A DNA stretch of 64,000 bases, taken from contig CAJFII010000006.1 of NCBI GenBank assembly GCA_904381285.1, positions 5,801-69,800 of the forward strand, read 5' to 3'. A program made the position numbers and the translations under genes. Positions 1 through 64,000 of this stretch are shown here, in pieces (position 1 is the stretch's first letter; each line of letters opens with the position of its first letter). Source of the stretch: an uncultured Clostridia bacterium. GTDB lineage: Bacteria; Bacillota; Clostridia; TANB77; CAG-508. The notes beneath the pieces were generated by a model that saw nothing but the letters and a program-made list of their open reading frames with translations, ran no database searches and was not told the DNA's origin.

Positions 1-67
1 ATCAAAAAACATTTTAACTTCAAATAATATAATTATAGAAATCGCTTATAGATAATTTAGTTTCCTC

Positions 68-96
68 TGAACTTTAAGGAACGTCCCCAAAGTTCA
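68..96. repeat. 29-nt palindromic element, copy A (TGAACTTTAAGGAACGTCCCCAAAGTTCA)
   Basis: Imperfect hairpin with about 12-bp arms and an ACG loop. It differs from the copy at 15627-15655 at one position and contains the stop codon of the 94-588 ORF. Confidence 0.7.
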
Positions 97-588
97 TCCT
101 CTTGGATATGGTGGACGTGGTCTTGGCATAGGTGGTCTTGGAGGATTTCCTGGAAATTGAGGTCTATTATGTCTTCTCCTTAACAATTCATTTAATATTA
201 GAATTCTTATTAAATCTCTTAATAAATTATTGTTTTGTCTTGGAGATCTATCTTGTTGTCTTGTGTTAGAGTTTTTTCCATCTTCTTTTCTTGTCTCGAT
301 TTTTAAATCAATATCTATTGTACTTAATACATTATCTGTCATTTGTTCTAAAATTTCCTGCGTTATAGGCATATTATTATTACTACATTCTTTACTTACT
401 AAAGGATATATTTTTCTATATATTTCTGGATAGAAGTTTTCTATATCATCGTCATTTATATAGTTATTTGGCATTATGTAATAATCATTTGTATTAAAGG
501 TATCTTGCATACAATTTGGTGTGTATCCTAATACTGTTCTCATATATTCTTCATAAGATGTATTATTATACATATTAATCCCTCCCAT
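94..588 (-). CDS. hypothetical protein with proline-rich C-terminal tail
   Basis: 164-aa ORF with a Y/N/D-rich N-terminal part and a C-terminus PQFPGNPPRPPMPRPRPPYPRG. No family recognised. Confidence 0.45.
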   Translation of the reverse strand: MGGINMYNNTSYEEYMRTVLGYTPNCMQDTFNTNDYYIMPNNYINDDDIENFYPEIYRKIYPLVSKECSNNNMPITQEILEQMTDNVLSTIDIDLKIETRKEDGKNSNTRQQDRSPRQNNNLLRDLIRILILNELLRRRHNRPQFPGNPPRPPMPRPRPPYPRG

Positions 589-718
589 TATTTTATATAT
601 TAGAATATGTTTATTGTTATTTTTTTGTTACTATTATATAAAAACTATTAAAACTTGCATTTTTTTATTTAGTATAGTAAACTGAAACTATATTTATTTA
701 GAGAGGAAATAATTTCGT

Positions 719-1543
719 ATGAATATTTATCATTCTTTAAACGAACTAATATCATATATTGAACAAAATTTAGACTCAGATATTTCTTATACAAAACTTG
801 CACAATTTTTAGGAGTCAATGTATATACAATGCAAAGCTTATTTTCATTACTATGCAATGTAACTCTTACAGAATATATTAGAAAAAGAAGATTGTCTGA
901 TGCTGGATTTTATATATATAATACTGATTCCAAAATAATAGATGTGGCTCTAAAATACCAATATGAAAATCCTACATCTTTTTCAAGAGCTTTTGAGAAG
1001 TTTCACGGTATAAAACCTAGCCAAGTAAAAACTAATCCTGAAAAACTAAAATTATATACAAAAATAAATTTTAATGAAAATATATCAAGTCAAAATGAAA
1101 ATATCGAATATAGTATAATAGAACAAGATGAACTAGTTCTTTATGGAAAAGGATTTAAAACTTCTCATCAAAATTGCTCAAAAGAAGTACCAGCTTTCTT
1201 TAAGAAAATGTATGAAAAATATTTACCATACTATGGAGAAATAGACTATGGAATGACTGTATATGGATATTATGAAAATTATGAAAATAGATTTGAAACT
1301 AATGATTTAGAATATTGGATTTTATATAAAAAAGAAATTCCTGAATTCACCAAATATATTATTCCTAAAAGTAAATGGTTATGTTTTCGTATTCCTTCTT
1401 TTCAAGCTAGTGTAATTCAAGAAATGTCTAGAAAATTCTATTTGTCATTTTTACCTAGTTGTAAATACAATATAAGACCACTTCCGGAGTTAGAATATTA
1501 CCATGATGGTGTTACAGATTTTTTAGTTCCTATAGAAGATTAA
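719..1543 (+). CDS. AraC/XylS-family transcriptional regulator with C-terminal effector-binding (GyrI-like type) domain
   Basis: The N-terminal double HTH pattern (YTKLAQFLGVNVYTMQSLF ... ALKYQYENPTSFSRAFEKFHGIKPS) is typical of AraC-family regulators. A domain of about 160 aa follows. Confidence 0.85.
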   Translation: MNIYHSLNELISYIEQNLDSDISYTKLAQFLGVNVYTMQSLFSLLCNVTLTEYIRKRRLSDAGFYIYNTDSKIIDVALKYQYENPTSFSRAFEKFHGIKPSQVKTNPEKLKLYTKINFNENISSQNENIEYSIIEQDELVLYGKGFKTSHQNCSKEVPAFFKKMYEKYLPYYGEIDYGMTVYGYYENYENRFETNDLEYWILYKKEIPEFTKYIIPKSKWLCFRIPSFQASVIQEMSRKFYLSFLPSCKYNIRPLPELEYYHDGVTDFLVPIED

Positions 1544-1552
1544 TTTTATATA

Positions 1553-1592
1553 AACTGACTTTTTTTAAACGTAAAAAGTCAGTTGTTTTTTT
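1553..1592 (+). terminator. intrinsic terminator after the AraC-family gene
   Basis: AACTGACTTTTT / AAAAAGTCAGTT 12-bp stem followed by GTTTTTTT. Confidence 0.75.
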
Positions 1593-1628
1593 AAGCTTAT
1601 TGGTAAAATATATTTGGGTGAATATATT

Positions 1629-3572
1629 ATGAGAAACGAAATAATTTCAGAAATTATATTAACATCTGATAATGTAGAAAAAGATGCTTGGCTCTCACTA
1701 TTTAATTGCATCTCTAAGCTTAATGGCCTTTTTAAAACTTGTTACTTTTATGCCAAAATTGAATTAAATGAAGTTCACTATTATATAAAAACTTCACGCA
1801 TTTTGCCTCCTATTATTAGCTCTTTAGGAGATTTTATGATAAAGAAATTGGATATTAGTGAGGATGATTTACTGGATTTTCCTACTAAAACTTCTATACC
1901 TTTTATTGTAACAAATAAAGAAAGAAATTTATTAGATGTTTTTGATAAATTAGAAGCTAAATATAACCAAAAATTGAAATTAGTAAAAATGTCATTATTC
2001 TGTTATAGAAAAAGTCATTTTTTTACAAGAACTCGTTTATTTATTGAAAGAGAAAAATGTAATAGAAAAAAATTATTAAAAAGAAATGCATTATTAGTTA
2101 TTCCACATCACTTTTTTAGTATTAATTTTTCTATCTATAATCGTTTCTTTTATTTGAAAAATGTAAATGAATATTTAGATATTCAAAAAGCTCTACCATT
2201 ATTAAGAAATCAACGAAATAATGCAATTTTAAAAATAGATACATTTCCTTATTTAGCAGATGAATATTATCTTTCTCAAAATAGTTTTGATTTCGAGAAA
2301 CATTCTATAATTATAGGTTCTAGTGGAACTGGCAAATCTAAGTTAGCAAGTTCTATAATTGCTAATATTAATAATGAAATAAATTTTTCTACTAGCTATA
2401 AGGTTGTTGTAATCGATCCTCATGCGAGTTTAGAAAAAGAAATTGGTGGTCTAAATAATACTAAAGTTATAGATTTTAAAAGTATAGAAAATAGTACTGA
2501 CTTATTTATGAATTCACAAAAAAGAGATATTGTCGCATCTGTTGAACTAATTTTATCGTTATTTCAAACTTTAATGGCAGACCAATATAATTCTAAACTA
2601 GAAAGAGTATTAAGGCATAGTATTCATTTACTAATGGAAGAAAATTGTTTAAATTTTACTAATTTAAGAGAATTAATTTTAAATATGGAATATAGAAATA
2701 GTTTAATTAATGATGCTAAAGAAAAATTATTAGATAGTATTGTAAATTTCTTTTTAACAGATTTTAATGAATTAAAATCAAATTCTTATCAAGAAGCAAT
2801 CTCTCCAATCATATCTTTTATTGATGAAATAGAATTACTTCCTGCTTTTCAAGATGAAGGTATAAAACCACAAGTTAAAGATACTATCGAAAAAAATTTT
2901 TTAACTATATTTTCTTTAGACCAAACCGCACTTGGTCTAAAAGTAACAAAAACTATTTCAGGTTTAATATTACAACAGATACTAGAACTTATACAATCCT
3001 ATACATATGATGAACATATAATATTAGTAATTGATGAAGTTGCATTAATTGAAAATCCAATCTTGTGTAGATTTTTATCAGAAGCTAGAAAATATAATTT
3101 ATCACTTATCCTAATACAACAATACTTTAATCAAATTAGTGAAGAACTAAAAAGTGCAATATTTGCAAATGTAGCTAATTTTTATGTTTTTCGTGTTTCT
3201 AAATCAGATGCTATAGTTTTAGAAAATAATTTACATATGAATGTTGCTGTAAGAAATTCTTATAAGGTTAAACTTAAAATTTTAACTGAATTAAAAAATC
3301 GTGAATGTATCGTAAGAGTGAGTTCTAATGGAATTCCTCTTCCGGCTTTTAAAGCTAGAACTTTAGATTTTACCCCTTGTCCTAGAAAACATATTTGTCA
3401 GATATTACGAACTGATCCTCTCCTTAAAGAATTTAAATATCCTAAAACCAAAGTTAAATCATCTTTTTCTGAAAAGAATTTTTCTTTTCAAATTGGTGAA
3501 TCTGTTGATTCTCTCATGGATATTATGCATTCACAATCTTCTGGTAGAAAGCAGGTAGAAAATTATGGATAA
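1629..3572 (+). CDS. HerA/FtsK-superfamily P-loop ATPase (DUF87/VirB4/TraG-like core) with uncharacterised N-terminal region of about 230 aa
   Basis: Walker A SIIIGSSGTGKSK and Walker B HIILVIDEVA, followed by SEARKYNLSLILIQQYFNQI ... NFYVFRVS, which is typical of HerA/VirB4-type ATPases. The ATG at 1629 is preferred over the TTG at 1614. Confidence 0.7.
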   Translation: MRNEIISEIILTSDNVEKDAWLSLFNCISKLNGLFKTCYFYAKIELNEVHYYIKTSRILPPIISSLGDFMIKKLDISEDDLLDFPTKTSIPFIVTNKERNLLDVFDKLEAKYNQKLKLVKMSLFCYRKSHFFTRTRLFIEREKCNRKKLLKRNALLVIPHHFFSINFSIYNRFFYLKNVNEYLDIQKALPLLRNQRNNAILKIDTFPYLADEYYLSQNSFDFEKHSIIIGSSGTGKSKLASSIIANINNEINFSTSYKVVVIDPHASLEKEIGGLNNTKVIDFKSIENSTDLFMNSQKRDIVASVELILSLFQTLMADQYNSKLERVLRHSIHLLMEENCLNFTNLRELILNMEYRNSLINDAKEKLLDSIVNFFLTDFNELKSNSYQEAISPIISFIDEIELLPAFQDEGIKPQVKDTIEKNFLTIFSLDQTALGLKVTKTISGLILQQILELIQSYTYDEHIILVIDEVALIENPILCRFLSEARKYNLSLILIQQYFNQISEELKSAIFANVANFYVFRVSKSDAIVLENNLHMNVAVRNSYKVKLKILTELKNRECIVRVSSNGIPLPAFKARTLDFTPCPRKHICQILRTDPLLKEFKYPKTKVKSSFSEKNFSFQIGESVDSLMDIMHSQSSGRKQVENYG

Positions 3573-4266
3573 AAAAGAAGCTTCAGAAGTTATTAATAAA
3601 TCTTTTAATATGATATTTGGCAAAAATAACCCTTTTGATTTAGATACTATTTTTTCTAAATTTGCTTTTGATATAAAACTACCAAAAAAAGTTATGGATA
3701 CTTTAACTGGTGAAGAAACTTGGACAGAAAATATACATAGTAATAGATTTATAACTCAAGAAAATATGAGAAAATTTGACGCTAAGCATGGTTGGATACT
3801 ACCTAAACAAGATGTTAAGAATTTAAAAGATATTATTAATATATGGAAAACAGTAAACTATACAACAACTGAAAGGCAATATGATTGTATAAATGTTAGC
3901 AGAAGCGATCCTATTTATCGTTGTGAAAATGCTTTTCACTGTTCAGATTGTAGGGAGAGTAAAAATATCATTTTTTGTGATGGCTGTATTAACTGTGAGT
4001 TTACAATTGCTTCTCAAAGGACTTCAAGCGCAGGATTTTGTTTGCGTGTAGATGATTCATCTTCTTGTAGCAATAGTTATAATGTAATTTGTTCTAGTAA
4101 TATTAGTAATTCTTTTTTTATACAAGATTGTAGTAATCTACACGAATGTATTTTTTGTAGCCATATTTCAAATAAGAAGTATTGTATATCTAATATGCAA
4201 TTTGAAGAATCAGAATATTTTGTTATAAAAAAAGAAATAATAAATTGGATTCTAAATACAAAATAA
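3565..4266 (+). CDS. cysteine-rich protein of unknown function (14 Cys in residues 108-207)
   Basis: The start overlaps the upstream stop (ATGGATAA, 8-nt overlap). The C-terminal half has CxxC/CxxCxxC clusters (CSDC, CDGCINC, CIFC). No family recognised. Confidence 0.65.
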   Translation: MDKKEASEVINKSFNMIFGKNNPFDLDTIFSKFAFDIKLPKKVMDTLTGEETWTENIHSNRFITQENMRKFDAKHGWILPKQDVKNLKDIINIWKTVNYTTTERQYDCINVSRSDPIYRCENAFHCSDCRESKNIIFCDGCINCEFTIASQRTSSAGFCLRVDDSSSCSNSYNVICSSNISNSFFIQDCSNLHECIFCSHISNKKYCISNMQFEESEYFVIKKEIINWILNTK

Positions 4267-4284
4267 ATTATTCATTTAAGAATA

Positions 4285-4320
4285 GAAAAACTCGTACCTA
4301 TAGTTAGATACGAGTTTTTC
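4285..4320. terminator. bidirectional intrinsic terminator between the Cys-rich gene and murD
   Basis: GAAAAACTCGTA / TACGAGTTTTTC stem with A/T runs on both sides. Confidence 0.7.
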
Positions 4321-5721
4321 TTAAATACTATTAACTAATTCTTTAAATTTTTTTCCTCTTTGTGCATAATTCTCGAACATATCAAAACTTGCACTAGCAG
4401 GAGAAAACAAAACAATTTGACCTGGTTTTGCAATTTTATTTGCTATTTGTACTGTTTGTGAAAATTCATCACATATATAAATATCTAAATCTTTATTTTC
4501 TTCTTGTAATTTTTTGTTTACTACTTCATATATTTTCTCAGCAGTTTGCCCTATTAGTATTAATCCCTTTACTTTGTCTACTATTGGTTTTGCTAATGGC
4601 TCATAATCTAAGTTTTTATCATATCCTCCCGCAATAAGAATAATGTCTTCTTCAAATGAGTTTAATCCTGCAATTGTTCTTGTTGGACTAGTTCCAATAG
4701 AATCATTATACCATTTTACTCCATTAATTTCTTTTATAAATTCTAATCTGTGTTCTACTCCCTTAAATTCCTTTATTGCTTTTAATGCGGTTTCTGTATC
4801 CACTAATGTTTTTGTTGCCACATATGCTGCACATATATTTTCATAATTATGCATTCCTTTTAAATTTATATCCTTTGTATTCACAATATGTTTTCTTAAT
4901 TTGTCTTCACATTCTTTTATAATATCATTATCTACTATAATTCCATTATCTAATTTTTCTTTACTGCTAAAGTATATTACTTTTCCATTTGCATCTTGTT
5001 TACAGTCTCTTGTAATTTCATTATCATAATTTAATACCAATATTCCATTTTCATCTTGGCTTCTAAATATATTTTTCTTTGCTTCAATATATTCTTCATA
5101 TGAACTATGTAAATTTAAGTGATTTGGTGTTATATTTGTTATAACAGCTATGTCTGGACTTACAGTCATATTCATTAATTGAAAACTACTTAATTCTAAT
5201 ACTATTATATCTTCTGGCAATATATCATTTAATTTAGTGAATAATGGTGTACCTATATTCCCACCTAAATACACATTATACCCCGCTTCTTTTAGTATCT
5301 CATATATAAGTGTTGAGGTTGTTGTTTTGCCATCACTACCAGTTACTCCTACTATTTTACATGGTGCAATCTCCATAAGCATTTCTATTTCAGAAGTAAC
5401 AATTGCTCCTGAATCCTCAGCTTGTTTTAGTTCTTTTCTTGTTGGCATACAGCTTGGTGAACGAAATATCAAATCAAAGCCATTTAGTTTTGCTAAATTA
5501 TTTTCTCCAAAAGAAAATTCAAAAGTATATCTTGTGATTTTATCCATTATATCTTTAGGTATATCTTCAATACTTCTATCATCAAATACTGTAACTTTAG
5601 CTTGCAAATTGTATAAGTAATCTAAAAGTGGAATATTACTTATTCCTAGTCCAATTAATGCCACTTTTCTGTTTCTTAAGTATCTGTTAAATTCAACTAA
5701 TCTTTCATTAACATACTCCAA
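4321..5721 (-). CDS. murD: UDP-N-acetylmuramoylalanine--D-glutamate ligase
   Basis: Mur ligase P-loop GVTGSDGKTTT, an N-terminal Rossmann-like domain, and the typical 466-aa length. Confidence 0.9.
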   Translation of the reverse strand: MEYVNERLVEFNRYLRNRKVALIGLGISNIPLLDYLYNLQAKVTVFDDRSIEDIPKDIMDKITRYTFEFSFGENNLAKLNGFDLIFRSPSCMPTRKELKQAEDSGAIVTSEIEMLMEIAPCKIVGVTGSDGKTTTSTLIYEILKEAGYNVYLGGNIGTPLFTKLNDILPEDIIVLELSSFQLMNMTVSPDIAVITNITPNHLNLHSSYEEYIEAKKNIFRSQDENGILVLNYDNEITRDCKQDANGKVIYFSSKEKLDNGIIVDNDIIKECEDKLRKHIVNTKDINLKGMHNYENICAAYVATKTLVDTETALKAIKEFKGVEHRLEFIKEINGVKWYNDSIGTSPTRTIAGLNSFEEDIILIAGGYDKNLDYEPLAKPIVDKVKGLILIGQTAEKIYEVVNKKLQEENKDLDIYICDEFSQTVQIANKIAKPGQIVLFSPASASFDMFENYAQRGKKFKELVNSI

Positions 5722-5737
5722 AATACTTTCCTCCCTA

Positions 5738-6430
5738 TTATTTTAAACTTGGAAGTTTTATTTTTTCTAAAACTTTATTTGTGGATTCTTCTACTGTTTT
5801 GCACTCTGTTACATCTAATTTTATTGTATTTTTATACATTTTATAAAACCCTGCTTTTTCTTGTAATTCATCTCTTTTTATTATATTTTCTCGTACCTCT
5901 TCTTCTTTTACTTTTCCTTTATATTGTATGCATTTTCTTTTTACTCGTTCATCAATACTTGCTGTTATTAGAAAATGGTAATCTAAATCTGGATATATTT
6001 GCATAATATCTCTTCCTGATATTACAACATTATATGTTTTTTTCAAACTATTAATTAAATTTCTTGCAAATTCAAATAAAGCTGTATTATCAGCTATTCC
6101 TCCAACTACTGATACTGCCATTGATGCATCTTTTGATTGTAATTCTTCTTCTTTTGCTAATTCTCCATCTATATATATATTGGTTTCATTATTCTCTATT
6201 TTTAACTCTATATTAAAAAAGTCCATTATTTTTTTTATGTCTATGTTCTTTGCTTCATCTTTTAATTGTTCAATTTTCTTTCCATTTTTCATCATTGCAT
6301 ATACAATGGCTCTATATAAATTACCTCCATTTAATAAAACTGTATTTGGTATAATTTTAATCAATCTTCTGCATATAGAAGTTTTTCCAGCTCCAACTAA
6401 TCCTTCTATTCCTATTACAATATTATTCAT
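5738..6430 (-). CDS. cytidylate kinase-like (d)CMP kinase family protein
   Basis: P-loop GLVGAGKTS, GGNLYRA and GRD motifs. The ATG at 6430 is preceded by an AGAGGAG Shine-Dalgarno sequence; the ORF track starts it at 6463. Confidence 0.65.
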   Translation of the reverse strand: MNNIVIGIEGLVGAGKTSICRRLIKIIPNTVLLNGGNLYRAIVYAMMKNGKKIEQLKDEAKNIDIKKIMDFFNIELKIENNETNIYIDGELAKEEELQSKDASMAVSVVGGIADNTALFEFARNLINSLKKTYNVVISGRDIMQIYPDLDYHFLITASIDERVKRKCIQYKGKVKEEEVRENIIKRDELQEKAGFYKMYKNTIKLDVTECKTVEESTNKVLEKIKLPSLK

Positions 6431-6565
6431 ATATAAATCTCCTCTAAATTTTCTATACTTCATAATTATATCATATTTTTTTATACTTGTTAATTTTTTT
6501 ATCTATTTATGAATATTTTATCTCAATTTTGTTCAAAATATTATATGAAATGGAGGTGCTTTTAT

Positions 6566-6688
6566 ATGGCAAAAAATTCTAAAAATCAAAACAAAAATAA
6601 TAACAAAAATAACGAAAGAGTAGATAATCAAAACAGACAAGAAATGAATAATGAGAGACAAAATAATAAGAATAATAATTGTAAATAA
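6566..6688 (+). CDS. small (40 aa) Asn/Lys/Gln-rich protein, not in the ORF track
   Basis: GGAGGTG Shine-Dalgarno 7 nt upstream of the ATG. Sequence MAKNSKNQNKNNNKNNERVDNQNRQEMNNERQNNKNNNCK, followed by a terminator. Confidence 0.5.
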   Translation: MAKNSKNQNKNNNKNNERVDNQNRQEMNNERQNNKNNNCK

Positions 6689-6718
6689 GGAAATTTATTT
6701 TATCATGATAACAAAAAT

Positions 6719-6750
6719 AGTCGCATAGAGTTTGCGACTGTTTTTGTTTT
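6719..6750. terminator. bidirectional terminator (small ORF on + strand / uvrA on - strand)
   Basis: AGTCGCA / TGCGACT stem, followed by GTTTTTGTTTTTT on the plus strand and preceded by AACAAAAATA. Confidence 0.65.
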
Positions 6751-9594
6751 TTATTCTAAATATTTCTTTAAAAACTTGCCAGTATAACTTTGTTCATTTC
6801 TTACAATTTGTTCTGGGCTTCCTACTGCTATTATTTGTCCACCTTTATCTCCACCTTCAGGTCCTAAATCTATTATATAATCTGCTGTTTTTATTAAATC
6901 TAAATTGTGTTCTATTACTATTATTGTATTTCCTGTGTCTACCAGCCTTTGCAAAATATCTACTAGTTTATGAACATCCGCTATATGTAGCCCTGTTGTT
7001 GGCTCATCTAATATATATAATGTCTTTCCTGTAGCTTTTTTAGAAAGCTCTGTTGCGAGTTTTACACGTTGTGCTTCTCCTCCTGATAATGTTGTTGAAG
7101 GTTGTCCTAGTTTAATGTACCCAAGGCCTACATCATATAACGTTTGTATTTTTTGTTTAATTCTAGGGACATTTTCAAAAAAGGTTAATGCTTCTTCAAC
7201 TGTCATATCTAATACATCTGCTATTGTTTTTCCTTTATATTTTACCTCCAATGTTTCTCTATTATATCTCTTTCCTTTACATACTTCACAAGGAACATAT
7301 ATATCTGGTAAAAAGTGCATTTCAATTTTTAATATTCCATCTCCTGAACAAGCTTCACATCTTCCTCCTGGAACATTAAAACTAAATCTTCCTTTTTGAT
7401 ATCCTCTTAATTTTGCTTCATTTGTTGTTGCAAAAATATCACGAATATGATCAAATACACCTGTATATGTTGCAGGATTTGAACGTGGTGTCCTTCCAAT
7501 AGGAGATTGGTCTATATTGATTATTTTATCTATATTTTGTAATCCTTTTACTTCTTTACATTTTCCTGGTTTTTCATTTGAACCATTTAACTCTTTTGCG
7601 ATTGTTTTATATAGTACTTCATTTATTAGAGTACTCTTTCCAGAACCTGAAACACCTGTTATACATGTAAATACACCTAAAGGAAATTTTACATTTATAT
7701 TTTTTAAATTATTTTCTTCTGCTCCTATTACTTCTATAGATTTTCCATTTGATTTTCTTCTTTTTTTAGGCACTAATATCTTCTTTTTTCCACTCAAATA
7801 TTGCCCTGTTATAGATTCAGGTATTCCCTTAATCTCTTCTGCTGTACCTTGTGCCATTATTCTACCACCATGTACACCTGCACCTGGTCCTATATCTATT
7901 ATTTGATCTGCTGCATACATTGTATCTTCATCATGCTCAACTACAATTAGAGTATTTCCTAAATCACGTAATTTTTTTAATGTGGCAATTAGTTTATCAT
8001 TATCTCTTTGATGTAGTCCAATACTTGGCTCATCTAGTATATATAATACACCAGTCAATCCAGAGCCTATTTGTGTAGCAAGACGTATACGTTGAGCTTC
8101 TCCTCCTGATAATGTTCCTGCTGGTCTTGATAATGTTAAATATTCTAGCCCAACATCAATTAAAAATTGTAGTCTTTGATTTAATTCTTTAAATATTTGA
8201 TTGGCTATCATCTCTTCTTTTTTAGTAAGTTTTAAAGATGATAAATATTCTTTTATCTTTACAATTGACATATCTGTTAATTCTTTAATGTTTTTATCTC
8301 CTACTTTTACAGATAGGCTCTCTTTTTTTAATCTTGCTCCTTTACATGTTTGGCATGGACTTTCACTCATATACATTTCATAAAAGTCCCTCATTCCTTG
8401 AGATTTTGTTTCATTATATCTTCTTTCAAGTGTTGGTATTACTCCTTCAAATGGTGCTCTAAATTTTCTTGTTCCAGTAGGTGAAGTATATTCAAAGTCA
8501 ATTTCTTCATCTCCTGTACCATAAAGTATTTTATCCAAAAATTCATGTGGCAATTTTTTTATTGGTTTCTTTATATCTACACCATAATGTCTTCCAATAC
8601 TTTCAAAATACATTTTTGCCATTGTATCGCCCTTTTTCATGGTACTTGCTCCAAATGCTTTTACTCCATCATATAAGGTTTTATTCCTATCTGGTATAAT
8701 TAAATCTTCATCCATTTTCATTAAGTATCCAATACCTGTACATGTTGGACATGCTCCAAATGGATTATTAAATGAAAACATCCTTGGTGATAATTCTTCA
8801 AAACTTATTCCGCAATCTGGACATGCATAATTTCCACTAAATAATTTTTCTTCATGTTTAGAACCAGAATTCGTTTGTTTTACAATATCTATTAATACTA
8901 AATTATCTGCATGTTTTAATGCAATTTCCACAGATTCTGCAAGTCTATTTCTTATTTCTTGTTTTATTACTAATCTATCTACTATAATTTCTACATTATG
9001 TTTTTTCTTTCTATCAATTTGTAAGTCATCCGTTAACTCTACTACTTCTCCATCTATTCTTGCACGAATGAATCCTTCTTTTACAAAGTCCGCTAATAAT
9101 TTTGTAAATTCTCCTTTTCTTCCTCTAACAATTGGTGCTAAAACTTGAATTTTAGTACCTTCTTCTAATTCCATGATACTATCTATTATTTGATCTACAG
9201 TTTGTTTTTCTATCTTTTTACCACAGTTTGGACAATATGGTATACCAATTCGTGCATATAAAAGACGAATATAATCATAAATTTCTGTTACTGTTCCTAC
9301 TGTAGAACGAGGATTTTTTGATGTAGTTTTTTGATCTATTGATATGGCTGGTGAAAGTCCTTCGATAACTTCTACATCTGGTTTTTCCATTAATCCTAAA
9401 AATTGACGTGCATATGCTGATAAACTTTCAACATATCTTCTTTGTCCTTCTGCATATAATGTATCAAATGCAAGAGATGATTTTCCTGAACCTGAAAGTC
9501 CTGTTATAACAACTAATTTATCTCTTGGTATTTCTAAATTTATATTTTTTAGATTGTGTTCTTTTGCTCCCTTTATTATTATTTTATCGTTCAT
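6751..9594 (-). CDS. uvrA: excinuclease ABC subunit A
   Basis: 947 aa with two ABC ATPase modules ([18 protein letters not shown]) and the signature LSGGEAQR twice. Confidence 0.95.
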
Positions 9595-9634
9595 ATCTTC
9601 CCCCTAAATATGATTTTTGATTTCTACTTTCGAT

Positions 9635-9672
9635 ATTATACTATACTTTTCATTTTTAAACAAGTGTTTGTT
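9635..9672 (-). promoter_or_regulatory. putative sigmaA-type promoter of uvrA with palindrome over the -35
   Basis: Minus strand reads TTGTTT-17 nt-TATAAT. The palindrome AACAA-N4-TTGTT (9659-9672) overlaps the -35. Confidence 0.4.
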
Positions 9673-9742
9673 AAAACTAAACTCATTTTTATTATGTTTT
9701 TCAAAATATTTCCTCCTATTACAATCCATTTTTAATAGAACT

Positions 9743-9765
9743 GGCTGGCAGAAAATCTGCCAGCC
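9743..9765 (-). terminator. stem-loop downstream of small ORF 9793-9945
   Basis: Perfect 9-bp stem GGCTGGCAG / CTGCCAGCC with an AAAAT loop. The U-tract on the minus strand is weak. Confidence 0.5.
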
Positions 9766-9792
9766 TTCGTGCATAATGCACATTCAGTGCTT

Positions 9793-9945
9793 TTATTCTT
9801 CTCCGCGAAGATGAGATGGCATGCGGTGTTCTTTTCTGACGCAGGTGTCAACACCATGTGTCAACTTCACCAAATTTTCTCCTACTTTTTCCGCATGAGT
9901 TTCCTCATATGGATAATGTCTTTCCCTGTTGTCGTCGTTTTTCAT
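9793..9945 (-). CDS. small (50 aa) charged protein of unknown function
   Basis: GGAGGT Shine-Dalgarno 7 nt upstream of the ATG at 9945. Sequence MKNDDNRERHYPYEETHAEKVGENLVKLTHGVDTCVRKEHRMPSHLRGEE. Locally GC-richer than its surroundings. Confidence 0.5.
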   Translation of the reverse strand: MKNDDNRERHYPYEETHAEKVGENLVKLTHGVDTCVRKEHRMPSHLRGEE

Positions 9946-10054
9946 CTTTTTTACCTCCACGTTATATTTTAGCACTATATTGAAGCATTTGTGCTATAAA
10001 TATATTATCACTTTATAAGAAATTTAGCAATACATTTTACATAAAATTCTTGTT

Positions 10055-10579
10055 TTATAAAATCACTTTACAACCTTTCCGAGGTATTCCTACAACAGTA
10101 CAATTATCTTCTATGTGCTTTGTTACTACTGCATTTGCTCCTATTTTCACATTATCTCCTATCTTAATTGGTCCTAAAATTTTGGCTCCACATCCAACCA
10201 TTACATTATTCCCTATATCTGGGTGTCTTTTATATTTGTCTTTTCCTGTTCCCCCTAAAGTAACACCATGATAAATTGTACAATCATCTCCTATTGTCGT
10301 TGTTTCTCCAATTACAATTCCCATTCCATGGTCAATAAATAATCTTTTTCCAATTTTTGCTCCAGGATGTATTTCAATCCCTGTAAAGAATCTTGCTATT
10401 TGTGATACCAATCTTGCTAAAAAAAATAATTTATGTTTATATAAAAAATGTCCAAATCTATAAAAAATTAATATATGAAATCCCTGATACAATAAAATTA
10501 CATACCATATATTTTTTGCCGCTGGATCTTTTTTCTGTATATTTTTTGCATCTTCGTATAATTCTTTTAATATTTTCAT
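10055..10579 (-). CDS. cysE: serine O-acetyltransferase
   Basis: Hexapeptide-repeat left-handed beta-helix pattern ([44 protein letters not shown]). 174 aa. Confidence 0.85.
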
Positions 10580-10710
10580 AAAACCACCTACTTTAATATA
10601 TGAAATTACATTTATTGGTGTGATTTCATATATTAAACTCTATCTTTTATATATAGTCTTAAACAATATATAAAATTTGCATTTATAATATATTGGTAAA
10701 ATTTGGTAGT

Positions 10711-11020
10711 GACTAAGGCCTGTTGCGGAAAGGATGTTTTTGAAATGGTTAATTTAAGATATTTGGCTTCAGTTTTAAAACCTGAGCTTTGTAATGGCTC
10801 AAAAGGCACAATAAAAAAAAGTCTGTTTTTAAATGACGACGACATAAATCTTCTTACAGCAAATGGTTGTGTATTAAGCATACACTCCGATGATATTGTT
10901 GGAAGATATAACGTTGAATTTGATAGACAGCATTTATTAAACTTTTGTAACTAGTAATTAGGTCAGAAACAACAGGCTTTTAGTCTATACCTTTCTTAGG
11001 TATAGACTAACTTTTTTGTT
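10711..11020 (+). promoter_or_regulatory. structured 5' leader (attenuator/riboswitch-like) upstream of asnB
   Basis: Long-range complementarity between 10711-10725 (GACTAAGGCCTGTTG) and 10970-10985 (CAACAGGCTTTTAGTC). The 3' arm overlaps the 5' arm of the terminator at 10981-11020. Class not identified. Confidence 0.55.
10981..11020 (+). terminator. intrinsic terminator inside the asnB leader
   Basis: TAGTCTATACC / GGTATAGACTA 11-bp stem followed by ACTTTTTTGTT, about 80 nt upstream of the asnB start. Confidence 0.75.
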
Positions 11021-11101
11021 ACCTTTTTTTAGAAACTGCATATAATAACAAGTAATAAAATTAATCTTGTAATTTTTATTTATAGTATTGGAGTGAATAA
11101 A

Positions 11102-12949
11102 ATGTGTGGTTTAGTTGGTTTTGTGAACTTAAAACATGATATATCCAATAAAAAGGATATTTTAACGCATATGACAAAAACTTTATCGAAACGTGGCCCT
11201 GATGAAGAAAATTTTTATATTAATAAAAATATACTTTTAGGTCATCGTAGGCTAATTATTATCGACCCCGAAAATGGTCATCAACCTATGTGTGCTATTT
11301 ATAATGATAACACTTACATAATTGCATATAATGGTCAATTATATAATACTTCTGAAATTAGAAAAGAACTCTTAGATAATGGCTATAGATTTGATGGTTA
11401 TAGTGATACAGAAGTAATTTTAAAGGCTTTTATACATTATGGTTATAATGTTGTAAAAAAACTTAATGGTATTTTTAGTTTTGTTATATGGAACGAAAAT
11501 AAAAAAGAACTATTCATGGCAAGAGATCATTTTGGAATAAAACCGTTATACTATACTCTTGTAGATGATAATTTAATATTTGCCTCTGAAGTAAAAGCCA
11601 TAAAAGAACATCCTTTAGTTGAACTTAAATTAGATTCTACTAGTATTGGTGAACTAATAGGAATTGGCCCAGCACATACTCCTGGAACAAGTATCTTTAA
11701 GAACATTTATGAAATAAAACCGGCTCATTTCGCTATATACAATAAAGATGGATTTCGTATAGAAGAATATTGGAGGTTAGAAAGTAAACCTCATACAGAT
11801 GATTTTGAAACAACTTGTAAAACAGTCCATTATTTATTAGAAGATGCTATTAAAAGACAATTGGTATCTGATGTTCCTCTTTGTGCAATGCTTTCAGGTG
11901 GTCTTGATTCTAGTATTATCACTGCATATATTGCTAATTACTATAAGGAAAAGAATTTACCTAAGCTAGATACCTATTCAGTTGATTATGTCGATAATGA
12001 TAAAAACTTTGTAAAAAGTGATTTTCAACCTAATTCAGATAATTATTATATTGATTTAATGCTTAAAAATTTTGATACAAATCATCATAAAGTTATCATA
12101 GATACGCCAGAACTTGCCAAAGCGTTGGAAGATGCTATGATTGCACGTGATTTTCCTGGCATGGCTGATGTAGATTCTTCTTTATTATTATTTTGTAAAA
12201 GCATAAAAGAAAATGCTACTGTTGCTATTTCTGGTGAATGTTCTGATGAAATTTTTGCAGGGTACCCATGGTTTTTCCGTGAAGATGCATTGAAAAGTAA
12301 TACTTTCCCATGGTCTATTGCATTAAACGAAAGGCAAAATTTATTAAATAAAGATATATCTAATAAAATTAATTTAAAAGAATATATTGATTTTAGATAT
12401 AAAGAAAGTTTAGACAATGTAGAAATATTAGACTGTGATTCCAAAGAAACTGCAGAAAAAAGGAAAATATCTTATTTAACTTTAAACTGGTTTATGCAAA
12501 CATTATTAGACAGGTCTGATAGAATGTCTATGTACAACGGCTTAGAATTAAGAGTACCTTTCTGTGATTACAGGTTAGTTGAATATATGTGGAATGTTCC
12601 TTGGGAAATAAAAGCTTTAAATGGAAGAGAAAAAGGATTACTTCGTTATGTAGTACGTGATTTACTTCCTGATGAAATTGTTAATAGGAAAAAGAGTCCT
12701 TATCCCAAAACACATAATCCTACTTATTTAAATACTGTAAAGCAAATGTTATCTGAAATAATGAAAAATCCAAATGCTCCTATCAATAATTTACTAAATA
12801 AAGAATATATATTGGAAATTATACAAACAAATGGAAATGCATTTACTAGACCTTGGTTCGGTCAGTTAATGACTGGACCTCAGCTTATGGCTTATCTTTG
12901 CCAAGTAAATATGTGGCTTGAGAAGTATGAGCCTAAAATCGAAATATAA
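11102..12949 (+). CDS. asnB: asparagine synthase (glutamine-hydrolysing)
   Basis: The Ntn-amidotransferase N-terminus MCG requires the ATG at 11102. The synthetase domain has the PP-loop SGGLDSS. Confidence 0.9.
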   Translation: MCGLVGFVNLKHDISNKKDILTHMTKTLSKRGPDEENFYINKNILLGHRRLIIIDPENGHQPMCAIYNDNTYIIAYNGQLYNTSEIRKELLDNGYRFDGYSDTEVILKAFIHYGYNVVKKLNGIFSFVIWNENKKELFMARDHFGIKPLYYTLVDDNLIFASEVKAIKEHPLVELKLDSTSIGELIGIGPAHTPGTSIFKNIYEIKPAHFAIYNKDGFRIEEYWRLESKPHTDDFETTCKTVHYLLEDAIKRQLVSDVPLCAMLSGGLDSSIITAYIANYYKEKNLPKLDTYSVDYVDNDKNFVKSDFQPNSDNYYIDLMLKNFDTNHHKVIIDTPELAKALEDAMIARDFPGMADVDSSLLLFCKSIKENATVAISGECSDEIFAGYPWFFREDALKSNTFPWSIALNERQNLLNKDISNKINLKEYIDFRYKESLDNVEILDCDSKETAEKRKISYLTLNWFMQTLLDRSDRMSMYNGLELRVPFCDYRLVEYMWNVPWEIKALNGREKGLLRYVVRDLLPDEIVNRKKSPYPKTHNPTYLNTVKQMLSEIMKNPNAPINNLLNKEYILEIIQTNGNAFTRPWFGQLMTGPQLMAYLCQVNMWLEKYEPKIEI

Positions 12950-12957
12950 AATGTTTT

Positions 12958-12987
12958 AGAGGTCGCAATTAGCGACCTCTGCTTTTG
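12958..12987. terminator. terminator after asnB (possibly bidirectional)
   Basis: AGAGGTCGC / GCGACCTCT 9-bp stem, AATTA loop, then GCTTTTG. Confidence 0.7.
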
Positions 12988-13006
12988 TAACAGTTCAATT
13001 ACTTCA

Positions 13007-13141
13007 TCACATGGCAGAAATCACAAATAATCCAATTATTAAAATCACACCTGCAAAATCAGCGTTATCTTTCCAAGCCATGATTCCTGCCACAATTGCC
13101 ACACATACACATGCGACAATTTTTAAAACAATAATCTCCAT
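13007..13141 (-). CDS. small (44 aa) hydrophobic peptide, not in the ORF track
   Basis: AGGAGG Shine-Dalgarno 7 nt upstream of the ATG at 13141. Sequence MEIIVLKIVACVCVAIVAGIMAWKDNADFAGVILIIGLFVISAM has two hydrophobic segments. Confidence 0.5.
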   Translation of the reverse strand: MEIIVLKIVACVCVAIVAGIMAWKDNADFAGVILIIGLFVISAM

Positions 13142-13302
13142 TTTTTTCCTCCTGCCAATTTGGCTTTCTAAAATAAGTTAACGAGTTGCAATTTATTTAT
13201 ACTGCTCTTACATTAGAACAGGAATTTCTTAAACATAATCATATTGAATATATTAACATAATTATTATAAGATTTCAACTATCCCCATTCATTTTATCTA
13301 TA

Positions 13303-13330
13303 ATTCTAGAATTTACTTTTCGACAGTCAA
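13303..13330 (-). promoter_or_regulatory. putative sigmaA-type promoter upstream of the small hydrophobic ORF
   Basis: Minus strand reads TTGACT-16 nt-TAGAAT, about 150 nt upstream of the ORF. Confidence 0.4.
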
Positions 13331-13413
13331 TAATTGATAATCAGCTTTTATCTTATTTGTGGCAGATATATGGTAATTTTATTAGTTACAATATTTGAAA
13401 CAAAAAGAAGCCA

Positions 13414-14472
13414 TCACAGGCTTCCTTTTGTTTCAATAAAGTATTTCGGAATGATGATTCTCATTTTCATTATAATCTGCCAAGGTGTTGCAGGAAACCA
13501 TTGTCCAGAGGGGACTTCTTTTTCTAACAATAATACCGACTCCGCATATGCTTTTGCATATAAGTTCATTAGCATATACTGAATTTCTACAGTATTATGG
13601 ATATTGATGGTTTTATAGATTTTTGCAATATAATCATAATACTTTATTGTTTTACCTTCAAAAGTTATTGTCTCATATATTGCTCTTATATCCTTTAATT
13701 CATCAGCTTCCTGAGAATTATGGGATTTTGTTAGATGTCCTATCTGGTCACCCAATGAATTTACAGCTACTTCAATAAGTTCCTTAAATTCCTTATAAAA
13801 TTGTTCTGTTTGAAAATCCATATTTGGTTTTACATCATAAAGAACTTGTTCTCTTAAAATTCTCCCCACATAAAAGAATAAAGCATCAATTGCTACACAA
13901 TATTCTGCTTTTTGAATTTTAAGAACGACTTTTCTACATTTGTAATAGAATTCACTAAAAAAACTCATCAGAACTAATGCATAAAGCATTTCATTTTCTT
14001 TAAAAAAACCTTCTACTAGTATTATACCTTTCCTACAAATGATTTGTATTCTTCCATTATCTAGCTTTGTATTTATCGTAAAAGAATCTATGACATCTAA
14101 TATTTCAAAAATTCTTTTATCTTGCAATGCCAATTTTTGAAGTTCTTCTCTTACATAATTCAATGCATTTTCTAGTTCCTGCGCTTTTTGTATAGAAATA
14201 TTATAATTATTAGTAATCGAGTTGTCTTTATGTTCTATCTCCATAGGAATCGAGTTATCTTTAGGTTCTATCCCCAAAAGTTGATTTGCATCAATATTAA
14301 ATACTTGGTAGATTTTACAAACTATATTAGGATCTATTCTTTTTGTTTTGCCTCTTTCTATTTTACTTAACGTACTTTGTGGAATTCCTAGTATTTTCGA
14401 AAATTCGAGACCTTTTAAACCTTTTTCTTTCCGAACATTTTTCAATATTTCTCCAAAATTATTTGACATCAT
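13414..14472 (-). CDS. XRE-family HTH regulator with large uncharacterised C-terminal domain
   Basis: N-terminal HTH_3 pattern (LKGLEFSKILGIPQSTLSKIERGKT) followed by about 280 aa with no recognised family. AGGAGG Shine-Dalgarno present. Confidence 0.75.
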   Translation of the reverse strand: MMSNNFGEILKNVRKEKGLKGLEFSKILGIPQSTLSKIERGKTKRIDPNIVCKIYQVFNIDANQLLGIEPKDNSIPMEIEHKDNSITNNYNISIQKAQELENALNYVREELQKLALQDKRIFEILDVIDSFTINTKLDNGRIQIICRKGIILVEGFFKENEMLYALVLMSFFSEFYYKCRKVVLKIQKAEYCVAIDALFFYVGRILREQVLYDVKPNMDFQTEQFYKEFKELIEVAVNSLGDQIGHLTKSHNSQEADELKDIRAIYETITFEGKTIKYYDYIAKIYKTINIHNTVEIQYMLMNLYAKAYAESVLLLEKEVPSGQWFPATPWQIIMKMRIIIPKYFIETKGSL

Positions 14473-14487
14473 ATTGTCCTCCTAATT

Positions 14488-14531
14488 ATGTATTTTCAAT
14501 ACATTATACCTAATAGATTACATAATGTCAA
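14488..14531 (-). promoter_or_regulatory. consensus sigmaA promoter plus palindromic candidate operator of the XRE gene
   Basis: Minus strand reads TTGACA-17 nt-TATAAT (14526-14531 / 14503-14508). The palindrome ATGTATT-N3-AATACAT at 14488-14504 overlaps the -10/+1 region. Confidence 0.6.
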
Positions 14532-14581
14532 GTCGTTCGTTATCAATTGCATCTATGATGGTTTGAAATCCTTAAAATTCA

Positions 14582-15082
14582 CTAGAATTTGCCTTGCTCT
14601 AAATCTAAAAGTTTTTGCTTTACCTTTATTCCTCCAGCATAACCTACTAAATCACCATTTTTTCCAATCACTCTATGGCAAGGTACAATAATCATAATAG
14701 GATTTTTATTGTTAGCACCTCCTACCGCTCTACATGCTTTAGGATTTCCTATTTTTTCTGCAATATCTTTATATGTACATGTTTTTCCATATGGAATTTG
14801 AATTAATGCATCCCATACTCTTTTTTGAAATTCTGTTCCTTCTAATTTTATAGGAATATCAAAACTTTTTCTCTTCTTACTAAAATATTCCATAATTTCT
14901 TCATATGTTTTTCTTATTAATTTAGTTTCTATTTCTTCTACAGTATCGCTATCTTTTCCCACATGAATCTCTGTTATATATCCATCATTTTCTTTAATAC
15001 ACATTATTCCAACTGGTGTTTTATAATAATATTTATACATATTTATTATCTCCTTATCTATTAACTTTATTTTTTCTTCCAT
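14582..15082 (-). CDS. ogt: methylated-DNA--protein-cysteine methyltransferase
   Basis: Active-site PCHRV motif. The C-terminal DNA-binding domain pattern is AVGGANNKNPIMIIVPCHRVIG. Confidence 0.9.
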   Translation of the reverse strand: MEEKIKLIDKEIINMYKYYYKTPVGIMCIKENDGYITEIHVGKDSDTVEEIETKLIRKTYEEIMEYFSKKRKSFDIPIKLEGTEFQKRVWDALIQIPYGKTCTYKDIAEKIGNPKACRAVGGANNKNPIMIIVPCHRVIGKNGDLVGYAGGIKVKQKLLDLEQGKF

Positions 15083-15492
15083 TCCATATCATATTCTACT
15101 TCTTTTGTAGTACTATCTATTTTTTTACCTATTATTTTAAATTTCTCTCTATTATAAAATCTTATTGCATTATAATTTTTTTCATATACATTTAACGATA
15201 ATTTTGGATATTTTTCTTTACAGTAATCTAATAATTTTTTTCCTATTCCTTTTGATTGATGTTCTTCTTTTACGAATATTCCTTCAATATACCCATTTCT
15301 AATGCCTATAAATCCATAAATATTATCTTCCTCTTCATAAACATATATTTCAGATTTGGGTAATTCATTTTTTACAAATTCATAATTATTCATCCAATAT
15401 TTTTTAGGTATAAAATTATGTGCAGATATATTTGTTTTTAACCAAATCTCCATAACAATATTTATATCTTTTTCTTTTAATTTTCTTATCAT
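15067..15492 (-). CDS. GNAT-family N-acetyltransferase
   Basis: Acetyl-CoA binding pattern FVKEEHQSKGIGKKLL. The ATG at 15492 is preferred over the GTG at 15531. It overlaps the ogt start by 16 nt. Confidence 0.75.
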   Translation of the reverse strand: MIRKLKEKDINIVMEIWLKTNISAHNFIPKKYWMNNYEFVKNELPKSEIYVYEEEDNIYGFIGIRNGYIEGIFVKEEHQSKGIGKKLLDYCKEKYPKLSLNVYEKNYNAIRFYNREKFKIIGKKIDSTTKEVEYDMEWKKK

Positions 15493-15626
15493 TTTTTCTA
15501 CTTCTTTCTTATAATTAATTTTTATTTGCACTTATTATAACATATAAACATATTAAATTTCATTATTTAATAAAATAAGCTCAAATATTAGATTTTTCAT
15601 TTTTATCTAACAATTTGAGCTTTGAT

Positions 15627-15655
15627 TGAACTTTAAGGAACGTCCCTAAAGTTCA
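15627..15655. repeat. 29-nt palindromic element, copy B (TGAACTTTAAGGAACGTCCCTAAAGTTCA)
   Basis: One mismatch to copy A at 68-96. It contains the last codons and the TAG stop of the acyl-CoA ligase gene. Confidence 0.7.
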
Positions 15656-17370
15656 TTTGACATTATTTTTTTAAATTCTTCATTTCTTTTTACTTTTTGA
15701 GTATTGGTTTTTATTAATGGTTCTTTTGTTAAAATCATATTTTTTATATATTTATATTGTGGTAGTGTTTTGTTTATTTCCTTAATTTTTGACCATATTG
15801 TTTTATATAATTCTTCTTCATTTATGTCACCATATTTTTGTTTTACTTCTTCTTCATTATATACAACTTTTATTGAAATTTTTACGTCATTTTTATCTTC
15901 TTTGCTTGGCATACCATACACAAATGATTCTTCTATTTCTTCTAATCTATTTACTAATGTTTCTAATTCTTCTGGAAAAACTTTTTTACCATTTTTTAAT
16001 ACTATCATATCTTTTCTTCTTCCAGTTATAAATAAACATCCATCTTTATCAATATACCCTAAATCACCTGTATAGAACCAACCATCTTTTAATACTTCAT
16101 TTGTTTGTTCTTCATTTTTGTAATATCCAAGCATTACATTTGGACCTTTTACGCGTATTTCTCCTATTCCATTTTCATCTTTATTAACGATTTCAACTTC
16201 TACATGTTTTAGTGGTACTCCTACTGACCCAGATTTCAAACAATAATCATTTTCAGCAGCTATAACTGGAGATGTTTCTGTTAATCCATATCCTTGTACT
16301 AGTCTCATTCCTAACTCATTGAAGCCTATTGCTACTTTTTTATCTAGTGGTGCTCCTCCTGATATGACAAATCTCATTTTACCACCTAGTCCGTCTATTA
16401 CTTGTTTAAATATTTTTCTTCTTACATCGATATGTAGTTTTAATAAGAAATTTGATATTTTTATTGCATATTTTATTAATTTTTCTTTTCCTTGATTTTT
16501 TATTTCTTTTTGTATATTAGAATACATTTTATCTACTAATAGTGGCACTCCAACAAATACAGATACTTGATATTCTTTTAAATTTTGTTTTATATATTTT
16601 AATCCATCTGGAAATACTGTTTTTACTCCTGCTGCAATCATTACAACCATTGCAGTTGATCCAAATATATGATGGTATGGTAAAAATGCAATATTTACAT
16701 CATTATCGTAAAAAGTTTCAACCATTAACATATCTTGAACATTTACTGCAATTCCTTTTTGATTTAACATAACAGCTTTTGATTTTGAAGTTGTACCTGA
16801 TGTAAAAAGTAATATACTCATTTTATCAGAATCTACTTCATGGTTTATATATTCTTTATTTCCACTTGATATTAACATTTTTCCTTTGTTTACTAGACTA
16901 TCAAAATCTTCAAATCCATCTGTTTTTTCCATACAGATGAAATATTTTATATTTGTTTTTCCTGATTGTTTTATTGTAGATATTAGTTCTTTTAACTTTT
17001 CACCAAATACAACCGCTTCTGCCTCACTTCTAATTAATGATTCTTCTAATTCTTCTAGTTGTAGTCCTTTGTCTAATGGAACACTAACTATCCCACCTAA
17101 CAAGTTACTTATATGACTAACAGCCCATTTATAGCTATTAACGCCTACCACAGCTACCCTTTTATCTTTTAATCCTAAGTCGTATAATGCTGTTCCAAAT
17201 GCATTTACATCTTCTAGTAAGTTTGCAAATGTATGATTTACATACTGATCCTTTCCAATTTTTGTAGTAAATGCTACATGATTCGGATATTGTTTTACTG
17301 AGTTATATACAATATCCTTCACATTTTTAAAATCTGGTACATTTCTAACTTTACTTTTTTCCATACTCAT
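15646..17370 (-). CDS. long-chain-fatty-acid--CoA ligase (AMP-forming acyl-CoA synthetase)
   Basis: AMP-binding motifs LFTSGTTSKSKAV, YGLTETS and GWFYTGDLG. 574 aa. Confidence 0.85.
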   Translation of the reverse strand: MSMEKSKVRNVPDFKNVKDIVYNSVKQYPNHVAFTTKIGKDQYVNHTFANLLEDVNAFGTALYDLGLKDKRVAVVGVNSYKWAVSHISNLLGGIVSVPLDKGLQLEELEESLIRSEAEAVVFGEKLKELISTIKQSGKTNIKYFICMEKTDGFEDFDSLVNKGKMLISSGNKEYINHEVDSDKMSILLFTSGTTSKSKAVMLNQKGIAVNVQDMLMVETFYDNDVNIAFLPYHHIFGSTAMVVMIAAGVKTVFPDGLKYIKQNLKEYQVSVFVGVPLLVDKMYSNIQKEIKNQGKEKLIKYAIKISNFLLKLHIDVRRKIFKQVIDGLGGKMRFVISGGAPLDKKVAIGFNELGMRLVQGYGLTETSPVIAAENDYCLKSGSVGVPLKHVEVEIVNKDENGIGEIRVKGPNVMLGYYKNEEQTNEVLKDGWFYTGDLGYIDKDGCLFITGRRKDMIVLKNGKKVFPEELETLVNRLEEIEESFVYGMPSKEDKNDVKISIKVVYNEEEVKQKYGDINEEELYKTIWSKIKEINKTLPQYKYIKNMILTKEPLIKTNTQKVKRNEEFKKIMSNEL

Positions 17371-17385
17371 TTAATTATCTCCTTT

Positions 17386-17406
17386 ATCTAGTTTACCAAA
17401 CTAGAT
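17386..17406. promoter_or_regulatory. perfect palindrome adjacent to the acyl-CoA ligase Shine-Dalgarno sequence (candidate operator or 5' UTR hairpin)
   Basis: ATCTAGTTT-ACC-AAACTAGAT with 9-bp arms, in the divergent intergenic region. Confidence 0.45.
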
Positions 17407-17486
17407 TATCATTTTAGATAAACTTTGTCAATGTATTTGACTAGGCATTCTAAAAATGTTAATATATATTAGGAAGTGATTGATTT

Positions 17487-18029
17487 ATGAGTAAAATTAT
17501 TGATAAAAAGGTGAAAAGTTCATTAGAAAATTTACATATTCCTACATGGAATGAATTACCTAATATAGACTTATATTTGGACCAAGTCGTAACACTTGTT
17601 AATTCTGTTCTTTCTCCTTATATATTTTTTAATAATGATAATAATAAAGATAATAATTTAGTTTTATCAAAAACCATGATAAACAACTATGTAAAAAATA
17701 ATTTAATAGATGCTCCTATAAAGAAAAAATATGGGAAAGTACAACTTGCAAAATTGTTTGTTATATGTGTTTTAAAACAAGTTTATAGTATGAATGATAT
17801 AAAAAGTTTAATCACTGTTGCATTAGAAGGCTCTGATATTGCATTTGCCTATAATCAATTTTGTAGGCAATTTAAAAAAGCTCTAAATTGTACAATTAAT
17901 AGAGATGATTTCATTGATATAGATTCTGCAAGTAATGATAATAAATATTTATTAAAGTCTGTACTATTATCTTGCAGTTATAAGATATATACAAATAATG
18001 TACTTAATAATTTAAAAGAGAATTATTAA
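17487..18029 (+). CDS. DUF1836 domain-containing protein
   Basis: WNELPNIDLYLDQVVTLV and LSKTMINNYVKNNLIDAPIKKKY match my recollection of DUF1836. Confidence 0.7.
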   Translation: MSKIIDKKVKSSLENLHIPTWNELPNIDLYLDQVVTLVNSVLSPYIFFNNDNNKDNNLVLSKTMINNYVKNNLIDAPIKKKYGKVQLAKLFVICVLKQVYSMNDIKSLITVALEGSDIAFAYNQFCRQFKKALNCTINRDDFIDIDSASNDNKYLLKSVLLSCSYKIYTNNVLNNLKENY

Positions 18030-18089
18030 TCTTTTTATTGTATAGGAAAAATCGACTTTTATATTGGACTCTTTTTAAATTAAAATTAT

Positions 18090-18135
18090 AAGCTAGTGAA
18101 GTTTAAAATTTTTAATCTCCACTAGCTTTTTGTTT
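18090..18135. terminator. terminator after the DUF1836 gene
   Basis: AAGCTAGTGAAG / CTCCACTAGCTT stem (one mismatch) followed by TTTTGTTT. Confidence 0.65.
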
Positions 18136-18136
18136 A

Positions 18137-18148
18137 AAATGAACTTCC
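18137..18148. repeat. left arm of 12-bp inverted repeat bracketing ORF 18174-18383 (AAATGAACTTCC)
   Basis: Exact reverse complement of 18403-18414. It shares ATGAACTT with the palindromic elements at 68-96 and 15627-15655. Confidence 0.7.
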
Positions 18149-18173
18149 CCGTAAAATTAACCAGTTACTTTTG

Positions 18174-18383
18174 CTACTTATTGAAAACTAATATACCTTC
18201 TATTTCTGTTTGCCTTCTCTTCTGCCCTTGATCATCAGTAAGAATAAATGCCGTTTTTTCAACTCTTATTTTTTCAAAACATTCATAAGTCCAACCATCT
18301 TTTTCTGAGTCATTAGTATATCTTGTTAATAACTCTGCTAATTCCGTAGTATCACTAGCATATACGGGAATAAATTTCTTCAT
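18174..18383 (-). CDS. small (69 aa) hypothetical protein
   Basis: AAGGAGAG Shine-Dalgarno upstream of the ATG. Sequence begins MKKFIPVYASDTTELAELLTRYTNDSEKDGW. No family recognised. Confidence 0.55.
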   Translation of the reverse strand: MKKFIPVYASDTTELAELLTRYTNDSEKDGWTYECFEKIRVEKTAFILTDDQGQKRRQTEIEGILVFNK

Positions 18384-18402
18384 TTTCTACTCTCCTTTAT
18401 TG

Positions 18403-18414
18403 GAAGTTCATTTG
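18403..18414. repeat. right arm of the 12-bp inverted repeat (GGAAGTTCATTT)
   Basis: Reverse complement of 18137-18148. The extended stretch AAGTTCATTTGACAT is identical to 15649-15663 next to palindrome copy B. Confidence 0.7.
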
Positions 18415-18429
18415 ACATAACTATATTAT

Positions 18430-18465
18430 ACTACAAAATGACTTAAAAATCAATTTTTAAGTCAT
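18430..18465 (-). terminator. intrinsic terminator downstream of mutS
   Basis: Perfect 13-bp stem ATGACTTAAAAAT / ATTTTTAAGTCAT. The minus strand continues with TTTTGTAG. Confidence 0.75.
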
Positions 18466-18499
18466 TTTGCACTTATAACTATAATGTATTTCTCCTTTA

Positions 18500-21113
18500 T
18501 TATGAAACACTTTCTTTTAATTTAACTAATGTATTTAATGCTTCAATTGGTGTTAGCTCATTTAAGTTAATTTTATCAATCTCATGTGCAAGTTCTGCAA
18601 GCTTATAGTTATACAGGTCTAATTGTCCTGCAGGTTGCTTTTTATTTTCTTTTTCAGTTGCTTTCTGGGTTAGCGCACTTTTTCTTTCTAAGCTTTTTAA
18701 GATTTCATTTGCTTTTTTTACTACTGGTGCTGGAACTCCTGCTAGTTTTGCAACATGTATTCCATAGCTTTCATCTGTTCCACCTTGTACAATTTTTCTT
18801 AAGAAAATGATATCTTCTCCTTTTTCCTTTACTGCAATAGAATAATTCTTTATACCTTCTACTTGGTTTTCAAGTTGTGTAAGTTCATGATAATGTGTTG
18901 CAAATAATGTTTTTGCCCCGCATTTTTCCTTATCTGCTATATATGTAGCAACAGCCCAAGCTATTGATAGTCCATCATATGTTGAGGTTCCTCTACCTAT
19001 TTCGTCTAATATTACTAAACTATCACTAGTTGCTTCTTTTAATATATTTGCAACTTCCATCATTTCTACCATGAATGTACTTTGTCCCATACTTAAGTCG
19101 TCAGATGCACCAACTCTCGTAAAAATTTTATCTACAATTCCGATATTTGCACTACTTGCTGGTACAAAACTTCCAACTTGTGCCATAAGTGTAATTAGTG
19201 CAACTTGACGCATATATGTAGATTTTCCAGCCATATTAGGTCCTGTTATGATTGATAGTCTGTCTCCTTCTTTGTCTAAATATGTATCATTTTCTACAAA
19301 TGCACCACTTGGTAGCATTTTTTCTATAACAGGATGTCTTCCTCCTTTTATATCTATTACTCCATCTTCGGTCATTGTTGGCTTTGTATAATTTAAATCT
19401 TCTGCAACTGTTGCAAATGATGTTAAAACATCTAGTGTAGAAATAATATTAGCTGAGTCTTGTATTCTCTTAATTTGTTTTGCAAGTTCACATCTAATTT
19501 CTAAAAATAAATCATATTCTAAATTTATAAGTTTTTCTTGTGAGCCAAGAATTTTGTCTTCTAAATTCTTTAATTCTTCTGTAATATATCTTTCTGCATT
19601 TGTTAATGTTTGTTTTCTTATAAACCTTTCTGGAACTTGAGACAAGTTTGATTTTGTTACTTCTATAAAATATCCAAAAACTTTATTAAAACCTACTTTT
19701 AAGTTTTTAATACCTGTTTGTTCTTTTTCTTTAACCTCTAATTCCATAAGCCATTTCTTACCATCTGTTGTTGCAGACTTTAGTTCGTCTACTTCTTCAT
19801 TATACCCTTTTTTTATCATTCCACCTTCTTTTACTGAAATTGGTGGATCTTCTATAATTGCTCTATCTATTAATGTATATACATCTTTTAATTCATCTAA
19901 ATTTTGGTACAAGTTTTGAATTAATTTAGAACTTGTTGTTGATAAAATAGATTTTATTTCTGGCAACTGTTTTATTGAGTTTTTAAGTGAAATCATATCT
20001 CTTGCATTAGCATTTCCATAAGATATTTTTCCTATTAATCTTTCTATATCATAAACTTTTTTTAGATTTTCTATTATATCTCCTCTTAACATTAAATTGT
20101 TTTTTAACTCTTCTACTGCATCAAGTCTATTTCTAATTTCTGTTATATCTATTAAAGGATCATTTAGCCATCTCCTTAACATTCTTCCTCCCATGGATGT
20201 TGAGGTTTTATCTAATACCCATAATAGTGTCCCTTTTTTTGATTTATCTCTCATTCTTTCCGTTATTTCTAAGTTACGCCTTGCACTAATATCTAATGCC
20301 ATATATTTATTTGTATTATATATTTGTATTGTATTTATATGTTCTAATTTTATTTTTTGAGTTTGATTTAAATAATCTAAAAGTCCATTAATTGCTGATA
20401 CTGTGAACAATTTATCGTCAAATCTATTTACTTTTTCTCCCTTATCTGTTACTATTTCATAATTTGCAACAAGATTATCTGTGTTTGTACTAAATGAGTT
20501 TTCATCAACTTTTGAAATATATAATCCAAATCTTTCTTTAATTTTAGCTATTTCTTCTGTACTAGAATATAGTAAATCATTTGCTATAATTTCTGCTGGA
20601 GTAAAACGTGACATTTCATCTAACAATCTTTCAAAATTATTGTTTTGATTGATTTGTGTTGCATAAAATTCTCCTGTTGAGACATCACAAACTGCAACAC
20701 CAAAATATATTCCCTTCTTAAAAATACTCATTATATAATTATTTTTCTTTTCCTCTAATAAGTTTGATTCTATAACTGTACCCGGTGTTACAACTCTTAT
20801 AACATCTCTTTTTACAATTCCTTTGGCTTGTTTTGGATCTTCTAATTGCTCACATATTGCTACTTTATATCCTTTACCGTATTAATCTTGCAATATACAT
20901 CTCAGCAGCATGAAAAGGAACACCACACATAGGTGCTCTTTCTTCTTGACCACAGTCTTTTCCTGTTAATGTGATTTCTAATTCTCTTGAGGCAGTTAAA
21001 GCATCATCAAAAAACATTTCATAAAAATCACCTAAACGATAAAATAAAATGCAGTCTTTATATTTTTCTTTTGTATCTAAATAATGTTGCATCATTGGAG
21101 AAAATTCTGCCAT
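18500..21113 (-). pseudogene. mutS: DNA mismatch repair protein MutS, interrupted by a +1 frameshift near 20877-20880
   Basis: The N-terminal 79-aa ORF (20874-21113, [12 protein letters not shown]...AARLIR*) and the 18500-20731 ORF are contiguous MutS sequence. The total span of 2614 nt is not a multiple of 3. Walker A GPNMAGKST is present. Confidence 0.85.
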
Positions 21114-21152
21114 ATTTTTTACTTCCTTTCATATACTTTCATTACTTTAACA

Positions 21153-22526
21153 TTATAGTAATTCACCTTTTAAATACCACATATGCTCAGAAACTATTTT
21201 TAAGTCTATTATTTTATGAATTAATTTTTCATCTCCCTCAAAATTCACTACTTTATTTGTATCTGTTCTGCCTGTTAGCATATTAGGATTATTTTTACTT
21301 TTTCCCTCTACTAATACTTTTTGAATTGTTCCTACATATTTTTTATTATTATCTTCAATTTGGCTTTCTACTAGTTCTTTTAGTTTATCAAATCTCTTAT
21401 GTTTTATTTCATCTGGTATTTGATTTTCCATTTTATCTGCTGGAGTTCCAACTCTTCTTGAATAAATAAACATATACACTTGTTCAAATTTAATTTTTCT
21501 TACAACATCTAATGTGTCTTCGAAATCTTCCTCTGTTTCTCCTGGGAATCCAACAATTATATCTGTTGAAAATACAATACCAGGTATTTGTTCTTGCATT
21601 TTTTTAGCAAGTTCTAAATATTGTTCTTTAGTATATTTTCTATTCATTACTTTTAACACATTGCTGCTACCAGATTGTAATGGTAAATGAACTATTTTGC
21701 ATATTTTATCACATGTAGCAATAGCTCGTATTACATCGTCTGTAAAATCTTTTGGATGTGGTGACACAAAACGTATTCTTTGTATTCCGTCTATTTTATT
21801 TACATCATATAATAAGTCTGAAAATTTGTAACCATTACCTCCATCATATGAATTTACATTTTGACCAAGTAGTGTTATTTCTTTATATCCCTCTTTGGCT
21901 AATTCTTTTATTTCATTTAATATATCTTCCGGCTTTCTACTTCTTTCTCTTCCACGTACATATGGTACAATACAGTAACTACAAAAATTATTGCAACCAT
22001 ACATTATTGTTACAGATGCTTTTATATCATCATTTCTTTTTATTGGTAAACCTTCATAAACTTCACCATCAATGTCCATAATATCATCTATTCTTTTTCG
22101 TTTCACTAATATTTTATATATATCTTCTGGTAATTTGTGAAGTGTATGTGTTCCAAATATTATATCAACAAATGGATAACTTTTATGTAATTTTTCTACA
22201 ATATGTTCTTCTTGCATCATACATCCACCAATTGCTATAATTGTATTATTTTTCTCTTTTTGTTTTTTCATTTCACCAATTTTTCCAAATAATTTATCCT
22301 CCGCATTTTCTCTTACACAGCAAGTATTAAAAATAACTAAATCTGAAATGGATAAATCTTCTGTTTTAGAATATCCCATTTCTTCCAACATACCAGATAT
22401 TTTCTCTGAATCGTTTTCATTTAATTGACATCCCATTGTATAAATACTATATTTTAGTGTTTTAGCACTATTAATTTCTTGTACTTTTTTCATATATTCA
22501 TATTGCTCTTGTATTTCGCCTTTCAA
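21153..22526 (-). CDS. miaB: tRNA-2-methylthio-N6-dimethylallyladenosine synthase
   Basis: UPF0004 N-domain (TMGCQLNENDSE), radical SAM CNNFCSYCIVP, and a TRAM-like C-terminus. The TTG at 22526 with an AAGGTGG Shine-Dalgarno is preferred, because the longer ORF runs into the terminator hairpin. Confidence 0.85.
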   Translation of the reverse strand: MKGEIQEQYEYMKKVQEINSAKTLKYSIYTMGCQLNENDSEKISGMLEEMGYSKTEDLSISDLVIFNTCCVRENAEDKLFGKIGEMKKQKEKNNTIIAIGGCMMQEEHIVEKLHKSYPFVDIIFGTHTLHKLPEDIYKILVKRKRIDDIMDIDGEVYEGLPIKRNDDIKASVTIMYGCNNFCSYCIVPYVRGRERSRKPEDILNEIKELAKEGYKEITLLGQNVNSYDGGNGYKFSDLLYDVNKIDGIQRIRFVSPHPKDFTDDVIRAIATCDKICKIVHLPLQSGSSNVLKVMNRKYTKEQYLELAKKMQEQIPGIVFSTDIIVGFPGETEEDFEDTLDVVRKIKFEQVYMFIYSRRVGTPADKMENQIPDEIKHKRFDKLKELVESQIEDNNKKYVGTIQKVLVEGKSKNNPNMLTGRTDTNKVVNFEGDEKLIHKIIDLKIVSEHMWYLKGELL

Positions 22527-22561
22527 ATTTTTTTCCACCTTTTTAATTGTATTTTTTACAT

Positions 22562-22590
22562 ATTTTATCATAATCTGACACTTACTGCAA
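22562..22590 (-). promoter_or_regulatory. putative sigmaA-type promoter of miaB
   Basis: Minus strand reads TTGCAG-17 nt-TAAAAT, between the nadD terminator and miaB. Confidence 0.4.
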
Positions 22591-22596
22591 GCCTGA

Positions 22597-22642
22597 AAAT
22601 AAGGACAATACAAAAAATAATTTCTTTGTATTGTCCTTATTT
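22597..22642 (-). terminator. intrinsic terminator after nadD
   Basis: 18-bp perfect stem AAATAAGGACAATACAAA / TTTGTATTGTCCTTATTT abutting the nadD stop codon. Confidence 0.7.
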
Positions 22643-23244
22643 TAACAATTATACAATCTGTTTTTTTCTATATAATTTAACACTTCTTTTTGTAGTATTA
22701 ATTCTAAATTATTATTACCACTTTCTAAATTTTTTCTAACTTCTGTTGAACTTGTATCATTATGTTTAGTGTTTTCCATTATATAAAAATTTTTTTCATT
22801 TTCTTTTAATATTTCATTAGATTTAATTATTTCTTTAGCATCTATAATACCTCTTTGTATTACTATATATTTATATTTTTGGGCTAATATTTCTAAATCT
22901 TTTGATAATATCATTTTATATAAATTATCTGCTCCAATTATATAATATTTACTTATTTCATCATAACTTTCTTCTATTTTTTGAAAGGCCTCTAATGTTG
23001 TTAAATTTCTATCTTGATTTAATTCTATATCTGATATTTCTAAATCTTTATAACCATTAGTTGCAATTTTTAGCATATTATATCTATGTTTTTCATTTAT
23101 TAGACCTTTTTTGTTATAACTGTCTCCAACTGGAACAAAAATTACTTTATCCATATTAAACATTTTAACTATTTCTAATGCTAAGTCTACATGTGCTTTT
23201 GTTACTGGGTTAAAGCTGCCTCCAAAAAATCCATATTTTTTCAT
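22642..23244 (-). CDS. nadD: nicotinate-nucleotide adenylyltransferase
   Basis: N-terminal GGSFNPVTKAH nucleotidyltransferase (HxGH-type) motif. 200 aa. Confidence 0.85.
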   Translation of the reverse strand: MKKYGFFGGSFNPVTKAHVDLALEIVKMFNMDKVIFVPVGDSYNKKGLINEKHRYNMLKIATNGYKDLEISDIELNQDRNLTTLEAFQKIEESYDEISKYYIIGADNLYKMILSKDLEILAQKYKYIVIQRGIIDAKEIIKSNEILKENEKNFYIMENTKHNDTSSTEVRKNLESGNNNLELILQKEVLNYIEKNRLYNC

Positions 23245-23274
23245 TTATTCCTACCTCTTATATCTACGTGTGTT

Positions 23275-23952
23275 TCAGTTTTTTATATATTTTTCTATTT
23301 CTTTATATATCTCTTCATGGATATCATTTATTTCTCTTATCTTGTTATCTTTTATGCACTTAACTTCATACCAGTCATATTTATTAACTATACTACATGC
23401 CGCATTATAACTATCTATAATGTGAGTTTTATCTCTTTCATGTATATCTTTTTGAGTTTGATGTGTAAATTTATTTTTTCTGTTTTCCATAAGATGCATT
23501 GCATATTCTGGAGGCATATTTAAGAAAAATGTTTTTGTTGGCACAGGTAAACCATAAAGATGAAACTCAAAATCCCATAACCATTTTAGAAATTCTTCTC
23601 TTTCTTTTTCATCTTTTATTTTTCCTGCTTGGTGTACCATATTAGCTGTTGTATATCTATCTGCTAATATGATTCCACCTTCATTATAATATTCTTCAAA
23701 ATATTTTTTAAATGTTGCATATCTATCTGCTGCATAAAAAGTTGATGCTATATATGGACTTACATCTTTTGCATTTTCTCCAAATTCTCCAGATAGATAC
23801 ATTTTTACAAGTGCTGAAGAAGGGCTATCATAATTGGGAAAACTTACTACTCTAAACTTTATATTTTCCTCACTTAGTCTTTGTTGTAATTTTTTAAACT
23901 GAGTTTGTTTACCACTACCATCAGTTCCTTCTATTACAAATAATTTTCCCAT
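23275..23952 (-). CDS. tmk: thymidylate kinase (dTMP kinase family)
   Basis: P-loop FVIEGTDGSGKQTQ and the DRY motif ADRYTTANM. The ATG at 23952 has a GAGGG Shine-Dalgarno. Confidence 0.8.
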   Translation of the reverse strand: MGKLFVIEGTDGSGKQTQFKKLQQRLSEENIKFRVVSFPNYDSPSSALVKMYLSGEFGENAKDVSPYIASTFYAADRYATFKKYFEEYYNEGGIILADRYTTANMVHQAGKIKDEKEREEFLKWLWDFEFHLYGLPVPTKTFFLNMPPEYAMHLMENRKNKFTHQTQKDIHERDKTHIIDSYNAACSIVNKYDWYEVKCIKDNKIREINDIHEEIYKEIEKYIKN

Positions 23953-23983
23953 ACTTTTTCCCTCTTTCATATTTTATATTTTT

Positions 23984-25555
23984 TTAATGTTTCATTCCTT
24001 CTTTTATATATTCTACTTCTTTTTCGACATCTAAACGCATAAATAATGGTTCGCCTTTTTGTATTACTTTTGTATTTTCAGGAATTGAATCATATTTCTC
24101 CATACTTTCCCAAGTCTTTAAATTTATATCATTAATACCTATTTGTCTTAGTATATTGTTTGCTGTATCCTGCATAAATGGAATTAAGATTATTCCTATT
24201 GTTCTTAAATTTTCTATTAAATGATACATACATGATTGTAGTTTTTCTGTTTCATTGTTTTTGTCTAGAATCCATGGTGTTGTTTCATCAATATATTTAT
24301 TGGTTCTTGAAATTAAGTTCCAAGTTTCTGATAACGCATTTGCAAATTCAAATTTTTCTATATAATTCTCTATTTTTTTAATTTGCTCTTTTGTTGTATT
24401 TTCTAATTCTTCATCAACATCGTTTTTATGTCCATTGTACTTTGGAACAATACCATTAAAATATTTATTAACCATAGAAACTGTTCTATTTAATAAATTT
24501 CCTAAATCATTGCATAAATCATAATTAAATCTTTCTACAAAACCTTCTGGTGAAAAGACTCCATCTTGCACTACTGGTATTTCTCTTAATAAAAAATATC
24601 TTGTTGCATCTAGGCCATATCTATCTATTAATAATTCTGGATAAACTACATTTCCTTTAGATTTGCTCATTTTTCCATCTTTCATCATAATCCAATTATG
24701 AACTAATATCTTTTTAGGAAGAGGTAATCCTAATGCCATTAAGAAAATTGGCCAATATATTAAGTGAAATCTCGCAATATCTTTACCAACTATTTGTACA
24801 TCTGCTGGCCAGTATTTTTTAAATAATGTATCATCATCTGACATATATCCTAACGCTGTTAAATAGTTAGTTAAAGCATCTAACCAAACATATATAACAT
24901 GTTTTGGATCTGACTTTACCTTTATTCCCCAATCAAAACTTGTACGAGTAACGCATAAATCTTCTAGACCTGGTTTTATAAAGTTATTTATCATTTCTGT
25001 TTTTCTAAACTCTGGTGTTATAAAGTCAATATTTTCATATGCTTCAAGTAATTTATCTGCATATTTTTTCATATTAAAAAAATATGCTTCTTCTTTCATT
25101 AGTTTTACTTCTCTGCCACAGTCTGGACATTTTCCATCTACTAATTGTGTTTTTGTGAAATAGGTCTCACATGGTATACAATACATTCCTTCATATGTGC
25201 CTTTATATATATCCCCATTTTTTATAAATTTTTCAAATATTTCTTGCACTATTTTTGTATGTCTTTCCTCGGTTGTTCTTATGAAGTCATCATATTCTAT
25301 ATTCATTTTTTTCCACAAATCTTTTGCTAAATCCGCCATTTCATCTACATATTGTTGTGGCTCCATTCCTCTTTCTTGCGCTACTGTTTGTATTTTTTGT
25401 CCATGCTCATCTGTTCCAGTAAGAAGGTATGTATCATATCCTCTTAATTTTTTGTATTTCTTTATTGTGTCAGCAAGTACTGTTGTATAGGCTGTTCCTA
25501 TATGAAACTTACCACTTGGATAATATATAGGTGTTGTTATATAGAACTTGTCCAT
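23984..25555 (-). CDS. metG: methionine--tRNA ligase (short form, no C-terminal tRNA-binding domain)
   Basis: HIGH-region variant FHIGTAY, KMSKS motif, and zinc knuckles CIPC / CPDC. Confidence 0.95.
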
Positions 25556-25600
25556 TTACATCTTTCCTTTCAAAATATAAATTTATTAGTATAAAGTAAC

Positions 25601-25632
25601 AAGAAAAGGGCAGACAAAAGGCGCCTGCCCCC
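25601..25632 (-). terminator. terminator after the 25658-25996 gene
   Basis: Minus strand GGGCAG...CTGCCC stem followed by TTTTCTTG. Confidence 0.55.
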
Positions 25633-25657
25633 TACAATGTTTTTTATTGTGTTAATA

Positions 25658-25996
25658 TTACACATTTTTCCAAAACCATTCTAGGCTATTATCAATGCTT
25701 TTTTTCTTTTTTGCTTTTGCTTCTATGTCATCTATCCATAAATATGACATATATGCTAAGAATATCATTATGAAGTCTACTAATAAGCATCTAACAAGTA
25801 TTGGCCCCATAGCTTCATATTGTACTGGTAATATTAGGAATTGTATTCCATGCATTAATAATAGTATTAGAAATACTACTAATGATACTAATGGTACATA
25901 TGCATTTTTTGCTTCTTTACCAATATAAATAAGACATACTGTAAGAAATAATGATATTAACAATATCCATGGATTTGAAATGTTAACTAAAAACAT
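25658..25996 (-). CDS. small integral membrane protein (3 predicted TM segments)
   Basis: 112-aa hydrophobic ORF immediately downstream of glmM. No family recognised. Confidence 0.5.
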   Translation of the reverse strand: MFLVNISNPWILLISLFLTVCLIYIGKEAKNAYVPLVSLVVFLILLLMHGIQFLILPVQYEAMGPILVRCLLVDFIMIFLAYMSYLWIDDIEAKAKKKKSIDNSLEWFWKNV

Positions 25997-26009
25997 AATT
26001 ATCCTCCTT

Positions 26010-27374
26010 TTACTTTAGTTTTTTTTCGATTAGCTCAGCTAATTCTTTTGCTTTTGTTTTTATATATTCTTTATTTTCACCTTCTATCATAACCCTTACT
26101 AAAGGTTCTGTTCCAGAAGGTCTTATAAGAACCCTACCATTTTCAGAAAATTCCTTTTCTAATTCTTTTATTTTGTTTTGGATTTCATCATCTTTATCAT
26201 AATCATATTTTTTATCTGATTTAACTTTTGCATTTATTAAAACCTGTGGATATATATTTATTATATCACAAAGTTTTGAAGCTGCAACATTTTTTTCTAA
26301 TAAAATTTTAATCATCATTAATGATGTTAAAATTCCATCTCCTGTAGGATTATAGTCTAAAAATATTATATGTCCTGATTGTTCTCCTCCTAAGTTATAT
26401 CCATTCTTCTTCATTTCCTCTAAAACATATCTATCTCCTACTTTAGTTTGCTTTAGTTCTAACCCATTCTCTTTTGCGTATTTTTTCAAACCTATATTAC
26501 TCATAACAGTTGCAACAACAGTATTTTTGTTTAAAGTATTATTTTCTTTCATATATTTAGAAAATATTGCAAGTAATTTATCCCCATCAATTTCATTACC
26601 ATTTTCATCTATTAAAAGACATCTATCTCCGTCACCATCATAAGCAATACCTAAATCTAGTTTGTTATCTACAACATATTGTTTTATGCTTTCTAAATGT
26701 GTTGATCCACAACCTTGGTTTATATTTATTCCGTCTGGATAATTATTTATAATACTATAGTTTATTCCTAGTTTTTTAAATATTTCCTCTGCTATTTTAT
26801 ATGTAGCTCCATTTGCAGTATCTATTCCTACTTTAAAGTCTTTTTTATTATATTTTTCTATATCTTTCTTAAATGTATCTATAAAAAAGTTCATATATTC
26901 ATTTATTAAGTCATAACTTATTTCAGATACCCCTATTTTATCATGTGGTGCATTTAGTTCAGATATTTGTTCTGAATCCATAATTTGTTCTATTTCTTCT
27001 TCAATAGAATCATCTATTTTTGTTCCTTTATTACTAAAATATTTTACACCATTAAATTCAAATGTATTATGTGACGCTGAAATAACAACGCTTGCATCTG
27101 CATTTAACTTTCTTGTTAAATATGCTACTGCTGGTGTTGGTATAACACCTAAAAGTTTTACATTTGCTCCATAACTTAAGAAGCCAGCTGTCATTGCACT
27201 TTCTATTAATGTTCCTGAAATACGAGTATCTCTACCTATTAATATTGTTGGTGTATGATCTGTATGCTTTGATAATACATATGCCCCTGCTTTTGCAACT
27301 TTATATACAAGTCCTGGTGTAAGTTCTATATTAGCAATTCTTCTAATTCCATCTGTACCAAAATATTTTCTCAT
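26010..27374 (-). CDS. glmM: phosphoglucosamine mutase
   Basis: Active-site SASHN motif, alpha-D-phosphohexomutase domain order, and Mg site DGDGDR. Confidence 0.95.
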   Translation of the reverse strand: MRKYFGTDGIRRIANIELTPGLVYKVAKAGAYVLSKHTDHTPTILIGRDTRISGTLIESAMTAGFLSYGANVKLLGVIPTPAVAYLTRKLNADASVVISASHNTFEFNGVKYFSNKGTKIDDSIEEEIEQIMDSEQISELNAPHDKIGVSEISYDLINEYMNFFIDTFKKDIEKYNKKDFKVGIDTANGATYKIAEEIFKKLGINYSIINNYPDGININQGCGSTHLESIKQYVVDNKLDLGIAYDGDGDRCLLIDENGNEIDGDKLLAIFSKYMKENNTLNKNTVVATVMSNIGLKKYAKENGLELKQTKVGDRYVLEEMKKNGYNLGGEQSGHIIFLDYNPTGDGILTSLMMIKILLEKNVAASKLCDIINIYPQVLINAKVKSDKKYDYDKDDEIQNKIKELEKEFSENGRVLIRPSGTEPLVRVMIEGENKEYIKTKAKELAELIEKKLK

Positions 27375-27497
27375 CTTGCATTATTATCCTTTCTAGTTAA
27401 TATTAGTTTAGTTAAATTTATTCTTATTATATATAATATATGTATTCTTTGCAATATTTTTAGTAAAAATTTTAATTAAATATTTTATTTCATTATA

Positions 27498-27526
27498 TTG
27501 TACATTTTTATTTTTGATGTTATACT
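27498..27526 (+). promoter_or_regulatory. putative sigmaA-type promoter of the coiled-coil repeat gene
   Basis: TTGTAC-17 nt-TATACT. Confidence 0.4.
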
Positions 27527-27575
27527 AACTATTGTAAAAATAGACAAACTATTAAAATTAGAAAGGAGGAATAGT

Positions 27576-28451
27576 ATGGACAATGAAAATACACAGTTAC
27601 TTTTAGATGCTATTAACAATACTATTAATAAAGCTGTTGATAGAGCTGTTAATAAGGCTGTTAATGAAACTATCGATAAAGCTGTTGATAAAGCAGTTAA
27701 CAATGCAGTTAATAAGGCTGTTGATAGAGCTGTTAACAAGTCCGTTAATGAAATTATCGATAAAGCAGTTAATAGGGCTGTTAGTAAAGCTGTCGATAAG
27801 GCATTTAACAAATTCAATGCACTTCTTAACTCTTTACGTGTTGAAATGAACACTAGGTTTAAAGCTATTGACGAAAGATTTGAGAGGCTTGAATCTGAAA
27901 TGAATGCTAGATTTAAGGCCGTTGATGAAAGATTTGAATCCATTGAAAGAAGATTAGATGCACACGATAAGAGATTCGATTCTATTGAAAAAAGATTGGA
28001 TGCACATGATAAGAGATTTGAATCTATTGAAAGAAAATTAGATGCACATGATAAGAGATTTGAATCTATTGAAAGAAAATTAGATGCACATGATAAGAGG
28101 TTTGACTCTATCGAAAAAAGATTGGATGCACATGATAAGAGATTTGACTCTATCGAAAGAAGATTGGATGCACATGATAAGAGATTTGACTCTATCGAAA
28201 GAAGATTGGATGCACATGATAAGAGATTTGAAAAAATAGAAAAACAATTAACTTCCTTAGAAAATATTGTTACAAGAATTGAAGCAGAACATGGTGAAAA
28301 AATTCAAATTCTATTTGAACAACTTTCTATTATTTCTGACAAGCTTGATCAAACACTAGAAAAGTTAGAAAAAATGAATAAAATACTAGAAGACCATGCT
28401 TTACGTATTGAAGTCTTAGAAGAAAAAGTTTTAAATTCAAAAATAAGCTAA
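27576..28451 (+). CDS. coiled-coil repeat protein of unknown function (291 aa)
   Basis: AGGAGG Shine-Dalgarno upstream of the ATG at 27576; the ORF track starts it at 27498. Almost the whole sequence is periodic. No signal peptide or TM segment seen. Confidence 0.7.
   Translation: MDNENTQLLLDAINNTINKAVDRAVNKAVNETIDKAVDKAVNNAVNKAVDRAVNKSVNEIIDKAVNRAVSKAVDKAFNKFNALLNSLRVEMNTRFKAIDERFERLESEMNARFKAVDERFESIERRLDAHDKRFDSIEKRLDAHDKRFESIERKLDAHDKRFESIERKLDAHDKRFDSIEKRLDAHDKRFDSIERRLDAHDKRFDSIERRLDAHDKRFEKIEKQLTSLENIVTRIEAEHGEKIQILFEQLSIISDKLDQTLEKLEKMNKILEDHALRIEVLEEKVLNSKIS
27615..27815 (+). repeat. in-frame 12-bp tandem array encoding about 16 copies of a 4-residue unit [N/D][K/R]AV
   Basis: NKAVDRAVNKAVNETIDKAVDKAVNNAVNKAVDRAVNKSVNEIIDKAVNRAVSKAVDKAFNKF. 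Confidence 0.85.
27954..28247 (+). repeat. in-frame 42-bp tandem array, 7 copies (LDAHDKRF[D/E]SIE[K/R][K/R])
   Basis: Near-identical DNA units. Two looser 18-aa copies of related units (EMN.RFKA.DERFE) precede the array. Confidence 0.9.
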
Positions 28452-28546
28452 AATATAATTTTAGCTTACTCTAAAGGTTTATTTTTTTCTGTTAGATAAA
28501 TCCCAGAAAATATATAATGAATTTATAGATTAATAGTTTGTCTTTT

Positions 28547-29614
28547 TTACATTTCATACATATATTTTATAAAATCTTTTTTTGCCTTTTCTAAATCTGT
28601 TACGTATAAATATGCCCCATTTTCAAGAATTTCCTTGCTATAATCTAATGATGGCAACATTACTGATGTTATATTATTTAAATAAGCATCTTTATTTGCA
28701 ATAAATTCTGGTAGCATTGCCATATATTTAGCAATATCTAAATTAGTCGTAACTTCAGATAATATCATATCTAATATTCTTGAAATTTCGCTTATATCTT
28801 TACTTGCAATTTTGTTTAACATAGATATAAATACTTCTCTTTGCCTAACAGTTCTTCCATAATCTCCATGCGTTTCACCACTTGAGGCTCCTGCTTTTCT
28901 TTCTTTTACATGTGCTGCTGCTTGTTCACCTGTTAATGTGACATTACCATATTGAGTAACTTTTTTAGTTTCTTTTCCAGAAAATTCGTAAAACATATCA
29001 ACATATTCGTTAATCCATCTCATTTCATCCTTTGTAATGTTTACCTCTACTCCTCCAAGTTCATTTATAATGTCATACATAGCAGAAATATTAATTGTTA
29101 CATATTCTTTTAAATTTAATCCAAATGTTTTATTAATGGTTTTTAAAGCTAATTGTTCTTTTCCTAATGCAAAAGCATAATTAATTTTATATCTATCTTC
29201 CACCCCATCAATATATGCCGCTGTATCACGTGGTATACTTATTAATTTAATACTTTTATATTTAGGGTTAATAGATATAATTATAATTGCATCACTATTA
29301 CCAGAATAAGTATCAGTCATATCTTTAGAATCAGAACCTAGAAGAACGAAATTAATTACGTCATCATATTCTTTTTTTGTAATTCCTTCCAGTTCATTGT
29401 ATAAACTTTCATTTATATCTAAATTATTTTCATCTAATTCTTGAAATTTTATTTTAGCAAGCTTGTCTCCTATAAACTTACTTACTAGAATAATTCCTGA
29501 TAATACAATAACTAAAAGTAGTATCAATACTACTTTTAGCCATTTACTTATTTTCTTCTTTGCTACATGTTTTGCATGTTTATTATTATTTTTTAAATCT
29601 TCTGTCTTTTCCAT
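28547..29614 (-). CDS. LytR-CpsA-Psr (LCP) family polymer-to-peptidoglycan ligase
   Basis: N-terminal TM segment, then the LCP core pattern (FVLLGSDS...SDAIIIISINP...ISIPRD). Confidence 0.85.
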   Translation of the reverse strand: MEKTEDLKNNNKHAKHVAKKKISKWLKVVLILLLVIVLSGIILVSKFIGDKLAKIKFQELDENNLDINESLYNELEGITKKEYDDVINFVLLGSDSKDMTDTYSGNSDAIIIISINPKYKSIKLISIPRDTAAYIDGVEDRYKINYAFALGKEQLALKTINKTFGLNLKEYVTINISAMYDIINELGGVEVNITKDEMRWINEYVDMFYEFSGKETKKVTQYGNVTLTGEQAAAHVKERKAGASSGETHGDYGRTVRQREVFISMLNKIASKDISEISRILDMILSEVTTNLDIAKYMAMLPEFIANKDAYLNNITSVMLPSLDYSKEILENGAYLYVTDLEKAKKDFIKYMYEM

Positions 29615-29622
29615 ACTATCCT

Positions 29623-30870
29623 CTAATCTTCAACTTTATTAATTACTACTCCTGATATTTTACCATCTATATTTTCTATTGTAGTTTTCGCCTTTATAAT
29701 ATCCTCTGCTTTTGTTTTAGAATATTCTGCAACAATTACTACTGCATCAACAATACTTGCCCATCCTACTGAACTAATTTGTTTTAATATTGGTTCTCCG
29801 TCAATAATGATTATGTCAAATTGATTTTTTAATAATTCAATAATTTTAGATATTTTTTCTGAGATTAACATTTCTTCATCAATATGTACATCTCCACATG
29901 GAAGTACATATATATTGCTAATTGGTGATTGTTTTATTTTTTTGTTTATGTTTTCTAGTGAAATATCCTCCTCAGATAATAGGTTAGTTATCCCATCTTC
30001 ACTATCTATATTAAATATCTTATTTTCTATTCCTTTTTTAAAGTTAGAATCTATAATTAGAATATTTTTACCCGATTTTGAGTATCTAATAGCTAAATTA
30101 GAAACTACATAAGTAGTACCAGTTTCATAATCTGGACTTGTCACTAGAATTGATTTTGGTCTATGCACTTGTTTATTAAGTTCTATGTTTGTCATTATCT
30201 GTTTAACTTGTGCTATTATTTTATCATTCCTTGATATATATGCTTTAACCTTACTATTTGTTTTATTTTCTTTATTTATTTTTCCTAACAAGACTAATCC
30301 ATTATTTTCTACTGTTTTAAATATATTATCCTCTGAAAAAACTACTATAAAAATACAATATACTCCCGCTAAAATAAATCCTATACCTATAGAAACTATC
30401 ATATCTTTTACATGATTAACATTATATGGATTTTCAGATATTTGTGCTTGTTCAATTGTACTATATACTTTTATATCGTAAACATTTTCTAATCTTGTTT
30501 TTAATATTTCTTGATATTTATTAACTATATTTAATGCTTCTTTATTATCTGTTGAAGAAACAGATATTGTAAGTATTTTAGTATTTTTATCAAAACTAAC
30601 AGTAGCTTTCTCACTAATATAACTTCTTTGTACATTAAAATTACTTGCTACTTCGGCCATAATATCGTTACTTTTTACAAATTCTGAAATTGAAGCATCT
30701 GCCTTATCTATTAATATTTTACTAGTTGACTGATATATTGGTCTATTAATAATAAAAGTATAAACAAGACCTATTAATACACATGCAATTATTATTCCAA
30801 AAATAATTTTTCTCTTCTTCCAAGATATTTTAAGAGCTTGGATTAAATCTAGTTCCTCTTCATTATTCAT
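29623..30870 (-). CDS. Wzz-type chain-length determinant fused to a BY-kinase-like (CpsD/CapB-like) domain with degenerate Walker A
   Basis: Two TM segments flank a Wzz-like loop. The C-terminal domain aligns to CpsD, but the P-loop reads SPDYETGTTY (no GK[S/T]) and there is no C-terminal Tyr cluster. Confidence 0.7.
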   Translation of the reverse strand: MNNEEELDLIQALKISWKKRKIIFGIIIACVLIGLVYTFIINRPIYQSTSKILIDKADASISEFVKSNDIMAEVASNFNVQRSYISEKATVSFDKNTKILTISVSSTDNKEALNIVNKYQEILKTRLENVYDIKVYSTIEQAQISENPYNVNHVKDMIVSIGIGFILAGVYCIFIVVFSEDNIFKTVENNGLVLLGKINKENKTNSKVKAYISRNDKIIAQVKQIMTNIELNKQVHRPKSILVTSPDYETGTTYVVSNLAIRYSKSGKNILIIDSNFKKGIENKIFNIDSEDGITNLLSEEDISLENINKKIKQSPISNIYVLPCGDVHIDEEMLISEKISKIIELLKNQFDIIIIDGEPILKQISSVGWASIVDAVVIVAEYSKTKAEDIIKAKTTIENIDGKISGVVINKVED

Positions 30871-30890
30871 TAATTTCTCTCCTTATTTGT

Positions 30891-31859
30891 TTATTTTAAC
30901 CATTCTCTGTTATCTAAGTACCAGTCAATTGTTTTAACAATTCCATCTTCAAACTTTGTTTTTGGATACCAACCTAGTTCTTGTTTTATTTTGCTTGGAT
31001 CTATAGCATATCTATAATCATGTCCTTTTCTGTCTTCAACAAATTCTATCATATCTTCTGACATATTTAAATGTTTTAGTATTAATTTTACAATTTCAAT
31101 ATTTCTTTTTTCATTATGTCCGCCAATATTATATCTTTCACCTGCTCTACCATTATGAAATACTAAATCTATTGCTTCACAGTGATCTTCTACATATAAC
31201 CAATCTCTAATATTTTTTCCATCACCATACACAGGTAATTTTTTATTTTCTAATGCAAGTTTTATCATATGAGGTATTAATTTTTCATTATGTTGATATG
31301 GGCCATAATTATTAGAACAATTTGTTATACTCACATTCATTTTATATGTTTCAAAATATGCTCTTGCAATTAAATCTGAACTTGCTTTTGAAGCTGAATA
31401 TGGGCTGTTTGGTTTAATTGGTGTTTCTTCTGTAAAATACCCATCTTCACCTAATGTTCCATATACTTCATCTGTAGAAATATGAACAAATTTGTTTTTG
31501 CTTCCTTCTCCCCAAATTTGTTTTGCTACCTCCAATAAAGTATGTGTTCCAATCACATTAGTTTGTGTAAAAATAAATGGATTTTTTATACTATTATCAA
31601 CATGTGATTCAGCAGCAAAATGTATTACTCCATTAATATTATATTTTTCAAATACCTCTTTTACAAAAGGATAATCACAAATATCCCCTTGTACAAAAGT
31701 TATTTTATCCATTACCTTTTTTAGATTGTCCATATTACCAGCATATGTTAGTTTATCCAAAACTATGACATTATATTCTGGATATTTATTTACAAAATAT
31801 TCAGCAAAATTTGCACCTATAAATCCTGCAGCACCTGTTACTAATATATTATTACTCAT
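30891..31859 (-). CDS. rfbB: dTDP-glucose 4,6-dehydratase
   Basis: GAAGFIG Rossmann motif and YSASKASSD catalytic YxxxK. Sits in the rfb gene context. Confidence 0.9.
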   Translation of the reverse strand: MSNNILVTGAAGFIGANFAEYFVNKYPEYNVIVLDKLTYAGNMDNLKKVMDKITFVQGDICDYPFVKEVFEKYNINGVIHFAAESHVDNSIKNPFIFTQTNVIGTHTLLEVAKQIWGEGSKNKFVHISTDEVYGTLGEDGYFTEETPIKPNSPYSASKASSDLIARAYFETYKMNVSITNCSNNYGPYQHNEKLIPHMIKLALENKKLPVYGDGKNIRDWLYVEDHCEAIDLVFHNGRAGERYNIGGHNEKRNIEIVKLILKHLNMSEDMIEFVEDRKGHDYRYAIDPSKIKQELGWYPKTKFEDGIVKTIDWYLDNREWLK

Positions 31860-31928
31860 ATCTATTTCCCCCTACTATGCTTATTCTTATTTTTCTCTTT
31901 TTAATATCTTAATATTCATCAATTAATA

Positions 31929-32507
31929 TTATAAATTCTTAAATAAATCTGTTTGTTTTAATTCTTTTAAAGATGGCCATTTAGCATCTTTTTCAGAAGT
32001 TATCAAGTCTTCTTGTTTCATATCTCCAAAAGGCCACTTGATTGCTATATCTGGATCATTCCAGAAAAGTCCTCCTTCTGCTTCATGATTATATACATCA
32101 TCACATTTATATGTAAATTCAGCCTCATCAGATAGAACTAAAAATCCATGTGCAAATCCTCTTGGAATCATAAACATTTTTTTATTTTCTTCTGAAAGAA
32201 TAACCCCTTCCCATTTTCCATAAGTTTTGCTTCCGGGTCTTAAATCTACTGCAACATCAAATACTTCTCCCTTTATTACTCTTACCAATTTAGCTTGTGT
32301 ATTTTCTTTTTGAAAATGTAATCCTCTTAAAACACCTTTTTTAGATTTAGATTGATTATCTTGTACAAAATTATAGTTTAGACCTAATTCTTCAAAATCT
32401 GGTTTACTATATGTTTCCATGAAATATCCTCTATTGTCTCCAAAAACAGTAGGTTCAATAACATATACTCCTTCAATAGAAGTTTCAATTTTTTTAAATT
32501 TTCCCAT
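31929..32507 (-). CDS. rfbC: dTDP-4-dehydrorhamnose 3,5-epimerase
   Basis: Cupin-fold RmlC pattern (GDNRGYFMETY ... RGLHFQ ... GFAHGF). Confidence 0.9.
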   Translation of the reverse strand: MGKFKKIETSIEGVYVIEPTVFGDNRGYFMETYSKPDFEELGLNYNFVQDNQSKSKKGVLRGLHFQKENTQAKLVRVIKGEVFDVAVDLRPGSKTYGKWEGVILSEENKKMFMIPRGFAHGFLVLSDEAEFTYKCDDVYNHEAEGGLFWNDPDIAIKWPFGDMKQEDLITSEKDAKWPSLKELKQTDLFKNL

Positions 32508-32508
32508 T

Positions 32509-33399
32509 TTATTCTTCTCCTATCTTATTTTCTGCTAAATCTTTTAAAAATTTGCCATAATCTGTTTTTATTAATTTGTTTGCTATATTAGACAACTCTT
32601 CAGCAGTAATCCATCCTTTTCTATATGCAATTTCATCTGGCGAACATATTTGCATTCCCTGCCTTTTTTCAATTGTTTGTACAAAACTTGCAGTTTCTAA
32701 TAATGCATCATGTGTTCCAGTATCAAACCAAGTCATAGCTCTTCCTAATTTTTCTACCTTTAGCTTTCCACGTTTCATATATTCTTCATTTATTGATGTT
32801 ATTTCTAATTCTCCTCTTTCAGAAGGTTTTATTGTTTTTGCAATTTCTTTAACATCATTTGTATAGAAATATAACCCTGGTACTGCATAATGAGATTTTG
32901 GCTTTTCTGGCTTTTCTTCTATTGATACCGCATTTCCTTGTTTATCAATTTCAACAACTCCATATGCACGTGGATCTTTAACATAATAACCAAATATTGT
33001 TGATTCATCTTCTCTTTCATTTGCATGTTTTAGAATTTTAGAAAGATTATTTCCATAGAACATATTGTCTCCTAAAATCATTGCAACATTATCATCACCC
33101 ATGAAATCAGCACCAAGAATAAAAGCTTCTGCAAGTCCTGCTGGTTTTTCTTGAACTTTATACGTAAACTCCATTCCCCATTTAGAACCGTCTCCTAATA
33201 GCTCTTTAAAAGTAACTATATCCCTTGGTGTCGATATAATTAATACTTGGCGTATTTCTGCTTCCATTAAAACAGATAATGGATAATAAATCATTGGCTT
33301 ATCATATACAGGCATAATTTGTTTTGATATTGCAAGTGTTAATGGATATAACCTTGTAGCACTTCCACCAGCTAAAATAATTCCTTTACGATTTTTCAT
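32509..33399 (-). CDS. rfbA: glucose-1-phosphate thymidylyltransferase
   Basis: N-terminal KGIILAGGSATRLYPLT motif. 296 aa. Confidence 0.95.
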   Translation of the reverse strand: MKNRKGIILAGGSATRLYPLTLAISKQIMPVYDKPMIYYPLSVLMEAEIRQVLIISTPRDIVTFKELLGDGSKWGMEFTYKVQEKPAGLAEAFILGADFMGDDNVAMILGDNMFYGNNLSKILKHANEREDESTIFGYYVKDPRAYGVVEIDKQGNAVSIEEKPEKPKSHYAVPGLYFYTNDVKEIAKTIKPSERGELEITSINEEYMKRGKLKVEKLGRAMTWFDTGTHDALLETASFVQTIEKRQGMQICSPDEIAYRKGWITAEELSNIANKLIKTDYGKFLKDLAENKIGEE

Positions 33400-33434
33400 T
33401 ATTAAATTTCCCTTCTAATATTTTATATTATTTT

Positions 33435-34277
33435 CTATTTCAATTCTACTTTCAAGTATCTATCTAATGCATCTTCATAACTTGGTATATTAATTCCCTC
33501 TTTTAAAATTTTATCTTTTGAAAGTTGTGAATTTAATGGTCTTTTTGCAGGTCTTGGAAATTCTTCTGTTGTTACTGGATTTACTTTGCAAGAAATATTT
33601 GCTTTTTCAAAAATCAATTTTGTAAAATCATACCAAGTTGTAAAACCTTGATTTGTTGTATGATATACACCATATGGAATTCCCTTTTCAATTGCTTGGT
33701 GAATAATACTTGCTAAATCTACTGCATAAGTAGGACTACCATGTTGGTCTGCAACAACATTTAATTCGTCCTTTTCTTGTCCCAATTTTATCATAGTTCT
33801 TACAAAATTATTTCCATCACCATATAACCAAGCTGTTCTAAAAATATAATACTTAAAGCATGCATCTATAATATTTCTTTCACCTTCTAATTTTGTTATT
33901 CCATAAACTGTTACTGGATTTTTTTCTTCTTCTTCTGTATAAATTTCTTTTACATCTTTATCTCCACCGAATACATAATCTGTACTAATGTGAATTAATG
34001 TGCAATCTTCCTCATTAGCAGCTATTGCAAGATTTTTAGGCCCTTCTGCATTAACTTTTCTAGCAAGTTCTTCTTGTTCTTCAGCTTTATCAACAGCTGT
34101 ATAAGCAGCACAATTTATTATATATTCTGGCTTGTTTGCTTTAATAAATTGTCTTACTGCTTCTAAATTTGTAATATCTAGCTCTGCTACATCAGTTAAA
34201 ATTAACTCCTCATCTTTTAATTCATTTCTTACTGCTTTTGCAAGCATTCCATTAGCTCCTGTTACTAATATTTTCAT
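33435..34277 (-). CDS. rfbD: dTDP-4-dehydrorhamnose reductase
   Basis: MKILVTGANGMLA Rossmann motif and RmlD-like length, in the rfb context. Confidence 0.9.
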   Translation of the reverse strand: MKILVTGANGMLAKAVRNELKDEELILTDVAELDITNLEAVRQFIKANKPEYIINCAAYTAVDKAEEQEELARKVNAEGPKNLAIAANEEDCTLIHISTDYVFGGDKDVKEIYTEEEEKNPVTVYGITKLEGERNIIDACFKYYIFRTAWLYGDGNNFVRTMIKLGQEKDELNVVADQHGSPTYAVDLASIIHQAIEKGIPYGVYHTTNQGFTTWYDFTKLIFEKANISCKVNPVTTEEFPRPAKRPLNSQLSKDKILKEGINIPSYEDALDRYLKVELK

Positions 34278-34301
34278 AATTTTATACCCTCCTATTTTTT
34301 A

Positions 34302-34850
34302 TTATTCATTAGTTTCTGTTTCAAGTTCACTTGATTCCTTAATTCCTCTTTTATATCCATTTTTATACACAATATAATATGTTGTATAAATTAAAATTCC
34401 AACTACTGCACCAATAGAGTCAATAACCACATCTAAAACCTGTCCTGTTCTGCCACTCACAAAAGTTTGATGAATTTCATCTGATATAGCAAACCCAATA
34501 CTTACGACTAAAGCTAAAATTAAAGCTATCCAATAATGTTTGTTATTCATTAATACATTGAAAAAGACGATTGCAAAAAATGCCAAAACTAAATAAACCG
34601 ATGCATGCATTACCTTTCTCATTGGTGCATTAATTAATTGCGATACACGAGCCAATTTAGAATCTGTTGGGTGAGAATTTGTTATTCCATATTCATTTGT
34701 TACTTCTAATGTATCTTCAATAAATATGGCTATTATATCTGTACTTTTTCCATTAGAATTTTGTGTATTCATACTAGAAAGTTTATATATTCCAGCACCC
34801 CATAGGACAACAAGTACTAATAAGAAAATAGATAAAATTACCTTTTTCAA
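34302..34850 (-). CDS. VanZ-like family membrane protein
   Basis: KVMHASVYLVLAFF and SDEIHQTFVSGRTGQVLDVVIDSIGA are typical VanZ motifs. Confidence 0.8.
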   Translation of the reverse strand: MKKVILSIFLLVLVVLWGAGIYKLSSMNTQNSNGKSTDIIAIFIEDTLEVTNEYGITNSHPTDSKLARVSQLINAPMRKVMHASVYLVLAFFAIVFFNVLMNNKHYWIALILALVVSIGFAISDEIHQTFVSGRTGQVLDVVIDSIGAVVGILIYTTYYIVYKNGYKRGIKESSELETETNE

Positions 34851-34861
34851 ACTCTCAACTC

Positions 34862-36400
34862 CTATCTTATTTTAAATTTTAGATTATTAAACTTGTCTTT
34901 TAATAATTTACTTGCCAAATATTTAAACTCTTTAGTTTTATAAAATTTCACAAACATAATTATATTTGGAATAATTATACAAATGATTAATTTTATAAAT
35001 AGTTGTATATATTTATTGTCTAAGTTAACTGTTAAGCTTATTGTATATACTAATACAAAAATTATTATTAATATGATGAACTCTTTTATATTATTAAGGA
35101 AATATTTTTTTACATCTTTATTAAAGAAATCTTTAAATAGAATTTTAGGTTCATACCATACATTGCTACAAATTCTTGCTAAGGCTGTAGCCAATAATAT
35201 TCCAAATATTCCCCATATTTTTCCCAATATAACTGAAAAAATTATATTCAATACTGCAGCTACCAACATTATATTTTTTGTTCTTTTAAATAAGTCTGTT
35301 GTATTTCTAAAACACCAAATTGGATATAACATTCCCCTTATGTAGAAATTAACTGCCGAAATCAAAACAACAGAATATTCCAACAAATAATCTTTTCCAG
35401 CCCATAACTGTATAAAATCTTGAAATAGTATACAAAAACAAATTGAAGAAAAACCATATATCCATGTAGCTATCATATTAAGTACTTTAAATAATTGATA
35501 CTGGCTTTCAGCATCTTTTTCTGTATTATAATTTCCTATGCTAGAATTTATTGCTGTAAATAATATTGCTATGGTTGTTTCTATAGCTGAAATTATCATA
35601 AAATAGTTAGAATATAAACCAACTAATGCTGTTCCACATATGATAGATATAATAATATTATCTGTATTATTTAAAATTACTCCTCCAACTTGATACAAAA
35701 ACATAGATTTTACATTTTGGAATATAGATTTTTTTTCTTTTTTGTCTAATTCTCTTTTTTCTTTTATATATGGATATTTATTTTCAGCAATTTTTGAGTT
35801 AATATAATTAGTTAAAATCGAAACCAAAAGTTGGATTATTAAATATATTAAATAATTCTTAAAAAATATTAGTGATAATATCTGTAAGCCAGCTCTTACT
35901 ATTATTGAAATACTATTTACGATTTTTAAAATGTACTCGTTTTGATCTGCTGTAACTATGGAAGTTTTATATATTAGAAAATACGATGCTACCGTGTTTA
36001 ATAAAAATAATACATAATATAACACTATATTAGACATATCTTCTTGTACATTTACTATTATATTTAAAAATGGAATAATTGAAATTCCTAGTATAAGTAC
36101 ACATATACCAATAAAAGAATAGATTTTTTTATAAAAATAATTTATCTTTATTAGTTTATCAATATCATTTTCTTTTAGTGGTTTATACATACTATATACA
36201 ATTGCACTACCTATCCCTAGTTCTGCTAATGATAATACTGATAATATGTTGCTGTATAATCCATTAATACCTAAATATTCTGATGATAAAGTTTTTATAA
36301 AAACTGTTCTAACAATAAAATTAGCTAATACTGTTATGACTTGATAAATTACTCCAAATAATATGTTTTTTTTTGATTTTAGTACTCTCGACTGACTCAT
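34862..36400 (-). CDS. polysaccharide flippase (Wzx/MOP superfamily)
   Basis: 512 aa with about 12-14 TM segments and the N-terminal pattern typical of Wzx-type exporters. Sits in the cps context. Confidence 0.75.
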   Translation of the reverse strand: MSQSRVLKSKKNILFGVIYQVITVLANFIVRTVFIKTLSSEYLGINGLYSNILSVLSLAELGIGSAIVYSMYKPLKENDIDKLIKINYFYKKIYSFIGICVLILGISIIPFLNIIVNVQEDMSNIVLYYVLFLLNTVASYFLIYKTSIVTADQNEYILKIVNSISIIVRAGLQILSLIFFKNYLIYLIIQLLVSILTNYINSKIAENKYPYIKEKRELDKKEKKSIFQNVKSMFLYQVGGVILNNTDNIIISIICGTALVGLYSNYFMIISAIETTIAILFTAINSSIGNYNTEKDAESQYQLFKVLNMIATWIYGFSSICFCILFQDFIQLWAGKDYLLEYSVVLISAVNFYIRGMLYPIWCFRNTTDLFKRTKNIMLVAAVLNIIFSVILGKIWGIFGILLATALARICSNVWYEPKILFKDFFNKDVKKYFLNNIKEFIILIIIFVLVYTISLTVNLDNKYIQLFIKLIICIIIPNIIMFVKFYKTKEFKYLASKLLKDKFNNLKFKIR

Positions 36401-37494
36401 TATTTTCTCCTATTTTTTATCTTTTTTATTTTATTTATTCCTCTATTATAAAAACTAGAAATATTAGTTTTTACTTTCTTTATTGTTGTATATTGATTAT
36501 TGCTTTCCGACAACTTAGAATTTAAAAATTCATTCATTCTTGGATTGTACCAATTGGCTTCCTCTCTATTTCTTAACTTAGCATAAGTTGGTGCATCATC
36601 TACTTCTGGTATAACACCTAAGCTCATAAAATGACTTGAATTAAAGCAAAATGCACTTCTACAGCTATTTCCTACAGCTTTAAATTCAATTGGTTTACTT
36701 AAGTCTTCAAAAATATTTTGATCTTCTTTTTCACAATAACATCTTTTTACATTTCCTGTTACTAAATTTAAAATAATACTCCAATCTCCAGCATAACAAA
36801 ATTCTTTTCTTTTCACCATAAAATTTTTCATAGTAAAATCAAATAAAGGCGAATCAAACTTTTTACCTTCTTTAACATATTCATCACTGGTTTTTCCTGT
36901 GTATAATTTATATATTCCAGTTGTTTCGACTTCATCTTCATTACGTGTTGCTGCTACTTGTGGATATGCTCCAATCTTTTCCTTGCAAATCCTTTTTATT
37001 TCATCAATATATGGCATATATTTATCATACAAATTTAATTGAACCACAAATGAACATCCAGCTTCTTTCACTTTCTGTACATTTTCAAAAAAAGTATCTA
37101 GTAAATTTCTATTTATTAATTCCAGATAATGAAATGAAAATGCAAAATGTAATCTTTCCAACATTTCTTTTGGGAATAAAATAATTTCATTAAATCTTTC
37201 TGTAAGAGTGCCATTTGTAGTTACATTAACAAAGTGCCCTTGTTTTAATATTTCCTTTACAATTTGTATAACTTCTTTCTGTATTAGTGTCTCTCCAGCT
37301 CCACATATACTGATATATGAGGTCCCCCCAAGTCTTTCTTTCGAAAGAGCTTTTCCTATATGTTCAGGAGAATACTTAAATTTAGGAATTTCATTTTTTC
37401 TTCTATTTTGTTGTATAACATAACAGTAATCACATTTTAAGTTGCACGCTGTTACAGGAATTAGACATTCCACAAATCTTTTTATTTTTTCCAT
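36400..37494 (-). CDS. radical SAM enzyme with Cys-rich C-terminal (SPASM-like) region
   Basis: CNLKCDYC CxxxCxxC motif near the N-terminus. Additional Cys residues occur in the C-terminal part (CYAGD...RCYC...NSCRSAFC). Confidence 0.8.
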   Translation of the reverse strand: MEKIKRFVECLIPVTACNLKCDYCYVIQQNRRKNEIPKFKYSPEHIGKALSKERLGGTSYISICGAGETLIQKEVIQIVKEILKQGHFVNVTTNGTLTERFNEIILFPKEMLERLHFAFSFHYLELINRNLLDTFFENVQKVKEAGCSFVVQLNLYDKYMPYIDEIKRICKEKIGAYPQVAATRNEDEVETTGIYKLYTGKTSDEYVKEGKKFDSPLFDFTMKNFMVKRKEFCYAGDWSIILNLVTGNVKRCYCEKEDQNIFEDLSKPIEFKAVGNSCRSAFCFNSSHFMSLGVIPEVDDAPTYAKLRNREEANWYNPRMNEFLNSKLSESNNQYTTIKKVKTNISSFYNRGINKIKKIKNRRK

Positions 37495-37510
37495 TACCTT
37501 TCCTCCAATT

Positions 37511-39497
37511 TTATATAATATCTTCTAATATTCTTTTCATCTCATTATTTTTATAATGATAATATTTATTAAAATCAATACTATTTAATAATCTTTCTAC
37601 CTCTTCGCTATCTCTGGCAAATTTAACATATACATTTTCTTTAGAAATCCAATCATAAACACCTTTTACTTTGCCGCTACTATTTGCCAATGCAATACAT
37701 GGTGTACCTGTAATTGCAGCAAATATCATACCATGTAATCTATCTGTAATAAATAATTTTGTATGTGATATCTCATTTAATAATTCAAATAATTTCTTTT
37801 TTCCTTTATGAAATGAAAATTTACCTAGCAAAACAGTATCAATATATTTTATATTTTCACCTTTAAATTTAGCTAATATAATATCTTTTATTTTGTTTAC
37901 TTCATCATTTGATAGGACTTTTTCTTTATCTGCTCTGAAGCAAAACATAATATTCTTTCTTGCATGATCATTTTCTGAATAGTTCAAATAAGTAACAATA
38001 TCTGAAGTATATTTTGCATTAACTTCTAATGAAGTTTGGCAAAAATCAAATGTTTTTTTATCTCTACAGCATACTAAGAGATTTTTACAAGTTTTATATA
38101 CATTTTTATCTACTTTTAGTCTATAATTAGCATGTCTATCCTTTGCATAATATATAGTTTGAGGGAAAATAACAATCTTGTTATCTTTAAATGCCTCAAG
38201 CACTTTATTAACACCTATTTGTTCATGTTCCCATAATGTTCCTAGATTTCCTCCGCCTGTAATCATCACAATGTCATTTCTACTTACTCTATTTTTATAC
38301 TTTTTAATAAAATACTCAATTTGATGCGAAAGGATTTCAAAAGAAAGGATTCCTTTATCCTTTAATAATTCCTCCTCAGCTAATAAAATAGCATGATCCC
38401 CTAAATTTCCATGATTTGGTCCGTTGAATATTAAATATTGACATTGCTTTTTTTTCTTTGCTTTTTTATAGTAATTTTTATACTTTGTACTAAATATCAT
38501 ATAATCTAATATTCTTTCAATTTTTTTCTTGATTTTCTTTATTACTTTGCATCCAAACACAAATAATAAAAAGACATATCTAAAATTACAGAATAACTTA
38601 TATTTTATTTTTTCTTTTGGCGTAAAATCAATATCTGTGGCAAGTATTTCTTTTAAATATTTAAAATATTTTTTATAGATTTTACGGTCATAAAATTTGT
38701 ATTTATTGAGCGTCTTAAATAAATACCAAAACTGTCCTACAAACATTTTTAATGTTTCAATATAAAATGTTTCATTTTCATATCCGCATTTTTTAAAAAA
38801 ATTTATTCTATCATATAAAGAATCTAGTTCATCTAATAATTTCACATTAGAATTATGCATTATGCTTTCATCACGCTGATAATAAAAATATAATTCTTTA
38901 TTAGTTATTACAATTTTTGAAGAACTATTTAGTAAATAATGAATAATTGCTGCATCTTCAATTATTTTTCCTTCTGGATATCGAATTTTTTCAAATAATT
39001 CTTTCTTATATAACTTATTCCATGCAACTACTATTGTAAAATAATCATCATACATATGTTTCAATATATCGATATTTTCATATGTTTTTATTATTTCTGA
39101 ATTGTTGCTTTCGACTATTTCCTTTATATCATGAAATTCATATGCTCTACATATTGAAATATCTGATTGTGTGTTAATGATATTATTATATAAACATTCA
39201 TACATTTTTTCATCTATAAAATCATCACTATCTACAAACCCAATATATTTTCCTTTGGCTATCTCTATACCTGCATTTCTTGCTGATGACAATCCTCCAT
39301 TTTGTTTATGTATTGTTTTAACATTTAAATATTTATTTGCATATTGATCGCAAATAATTTCTGAACCATCATCTGATCCGATCATCAACCAAAATAATTT
39401 CTATGTTTTTATATGTTTGTTTTAAAATAGAGTCTACACATCTATTTAAAAATTGTTTTACATTATATACTGGTACTATTATACTGATTAAATCCAT
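37511..39497 (-). pseudogene. GT2 glycosyltransferase fused to polysaccharide pyruvyl transferase, with a +1 frameshift at about 39378-39381
   Basis: The 42-codon fragment MDLISIIVPVYNVKQFLNRCVDSILKQTYKNIEIILVDD (from the ATG at 39497) continues in another frame as GSDDGSEIICDQY... The C-terminal half has pyruvyl transferase motifs NHGNLGDHAIL and TDRLHGMIFAAITGTPCIAL. Confidence 0.8.
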
Positions 39498-39510
39498 ATT
39501 AGACTTCTCC

Positions 39511-40614
39511 TTATTTAATAATATTATTGACATATTTTAGAGCTTCGACTATTACTTTGTCCATATCATAATACTTATATTGTCCTAATCTTCCGCCAAA
39601 AATCACTTTACTATCTTTGTTAGCCAGTTCTCTATACTGTTCATATAATTTATTATTTTTTTCATCATTTACTGGATAATATGGTTCTTTATCTCTGGTC
39701 CAATTCTGTGGATATTCTCTTGTAATAACTGTTGTAGGTTGTTTTCCAAATTCAAAATGCTTATGTTCTATAATCCTTGTATATGGAATTTCATATTCTG
39801 TATAATTTACAACTGCATTGCCTTGATAATTTTCTTCTTGCAAAATTTCTGTTTCAAATTTTAAACTTCGATATTCTAATTCACCATATTTATAATTATA
39901 ATACTTATCTATCATTCCTGTAAATACTATTTTTTCTGCAATATTTTCATACTCTTCTTTATTATCAAAAAAATCTGTATTTAATTTTACATGTATTCCT
40001 GATAACATTTTTTCAACAATCCTAGTGTATCCACCTATTGGTATTCCCTGATATTTATCATTAAAATAATTATTATCATAAATAAAACGAACTGGCAACC
40101 TTTTTATTATAAAACTAGGTAACTCTGTTGCTTTTTTTCCCCATTGTTTTTCTGTATATCCTTTTACTAGTTTTTCATATATTGTTTTTCCAACTAAGCT
40201 TATTGCTTGCTCTTCTAAGTTTTTAGGAGTTGTAATTCCTGCTTCTTTCTTTTCCTCTTCAATCTTTTCTGCTGCCTCTTTAGGAGTAATTACTCCCCAT
40301 AATTTATTAAATGTATTCATATTAAAAGGCATATTATATAACTCATCTTTATATCTTGCAACTGGTGAGTTTGTATAACGGTTAAATTCTGCAAATTTAT
40401 TAATATATTCCCATACTTCTTTACTGTTTGTATGAAATATATGTGCCCCATATTTATGTACGTTAATTCCATCAATTTCTTCAGTATAAATATTACCAGC
40501 TATATGAGGACGCTTGTCTATAACTAAACACTTTTTTCCTCTTTTATTGGCTTCATATGCAAAAGTTGCTCCAAATAACCCCGCTCCAACAATCAGATAA
40601 TCATATTTTTTCAT
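39511..40614 (-). CDS. glf: UDP-galactopyranose mutase
   Basis: FAD motif YLIVGAGLFGATFA, HKYGAHIFHTN, and the typical 367-aa length. Confidence 0.95.
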   Translation of the reverse strand: MKKYDYLIVGAGLFGATFAYEANKRGKKCLVIDKRPHIAGNIYTEEIDGINVHKYGAHIFHTNSKEVWEYINKFAEFNRYTNSPVARYKDELYNMPFNMNTFNKLWGVITPKEAAEKIEEEKKEAGITTPKNLEEQAISLVGKTIYEKLVKGYTEKQWGKKATELPSFIIKRLPVRFIYDNNYFNDKYQGIPIGGYTRIVEKMLSGIHVKLNTDFFDNKEEYENIAEKIVFTGMIDKYYNYKYGELEYRSLKFETEILQEENYQGNAVVNYTEYEIPYTRIIEHKHFEFGKQPTTVITREYPQNWTRDKEPYYPVNDEKNNKLYEQYRELANKDSKVIFGGRLGQYKYYDMDKVIVEALKYVNNIIK

Positions 40615-41564
40615 TTAATCTTCTCTCCTTTATATTTCCATCCAGGTTTATATATTTCATGCAATCCTGTTTTACCTCTTTTGGCATCTTTCATTCCTTC
40701 TAAATTCATAACATTAGAAATATATTGTTTTTTAATAATTTTTTTAATAACAATTTTTATATTCTGTGATATAAATTGTTTTATGTATTCAAAATAAAAA
40801 TATCTTTTTGGAAAATGTTCTCTTATAAAAATCATTTTATTTCTTGAGCCATAGTATGTTTTCCATGTTATTTTATTGTCACTAACAGTATCATGATTTA
40901 TTTTCACTTCTGGAACGCATATAATTGGTTTTTCTTTTCTTAGTCTATATGAATGTTCTGTATCATCATAGTAAATAAAAAAGTCTTTTCTTGTACTGCC
41001 ACATTTTTTTAACACTTCTTTATTTATCATTGTACCAACATATGAAAATAAGTCTACATTAAAATATTTATTATCATACTCCTCTTTTGGTACATTGTAT
41101 TCCTTTATAAAAAATAGTCCTTTTTTCACTCTTCTCCTATGATCAAAATCTATTTTTCCATTATTTATAATCTCACCACATATGGCCGAAAACTCTGTAA
41201 AATCAATCTCTTTAGAAAGTTTATTTAATTCTTCAAAAGCATTTGTCTGAGGATAAGCATCGTCATCCGCAACCCATATCCAAGAAGCATTCATTTTCTT
41301 TGCTTCCTCTAGTCCAGTGTAAAATCCTCCGCTTCCACCTATATTTTTTTCTAGGTTAACCACATACTTTTCATAGTTTGTTTTTATGTTTTTCCATTCT
41401 TCTAAAAACTCTTTTGTTCCATCTGTACTATTATTATTTACTATTAAAATATAATGTGGTAAATAAGTCTGATTATTATATTTTTCTAAAGCTTTTTTCA
41501 ATTCTTCTATCCTATTATAAGTAACTAAAACTACTCCTATATTTAATGTGTTTTTTTCCATCAT
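40611..41564 (-). CDS. GT2-family glycosyltransferase (possible galactofuranosyltransferase)
   Basis: VVLVTYNR...NNNSTDGT...ADDDAYP pattern. The stop overlaps the glf start (ATGA). Confidence 0.75.
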   Translation of the reverse strand: MMEKNTLNIGVVLVTYNRIEELKKALEKYNNQTYLPHYILIVNNNSTDGTKEFLEEWKNIKTNYEKYVVNLEKNIGGSGGFYTGLEEAKKMNASWIWVADDDAYPQTNAFEELNKLSKEIDFTEFSAICGEIINNGKIDFDHRRRVKKGLFFIKEYNVPKEEYDNKYFNVDLFSYVGTMINKEVLKKCGSTRKDFFIYYDDTEHSYRLRKEKPIICVPEVKINHDTVSDNKITWKTYYGSRNKMIFIREHFPKRYFYFEYIKQFISQNIKIVIKKIIKKQYISNVMNLEGMKDAKRGKTGLHEIYKPGWKYKGEKIK

Positions 41565-41573
41565 AACTCCTTT

Positions 41574-42431
41574 TTATTTGCTAGTATATCCCTTCCATAA
41601 AATTTTATAATATACATTATATAAAAATATATCCAAATTTTTTAGCGTTTCCGCAAAAAAATCTTTTTTATAATTATGTTTATAATAAATTGCTCTTTTT
41701 AATTTTTTTAAATCTTTTTTATTATATTCTTTATTATTCTCTAAAGCTTGTATCAAATCCAACTGAGAATTAAACATCTTTTCTTTATCTAACGATACAT
41801 TTTCTCCCGTGTATTTATGAATATATATAATGTTATAATTACATACTATTTTAGCATTATCATTAAACATAAGCAACCATAGTAAATAATCATCTGCTCC
41901 ATTAGCCTGCATTGTATTTTGTAGCCAATATTCTGGAATACTTTCTTTTCTTATTAAACATTGCCCTGGAGAAATTATAAAATTTCTTGCTAATATATAT
42001 GGCATTTTTTTAATAGAAAATTTTTGTGAAAATTTATTTGCAAAAATTTTATTAGATCCTTTTTCGTCTTCATATAATCCATTTCCTAGTACCATATCAG
42101 CCCCATCTTGTATACTGTCTAATTGAGTAATCAAAGCATTCTCTGCTATTTCATCATCTTGATCCAAAAATAAAATATATTTCCCTTTAGCTTCTTTCAC
42201 TCCAACAATTCTTGATTCATGGATTCCTATATTGGTTTTATTTTCAATAATTCTAAATTTAACATTTTTTATTAAATTTTCATCATATTCTATTTTTATT
42301 TCTGGGCTATCATTTACAAAAATTATCTCTACTTTCCCAGCAATTTTATCACATGCTTTTATTACATTTTTCAAATATGAATTTATATATTTATTTCCAT
42401 GGTATATTGGTGTAATAATCGATATATCCAT
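41574..42431 (-). CDS. GT2-family glycosyltransferase
   Basis: ISIITPIYHGNKY...FVNDSP...LDQDDE pattern. Confidence 0.75.
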   Translation of the reverse strand: MDISIITPIYHGNKYINSYLKNVIKACDKIAGKVEIIFVNDSPEIKIEYDENLIKNVKFRIIENKTNIGIHESRIVGVKEAKGKYILFLDQDDEIAENALITQLDSIQDGADMVLGNGLYEDEKGSNKIFANKFSQKFSIKKMPYILARNFIISPGQCLIRKESIPEYWLQNTMQANGADDYLLWLLMFNDNAKIVCNYNIIYIHKYTGENVSLDKEKMFNSQLDLIQALENNKEYNKKDLKKLKRAIYYKHNYKKDFFAETLKNLDIFLYNVYYKILWKGYTSK

Positions 42432-42445
42432 ATATACTACCTTCC

Positions 42446-43588
42446 TTAACTCTTATCATATATTTGTTCAAAGTTTTTAATATAACTTTGTAACGAAAAA
42501 AGTTCTTTCTGTCTCATATATGAATTTTGTCCCATTTTTTTATAATCCGTTAACAGCATTTTTTCTATCTTATTAGATAAGTCTTCTATATCTCTCGGAG
42601 TCGCAAAAAAGCCATTAAAATCTTCTTTTACCATTTCGCAAACCCCACCATGTTCATAGGCAACTATTGGTTTTCCAGTAGCCATACTCTCTAGTACAAC
42701 TGTTGGAAGTGGATCTGGATCTATACTTGGTAAAACGAATATATCAAATAAATTGTGTATATTCTTTGTATCTTCCCTAAAATCACTTATGATTATTCTA
42801 TCTGAATTTTCTTGTTTTGCAATATATTCTTCTAATTCTTTTTTTCTCCATTCTTGCCCTTCAAATACGCCACCTACAAGAATTGCATATAAATCTGTAT
42901 ATTTTTTTAACAATTTATTTGTCGCATCAATAAAATCCTTTTGTCCTTTCCAGGCATTAATTCTTCCTATCATTCCTATTATTTTAGAATTCTCTGGTAT
43001 TTTAAATTCTTCTTTCAAATAGCTAACATCATTATCTGAATTAAAAATTTCATTGTCAACGCCATTATAGATAACTTTAATTTCTCTTTTAAACTTTGCC
43101 ATTGTCTCTAAATGTTTTTTTACAGCATTTGAAACAACAATAACTTTATCAGCACTTTTTGCAACTATTTTTGATAATATTTTGGCTATTATTTTAGGTT
43201 TTTCTAGTATTTCATGTATATGCCAAATTAGTTTTACTTTCGTTTTACGTTTTACATATACTCCCTCTAAAACTGCAATAGTATTAACATGTAAAATATC
43301 TATATTATATTCTTCAACTTTATTTACCAAAATTTTTGAATATTTTATATATTCTGTTATGTACTTAAAAATTCCTTTTATGTTAAAATATTGCCTTCTT
43401 AAAATTGGGTATGATACCACTTCAACATTTATATTATTTTGTTTCATTTTTTCTACTAAGGGTCCATCACATGGAAGTATTACATATGGTTTATATTTTT
43501 CCTTGTCAATTCCTTTTATTAAATTTAATAATACTATATCTGCACCATATAATTCTGCACCAGCATGTATATACAATATATTTTTCAT
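42446..43588 (-). CDS. GT4-family (group 1) glycosyltransferase
   Basis: C-terminal E-x7-E type motif region LPTVVLESMATGKPIVAYEHGG. 380 aa. Confidence 0.8.
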   Translation of the reverse strand: MKNILYIHAGAELYGADIVLLNLIKGIDKEKYKPYVILPCDGPLVEKMKQNNINVEVVSYPILRRQYFNIKGIFKYITEYIKYSKILVNKVEEYNIDILHVNTIAVLEGVYVKRKTKVKLIWHIHEILEKPKIIAKILSKIVAKSADKVIVVSNAVKKHLETMAKFKREIKVIYNGVDNEIFNSDNDVSYLKEEFKIPENSKIIGMIGRINAWKGQKDFIDATNKLLKKYTDLYAILVGGVFEGQEWRKKELEEYIAKQENSDRIIISDFREDTKNIHNLFDIFVLPSIDPDPLPTVVLESMATGKPIVAYEHGGVCEMVKEDFNGFFATPRDIEDLSNKIEKMLLTDYKKMGQNSYMRQKELFSLQSYIKNFEQIYDKS

Positions 43589-44823
43589 TATTTTTCCTCT
43601 TCCTTCATATGTTCTTCAATTCTATTTTCTGTCCATTTACTTGCAATTACACCATATAATGCCCAAGTTAATCCACTAGTAAAATGTCCTCCAAAAATTT
43701 GATATGCTACAAGAAATACTAATAAGCCAACCTTAGCCAATGAATATTCTTTAAAAGTATGTTTCGTTAAATATGCAATAAGTACTATTAAAAATACTAC
43801 CGCAAAAACTCCGCCTTCAATAATAAAATATATAAATGAATTTGCAAGAACCTCTGCTATTCCGGAACCTGAATGTTCTACTCTAAAGTTATGTGTATTT
43901 AAATTTCCAAATCCACATCCAATATAATTATAATCTTCAAAACTTGTAGCTAAAATTTCCAGACTTAAATCCACTCTATAACTATTGGATGAATCCTTTC
44001 CATTTATTGTATCTATTGCTCTCATAATAATAGATGAATTATTAAGGTACATTATTATCACTACAATAACACTTGCTATTAGCAAACAAAAATACGAAAT
44101 AAGTTTTTTCTTGGTAAATCTTTTTATTAAATTCCATAAAAGCATAGCACCTATTGTTCCTGCTAATATCACTATTGATCCAAATGGCCTTGCAAAATAT
44201 AATACTAATAAATTAGTAATTATACATAGAACATTAATCAACTTTTCTTTTCTCTCTTTAATTGTAAAGAAATATGAAAGTAATATAATTATCAGTATTG
44301 ATGTATGGAATCCCAATTCACTTGGTTCTAAATAGGTAAACTGTAATCTTGTTGTGTTGTATTTGTTAACAACATCGTTAAATCTCCATAATATAGCATT
44401 ATCTCTTAATATTAATGAAATAATTAAAAATATCCCCATAAAAGCTGTTGAAATTTTTGCAGTTTTATATATATCAATTTTATCTATATGTTCCTTGGCA
44501 TACAACATTGTTAATATACAAATTACTATTTTAGCGACATTAATAACTAATTTAGAAACTACTATTTCCTTTGAAACCAAAAATTGTAAAATAGCATGAA
44601 ATATTAACGGCATTATTATTATAACTAAATTTGCCGTTATTTTTTTCTTTTTTATTCTTTCAAAAAACTCTAGAATCCCCATAAAAAAGAATGGGTCTAA
44701 ATTTCCTGCTAATTGAGTGGAATTAGTTTTAGACAAGAATTGACCCGATTGTCTAAAGAAATACATTACAGAAATTATAAATTCTTTAATACTTCGTCTT
44801 TTTTTATTTGAATATTGTTTCAT
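43588..44823 (-). CDS. O-antigen polymerase/ligase-like (Wzy-type) membrane protein
   Basis: 411 aa and polytopic (about 10-11 TM segments), in the cps context. The start overlaps the upstream gene. Confidence 0.65.
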   Translation of the reverse strand: MKQYSNKKRRSIKEFIISVMYFFRQSGQFLSKTNSTQLAGNLDPFFFMGILEFFERIKKKKITANLVIIIMPLIFHAILQFLVSKEIVVSKLVINVAKIVICILTMLYAKEHIDKIDIYKTAKISTAFMGIFLIISLILRDNAILWRFNDVVNKYNTTRLQFTYLEPSELGFHTSILIIILLSYFFTIKERKEKLINVLCIITNLLVLYFARPFGSIVILAGTIGAMLLWNLIKRFTKKKLISYFCLLIASVIVVIIMYLNNSSIIMRAIDTINGKDSSNSYRVDLSLEILATSFEDYNYIGCGFGNLNTHNFRVEHSGSGIAEVLANSFIYFIIEGGVFAVVFLIVLIAYLTKHTFKEYSLAKVGLLVFLVAYQIFGGHFTSGLTWALYGVIASKWTENRIEEHMKEEEK

Positions 44824-45961
44824 ATTTATCTATTATCCTCTCCCAAGAATAGTACTCTTTTATCCTATTTTTAGCTTTATTGGAAAATTTTTCTATATCT
44901 GCTTGTGAAATACTATCCAATTTGTTTAATAAATCGGATAAACTATTTTCTTCTTTTTTCCAATAAAGTGCTCCATCTTCTCCTACTTCTTGGTTAAATC
45001 CTACATCTAATAAAAGATTTAGTTTTGTGCTTGCTAAAGCTTCTAATAAAGATGGATTAGTTCCCCCTACTTCATGACCATGAATATACCCATATGCATT
45101 TTCTCGAATTTTCTTTAACAAGTCTTGGTCATATACTGTTCCTACAAATTTAATTCTTTTATCTTTATCAAAATTTGTTTTTTCTTTTAGTCGTTCATAA
45201 AACTTATTATTTTCAACATTAGTAATTAAAACAAAATCTTTATTTGTCTTAGATTTCATATACTCTGTTATCATAGTTTCATAATTGTTTTCAGGCACAA
45301 ATCTACCAACAACCAAATAATATTCATTTGGTTGTATTTCTTTTTCTTTATACCAATCTAATAGTTTAGAACTATCATTTTTTAAATTACTAGTAGTTAT
45401 ATCTGCTCCATATGCTATAAATGTCGTCTTTGGATTATATTTTCCATACTCTTCTTTTATATATTTTTCAATATTAACAGAATCGCAAATTAATAAATCA
45501 GCATGTTTTACCATTAATTTTTCTGAAAATTTCCAATATTTTTTAATTAGCCAATTCCATTTGGCTCTCTTCCATTCATGTCCATCTGGATTAACAAACA
45601 CCTTGCAATTTAATTTATGTAATTTTCTTTTATAATGTTTTATAAAAGGTCCTATTCTGCATGCTAGTATATACACTATCGCATTATCAATATTATTTTT
45701 CTTAATGTATTTCACTATATTTTTTAGTGCAAATAAATCATAATATACTGCTTTTGCTGGTCCAATATTAGGTACATTTACATTAAAACATCTAGCTTCA
45801 TTGTATTCAAATTCTTTATTGTCTTTTCCCATACATGCAACATGATATTTTATACTTTTAATAACTTTTTTTTCAGTTAATTTATCAACAAAAGTTTCAA
45901 AACCTCCATATTTCGCTGGAATCCCTTTTGAACCTATTATAAAAATATTTTTCTTATGCAT
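44804..45961 (-). CDS. DUF1972-containing GT1/GT4 glycosyltransferase (rhamnosyltransferase-like, WchF/RgpA type)
   Basis: N-terminus IFIIGSKGIPAKYGGFETFVDKL is characteristic of DUF1972. It lies next to the priming transferase. Confidence 0.75.
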   Translation of the reverse strand: MHKKNIFIIGSKGIPAKYGGFETFVDKLTEKKVIKSIKYHVACMGKDNKEFEYNEARCFNVNVPNIGPAKAVYYDLFALKNIVKYIKKNNIDNAIVYILACRIGPFIKHYKRKLHKLNCKVFVNPDGHEWKRAKWNWLIKKYWKFSEKLMVKHADLLICDSVNIEKYIKEEYGKYNPKTTFIAYGADITTSNLKNDSSKLLDWYKEKEIQPNEYYLVVGRFVPENNYETMITEYMKSKTNKDFVLITNVENNKFYERLKEKTNFDKDKRIKFVGTVYDQDLLKKIRENAYGYIHGHEVGGTNPSLLEALASTKLNLLLDVGFNQEVGEDGALYWKKEENSLSDLLNKLDSISQADIEKFSNKAKNRIKEYYSWERIIDKYETIFK

Positions 45962-45962
45962 T

Positions 45963-46709
45963 TTAAATTGCTCCTTCTTTTTTTATAACCTTCATTATAG
46001 TTTTTAAAACTATTACGATGTCCCTTCTATTTCCCCTTCTAGCGCAATATTCTTTATCTAATTCTAATCTATCTATAAATTCTAACTTATTTCTTCCAGC
46101 TACTTGCCAAGGTCCTGTCACTCCTGGTTTCATTTGCACAATATAGTCATAGTACTCTCCCATATCATCTCTTTCCCTTGGTAAATATGGTCTAGGTCCA
46201 ACTAAACTCATTTCTCCTTTTAAAACATTAATAAATTGTGGAAATTCATCTAAGCTTGTTGCTCTCAAAAATTTTCCAAACTTTGTAATTCTTGGATCAT
46301 TTTTTATTTTTTTATGTTCCATGTATTCTTTTCCAATCTCCGTTTGTTCTTCAATATGTTTTTGTAATATTTGTTCTGCACCTACTACCATTGTTCTAAA
46401 TTTATACATTTTAAATATTTTTCCATTTTTTCCTATACGATTTTGTGTAAATAAAATAGGTCCATTATTTTTTGATATTGCATTGCAAATAATCACAAAC
46501 AAACTTATAGGTAAAAGAAGTATACAACCTACAATTCCTGCCAGTAAGTCAATTCCTCTTTTTATTGTTTGACTTATAGCATTTCTAATTTTAATCTTTG
46601 TAATTTTATTATTCATATCTTTTATTTTGATTTCATTTTGCATAATATCACTATCTATTGTTGAAATCTTATTATCTATTATCGAAATATTAGATTGTCC
46701 AATATTCAA
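45963..46709 (-). CDS. undecaprenyl-phosphate sugar phosphotransferase (bacterial sugar transferase, WbaP/CpsE C-terminal type)
   Basis: DEFPQFINVLKGEMSLVGPRP motif. The TTG at 46709 is preceded by GGGGGAG; the ORF track extends it to 46739. Confidence 0.85.
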   Translation of the reverse strand: MNIGQSNISIIDNKISTIDSDIMQNEIKIKDMNNKITKIKIRNAISQTIKRGIDLLAGIVGCILLLPISLFVIICNAISKNNGPILFTQNRIGKNGKIFKMYKFRTMVVGAEQILQKHIEEQTEIGKEYMEHKKIKNDPRITKFGKFLRATSLDEFPQFINVLKGEMSLVGPRPYLPRERDDMGEYYDYIVQMKPGVTGPWQVAGRNKLEFIDRLELDKEYCARRGNRRDIVIVLKTIMKVIKKEGAI

Positions 46710-47203
46710 CCTATTCTCCCCCTTTTTAATTTTGCCCAATTTATTATATATTTTACAATTCTATTTATGAATAAAAAAATACATATTCCTGTAAATATTC
46801 CAATTGAATCTATTAAAACATCTTCCATTTTTCCACTTCTACCAATTATAAATAGTTGGTGTATTTCATCTGTTATTGCATATAATATTCCAATAATCGC
46901 ACTATATATTATTGCTTTTTTATTTTCTAACAAAAACATATGCATACAATTAATTAGTAATATTCCTCCTAATGTATATATAGTATAATGTGCTATTTTT
47001 CTAATTATTGGATTTATTATTTCCATTAATTCGTTTTTTTCTTCCTTGCTTAATTGTTTTTTTGTATCAAATAAATTTATTATAATTTCTGAAACTTTTT
47101 CACTTGTTTTACTGGATCCTGTTCCTGGTTGATGTGAAAAATAAAATATTGTAATCATCCATATTATTATTAGCAATATAGATATTATTTTTCTAAAATT
47201 CAT
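46706..47203 (-). CDS. VanZ-like family membrane protein (second copy)
   Basis: KIAHYTIYTLGG and TDEIHQLFIIGRSGKMEDVLIDSIG motifs. The ATG at 47203 is preceded by GGGAG. Confidence 0.8.
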   Translation of the reverse strand: MNFRKIISILLIIIWMITIFYFSHQPGTGSSKTSEKVSEIIINLFDTKKQLSKEEKNELMEIINPIIRKIAHYTIYTLGGILLINCMHMFLLENKKAIIYSAIIGILYAITDEIHQLFIIGRSGKMEDVLIDSIGIFTGICIFLFINRIVKYIINWAKLKRGRIG

Positions 47204-47370
47204 AAAAACTCCCATGTAAAATATTATAGCAAAATCAAGTAGTTTTTTCAAGGTTTTTCTACCTTCTTTTCCATAATACTACAATACTGTTTTTTATTCA
47301 AGTATTTTTAATGAAATGTAATGTTATTGTAATAATTGAATGATATTATGTAACATAACAAAATTACAAT

Positions 47371-47406
47371 AAAAATAGAAGTATTAAGTATAATACTTCT
47401 ATTTTT
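47371..47406 (-). terminator. intrinsic terminator after the 1077-aa protein gene
   Basis: Perfect 16-bp stem AAAAATAGAAGTATTA / TAATACTTCTATTTTT with an AGTA loop. Confidence 0.75.
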
Positions 47407-47427
47407 ATTGTAAAAAGATGTTTCTTC

Positions 47428-50400
47428 TTATTTTACTACTCTATTTTCTTTTATTCCATAGTTGATATAGTGTAAGTAATATTGCATATAATTATTCCCA
47501 TACGCCTTTTTTAAATCCTCATTCTTAGATTTATAAACAGTAACCTTAAATGTATCACTACCATTTCTTCCTTCTTTCATTCCGTAACAAACAAAATGTT
47601 GTAGAGCTTTTGAATAATTTTTACCAAATGCTTTTTTTATGTCAGAATAATTATTTAAATAATAATTAACGTCAAAATAATTAGAACCTCTTCTACCTTC
47701 ATTAATTCCATAATTAACAAAATGTTCATATGCTTTTTGATAGTTGTTTCCAAATGCCGCTTTTATATCTGGGTATCTCTCTATATAATATCTCGCATTA
47801 AATATTAGGGAAGCCACTCTACCTTCTTTTATTCCTGTATTTATCCAATGTTGTTGCAATTTTGTTGTATTATTACCATAAACATAATTCAAATCAGCAT
47901 TTACATTTCTATATGTTGTAGCGTCAAATGTATAATTCTTAATACTAATTGGTGTTAAGTCTATAACATCTGTTGCTTTTCTTTTTTCGCTTTTACCAGC
48001 AACTATATAGTGCCACATTAGTTTGTATGACGAAAATTGACTTAAATCTCCATAGTGATCCCTATAATATGCACCCGAATATTCACTTGATGTAGGTCTA
48101 AATTCATCGTATCCATAATAAATAAAATGATTGTATGCTGCAACATAATTGTTTCCGTATGTTTTCTTTATGTCAGGATTGTTGTATACATAATATTTTG
48201 GACTAAAAGCTGGTGACGCTTGTCTACCTTCTTTGATGCCAGCATTTAGCCAATGACTCTTTAACTTTGACGCATCATATCCATATGCTTGTTTTAAATC
48301 TGGATATTTATCTGCATAATATTTATAATCAAATATTAGGTTTGCAACATCCTGCGCTGTTGGAAGTTCAAATTTCATATCAAAGAAATTTACCGTATAT
48401 TTATATATAACATTGTTTTGGTTTTTATCTTTTAACCCTAATACTTCTACTTGTATTTGTGTTCCACCAGGTATATTACTAGCATCATTTCCTAGTAATT
48501 TTCTTAACTCTGTTGGCATTTTAAAACTTAATACTGGATATCCGCTTTCAAATAAAAGACCTGTTCCATTATATTGTTTTCCCTTATAAGTAAATTTAAC
48601 ATTTACTGTTCCTGTTAAATCTTCATTTAAATATATTGACCAATACTCTCCAATTTTCATTTCTGTATTTGGAAAATATCCTGCTGAAGGGAAAGCATAG
48701 TACTTTTGTTCACCCTTTTTATTATAATCATAATATACAGAAGCTGTAGTATATTCTTCGCATTGTCCAAAACTAATAGCTGTTGCTTTTGGATCTAGCA
48801 TACTTTGTCTGTGTCCTGTTGCACTTCCACTTGATACATTGTTTAAATCACTGATAAATCCTCTTATAGCTTGATATGGTATTCTATCTCCATAAGATAC
48901 ATTTCCTGAATATGTGTCTCCTTCTGCGCCACTTGCTCCACATCCATCATATGCTTCATTGTAAAAATCTGTTGGCATATCACTTGGTTGTTTTGGATAA
49001 TGGCTTATCGTTCCATTTGCTTTACTAATTACTGCACCCTTTTGGTTTCTATCCATTTTATTAGAGTTTAATCCGATTTCATCTACTCCAACCAGCCATC
49101 TATTATAGTTTAAAGTATTTAATGTATCAGTTACAACTTGATCCTTTAAACTACCTGCTTTATATGGATTTTTCCATGATGGTGTTTCTTTATAAATAGA
49201 TGTATTATAATTATATTTTGGTGCTGTTTGTTTATATTTATTCACTATATCTTGTATTGAATGTGTTGTAGATATATGATCTGTATATATTTTATCTACT
49301 ATATTATGAAAATTACTATTATCTAACTTTATTTGTATAATATTATAGGTCCAAGTTTTATAGCATAGTAAAATGCTATTTTCAAAGTAGCCCATAGTGC
49401 ATATATTTCCATAGTTTGCTACACCTTGTGTATTATAGTCGGCTACTCCTGTTGTTAAATATTTACTAACCTTAAATGTTGTTCCGTTTACCAAATATAT
49501 ATTATTATTACTTCCCATTAAATATATATCGTTACCATTTTTACATACATTAGGATATTCTGGATGATAAAAAGTATAATCTTCTACACCTGATGCTAAA
49601 TCTAATATTACTTCTCTATCTACTCCGATTGTATTATTTGCATTATAGTTAAATTTCACAATTCGGCCATATTGATCTGCTGCATATGTACCTGCACTAT
49701 CTAAGAAATACCATCTAGGATTATATGAGTAGACATTTGGAAATGTTCTACCATAAACTGTATAATCTTCTTTATTTACAAATACACCATTATTATCTAG
49801 TTTTTGTATTCCTTCATAAACACTTTGATAGTAATCATATCCATCCCATGTATTTGCCATTACCTCAAAAAATAGTGCTTTATTATTAGGGCTTACTCCT
49901 TTAAAGAAATTTATATACCCTGTACTTGCATCTAATGGTGCATGGTCAAATAATAGTTTTCCTGTTTTATCAAATATTCTTGTTCCTGTAGATTTATATA
50001 CGAAATAAAATCTTTGATTTCCATCTACAGCAAAACTTGGTAAATATCCACAATCTTGTGGCGTATTAAATGAACCTGTATATACAACTTTGTTTGTTTT
50101 TATATTAATTCCCACAATGTGACTCGTTGGATATTCTGTTAACCAAGGATTACTTGTTTTATAATTATTAACATATAATATATAAACTATATTATCCCTT
50201 AAGCAATATGTAACATAATGCGAACTATCCGCTTCATTACTTTTGTATATTTCAGTATTTGTTTTTTTCATAATGTCATACTTATAAACGGCAAAATATA
50301 CTTTTGTAGATGTATTATATGGCTTTACATTCCATATATATCCACTTCCATCTACACCATCTAATACTTTATTAGATGATGGTATATTTGTACTCGATTC

Positions 50401-50661
50401 TGTTTGTGTAGACAATGTTGCTTCTTTTTGTTTGTCTTTTTCTAGTAATTCTTTTAGCTTTGTATCGCTTGCTGCTGATTTTGTTTTATTTTGCTCTTCT
50501 TTATCTTTTAAAAGATCTTCTAGCAAAAATGTTTCTTTTCCTTCTTCCATTTCTGTATTGGCTGTTTTGTCATTATTTTCTGAAGCATAAACACTATTAA
50601 TTCCCAGTACTGAAATAAAAACAAACATCATTATAATAAGAAAAAAGCTTTTCTTTTTCAC
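47428..50661 (-). CDS. large secreted protein: signal peptide, beta-rich region, CAP/SCP-like domain, seven C-terminal repeats of about 42 aa
   Basis: GTG start with an AGGGGGGA Shine-Dalgarno. Signal peptide MKKKSFFLIIMMFVFISVLGINSVYA. CAP-like segment ...SATGHRQSMLDP... The repeats are described in findings. Confidence 0.8.
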   Translation of the reverse strand: MKKKSFFLIIMMFVFISVLGINSVYASENNDKTANTEMEEGKETFLLEDLLKDKEEQNKTKSAASDTKLKELLEKDKQKEATLSTQTESSTNIPSSNKVLDGVDGSGYIWNVKPYNTSTKVYFAVYKYDIMKKTNTEIYKSNEADSSHYVTYCLRDNIVYILYVNNYKTSNPWLTEYPTSHIVGINIKTNKVVYTGSFNTPQDCGYLPSFAVDGNQRFYFVYKSTGTRIFDKTGKLLFDHAPLDASTGYINFFKGVSPNNKALFFEVMANTWDGYDYYQSVYEGIQKLDNNGVFVNKEDYTVYGRTFPNVYSYNPRWYFLDSAGTYAADQYGRIVKFNYNANNTIGVDREVILDLASGVEDYTFYHPEYPNVCKNGNDIYLMGSNNNIYLVNGTTFKVSKYLTTGVADYNTQGVANYGNICTMGYFENSILLCYKTWTYNIIQIKLDNSNFHNIVDKIYTDHISTTHSIQDIVNKYKQTAPKYNYNTSIYKETPSWKNPYKAGSLKDQVVTDTLNTLNYNRWLVGVDEIGLNSNKMDRNQKGAVISKANGTISHYPKQPSDMPTDFYNEAYDGCGASGAEGDTYSGNVSYGDRIPYQAIRGFISDLNNVSSGSATGHRQSMLDPKATAISFGQCEEYTTASVYYDYNKKGEQKYYAFPSAGYFPNTEMKIGEYWSIYLNEDLTGTVNVKFTYKGKQYNGTGLLFESGYPVLSFKMPTELRKLLGNDASNIPGGTQIQVEVLGLKDKNQNNVIYKYTVNFFDMKFELPTAQDVANLIFDYKYYADKYPDLKQAYGYDASKLKSHWLNAGIKEGRQASPAFSPKYYVYNNPDIKKTYGNNYVAAYNHFIYYGYDEFRPTSSEYSGAYYRDHYGDLSQFSSYKLMWHYIVAGKSEKRKATDVIDLTPISIKNYTFDATTYRNVNADLNYVYGNNTTKLQQHWINTGIKEGRVASLIFNARYYIERYPDIKAAFGNNYQKAYEHFVNYGINEGRRGSNYFDVNYYLNNYSDIKKAFGKNYSKALQHFVCYGMKEGRNGSDTFKVTVYKSKNEDLKKAYGNNYMQYYLHYINYGIKENRVVK
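47431..48333 (-). repeat. seven tandem protein repeats of about 42 aa (F-x3-YY-x3-[YN]PD[IL]K-x2-[YF]G-NNY-x3-[YL]-x-H[FWY]-x3-G-x2-EGR)
   Basis: Repeat boundaries were counted in the translated C-terminus (301 aa). The DNA copies are diverged. Confidence 0.8.
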
Positions 50662-50818
50662 TATAATCCCCCCTTGCTTATTCTAGTAGCATTATATTAC
50701 ATAATCGGGTTATGTTCAAGCTTTTTTCACGTTTTGTTCATATTTTATTCATAAATATAGTCAGGTTTTTATAAAGTATATAATGTTATAATTTGATTTT
50801 CTTATATTTTTTAAAATA

Positions 50819-52186
50819 TTATTTAATATAATACACATTAAATTTCATAGAACCATCTATATCACCTGAAAATTTTTGCTCAACTGAAGAATTATCAATT
50901 ATTTCTTCCACTTTTTCTAGCGTTTTTTGTGTAAAAACGTATCCTTTTGTATCTTTATCGATTATAGTACACTTTAAATTATAATTAGGCAAATAGTATG
51001 GCAATGTATAGTACACATCTTTTAAATCTGTTACAATGTTTTCTTGTATTTCTATATTTTTAGAAAATTCTTTAAAATCCTCTGTTCCATTTTTATATTC
51101 CCTAATATATGCATTATTATAAGAAAAAGGAAAATTCAATATAATTACTGAAACAAATATACTTAATAACAATTTTCCATATTCAATTTTTGCAATTCCA
51201 ATGCTAATACCTAAAAATAGCAGTCCTACTCCAACATACATATATCTATGAACAAAAACTGGTCTAAGTATAATCGATACTAAACATCCTGTTGTTACCA
51301 TTAATATAAACGATGTAATACATAATATTGCAAACCAAATTTCATTATCTTTTCTATTTACTCTAATATGCATAATCATTCCTACTATAGTTGCAATACA
51401 TGTTATTAAAAATATATTTGTAAATTTCCCATCAAATAAATATTGAATAATAGATAATATAGTATTAGCATCAAATACTTGTAACCACCAATGATCTTTT
51501 ACTATCAAAAACTGCTTTATAAATATAGGTATCCAAGGTAGATATAATGCAAATGTAATTCCTATTATTACTAAAACTTCTTTCCATGCCTTATATTTTC
51601 TTATCAAATTAACTATTAGAAATAAATATATAAAGCATTCTGTTAAAGCTGCATAATAGTGTGTATACGCCGCACATATACTTGTCAAAACAAATAATAT
51701 TAGATTTTTTCTGCTTTTCGGCTTATTATATAATTCATATGCATATATTCCACTACATGTCACAAAAAACATTGCCCATGTGTACATTCTTAATTCTATA
51801 TTTTGTATAAAAGCTACTGGAAAAAAACCTATTAGCAAAATAAAAAGTATAGAAATTTTAAAATATTTTTCTTTAAATATCTTTTTCGATTTTAATGCTA
51901 CAAATATCATTATTAAAATTACCGGTATTATTGATACAATTTTTACTATTGGCACAGAATATCCAAATATCATTGTAAAAATTTTGACTATTATGTAGTA
52001 TAATGGTGGATGCACATCTTCTGCTGTAGAACTTATTATTTCATCAATATTTCCTCTTATCATATCCATCGTGTACGCTTCATCTTGCCATACAGAATCA
52101 TTAAAAATTAAACTAATATTTACGCAGGCAAATATTATAATAAGTATCATAATAATTGCATCTTTATTGTTTATTTTTTTCAACAT
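50819..52186 (-). CDS. GT-C fold membrane glycosyltransferase (GT39/ArnT/PMT-like)
   Basis: Polytopic membrane protein with the first-loop motif WQDEAYT. The start is uncertain (ATG at 52186 or 52204; the ORF track TTG at 52219). Confidence 0.7.
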   Translation of the reverse strand: MLKKINNKDAIIMILIIIFACVNISLIFNDSVWQDEAYTMDMIRGNIDEIISSTAEDVHPPLYYIIVKIFTMIFGYSVPIVKIVSIIPVILIMIFVALKSKKIFKEKYFKISILFILLIGFFPVAFIQNIELRMYTWAMFFVTCSGIYAYELYNKPKSRKNLILFVLTSICAAYTHYYAALTECFIYLFLIVNLIRKYKAWKEVLVIIGITFALYLPWIPIFIKQFLIVKDHWWLQVFDANTILSIIQYLFDGKFTNIFLITCIATIVGMIMHIRVNRKDNEIWFAILCITSFILMVTTGCLVSIILRPVFVHRYMYVGVGLLFLGISIGIAKIEYGKLLLSIFVSVIILNFPFSYNNAYIREYKNGTEDFKEFSKNIEIQENIVTDLKDVYYTLPYYLPNYNLKCTIIDKDTKGYVFTQKTLEKVEEIIDNSSVEQKFSGDIDGSMKFNVYYIK

Positions 52187-52286
52187 ATATCTCTCTACTT
52201 TCATTATAAATTTATACAATTTTATAGTATGTAAATTATATTGTCAATATTAAAAGATGTCCACTTAAATGAACATCTTCTTTCTT

Positions 52287-53354
52287 TTATTTACTATATC
52301 CTGTCTTCTTTACAATTTTATCACTAATTTCTTTTACTGTATCAGATACTTCATATCCTTCTTGTCCATATACTTTTTCATGCAATTCTTTTACATTTGA
52401 CTCTAATGTCACTGGTGGTCCATACCATACTCCATTAATTGTTGCACCTTTTGTGTCATATGGCCAACCTGTACTATCTGTTATTTTGTAACTTACAAGT
52501 TGTGGTATTAGTGATAATATTTCACCTGAATTTATGTTTGTATAAACTTTAGGAAGAAGAGTATCTGCAAGAGAATTTAATTTTGTTATGCTCATTCTCT
52601 TAGCCTTGTCTACTACAGCCATTAATACATCTCTCATTCTTTCTGTTCTTTTATAATCTCCTCCTGATGTATATCTAATTCTTCCATAAGCTAATGCTTG
52701 TGTTCCATTTAAAGTTTGTGTTCCTGCACTTGTTACATGTGATGATGGTTTTCCTGTTACTTTAACTATTTCATCTATATATCCATTTATATATTTTAAT
52801 TCTGCATCTGTTACATTAATACTTACTCCACCCACAGCATCTACTATATCAACTACTGATTCAAAATTTACTGTAACAAATTCTGTTATATTCAAGTCTA
52901 AGTTTGTATTTAATGTACTCATTGCAAGTGCAGCACCACCGTAAGAATATGCATGTGTTACTTTATCTAATCCTCTTCCTGTTAACTCCAAATATGTATC
53001 CCTATATACTGAAGTTAACTTTACTTCTTTTGTACTTTCGTCTATTGTTGCAAGAATTATACAATCGCTTCTTGTTCCTTTTTCTAATTGATTACTTCTA
53101 CTATCTACTCCAAAAATTGCTATGGTTCTATAGCCATTCATTTTTTCATCTATACCTTCATTTACTTCTATATCATCTGAAGATATATCTACATAATTTA
53201 CTTTTCCAAGTTTATCTTGAATGTACCAAAATCCAATTCCAGCACCCATTCCAAGTAATATTACAAGGATTATCACTATTATTAGTATTACTTTTCCTAC
53301 AACACTTTTCTTTTTTTTCTTATTTGTGTTTTTTTCATTATTTCTATTTTCCAT
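52287..53354 (-). CDS. LytR-CpsA-Psr (LCP) family protein (second copy)
   Basis: TM anchor followed by IAIFGVDSR...RSDCIILATID...SVYRD. Confidence 0.85.
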   Translation of the reverse strand: MENRNNEKNTNKKKKKSVVGKVILIIVIILVILLGMGAGIGFWYIQDKLGKVNYVDISSDDIEVNEGIDEKMNGYRTIAIFGVDSRSNQLEKGTRSDCIILATIDESTKEVKLTSVYRDTYLELTGRGLDKVTHAYSYGGAALAMSTLNTNLDLNITEFVTVNFESVVDIVDAVGGVSINVTDAELKYINGYIDEIVKVTGKPSSHVTSAGTQTLNGTQALAYGRIRYTSGGDYKRTERMRDVLMAVVDKAKRMSITKLNSLADTLLPKVYTNINSGEILSLIPQLVSYKITDSTGWPYDTKGATINGVWYGPPVTLESNVKELHEKVYGQEGYEVSDTVKEISDKIVKKTGYSK

Positions 53355-53428
53355 TTTCATTCCTTCTTTCGCACTTTTTTGTATTATATATTTTTATTCA
53401 ATATTTTTCAACAAATAAATCTATTTTT

Positions 53429-55144
53429 TTACATTTTTTCTGGCATTTTTATTCCTAATAGATTTGCTGCATTTTTTAAAACTATGTTAGTAGCATATGT
53501 TAAATATATTCTTGCATCTTGTGTTTTTTTGTTTTCTACTATAATTTTATTATCATTATAGAATGTTGAAAATGCTTTTGATAAATCTATTAAATATCTT
53601 GCCAATATTGATGGTTCATTCTTTTTAGTAGCTGATATTAAAATATCGGTATATGAATATATAAGTTTTACAATATTTATAGCATCTTCGTTTAGTAATT
53701 CTTTAAAATCTATTTCTTCTAACTCTGGTATTTTATTTACTTTCTTTAATATGCTATTCGTACGTACATATGTATATTGTATGTATGGACCTGTTTCACC
53801 ATTAAAATTTAATACTGTATCCCAATCAAATATCTCATCTTTTATTCTACTTCCCGATAAATCGTTAAACACTACAGCTCCAATTCCAACTTTAGTTGAT
53901 ATATCTTCTTTTTCTTCTTTCGTTAATTCTGGATTTTTCTCTTCTATAATTTCTTTTACCCTTGAAATTGATTCATTTAATAAGTCTTCTACCTTTATTA
54001 CTTTTCCTTCTCTTGTAGACATTTTACCATCTTTTAAATGTACCATTCCATATGACACATGTTCTAAACCTTTTTGACATTTTTCACTTATTCCTAATAA
54101 TTTTGCTACTTCAAATACTTGTTTAAAGTGTAAGTTTTGTTCATATGCAACTACATATAAGCATTTATCAAAATCATATGTTCTTGCTCTATATAGTATT
54201 GCTGCTAAATCACGTGTTGCATATATTGTAGAACCATTCGATTTACAAATTATACATGGTGGCATTTTTTTATCTTCTAGGTCTATTATTTTTGCTCCAT
54301 TTGATTCTATTAGTTTTCCTGTTTTTTCTAGTATTTCTATTACTTCATCTGTTTTATCTGAATAAAACGCTTCTCCATTTAATGAGTCAAATTTTACATC
54401 TAGCAAATCATATATTCTATAAAATTCTTTTAAACTTAAATCTCTAAATTTTTTCCAAAGTTCTACGCAATATTGGTCTCCCTCTTCTAATTTTTTAAAA
54501 TTTTCTCTACAGTCTTCTAAAACACTTTCATCAGATTTACAAAGCTCATTTATTCTAACATATATTTTTGTTAATTCCTCTATTGGGTTATCTTCTATAT
54601 TATATTCTTGTCCCCATCTTTTATAACCTTCTATCATTTTTCCAAATTGTGTACCATAATCACCTAAATGATTTATACCTATTGTATTATATCCTAAATA
54701 TTTGTATATATCATATAAAGCTTTTCCAATTAATGTAGTTCTTAAATGTCCTATATGAAATGGTTTAGCAATATTAGGAGAAGAATATTCTACTATTATT
54801 GTTTTATTTTTTCCTATGTCAGATTTTCCATATTCATCTTTTTTCAATTCTATTTCTTTTAAAACTTCTTGTATAATTTTTATTTTTGATATCGTAAAAT
54901 TTAAATACCCACCTAATATTTCTATTTTTTCTATATCAGTCCCTGTAGTATTTATTTTTTCTTTTATATCTTGTGCAATAATTTGTGGTGATTTTTTTAA
55001 CTCCTTTGCTAGCTTAAAACATGGGAAAGCATAATCTCCCATCTTGCTATCTTTAGGAACTTCTATATATTCATAAATTTCTTCTTTATCAATTTCCATT
55101 GCTTCACTTATTTTATTTGCTATTTCTTGTTTAAAATTTTTCAT
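53429..55144 (-). CDS. argS: arginine--tRNA ligase
   Basis: HIGH motif PFHIGHLR, class I architecture, and a C-terminal DALR-type anticodon-binding domain. The ATG at 55144 follows an AAAGGTG Shine-Dalgarno. Confidence 0.95.
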   Translation of the reverse strand: MKNFKQEIANKISEAMEIDKEEIYEYIEVPKDSKMGDYAFPCFKLAKELKKSPQIIAQDIKEKINTTGTDIEKIEILGGYLNFTISKIKIIQEVLKEIELKKDEYGKSDIGKNKTIIVEYSSPNIAKPFHIGHLRTTLIGKALYDIYKYLGYNTIGINHLGDYGTQFGKMIEGYKRWGQEYNIEDNPIEELTKIYVRINELCKSDESVLEDCRENFKKLEEGDQYCVELWKKFRDLSLKEFYRIYDLLDVKFDSLNGEAFYSDKTDEVIEILEKTGKLIESNGAKIIDLEDKKMPPCIICKSNGSTIYATRDLAAILYRARTYDFDKCLYVVAYEQNLHFKQVFEVAKLLGISEKCQKGLEHVSYGMVHLKDGKMSTREGKVIKVEDLLNESISRVKEIIEEKNPELTKEEKEDISTKVGIGAVVFNDLSGSRIKDEIFDWDTVLNFNGETGPYIQYTYVRTNSILKKVNKIPELEEIDFKELLNEDAINIVKLIYSYTDILISATKKNEPSILARYLIDLSKAFSTFYNDNKIIVENKKTQDARIYLTYATNIVLKNAANLLGIKMPEKM

Positions 55145-55200
55145 TATTTTCACCTTTCTAATTAAAATGTCATTTTATAACTATGTTCTATATTATATCA

Positions 55201-55241
55201 AAAAGAGTACAAAAACTAAAGTATTTTTGTACTCTTTTTTT
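55201..55241. terminator. bidirectional-looking terminator after the 55261-55950 gene
   Basis: AAAAGAGTACAAAAA / TTTTTGTACTCTTTT 15-bp stem. Confidence 0.7.
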
Positions 55242-55260
55242 AATTTGTATTATTTTCTTG

Positions 55261-55950
55261 TTAAATATATATTCCTAAATAATATAAAACTAGTGAAATT
55301 ACATAGTAAATTGCATATATTATAACAAATTTCTTTATAAATTTAGAATTTTGTTCTTCTCCAAATAAAGCTTTTACTGAAAAATATGTTAATACTATAC
55401 TAATTACTGAACAAAAACTTGAAAATCTACTTGTTAATGGACTTGCATTTGAACTAATTAATGTTAATAAACTAACTACTGAAGCAAGTACAACTGGTAT
55501 TTTAGCAACTGTTATTGATGATATAGTTGTCATCAATGATTTTTTTGATTTTTTATTCATTAAATATACTGTTATTGATAATGCAAGAACACTTAAAACA
55601 GGTGCAATAACAGTTTTTATTAGTCCTAACATTTTAGAACCCCAATTTATAGTCCAAAATCTGCTTAATGCTATTGATAAAGCTGAATCTAAAAATTCTG
55701 CTGCTACCCATATTATAAGGAATATTATAGCAGTTTTAAATGCTTTATTAGTAGTTTCATCTGCTATTTCTTTTATTGTAGCAAATGGATCTTTAAACAT
55801 TGATGTTACAAAGCCTGTTGCTTCTTTTGCATCATTCTTTATGTCTACATTTTTAATTGTTTCTTTTACTTGATTTACTGTTTCTACTGTTTCTTTTTTC
55901 AAGTTTTCTGTATCAAGTGTTTGATCTTGGTTTTTGTTTTCTTCTCCCAT
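55261..55950 (-). CDS. Yip1-like multi-pass membrane protein
   Basis: Acidic N-terminal tail followed by about 5 TM segments. The family call is tentative. Confidence 0.45.
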   Translation of the reverse strand: MGEENKNQDQTLDTENLKKETVETVNQVKETIKNVDIKNDAKEATGFVTSMFKDPFATIKEIADETTNKAFKTAIIFLIIWVAAEFLDSALSIALSRFWTINWGSKMLGLIKTVIAPVLSVLALSITVYLMNKKSKKSLMTTISSITVAKIPVVLASVVSLLTLISSNASPLTSRFSSFCSVISIVLTYFSVKALFGEEQNSKFIKKFVIIYAIYYVISLVLYYLGIYI

Positions 55951-56054
55951 AACTAATCTCCTTTTACTTTCATATTTTATTATATTTATATGCTTAGTAT
56001 AAACTAAATATTAAACTTTGTCTACATATTTCCCACAATTTTAATACAAAAAAA

Positions 56055-57191
56055 CTAATCTCCTAGACATATTCCTATGCTTCTTGCTGTTTTTACTAAA
56101 TCATGATCCATATTTACTTTTCTAATATTACTTTCAGCTGTATTTCCAGAAACTGCTCCTATTTTTTTATTATTTCCAACTACATCTTCTAATGAAACTT
56201 CATCTAGTCTTCCATCCTTTATTACAGCAAGAACTCCAAACTTTCCTTCTAATGCAAGTTGCATAGCTTTTGCTCCATATTTTGTAGATAAAACTCTATC
56301 AAATGCTGTAGGTGTTCCTCCTCTTTGCATATATCCTAATGTTGTACTTCTAGCTTCTAGACCTGTAAGTTTTTCCAATTCTTTAGCTACGCGAACTCCT
56401 GCACCTCCAAGTTTTGTATTGTCTACGCCTGCGCCATTATCTCTAGTTGCTTCAATTGACATTGTTCCATCTTTTGGTGCTGCACCTTCTGCTACTACTA
56501 CTATACTAAATCTTTTTCCTTTTCTTACTCTTTCCATTACTTTTTCTGCAGCTTTATTAATATCATATGGTATTTCTGGAATTAATGCTATGTCACCTCC
56601 ACCAGCTATTGCCGATTCTAATGCAATCCATCCTGCATATCTTCCCATTACTTCCAATACCATTATTCTGTGATGTGTTTCTCCTGTAGTATGAAGTCTA
56701 TCTATTGCCTCTGCTGCGACTGAAACAGCTGTATTGTATCCAAAAGTTATTTCTGTACATGCAACATCATTATCTATTGTTTTAGGAACACCTATTATAT
56801 TTACTCCTTTAAGTGATAAATCTCTTGCTGATTTTTGAGTTCCATCTCCTCCTAATGTAAATAAGCATTCAAACCCATCATCTTTAATATTTTGTACACA
56901 TTGGTCTGATAAGTCTTTATATACTACTTGTCCGTTTTCTTCTACTTTATAATTAAATACATTTGCATTTGTTGAAGATCCAATTATAGATCCACCTTTT
57001 GGAAGAATTCCAGAAGCAGTATTGTAAGTATCTAATTTTATATAATCATTGTTAACTAATCCCCTGTATCCATCTATAAATCCATAACATTCTACATCAT
57101 TTTGTTCTGCTGTTTTTACTATTGCACGTATAACAGCATTAAATCCTGAAACATCTCCTCCATTTGCTAATATTGCAACTTTTTTTAACAT
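56055..57191 (-). CDS. pfkA: ATP-dependent 6-phosphofructokinase
   Basis: ANGGDVSGFNA, LGGDGT, KTIDNDV and VMGRYAGW motifs. GGDG (rather than GGDD) suggests ATP dependence. Confidence 0.9.
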   Translation of the reverse strand: MLKKVAILANGGDVSGFNAVIRAIVKTAEQNDVECYGFIDGYRGLVNNDYIKLDTYNTASGILPKGGSIIGSSTNANVFNYKVEENGQVVYKDLSDQCVQNIKDDGFECLFTLGGDGTQKSARDLSLKGVNIIGVPKTIDNDVACTEITFGYNTAVSVAAEAIDRLHTTGETHHRIMVLEVMGRYAGWIALESAIAGGGDIALIPEIPYDINKAAEKVMERVRKGKRFSIVVVAEGAAPKDGTMSIEATRDNGAGVDNTKLGGAGVRVAKELEKLTGLEARSTTLGYMQRGGTPTAFDRVLSTKYGAKAMQLALEGKFGVLAVIKDGRLDEVSLEDVVGNNKKIGAVSGNTAESNIRKVNMDHDLVKTARSIGICLGD

Positions 57192-57303
57192 ATATCACAC
57201 ATCTCCTTTTTGAAACTTTTACAACAATATTATTATATCAATAAAATAAAGATTTACAATAGTTTTTGTTATTTTTTTATATTGTTTCTTTTTTTGTTAT
57301 AAT

Positions 57304-57657
57304 TTATATATTGTCAATTCCTCCATCTATTTCATATAAATTATTATATCCAAGTTTTTCAAGTATTTTTATTGCCTTTTTACTTCTTGCTCCAGTTTGA
57401 CAATATAATATAATCATTTGATTTTTGTTTTCTATAATATCAGGAATCTTTTTTTGTATTTCATAACTTGGTATACAAATTGCAGAATTCAAATGATATT
57501 CATTATATTCTTGAATACTTCTTACATCAATTAATATAGCTGTTGGATTATCTTTTAACAAATCTTTTGCCTTAACATATGTTATAGAATTTTCACATCT
57601 AGAAAATTGTTTTTTTATAGCTGTTTTTATTTTTTTCTTTAAACTACTTATCTTCAT
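57304..57657 (-). CDS. rhodanese-like domain protein
   Basis: Active-site loop CQTGARS in a 117-aa single-domain protein. Confidence 0.85.
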   Translation of the reverse strand: MKISSLKKKIKTAIKKQFSRCENSITYVKAKDLLKDNPTAILIDVRSIQEYNEYHLNSAICIPSYEIQKKIPDIIENKNQMIILYCQTGARSKKAIKILEKLGYNNLYEIDGGIDNI

Positions 57658-57737
57658 ATTAATATATAATCCAATTTTTTATAATTAGATTACTACTCCT
57701 TTCATTTTTTATTGTTATACTAATCCATTTCCTATTG

Positions 57738-57786
57738 AAAAAAAGATAGATTTCTAATATATAATATTAAAAATCTATCTTTTTTG
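57738..57786. terminator. terminator after the TIGR00266-family gene
   Basis: AAAAAGATAGATTT / AAATCTATCTTTTT stem. Confidence 0.7.
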
Positions 57787-57806
57787 TTAATCAATTATTT
57801 GTTTAC

Positions 57807-58490
57807 TTATTTATTTGTAGTTGGCATTGTTGAATACACTATTCCTGCTAATTTAGATATTGGCATAGATTGTAACCACACTGTTCCTGGACCTTTAAGT
57901 GTTGTTAGAAATAGTCCTTCTCCGCCAAATACAATATTTTTTAATCCTTTTACTACTTTGATATCTAAGTCTACTCCTTCTGTCATTGCTGCAACATATC
58001 CATTGTCAACTTCTAAAACCTCTCCGGCAGCTAATTCTTTTTTTACAACAGAACCATCTATTTCTAAAAATGCTTTACCAGGTCCAGTTAGTTTTTGCAT
58101 TATAAATCCTTCTCCTCCAAAAAATCCTGCTCCTATCTTTTTTCTAAAATGCATTGACATTTGAACCGATTTTTCTGCACATAGAAATGCTCTTTTTTGT
58201 GCAATTATTTTCTCTCCATCTCTTAAGTCAAACTCTAGAATTTTTCCCGGAAAGGCTGATGCAAATGCTATTTCCGCTTCGTCCACTTCTGATGTAAATA
58301 CATTCATAAATATTGATTCACCAGCTAATGCTCTACCTATACCTTTCATTAATCCACCATTTGTATTTGTTTTCATTTTTATTCCTTGACTCATCCAAAA
58401 CATTCCACCTGTTTCTGTATATATTTCTTCTCCCCTTTGTAGTTTGCAAACTAATACTGGTAAATTTTCTCCAATTATTTCTGTTTTCAT
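57807..58490 (-). CDS. TIGR00266/AIM24 (DUF124) family protein
   Basis: GESIFMNVF...FFGGEGFIMQKLTGPG...VFGGEGLFLTTLKGPGTVWLQSMP is characteristic of this family. Confidence 0.8.
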   Translation of the reverse strand: MKTEIIGENLPVLVCKLQRGEEIYTETGGMFWMSQGIKMKTNTNGGLMKGIGRALAGESIFMNVFTSEVDEAEIAFASAFPGKILEFDLRDGEKIIAQKRAFLCAEKSVQMSMHFRKKIGAGFFGGEGFIMQKLTGPGKAFLEIDGSVVKKELAAGEVLEVDNGYVAAMTEGVDLDIKVVKGLKNIVFGGEGLFLTTLKGPGTVWLQSMPISKLAGIVYSTMPTTNK

Positions 58491-58715
58491 TGTTATCCTC
58501 CCCTTTTCATCTTTTTCATATTATCATAATATATTAAATTTATCAATTACTTTTTTCTTTTAATAATTACTATTTGATTACAAAATAACATATACATTAC
58601 ATTACGCATTTTTTGTTTCACATTTGTTACAATTATTATTCTATTTCATTGCATTTCACCATATTATGTTTACAATTTTGTTTACTTTTTTATTTTTTTG
58701 TCTAAAAATATATTA

Positions 58716-58782
58716 TGTGGATAATGTGGATAACTTTGTGAATAACTATTTTTAGGCACTTTTAGGACACAATTTATTCACA
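58716..58782. promoter_or_regulatory. cluster of four DnaA-box-like 9-mers
   Basis: TGTGGATAA (58716-58724) and TGTGGATAA (58725-58733) are perfect complements of TTATCCACA. TGTGAATAA (58737-58745) and TTATTCACA (58774-58782) each have one mismatch. Confidence 0.65.
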
Positions 58783-58896
58783 TTGTCTGATAGTTAAATT
58801 TATATATATTTTATATTTTTTTATTTCCAATCATTATGTGTACAGTTTTATTTGACAAATCTTTATTTTGGTTACTTTATCACTGTTTTATATTAA

Positions 58897-58940
58897 AAAA
58901 AGTCTTAGAACTCATAAAACCATATAAATTCTAAGACTTT
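58897..58940. terminator. terminator after the DUF1294 gene
   Basis: AAAGTCTTAGAA...TTCTAAGACTTT stem with A/T runs on both sides. Confidence 0.7.
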
Positions 58941-58966
58941 TATTATTTTTAGTTAAATTACATACT

Positions 58967-59281
58967 TTATAAAACAACGAATACAATTATAGCTATAATT
59001 TGTAGTACAAGCAGTAATGGCATTCCTATTCTAAATTTGTTCTTTTTAGTTTTATGTCTAAAAACTTGCATTCCTATAATACTTCCTATAGTTCCACCTA
59101 AAAATGCAAATAAGAATAATGTATTTTCAGGAATTCTCCATCTTCCATATTCAGCTTTTTTCTTATCAATAAACATTGATAAAAAACCTAAAACATTTAT
59201 AACAATCAAATATATAATTATATTTCTTAATGAAAATATATCTTGTATATTTATCCCTATACCTGTAGTCTCTAAAAACAT
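58967..59281 (-). CDS. DUF1294 domain membrane protein
   Basis: DKKKAEYGRWRIPENTLFLFAFLGGTIGSIIGMQVFRHKTKK matches DUF1294. Confidence 0.8.
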   Translation of the reverse strand: MFLETTGIGINIQDIFSLRNIIIYLIVINVLGFLSMFIDKKKAEYGRWRIPENTLFLFAFLGGTIGSIIGMQVFRHKTKKNKFRIGMPLLLVLQIIAIIVFVVL

Positions 59282-59292
59282 TTTTTTCTCTC

Positions 59293-62200
59293 CTATCCAA
59301 ATAAACTCATTTGATTACTTTGGCTCATTCCTTCTAAGCATCCTGCATTTGTAAGCATTTCTATGACAGATTTTCCTGCTTTTGAACGAATTCTTAAATC
59401 ATCTATAGACATGAATTTTCCATCTTTTCTAGCTTCTATTATACTGTCTGCAGCAACAGTTCCAAGTCCTGGTATACTATTTAATGGTGGACGTATTGAA
59501 TCTTCTTCCATAATAAATTTCTTTGAATCTGATTTATATAAATCTATTGGCAAAAATTTTATACCTCTTTCATACATTTCCCAAACAATTTCCAAATCAT
59601 CATACATATCTTTATCTTTAGCTGTAGCCGCATTTCCCATTAATTCAATTTCTCTCATTTTGTTTTTTACTTTTTCTTTTCCATGGCACATAACGTCACT
59701 ATCAAATGCTTTTGCACGAATTGAAAAATATGCTGTATAATAAGCAACTGGTTTATGAACTTTAAACCATGCTATCCTAAATGCATTTGTTACATATGCT
59801 GCTGCGTGTGCCTTAGGGAACATATATTTAATTTTTTCACATGACTTTATATACCAATCTGGTACATCATGTTCTTTCATCATTTGCACATATTCAGCCC
59901 ATTTAGCTGGATCTTTTAACGCCTTTCCTTTACGAACTGTTTCCATTATTTTAAATGCTGGATTTGGCTCTAATCCCTTTTTAATTAGGTAAATCATTAT
60001 ATCGTCTCTACAACATATTGCTTCATCTAGTGTTACTGTACCTTCTTCAATTAAGCTTTGTGCATTTCCTAACCACACATCTGTACCATGTGATAATCCT
60101 GAAATACGAATAAGTTCATCAAATGTTTTAGGTTTTGTATCTACAAGCATTCCTCTAACAAATTTAGTTCCAAATTCAGGTACACCTAAACTTCCAACTT
60201 CTGAGTGTATTTGTTCTGGTGTTACCCCTAAAGCCTCTGTTGAAGAGAATATTGACATTGTTTCTTTATCATCTAATTGTATTTTTGTAGGATCTATTCC
60301 TGTTAAATCTTGTAACATTCTTATAACAGTTGGATCATCATGACCTAGTATATCTAATTTTAACAAGTTTTGATCTATTGAATGGTAATCAAAATGTGTT
60401 GTTATTATATCAGAATTTGGGTCATCTGCAGGGTGTTGTATAGGACAAAATTCATATATTTCTCTACCTTTTGGTACAACAATAATTCCTCCTGGATGTT
60501 GACCTGTTGTCCTTTTTATTCCTGTACAACCTTTAGCAATTCTTATTGCCTCAGCATTATTTATTGGAATTCCTCTTTCTTCATAATATTTTTTTACATA
60601 ACCAAATGCTGTTTTATCTGCAACAGTTCCTATTGTTCCTGCCTTAAAAGTTGTTCCCTTTCCAAATATTACTTCAGTATATCTATGTGCTTTTGCTTGA
60701 TACTCTCCTGAGAAGTTTAGGTCTATATCTGGTTCTTTGTCTCCATTAAATCCAAGGAAAGTTTCAAAAGGTATGTCCATTCCATCTTTGTCTAGTTTAT
60801 GACCACATTTTGGGCATTCTTTATCTGGTAAATCAAAGCCATTCTTAAAACCATAATCTGTAAAGTCTGAATATTTACAATTTGGGCATCTATAGTGTGC
60901 AGGAAGTGAATTAACTTCTGTTATACCTGTCATATTTGCTACAAATGACGAACCAACACTTCCTCTTGAACCAACTATATATCCATCTGCATTTGATTTC
61001 CAAACTAGTTTTTGAGCTATAATGTACATTACTGAGAAACCATTTTTTATAATTGATTGTAATTCTTTGTCTAATCTTTCTTGAACAATTTGTGGTAATG
61101 GTTCTCCATATAATTCTTTTGCTCTTGTCATTGCAATATCTTCAATTTGTTTTTCGCATCCTTCAATATGTGGAGGACATTTCTCGCTAGATATAGGACT
61201 TATCTGCTCACACATATCTGCAATTTTATTAGTATTAGTAACAACTACTTCATATGCTTTATCTAAACCTAAATATTTAAATTCCTCTATCATTTCATTT
61301 GTAGTTCTAAGATATAGTGGAGCTTGCTCGTCTGCATCATCATAGCCTTGTCCTGCCATTAAGATCCTTCTATATATTTCATCTTGTGGATCCATAAAAT
61401 GCACATCGCAAGTTGCTACAACCAGCTTACCTAATTTTTCTCCTAATTTTACTATTGTTTTATTAATATCTTGTAATGCTTCTTCATTTGGAACTGTTCC
61501 ATTTCTTACCATAAACATGTTATTTCCGATTGGTTGTATTTCTAAATAATCGTAATCTTTTGCAATCTGTTCTATTTCTTCCTCAGATTTTCCTGCTACA
61601 ATTGCTCTATATAGCTCACCTGCTTCACATGCACTACCAAGTATCAATCCCTCTGAATATTTTTTGTAAATTGATTTCAATATTCTAGGTTTTTTATAAA
61701 AATAATCTAAATGTGAAAAAGAAATTAATTTATATAAATTTTTTAAACCTACATAGTTTTTAGCAAGTATTATTGCATGATAAGTTGGTAATTTTTTAAA
61801 ATCTGCTTTTCCACTTTCTAATATATTTATATCTTCTACTGTTTTTGCACCTTTTTCTATTAACATATTTTGCATTACCTTAAATACTTTAGTTAGTGTT
61901 ATTACATCATCTAAAGCACGATGGGCAACGTCTACTTTTATACCTAAATTTTCTGCAATTATACCTAATTTATATTTTTTATAATCTGGAAATAAGTCTT
62001 TTGCAAGTCTTAATGTATCAATATATGTATTTTCTAATTTTATTCCTATTTTTTCTGCATTATATTTTATAAATCCAACATCAAAATCTGCATTGTGTGC
62101 AACAATAATTCTATCTCCTATAAAATCTAAGAACTTAGGCAATATTGTTTCTATGGTTTCTGCATCTTTTACCATATCATCTGTAATATTAGTTACTTTT

Positions 62201-63666
62201 ACGACTTCTTCTGGTATAGTTTTTTCTGGATTTACAAAACATTCAAACTCATCAATTATTTCTCCATTTTTGTATATAACCGCTCCTAATTCTGTTATTT
62301 TTTCTGTCCTAAAAGATAATCCAGTTGTTTCTATATCAAGTATACAATATTCTGTATCTATATTCTGACCTTTAGGAAAACTTACACTTGGAGTTTTGTC
62401 TGGCACTAGGTATGCTTCTACACCATATATTACTTTCATATCAGGATTATCTCTTCCTAGTAATTTATGTGCTTCTGGGAATGCTTGTACAACTCCATGA
62501 TCTGTAATTGCAATAGATTTCCAGCCCCATTTCATCGCTCTTTTTATTAAGTCTGTTGCTGAAGTCATTCCATCCATTTGACTCATTTGTGTATGCATAT
62601 GTAATTCTACTCTTTTTTCTTTTGCTAAATCTTGTCTTTCTTGCTTTTTCTTTCCTGGTGTTTCTACAATTACATTTGCAATAACTCCTATTTCTTTTGC
62701 AAATGGATCAAATTGTGCTGTTCCAGAAATTCTTAGTCCTTTTGCTGCTTGTATCCTAGATAGAACTGTTTTTGCTTTTTCCGCTTCTACAAAAGCTTTA
62801 CAAGTAATTGTACTAGTTCCATCATACAAATCAAACATTACTAAGTATTTTCCACTTTTTAGTTCTCTAGAGTCTGTATTTATAACTTCTCCTTCTAATG
62901 CAATTTTTCCACTATCTATTGATATATCTGTTACTTTTACAATAGTATCCTTTATATTTGCATTTCTTCCTAAAATTAATGGTGTTTTTTCTTCTTCTTG
63001 TTCTATTGGAGGTTCTTTTGCAGCTATGTTTTCTAAAGGAATATTTTCATTTTGTTCTTGAGCGTTCGATGTCTCTTCTGTTTTTTCTTCTTCATATGCT
63101 GATGCTTGTGCTTCACTAATTGCTTTTTCTATTTCATATTTTTCTGTCATTTTTGATTTTTGCTCTATTTTTTGTATTTCTTCTTCTTTAATTTCTTCTA
63201 CATATTTTACTTTATATGTTTTTCCATATAAAGATTTTAAAATATCTTGCAATATTTTATCAAAACCTCTTACGTTTAAAAACTCTACACCATTTACATA
63301 TATAGTGACCGTTATTACATTTTCTTGTATTTCTATTTTACTATTATGTAATAAAACTCTTACTAAAGGATATTTAACTGACATGTATTTTACAATATCT
63401 TTCCAATTGCTTTCTATACTTGGTAACTTTATATTGTAATCATATTTTGTGTCTATTTCTATATTTTCAATAAGAAATCTAGATTTTAAATATTCTTCAA
63501 ATTCTAATAGTTCTTGTATTTCTATATATTCAAGCGGTTTTAAGTCTATTTCTAGCTTATTTGTTTTTTTAAATAAATTAATTTTTTCTATTTTGCTCTT
63601 TTTTATTTTATTATCTTCTTTGTAATCTCCAAATATTTCTTCTACTGTTTTTAATTCCTCTTGCAT
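59293..63666 (-). CDS. polC: DNA polymerase III PolC-type (Gram-positive replicative polymerase with intrinsic 3'-5' exonuclease)
   Basis: 1457 aa. A split PHP domain encloses the DEDD exonuclease (ILDIETTGL, HNADFD), followed by the polymerase core. Confidence 0.97.
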   Translation of the reverse strand: MQEELKTVEEIFGDYKEDNKIKKSKIEKINLFKKTNKLEIDLKPLEYIEIQELLEFEEYLKSRFLIENIEIDTKYDYNIKLPSIESNWKDIVKYMSVKYPLVRVLLHNSKIEIQENVITVTIYVNGVEFLNVRGFDKILQDILKSLYGKTYKVKYVEEIKEEEIQKIEQKSKMTEKYEIEKAISEAQASAYEEEKTEETSNAQEQNENIPLENIAAKEPPIEQEEEKTPLILGRNANIKDTIVKVTDISIDSGKIALEGEVINTDSRELKSGKYLVMFDLYDGTSTITCKAFVEAEKAKTVLSRIQAAKGLRISGTAQFDPFAKEIGVIANVIVETPGKKKQERQDLAKEKRVELHMHTQMSQMDGMTSATDLIKRAMKWGWKSIAITDHGVVQAFPEAHKLLGRDNPDMKVIYGVEAYLVPDKTPSVSFPKGQNIDTEYCILDIETTGLSFRTEKITELGAVIYKNGEIIDEFECFVNPEKTIPEEVVKVTNITDDMVKDAETIETILPKFLDFIGDRIIVAHNADFDVGFIKYNAEKIGIKLENTYIDTLRLAKDLFPDYKKYKLGIIAENLGIKVDVAHRALDDVITLTKVFKVMQNMLIEKGAKTVEDINILESGKADFKKLPTYHAIILAKNYVGLKNLYKLISFSHLDYFYKKPRILKSIYKKYSEGLILGSACEAGELYRAIVAGKSEEEIEQIAKDYDYLEIQPIGNNMFMVRNGTVPNEEALQDINKTIVKLGEKLGKLVVATCDVHFMDPQDEIYRRILMAGQGYDDADEQAPLYLRTTNEMIEEFKYLGLDKAYEVVVTNTNKIADMCEQISPISSEKCPPHIEGCEKQIEDIAMTRAKELYGEPLPQIVQERLDKELQSIIKNGFSVMYIIAQKLVWKSNADGYIVGSRGSVGSSFVANMTGITEVNSLPAHYRCPNCKYSDFTDYGFKNGFDLPDKECPKCGHKLDKDGMDIPFETFLGFNGDKEPDIDLNFSGEYQAKAHRYTEVIFGKGTTFKAGTIGTVADKTAFGYVKKYYEERGIPINNAEAIRIAKGCTGIKRTTGQHPGGIIVVPKGREIYEFCPIQHPADDPNSDIITTHFDYHSIDQNLLKLDILGHDDPTVIRMLQDLTGIDPTKIQLDDKETMSIFSSTEALGVTPEQIHSEVGSLGVPEFGTKFVRGMLVDTKPKTFDELIRISGLSHGTDVWLGNAQSLIEEGTVTLDEAICCRDDIMIYLIKKGLEPNPAFKIMETVRKGKALKDPAKWAEYVQMMKEHDVPDWYIKSCEKIKYMFPKAHAAAYVTNAFRIAWFKVHKPVAYYTAYFSIRAKAFDSDVMCHGKEKVKNKMREIELMGNAATAKDKDMYDDLEIVWEMYERGIKFLPIDLYKSDSKKFIMEEDSIRPPLNSIPGLGTVAADSIIEARKDGKFMSIDDLRIRSKAGKSVIEMLTNAGCLEGMSQSNQMSLFG

Positions 63667-63751
63667 TTAAAATGCCTCCCTTTTTATAGAAAATATTTTA
63701 TCATATGTTGTAGAATTTTAGAATATAAAAATATATTTTTTATTTAAATTT

Positions 63752-63788
63752 TTAACCAGAGTAGACAAAACTATCTACTCTGGTTTAC
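63752..63788. other. stem-loop between tRNA-Ser and polC
   Basis: AACCAGAGTAGA / TCTACTCTGGTT 12-bp stem with no clear U-tract on the minus strand. It may terminate or process the tRNA transcript. Confidence 0.4.
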
Positions 63789-63791
63789 TTT

Positions 63792-63882
63792 TGGCGGAGT
63801 GGGTGGGATTCGAACCCACGGGCCCTATAAAGGACTACTACAGTTCCAGTGTAGCTCGTTATGACCACTTCGATACCACTCC
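63792..63882 (-). tRNA. tRNA-Ser (anticodon GGA), CCA encoded
   Basis: Manual fold: acceptor stem GGAGTGG/CCACTCC, anticodon stem CTACA/TGTAG with loop CTGGAAC, long variable arm, T arm GTGGG-TTCGAAT-CCCAC, discriminator G, then CCA. Confidence 0.9.
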
Positions 63883-64000
63883 ATTTAATTTTCCATTATT
63901 ATCACCTATTTATTTCTTTTTATATATTCTTGTATAAACTTTTTAGCCGGTGAATATATCTGCTCTGGCAAATTATTTATATCAAACCATTTCCATTCAC

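Follow-up and report, generated by a model that had tools for sequence, protein, structure and literature searches.

Our in silico analysis of a 64,000-nt stretch of Clostridial DNA (the window) leads us to favor, tentatively, the view that a HerA/FtsK-type ATPase gene and the gene directly 3′ of it belong to a chromosomal, vertically inherited three-part unit of regulator, motor and partner, of no known defence or mobile-remnant kind. The pair is part of a larger unit that includes the upstream AraC-family gene and a conserved cis-element (Table 1). The first-pass annotation had described an isolated, two-gene system, a description that has to be given up: an araC orthologue lies immediately 5′ of the ATPase gene in 66 of 71 informative GTDB loci, regardless of the outer flanks, and a conserved hairpin belongs to the unit as well. 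Its picture of a translationally coupled system was borne out. The ATPase gene is immediately 5′ of the partner gene in 79 of 79 informative species loci, an adjacency far beyond chance, and stop and start codons overlap by 8, 11, 4 or 1 nt in 58 of 80 loci. In the window the product is the Cys-rich protein described earlier, whose reading frame, starting at an ATG, runs into the end of the ATPase frame for 8 nt (ATGGATAA), as had been read. No description of the ATPase-partner pair was found in the literature.

Table 1. Features of the ATPase-partner locus (positions within the window).
Feature	Position	Strand	Remarks
AraC/XylS-family transcription factor gene	719-1543	+	HTH_18 N-terminal, GyrI-like/Cass2 small-molecule-binding C-terminal
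Hairpin with T-run	1553-1592	+	araC terminator, probable operator over the -35 region
Hairpin arms	left 1553-1564, loop 1565-1572, right 1573-1584		right arm AAAAAGTCAGTT; T-run up to 1592
Extended -10 element TGGTAAAAT	1601-1609	+	putative promoter of the ATPase-partner operon; transcription start predicted at ~1616
ATPase gene	1629-3572	+	647 aa; ATG chosen to agree with the N-termini of homologues
Partner gene	3565-4266	+	233 aa, 14 Cys
12-bp A/T-flanked hairpin	4285-4320	.	GAAAAACTCGTA-N12-TACGAGTTTTTC, read directly from the sequence

Both hairpins that had been taken for the pair's own terminators are present. The upstream one is also a conserved cis-element of the module, and its reading as a boundary was dropped; in a terminator scan of positions 500-4500 this hairpin (1553-1584) with its T-run was the sole terminator-like site. 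The downstream hairpin, which lies where the partner gene and murD converge and is probably a bidirectional terminator, was not flagged because its 12-nt loop is above the scan's 8 nt. The plus-strand pair does stand in a largely minus-strand window, as noted before: 39 ORFs between 9 and 64 kb reach 180 aa or more, of which 35 run on the minus strand and four on the plus strand, one of these overlapping a longer minus-strand ORF. The GC skew turns positive across 1-4 kb of the window. Neighbors within approximately 20 kb are murD, cmk, uvrA, asnB, mutS and genes for an HTH_3 protein, an AMP-binding enzyme and DUF1836, with no relaxase, T4SS, phage or transposase gene among them, in agreement with the first reading. 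The Rfam search of the window returned only a tRNA at 63795-63882, and the conserved hairpin gave no gathering-score match.

That the pair is left over from a conjugative element or prophage, the motor being a stranded coupling protein, a VirB4 or a packaging enzyme and its partner an accessory gene, is effectively refuted. The ATPase does fall within the FtsK/HerA/VirD4 superfamily and weakly matches the PHROG 'terminase large subunit' (3.3e-6), but no relaxase, T4SS, integrase, capsid or transposase gene was found either in the window or across 80 Clostridial loci, the GC content of the pair is the same as that of its surroundings, and hundreds of species carry the two genes in intact form, with strong purifying selection acting on each. 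Searches with tblastn found no relatives in 50,697 phage and 72,556 plasmid records, nor were relatives found in IMG/VR; a virus or plasmid origin was rejected on these grounds.

By its sequence the ATPase is a soluble P-loop protein of the HerA/FtsK/TrwB class. The motifs listed in the first-pass annotation, GSSGTGKSK (Walker A), ILVIDEVA (Walker B), EARKYNLSLILIQQ and FYVFRVS, were all read in the ORF, and 1756 homologues were found; a set of 25 shows no variation in Walker A, Walker B or the Arg finger. The Pfam DUF87/HerA central domain (PF01935) scored 35.8 bits vs. a cutoff of 23.2 over residues 222-391, which places the protein in that family. It consists of a family-specific N-terminal domain (~1-220), the motor (~220-585) and a C-terminal tail that closes with a conserved SQSSGRK motif. 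Residues 1-196 had zero matches in any profile library (Pfam, NCBIfam, PADLOC), consistent with the earlier remark that the first ~230 aa resemble nothing recognizable. The peak 19-residue hydropathy (1.54) is found at Walker B, indicating that there is no TM segment.

Narrower family assignments of the ATPase failed. Scores were below cutoff for TrwB_AAD_bind (19.3 vs. 20.5) and TraG-D_C (19.5 vs. 22) in Pfam and for TIGR03743 TraD (14.7 vs. 366); having no anchor, no model match and no relaxase or T4SS linkage, the protein is not a type IV coupling protein (VirD4/TraG/TrwB/TraD), and the conjugative or VirB4 family inside a decayed ICE, which the annotation had allowed for, does not account for it. 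FtsK_SpoIIIE (13.7 bits vs. 24), CedD (NF053655, 31.2 bits vs. 600) and HerA_antiphage (NF042943, 14.9 bits vs. 800, over the Walker A region only) likewise do not include it. It is not a canonical HerA of the HerA-NurA type, given no HAS-barrel match in residues 1-196 and a partner without a NurA domain. CedD and MADS identities were rejected as generic motor similarity only, and the HerA likeness, as far as the profiles reach, is confined to the P-loop motor.

The matches that the motor does give would favor an antiphage or anti-MGE role, with a HerA-type hexamer as the scaffold of a new kind of effector or sensor and with the archaeal arrays described below as diversified recognition modules. 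Best in PADLOC were mad8 (E 1.3e-16, 59 bits, residues 223-564) and HerA (7.9e-11), and among PDB sequences the ATPase profile comes closest to antiphage HerA proteins (8xau, E 1e-5; 8ziq; 8wiv). The compact operon of a HerA-type ATPase and one partner is also that of SIR2-HerA and DUF4297-HerA. Yet these matches span the Walker A and Arg-finger regions only, with the antiphage HerA model far below its cutoff, and the partner is neither SIR2 nor DUF4297. As to MADS, an 8-gene operon mad1-mad8 (bioRxiv 10.1101/2023.03.30.534895), our locus lacks any further mad gene, its neighbors being AraC, murD and cmk, and the 314-position mad8 profile lacks the N-terminal domain and the tail seen in our ATPase; the locus is thus not a MADS system.

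Profile searches mark the partner as the founding member of a new protein family: it has no match in Pfam, NCBIfam, PADLOC or PDB sequence profiles, and the family comprises 792 homologues and 1035 representative clusters (50% identity). An alpha/beta N-terminal subdomain (~1-105) is followed by a Cys/Ser-rich, beta-rich region of 6/12-residue periodicity (~106-212), terminating in ECIFCSHxxxxKYCIxN, and by a C-terminal helix. No TM-like segment or signal peptide was detected in the sequence. Only C168, C195, C198, H200 and C207 are invariant in Clostridia; the remaining Cys alternate with Ser, and the Cys-richness is, as read from the alignment, a lineage-specific filling of the repeat. A reading as many metal sites was rejected, the four Cys and one His invariant in Clostridia being missing from archaeal copies. 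Across the Clostridial and archaeal alignment no catalytic or metal motif common to the family was found. The absence of CxxCxH..C from archaea, together with family-wide invariants that are mostly G/N/F/Y, suggests a structural rather than a catalytic role, and the want of a conserved catalytic constellation, as well as of a PADLOC match, argues against a defence effector. Weak matches to two PHROGs whose function is not known could be counted in favor of defence.

An AF2 model of the window's own partner, built from 18 close homologues, was unusable (pLDDT 44.5); the fold search was run instead with an archaeal homologue, a fused double module, modelled with 108 diverse sequences. This was predicted as a single compact body (pLDDT 88.7, pTM 0.88), which fits dimerization of single partner modules. 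Foldseek found no match with E ≤0.001 to this model in PDB or BFVD; the best E in PDB was 0.096, with TM-scores ≤0.25 in a weak list of mostly LbH proteins. Jelly-roll capsid, LbH enzyme and tail-fibre folds were rejected for want of a significant match. The claim that the partner resembles neither SIR2 nor DUF4297 was upheld by sequence and structure searches alike, and what emerges is a sizeable unannotated family without a solved or predicted-viral structural relative. Like hexapeptide LbH proteins, the partner has a 6/12-residue period with small Cys/Ser at repeat positions, but it differs by the extra N-terminal alpha/beta subdomain and long C-terminal helix, and with no Hexapep Pfam match or LbH superposition it is not a member of that class. 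Cys-ladder beta-solenoids, e.g., the Tenebrio antifreeze protein, offer another likeness to the repeat; as the partner is cytoplasmic, a disulfide ladder is unlikely.

Co-occurrence of the two genes outside the source genome, on which the annotation's idea depended, extends to archaea and to 486 GTDB species of TANB77-type gut Clostridia, where the pair is single-copy. TANB77 is a widespread order of gut Clostridia, with small genomes and hardly any cultured members. The trio is constant across at least 10 synteny groups, each with several species and with housekeeping genes as flanks, and its position is stable within sub-lineages. As murD, cmk and uvrA adjoin it in none of the other loci, a housekeeping neighbor of murD, the other possibility foreseen by the annotation, was rejected. 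In one 14-species group the mean pairwise identity was 82% for the partner, 86% each for SmpB and PPIase, 74% for the ATPase, 72% for PBP, 68.5% for AraC and 66% for sortase. Purifying selection on the partner is as strong as that on SmpB and PPIase. Divergence of partner and ATPase in this group is correlated (rho 0.77, p 8e-11): the two proteins co-evolve. In one species the ATPase gene carries a 1-nt frameshift and the partner gene is intact.

Such behavior is core-like rather than island-like, unlike that of SIR2-HerA and DUF4297-HerA. No defence-island neighbors, and no defence genes or mobile elements within 8 kb, were found in the flanks of the 80 Clostridial loci. A single-copy gene pair that is widespread in one order, has no phage, plasmid or viral relatives and encodes a partner conserved unlike fast-evolving defence effectors speaks against defence, and the proposed antiphage function has gained no positive evidence; we regard it as unlikely. 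That the module is chromosomal and inherited vertically like a core gene, and is not a typical mobile antiphage system, is a reading to which we give somewhat less than an even chance.

Profile searches connect both proteins to Micrarchaeota (DPANN), whose genomes are ~1 Mb. In hhalign the alignment with the archaeal ATPase orthologues spans 531 columns and takes in the N-domain (probability 100%, E 8.6e-46), and the partner matches the archaeal modules with a probability of 99.3% (E 1.5e-20). Here the partner modules are fused in pairs and form arrays of up to 9 genes or more, 1.6 kb each, that adjoin the orthologous ATPase; HTH_10 regulators recur. All 13 of 13 archaeal metagenome loci with an orthologous ATPase have partner-family genes adjacent to it, and at locus L089 a full-length ATPase match (E 2e-121) is followed by 6 coupled partner paralogues. 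Solitary copies remote from any ATPase also occur in Micrarchaeota, and one CPR bacterium has a lone copy. The partner is genetically tied to a distinct HerA/FtsK ATPase subfamily in two domains of life. Housekeeping-grade selection in TANB77 and expansion in the small genomes of Micrarchaeota suggest that the module's role is probably important to these organisms. Its patchy spread over TANB77, DPANN and CPR implies that the module was transferred horizontally in ancient times; such transfer is common among conflict systems and would, like the TnpB and HTH genes adjoining L089, be in line with defence.

The arrays also bear on a function in protein handling, in which the ATPase is a T4CP/EssC-like receptor or an unfoldase and the repeat proteins are exported effectors or subunits of an assembled structure. 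One ATPase with arrays of 2-9 small paralogues, plus dispersed solo copies, recalls the substrates of T7SS EssC/EccC, and repeat architecture suits self-assembly. T2SSE and T2SSF lie directly 5′ of one array (L086), and the ATPase of another locus (L085) is named 'type IV secretion system DNA-binding domain-containing protein' by NCBI. The ATPase shares its superfamily with T4CPs (TrwB/VirD4/TraG) and EssC/EccC; the TrwB_AAD_bind and TraG-D_C similarities are weak, precomputed PF10412 matches are present on many homologues, and the insertion between Walker A and B weakly resembles the TrwB all-alpha domain. However, all specific family models stay below cutoff, neither protein has a TM segment or signal peptide, and no relaxase or secretion-channel genes were found, no membrane-channel gene being kept with the module in any Clostridial locus. 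Moreover, Clostridia have a single partner copy that co-varies strongly with the ATPase. We consider a protein-handling role improbable, more so than defence. The diverged arrays, solo copies and lone CPR copy would nevertheless suit 'substrates' or an ATPase-independent role equally with 'adaptors'.

One close parallel to the proposed regulator-motor-partner unit is HerA-NurA, the archaeal and bacterial DNA end-resection complex, in which a HerA-clade ring ATPase is likewise encoded beside a smaller partner that acts as a hexamer-docked dimer; the archaeal fusion of two partner modules echoes that dimer. The module differs in lacking a NurA/RNase-H-like domain and any detectable catalytic motif in the partner, a HAS-barrel match in the N-terminal 220 aa of the ATPase and Mre11/Rad50 neighbors, and in having its own transcription factor. 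We infer that a soluble ring-type motor of the HerA/FtsK/TrwB class, with its own N-terminal domain, would work with a beta-rich repeat protein that is not an enzyme and is kept stoichiometric with the motor through translational coupling. The partner may self-associate as a dimer, as the fused archaeal pseudo-dimer model suggests, and by analogy with NurA, SIR2 and DUF4297 on HerA it could dock on the motor and serve as its adaptor, cap or specificity subunit. A small-molecule signal would induce expression, whereupon the motor would act on a polymer, most likely DNA. The family would be a new partner class for the HerA/FtsK motor repertoire. A bolder reading, which we think possible but doubtful, is that of a new class of ATPase-driven machinery common to small-genome anaerobes (TANB77, Micrarchaeota, some CPR) and amounting to neither a defence nor a secretion system of any kind yet described. 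There the ring motor might, though we would not expect it, work on or with a self-associating, new-fold beta-repeat family, e.g., in assembling, remodelling or loading a protein or nucleoprotein structure under small-molecule control.

Control of the operon would probably fall to the ligand-sensing AraC/GyrI-like factor. Its gene product exceeds the Pfam cutoffs for HTH_18 (56.9 vs. 33.6), HTH_AraC (40.2 vs. 26.6) and Cass2 (33.7 vs. 27) and belongs to the AraC/XylS and GyrI-like (Rob-like) proteins; it is not a RobA equivalog (63.5 vs. a cutoff of 380, NCBIfam). A ligand-binding AraC regulator is unusual in defence operons. The strict hairpin motif is found in 46 loci, once in each and at this position only, and has no second occurrence in the window. 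In a gapless alignment of 49 loci the right arm is invariant and 96.8% of cells pair, with compensatory changes at 3 pairs and 16 C-G pairs changed to U-G; the left arm tolerates G.U changes, and even changes by which pairing is lost. A TAnAAT box lies exactly 20 nt 3′ of GTCAGT in 52 of 64 loci, 33 of these having the TG extension, and columns 60, 61, 63 and 65 of the alignment are invariant or almost so. The hairpin is a locus-specific element of conserved sequence that covers the -35 region of the putative extended -10 promoter of the pair.

The invariant AAAAAGTCAGT, which both covers the -35 region and supplies the araC terminator hairpin with its 3′ arm, is a probable operator candidate for the regulator, an assignment made from position and conservation; the element could also be a mere terminator constrained for other reasons. 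Rob-type AraC proteins usually bind asymmetric sites as monomers. The regulator has the HTH_18 plus GyrI-like architecture of Rob, and, as in class II activation by Rob/MarA/SoxS, there is a conserved site across the -35 region, with no -35 hexamer in the promoter, although the putative site, unlike a marbox, would be the 3′ arm of a terminator hairpin. The arrangement of hairpin, promoter and AraC gene makes the regulation immediately open to testing and might lead to the ligand that induces expression. At least 3 species have lost araC by deletion and kept the pair; three of the five araC-less loci keep the first 4-15 araC codons, indicative of internal deletions.

All three genes of the locus lie on the plus strand of an otherwise minus-strand window. 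The ATPase has the motifs GSSGTGKSK, ILVIDEVA, EARKYNLSLILIQQ and FYVFRVS, its stop overlaps the partner ATG by 8 nt, and hairpins bracket the pair. Surrounding genes in the window include murD, cmk, uvrA, asnB and mutS, and none of the pair's neighbours is a mobile-element gene. These motifs, overlap, hairpins, strand contrast and absence of mobile genes nearby had been described in a first-pass annotation and were all reproduced here. GC content over 1-5 kb (0.23-0.27) equals that of the remaining window. The DNA repair genes uvrA and mutS (6751-9594 and 18500-20731, minus strand) lie within 16 kb of the module, probably by coincidence, because this linkage is not kept in other loci. A minus-strand 164-aa ORF at 94-588 with a Pro/Arg-rich C-terminus (…PQFPGNPPRPPMPRPRPPYPRG) had no Pfam match and was not beside the trio in any other locus.

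Features of the regulator-ATPase-partner locus in the window
Feature	Coordinates	Strand	Remarks
AraC/GyrI-like regulator ORF	719-1543	+	274 aa
Hairpin and T-run	1553-1592		upstream bracket of pair
Extended -10 element TGGTAAAAT	1601-1609		window's copy of TAnAAT box
ATPase ORF	1629-3572	+	647 aa, counted from the ATG agreeing with homologues
Partner ORF	3565-4266	+	233 aa
12-bp hairpin	4285-4320		downstream bracket of pair

All word-indexed homologues of the partner (792) and the ATPase (1756) came from uncultured gut Clostridia, and 486 species had relatives when GTDB was scanned with a single genome for each species. Among the members, Ca. Scatovivens faecipullorum has a name and is classified in family CAG-508 of order TANB77 (PMC13106387). 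For neighbourhood counts we used 80 fetched loci, 79 with upstream DNA and 71 informative for AraC. The ATPase gene was directly 5′ of the partner gene in 79/79 loci, and stop and start overlapped by 8, 11, 4 or 1 nt in 58/80, so the adjacent and usually overlapping pair, whose co-occurrence had been left as a question, recurs across these loci. Nor is it a fixed neighbour of murD, as had been considered: murD, cmk and uvrA flanked the unit in none of the 80. Clustering of flanking ORFs showed a constant trio within at least 10 synteny groups, each common to several species and containing housekeeping genes, e.g., FBP aldolase, SmpB, sortase, PPIase and PBPs. Mean pairwise identities within one 14-species group were 94% for FBP aldolase, 86% for both SmpB and PPIase, 82% for the partner, 74% for the ATPase, 72% for PBP, 68.5% for AraC and 66% for sortase, and partner divergence correlated with that of the ATPase (rho 0.77). 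Searches of 50,697 phage and 72,556 plasmid records and of IMG/VR found no relatives. These results indicate that the trio is inherited vertically and kept by strong purifying selection, with ordinary rearrangement of the genome around it; they do not point to a mobile cassette or an island resident.

An AraC/GyrI-like orthologue lies immediately 5′ of the ATPase gene in 66 of the 71 informative loci and a conserved cis-element separates the two, which revises the earlier description of an isolated two-gene system. This hairpin (window 1545-1619) is conserved in sequence as well as structure in about 60 species (L005-L084), with the layout AACTGA(C/T)TTTTT, an 8-nt loop, AAAAAGTCAGTT and a T-run. 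The strict motif occurred once per locus, in the araC-ATPase spacer only, in 46 loci, and within the 64-kb window at 1550-1587 only. In a gapless 49-locus alignment the right arm was invariant; the left arm had 16 C-to-T substitutions with G.U pairing retained, as well as 11 pair-breaking changes, outer pairs showed compensatory changes, and 96.8% of cells were paired. The unequal conservation of the arms suggests that the element acts both as a terminator and as an operator; we infer that the regulator binds the right arm, the left being retained solely to form the araC terminator. GTCAGT stands exactly 20 nt 5′ of the TAnAAT box, often with a TG extension, in 52/64 loci, so that the invariant arm would occupy the -35 region of a promoter without a -35 hexamer. 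Class II activators of the MarA/SoxS/Rob type use this position. Three species (L020, about 5830-6092; L022; L024) have lost nearly all of araC, and the pair persists in them without its regulator; these are internal deletions, because araC codons 1 to 4-15 and the hairpin are retained, as is the promoter. At another locus (L051) a 2.3-kb insertion separates araC from the ATPase gene.

The ATPase passed the Pfam DUF87/HerA threshold (35.8 vs. 23.2 bits) and fell far under the cutoffs for FtsK_SpoIIIE, TrwB_AAD_bind and TraG-D_C in Pfam, and for CedD, antiphage HerA and TraD in NCBIfam; residues 1-196 matched nothing in either. The first-pass annotation had weighed a coupling-protein or VirB4 gene in a decayed ICE; a decayed mobile element is excluded. 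A conserved SQSSGRK motif closes the protein after a variable linker (window 3520-3560, residues about 630-641; alignment A2). In archaeal orthologues the tail is instead long (up to about 350 aa), acidic, rich in Lys and of low complexity. The tail may serve in docking or nucleic-acid binding. In one species, with identical sequence in three independent assemblies (L003 9400-9500; L004; L054 7397-7497), a single inserted nucleotide (ATTTCT-C-GGATTA) in the Walker A-Walker B interval breaks the ATPase gene into ORFs of 449 and 198 aa, araC and the partner gene being intact; either the ATPase gene is a pseudogene or the split is tolerated. At L045, L062 and L078 the tblastn match to the ATPase does not begin until residue 231-233 or so, and the expected place of the N-terminal domain is taken by another ORF (cluster 65), which lies between araC and the ATPase gene; the domain may have its own gene or be strongly diverged.

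Only C168, C195, C198, H200 and C207 are invariant in Clostridial partner homologues, the remaining Cys positions being alternately Cys or Ser. An exhaustive profile search gave 1035 representative clusters; distant members with a single module have Ser for Cys in plain six-residue repeats (IYGSSD, IYNSSH, IFNSRK), and Cys/Ser autocorrelation peaks at 6, 12, 18 and 24 residues (12 in the window partner). The cysteines are not universal ligands, because the C-terminal motif, ECIFCSHxxxxKYCIxN in Clostridia, reads MFSFNxxSKRYxIGN or MFCFNxKxKRYAIGN in archaea; family-wide invariants are chiefly G, N, F and Y. The C-terminal half of the partner has a pI of 5.3. AF2 gave an unusable model for the window partner (pLDDT 44.5) and a confident one for an archaeal homologue (108-sequence alignment, pLDDT 88.7, pTM 0.88). 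Each module in it combines a long beta-rich repeat region with a small sheet, with helices at the N-terminus and one long helix at the C-terminus. Foldseek with the archaeal model found nothing significant in the PDB (best E 0.096, TM-scores ≤0.25) or BFVD. We conclude that the partner is a new family, probably of structural or adaptor proteins rather than enzymes. Clostridial and archaeal partners weakly matched phrog_15341, a phage protein family without assigned function (E 8e-6 and 2e-4; window partner residues 106-207, residues 374-493 of the archaeal protein P0406), and the ATPase matched phrog_5156 (E 4e-17); tblastn of phage genomes found no relatives.

Many representative matches are Candidatus Micrarchaeota proteins of about 525 aa in which the profile matched twice. 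Profile alignment makes partner homology across domains secure (hhalign probability 99.3%, E 1.5e-20, 224 columns), and orthology of the archaeal ATPases spans 531 columns, N-terminal domain included (probability 100%, E 8.6e-46). Thirteen of 78 metagenome loci bear the ATPase, and family genes adjoin it in 13/13; solitary copies are also present at other places on these contigs (L094 with L137; L106 with L111). At L085 at least nine tandem paralogues are followed by a convergent 723-aa DUF87 ATPase, at L086 single and double modules and an HTH_10 gene by a 581-aa ATPase. In a 52%-GC genome (L089) a full-length ATPase (E 2e-121) precedes six coupled single-module paralogues of 40-53% mutual identity, and a CPR (Dojkabacteria-like) copy is solitary.

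The results fit a module of three parts: a transcription factor that differs between lineages, a soluble ring motor from a distinct HerA/FtsK/TrwB subfamily, and a self-associating repeat protein in one or many copies. The two-module gene fusion, the translational coupling and the correlated evolution lead us to favour a stoichiometric ATPase-partner complex, in which a partner dimer or pseudo-dimer may dock on the motor much as NurA, SIR2 and DUF4297 dock on HerA. The motor's substrate (by family default, DNA) and the module's biological role are inferences. That the partner is itself a substrate, or the module a secretion system, is weakened by the lack of any membrane component, the partner having no TM or signal-like segment. 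The antiphage system proposed in the first-pass annotation retains some plausibility, given the HerA-class motor, the compact operon and the patchy cross-domain distribution, but we found no positive evidence for it and it is at odds with the core-like behaviour in Clostridia. Apart from its generic DUF87 motor, the module has no defining feature of HerA-NurA, SIR2-HerA, DUF4297-HerA, MADS, T4CPs, FtsK or CedD. It resembles the kind 'HerA-type ATPase plus docking partner', yet differs in its new partner family, new N-terminal domain, dedicated regulation and unusual phyletic range. There is an appreciable, if minor, chance that it is categorically new machinery.

Micrarchaeota arrays (L085 1-14555; L098; L117; L115) hold 7-9 or more tandem genes of about 530 aa each and can exceed 14 kb within a genome of about 1 Mb. 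HTH_10 orthologues recur inside or beside archaeal arrays. Archaeal type IV pilus-like T2SSE and T2SSF genes and a HicA toxin gene lie immediately 5′ of one Micrarchaeota array (L086 1-2768; also seen at L094).
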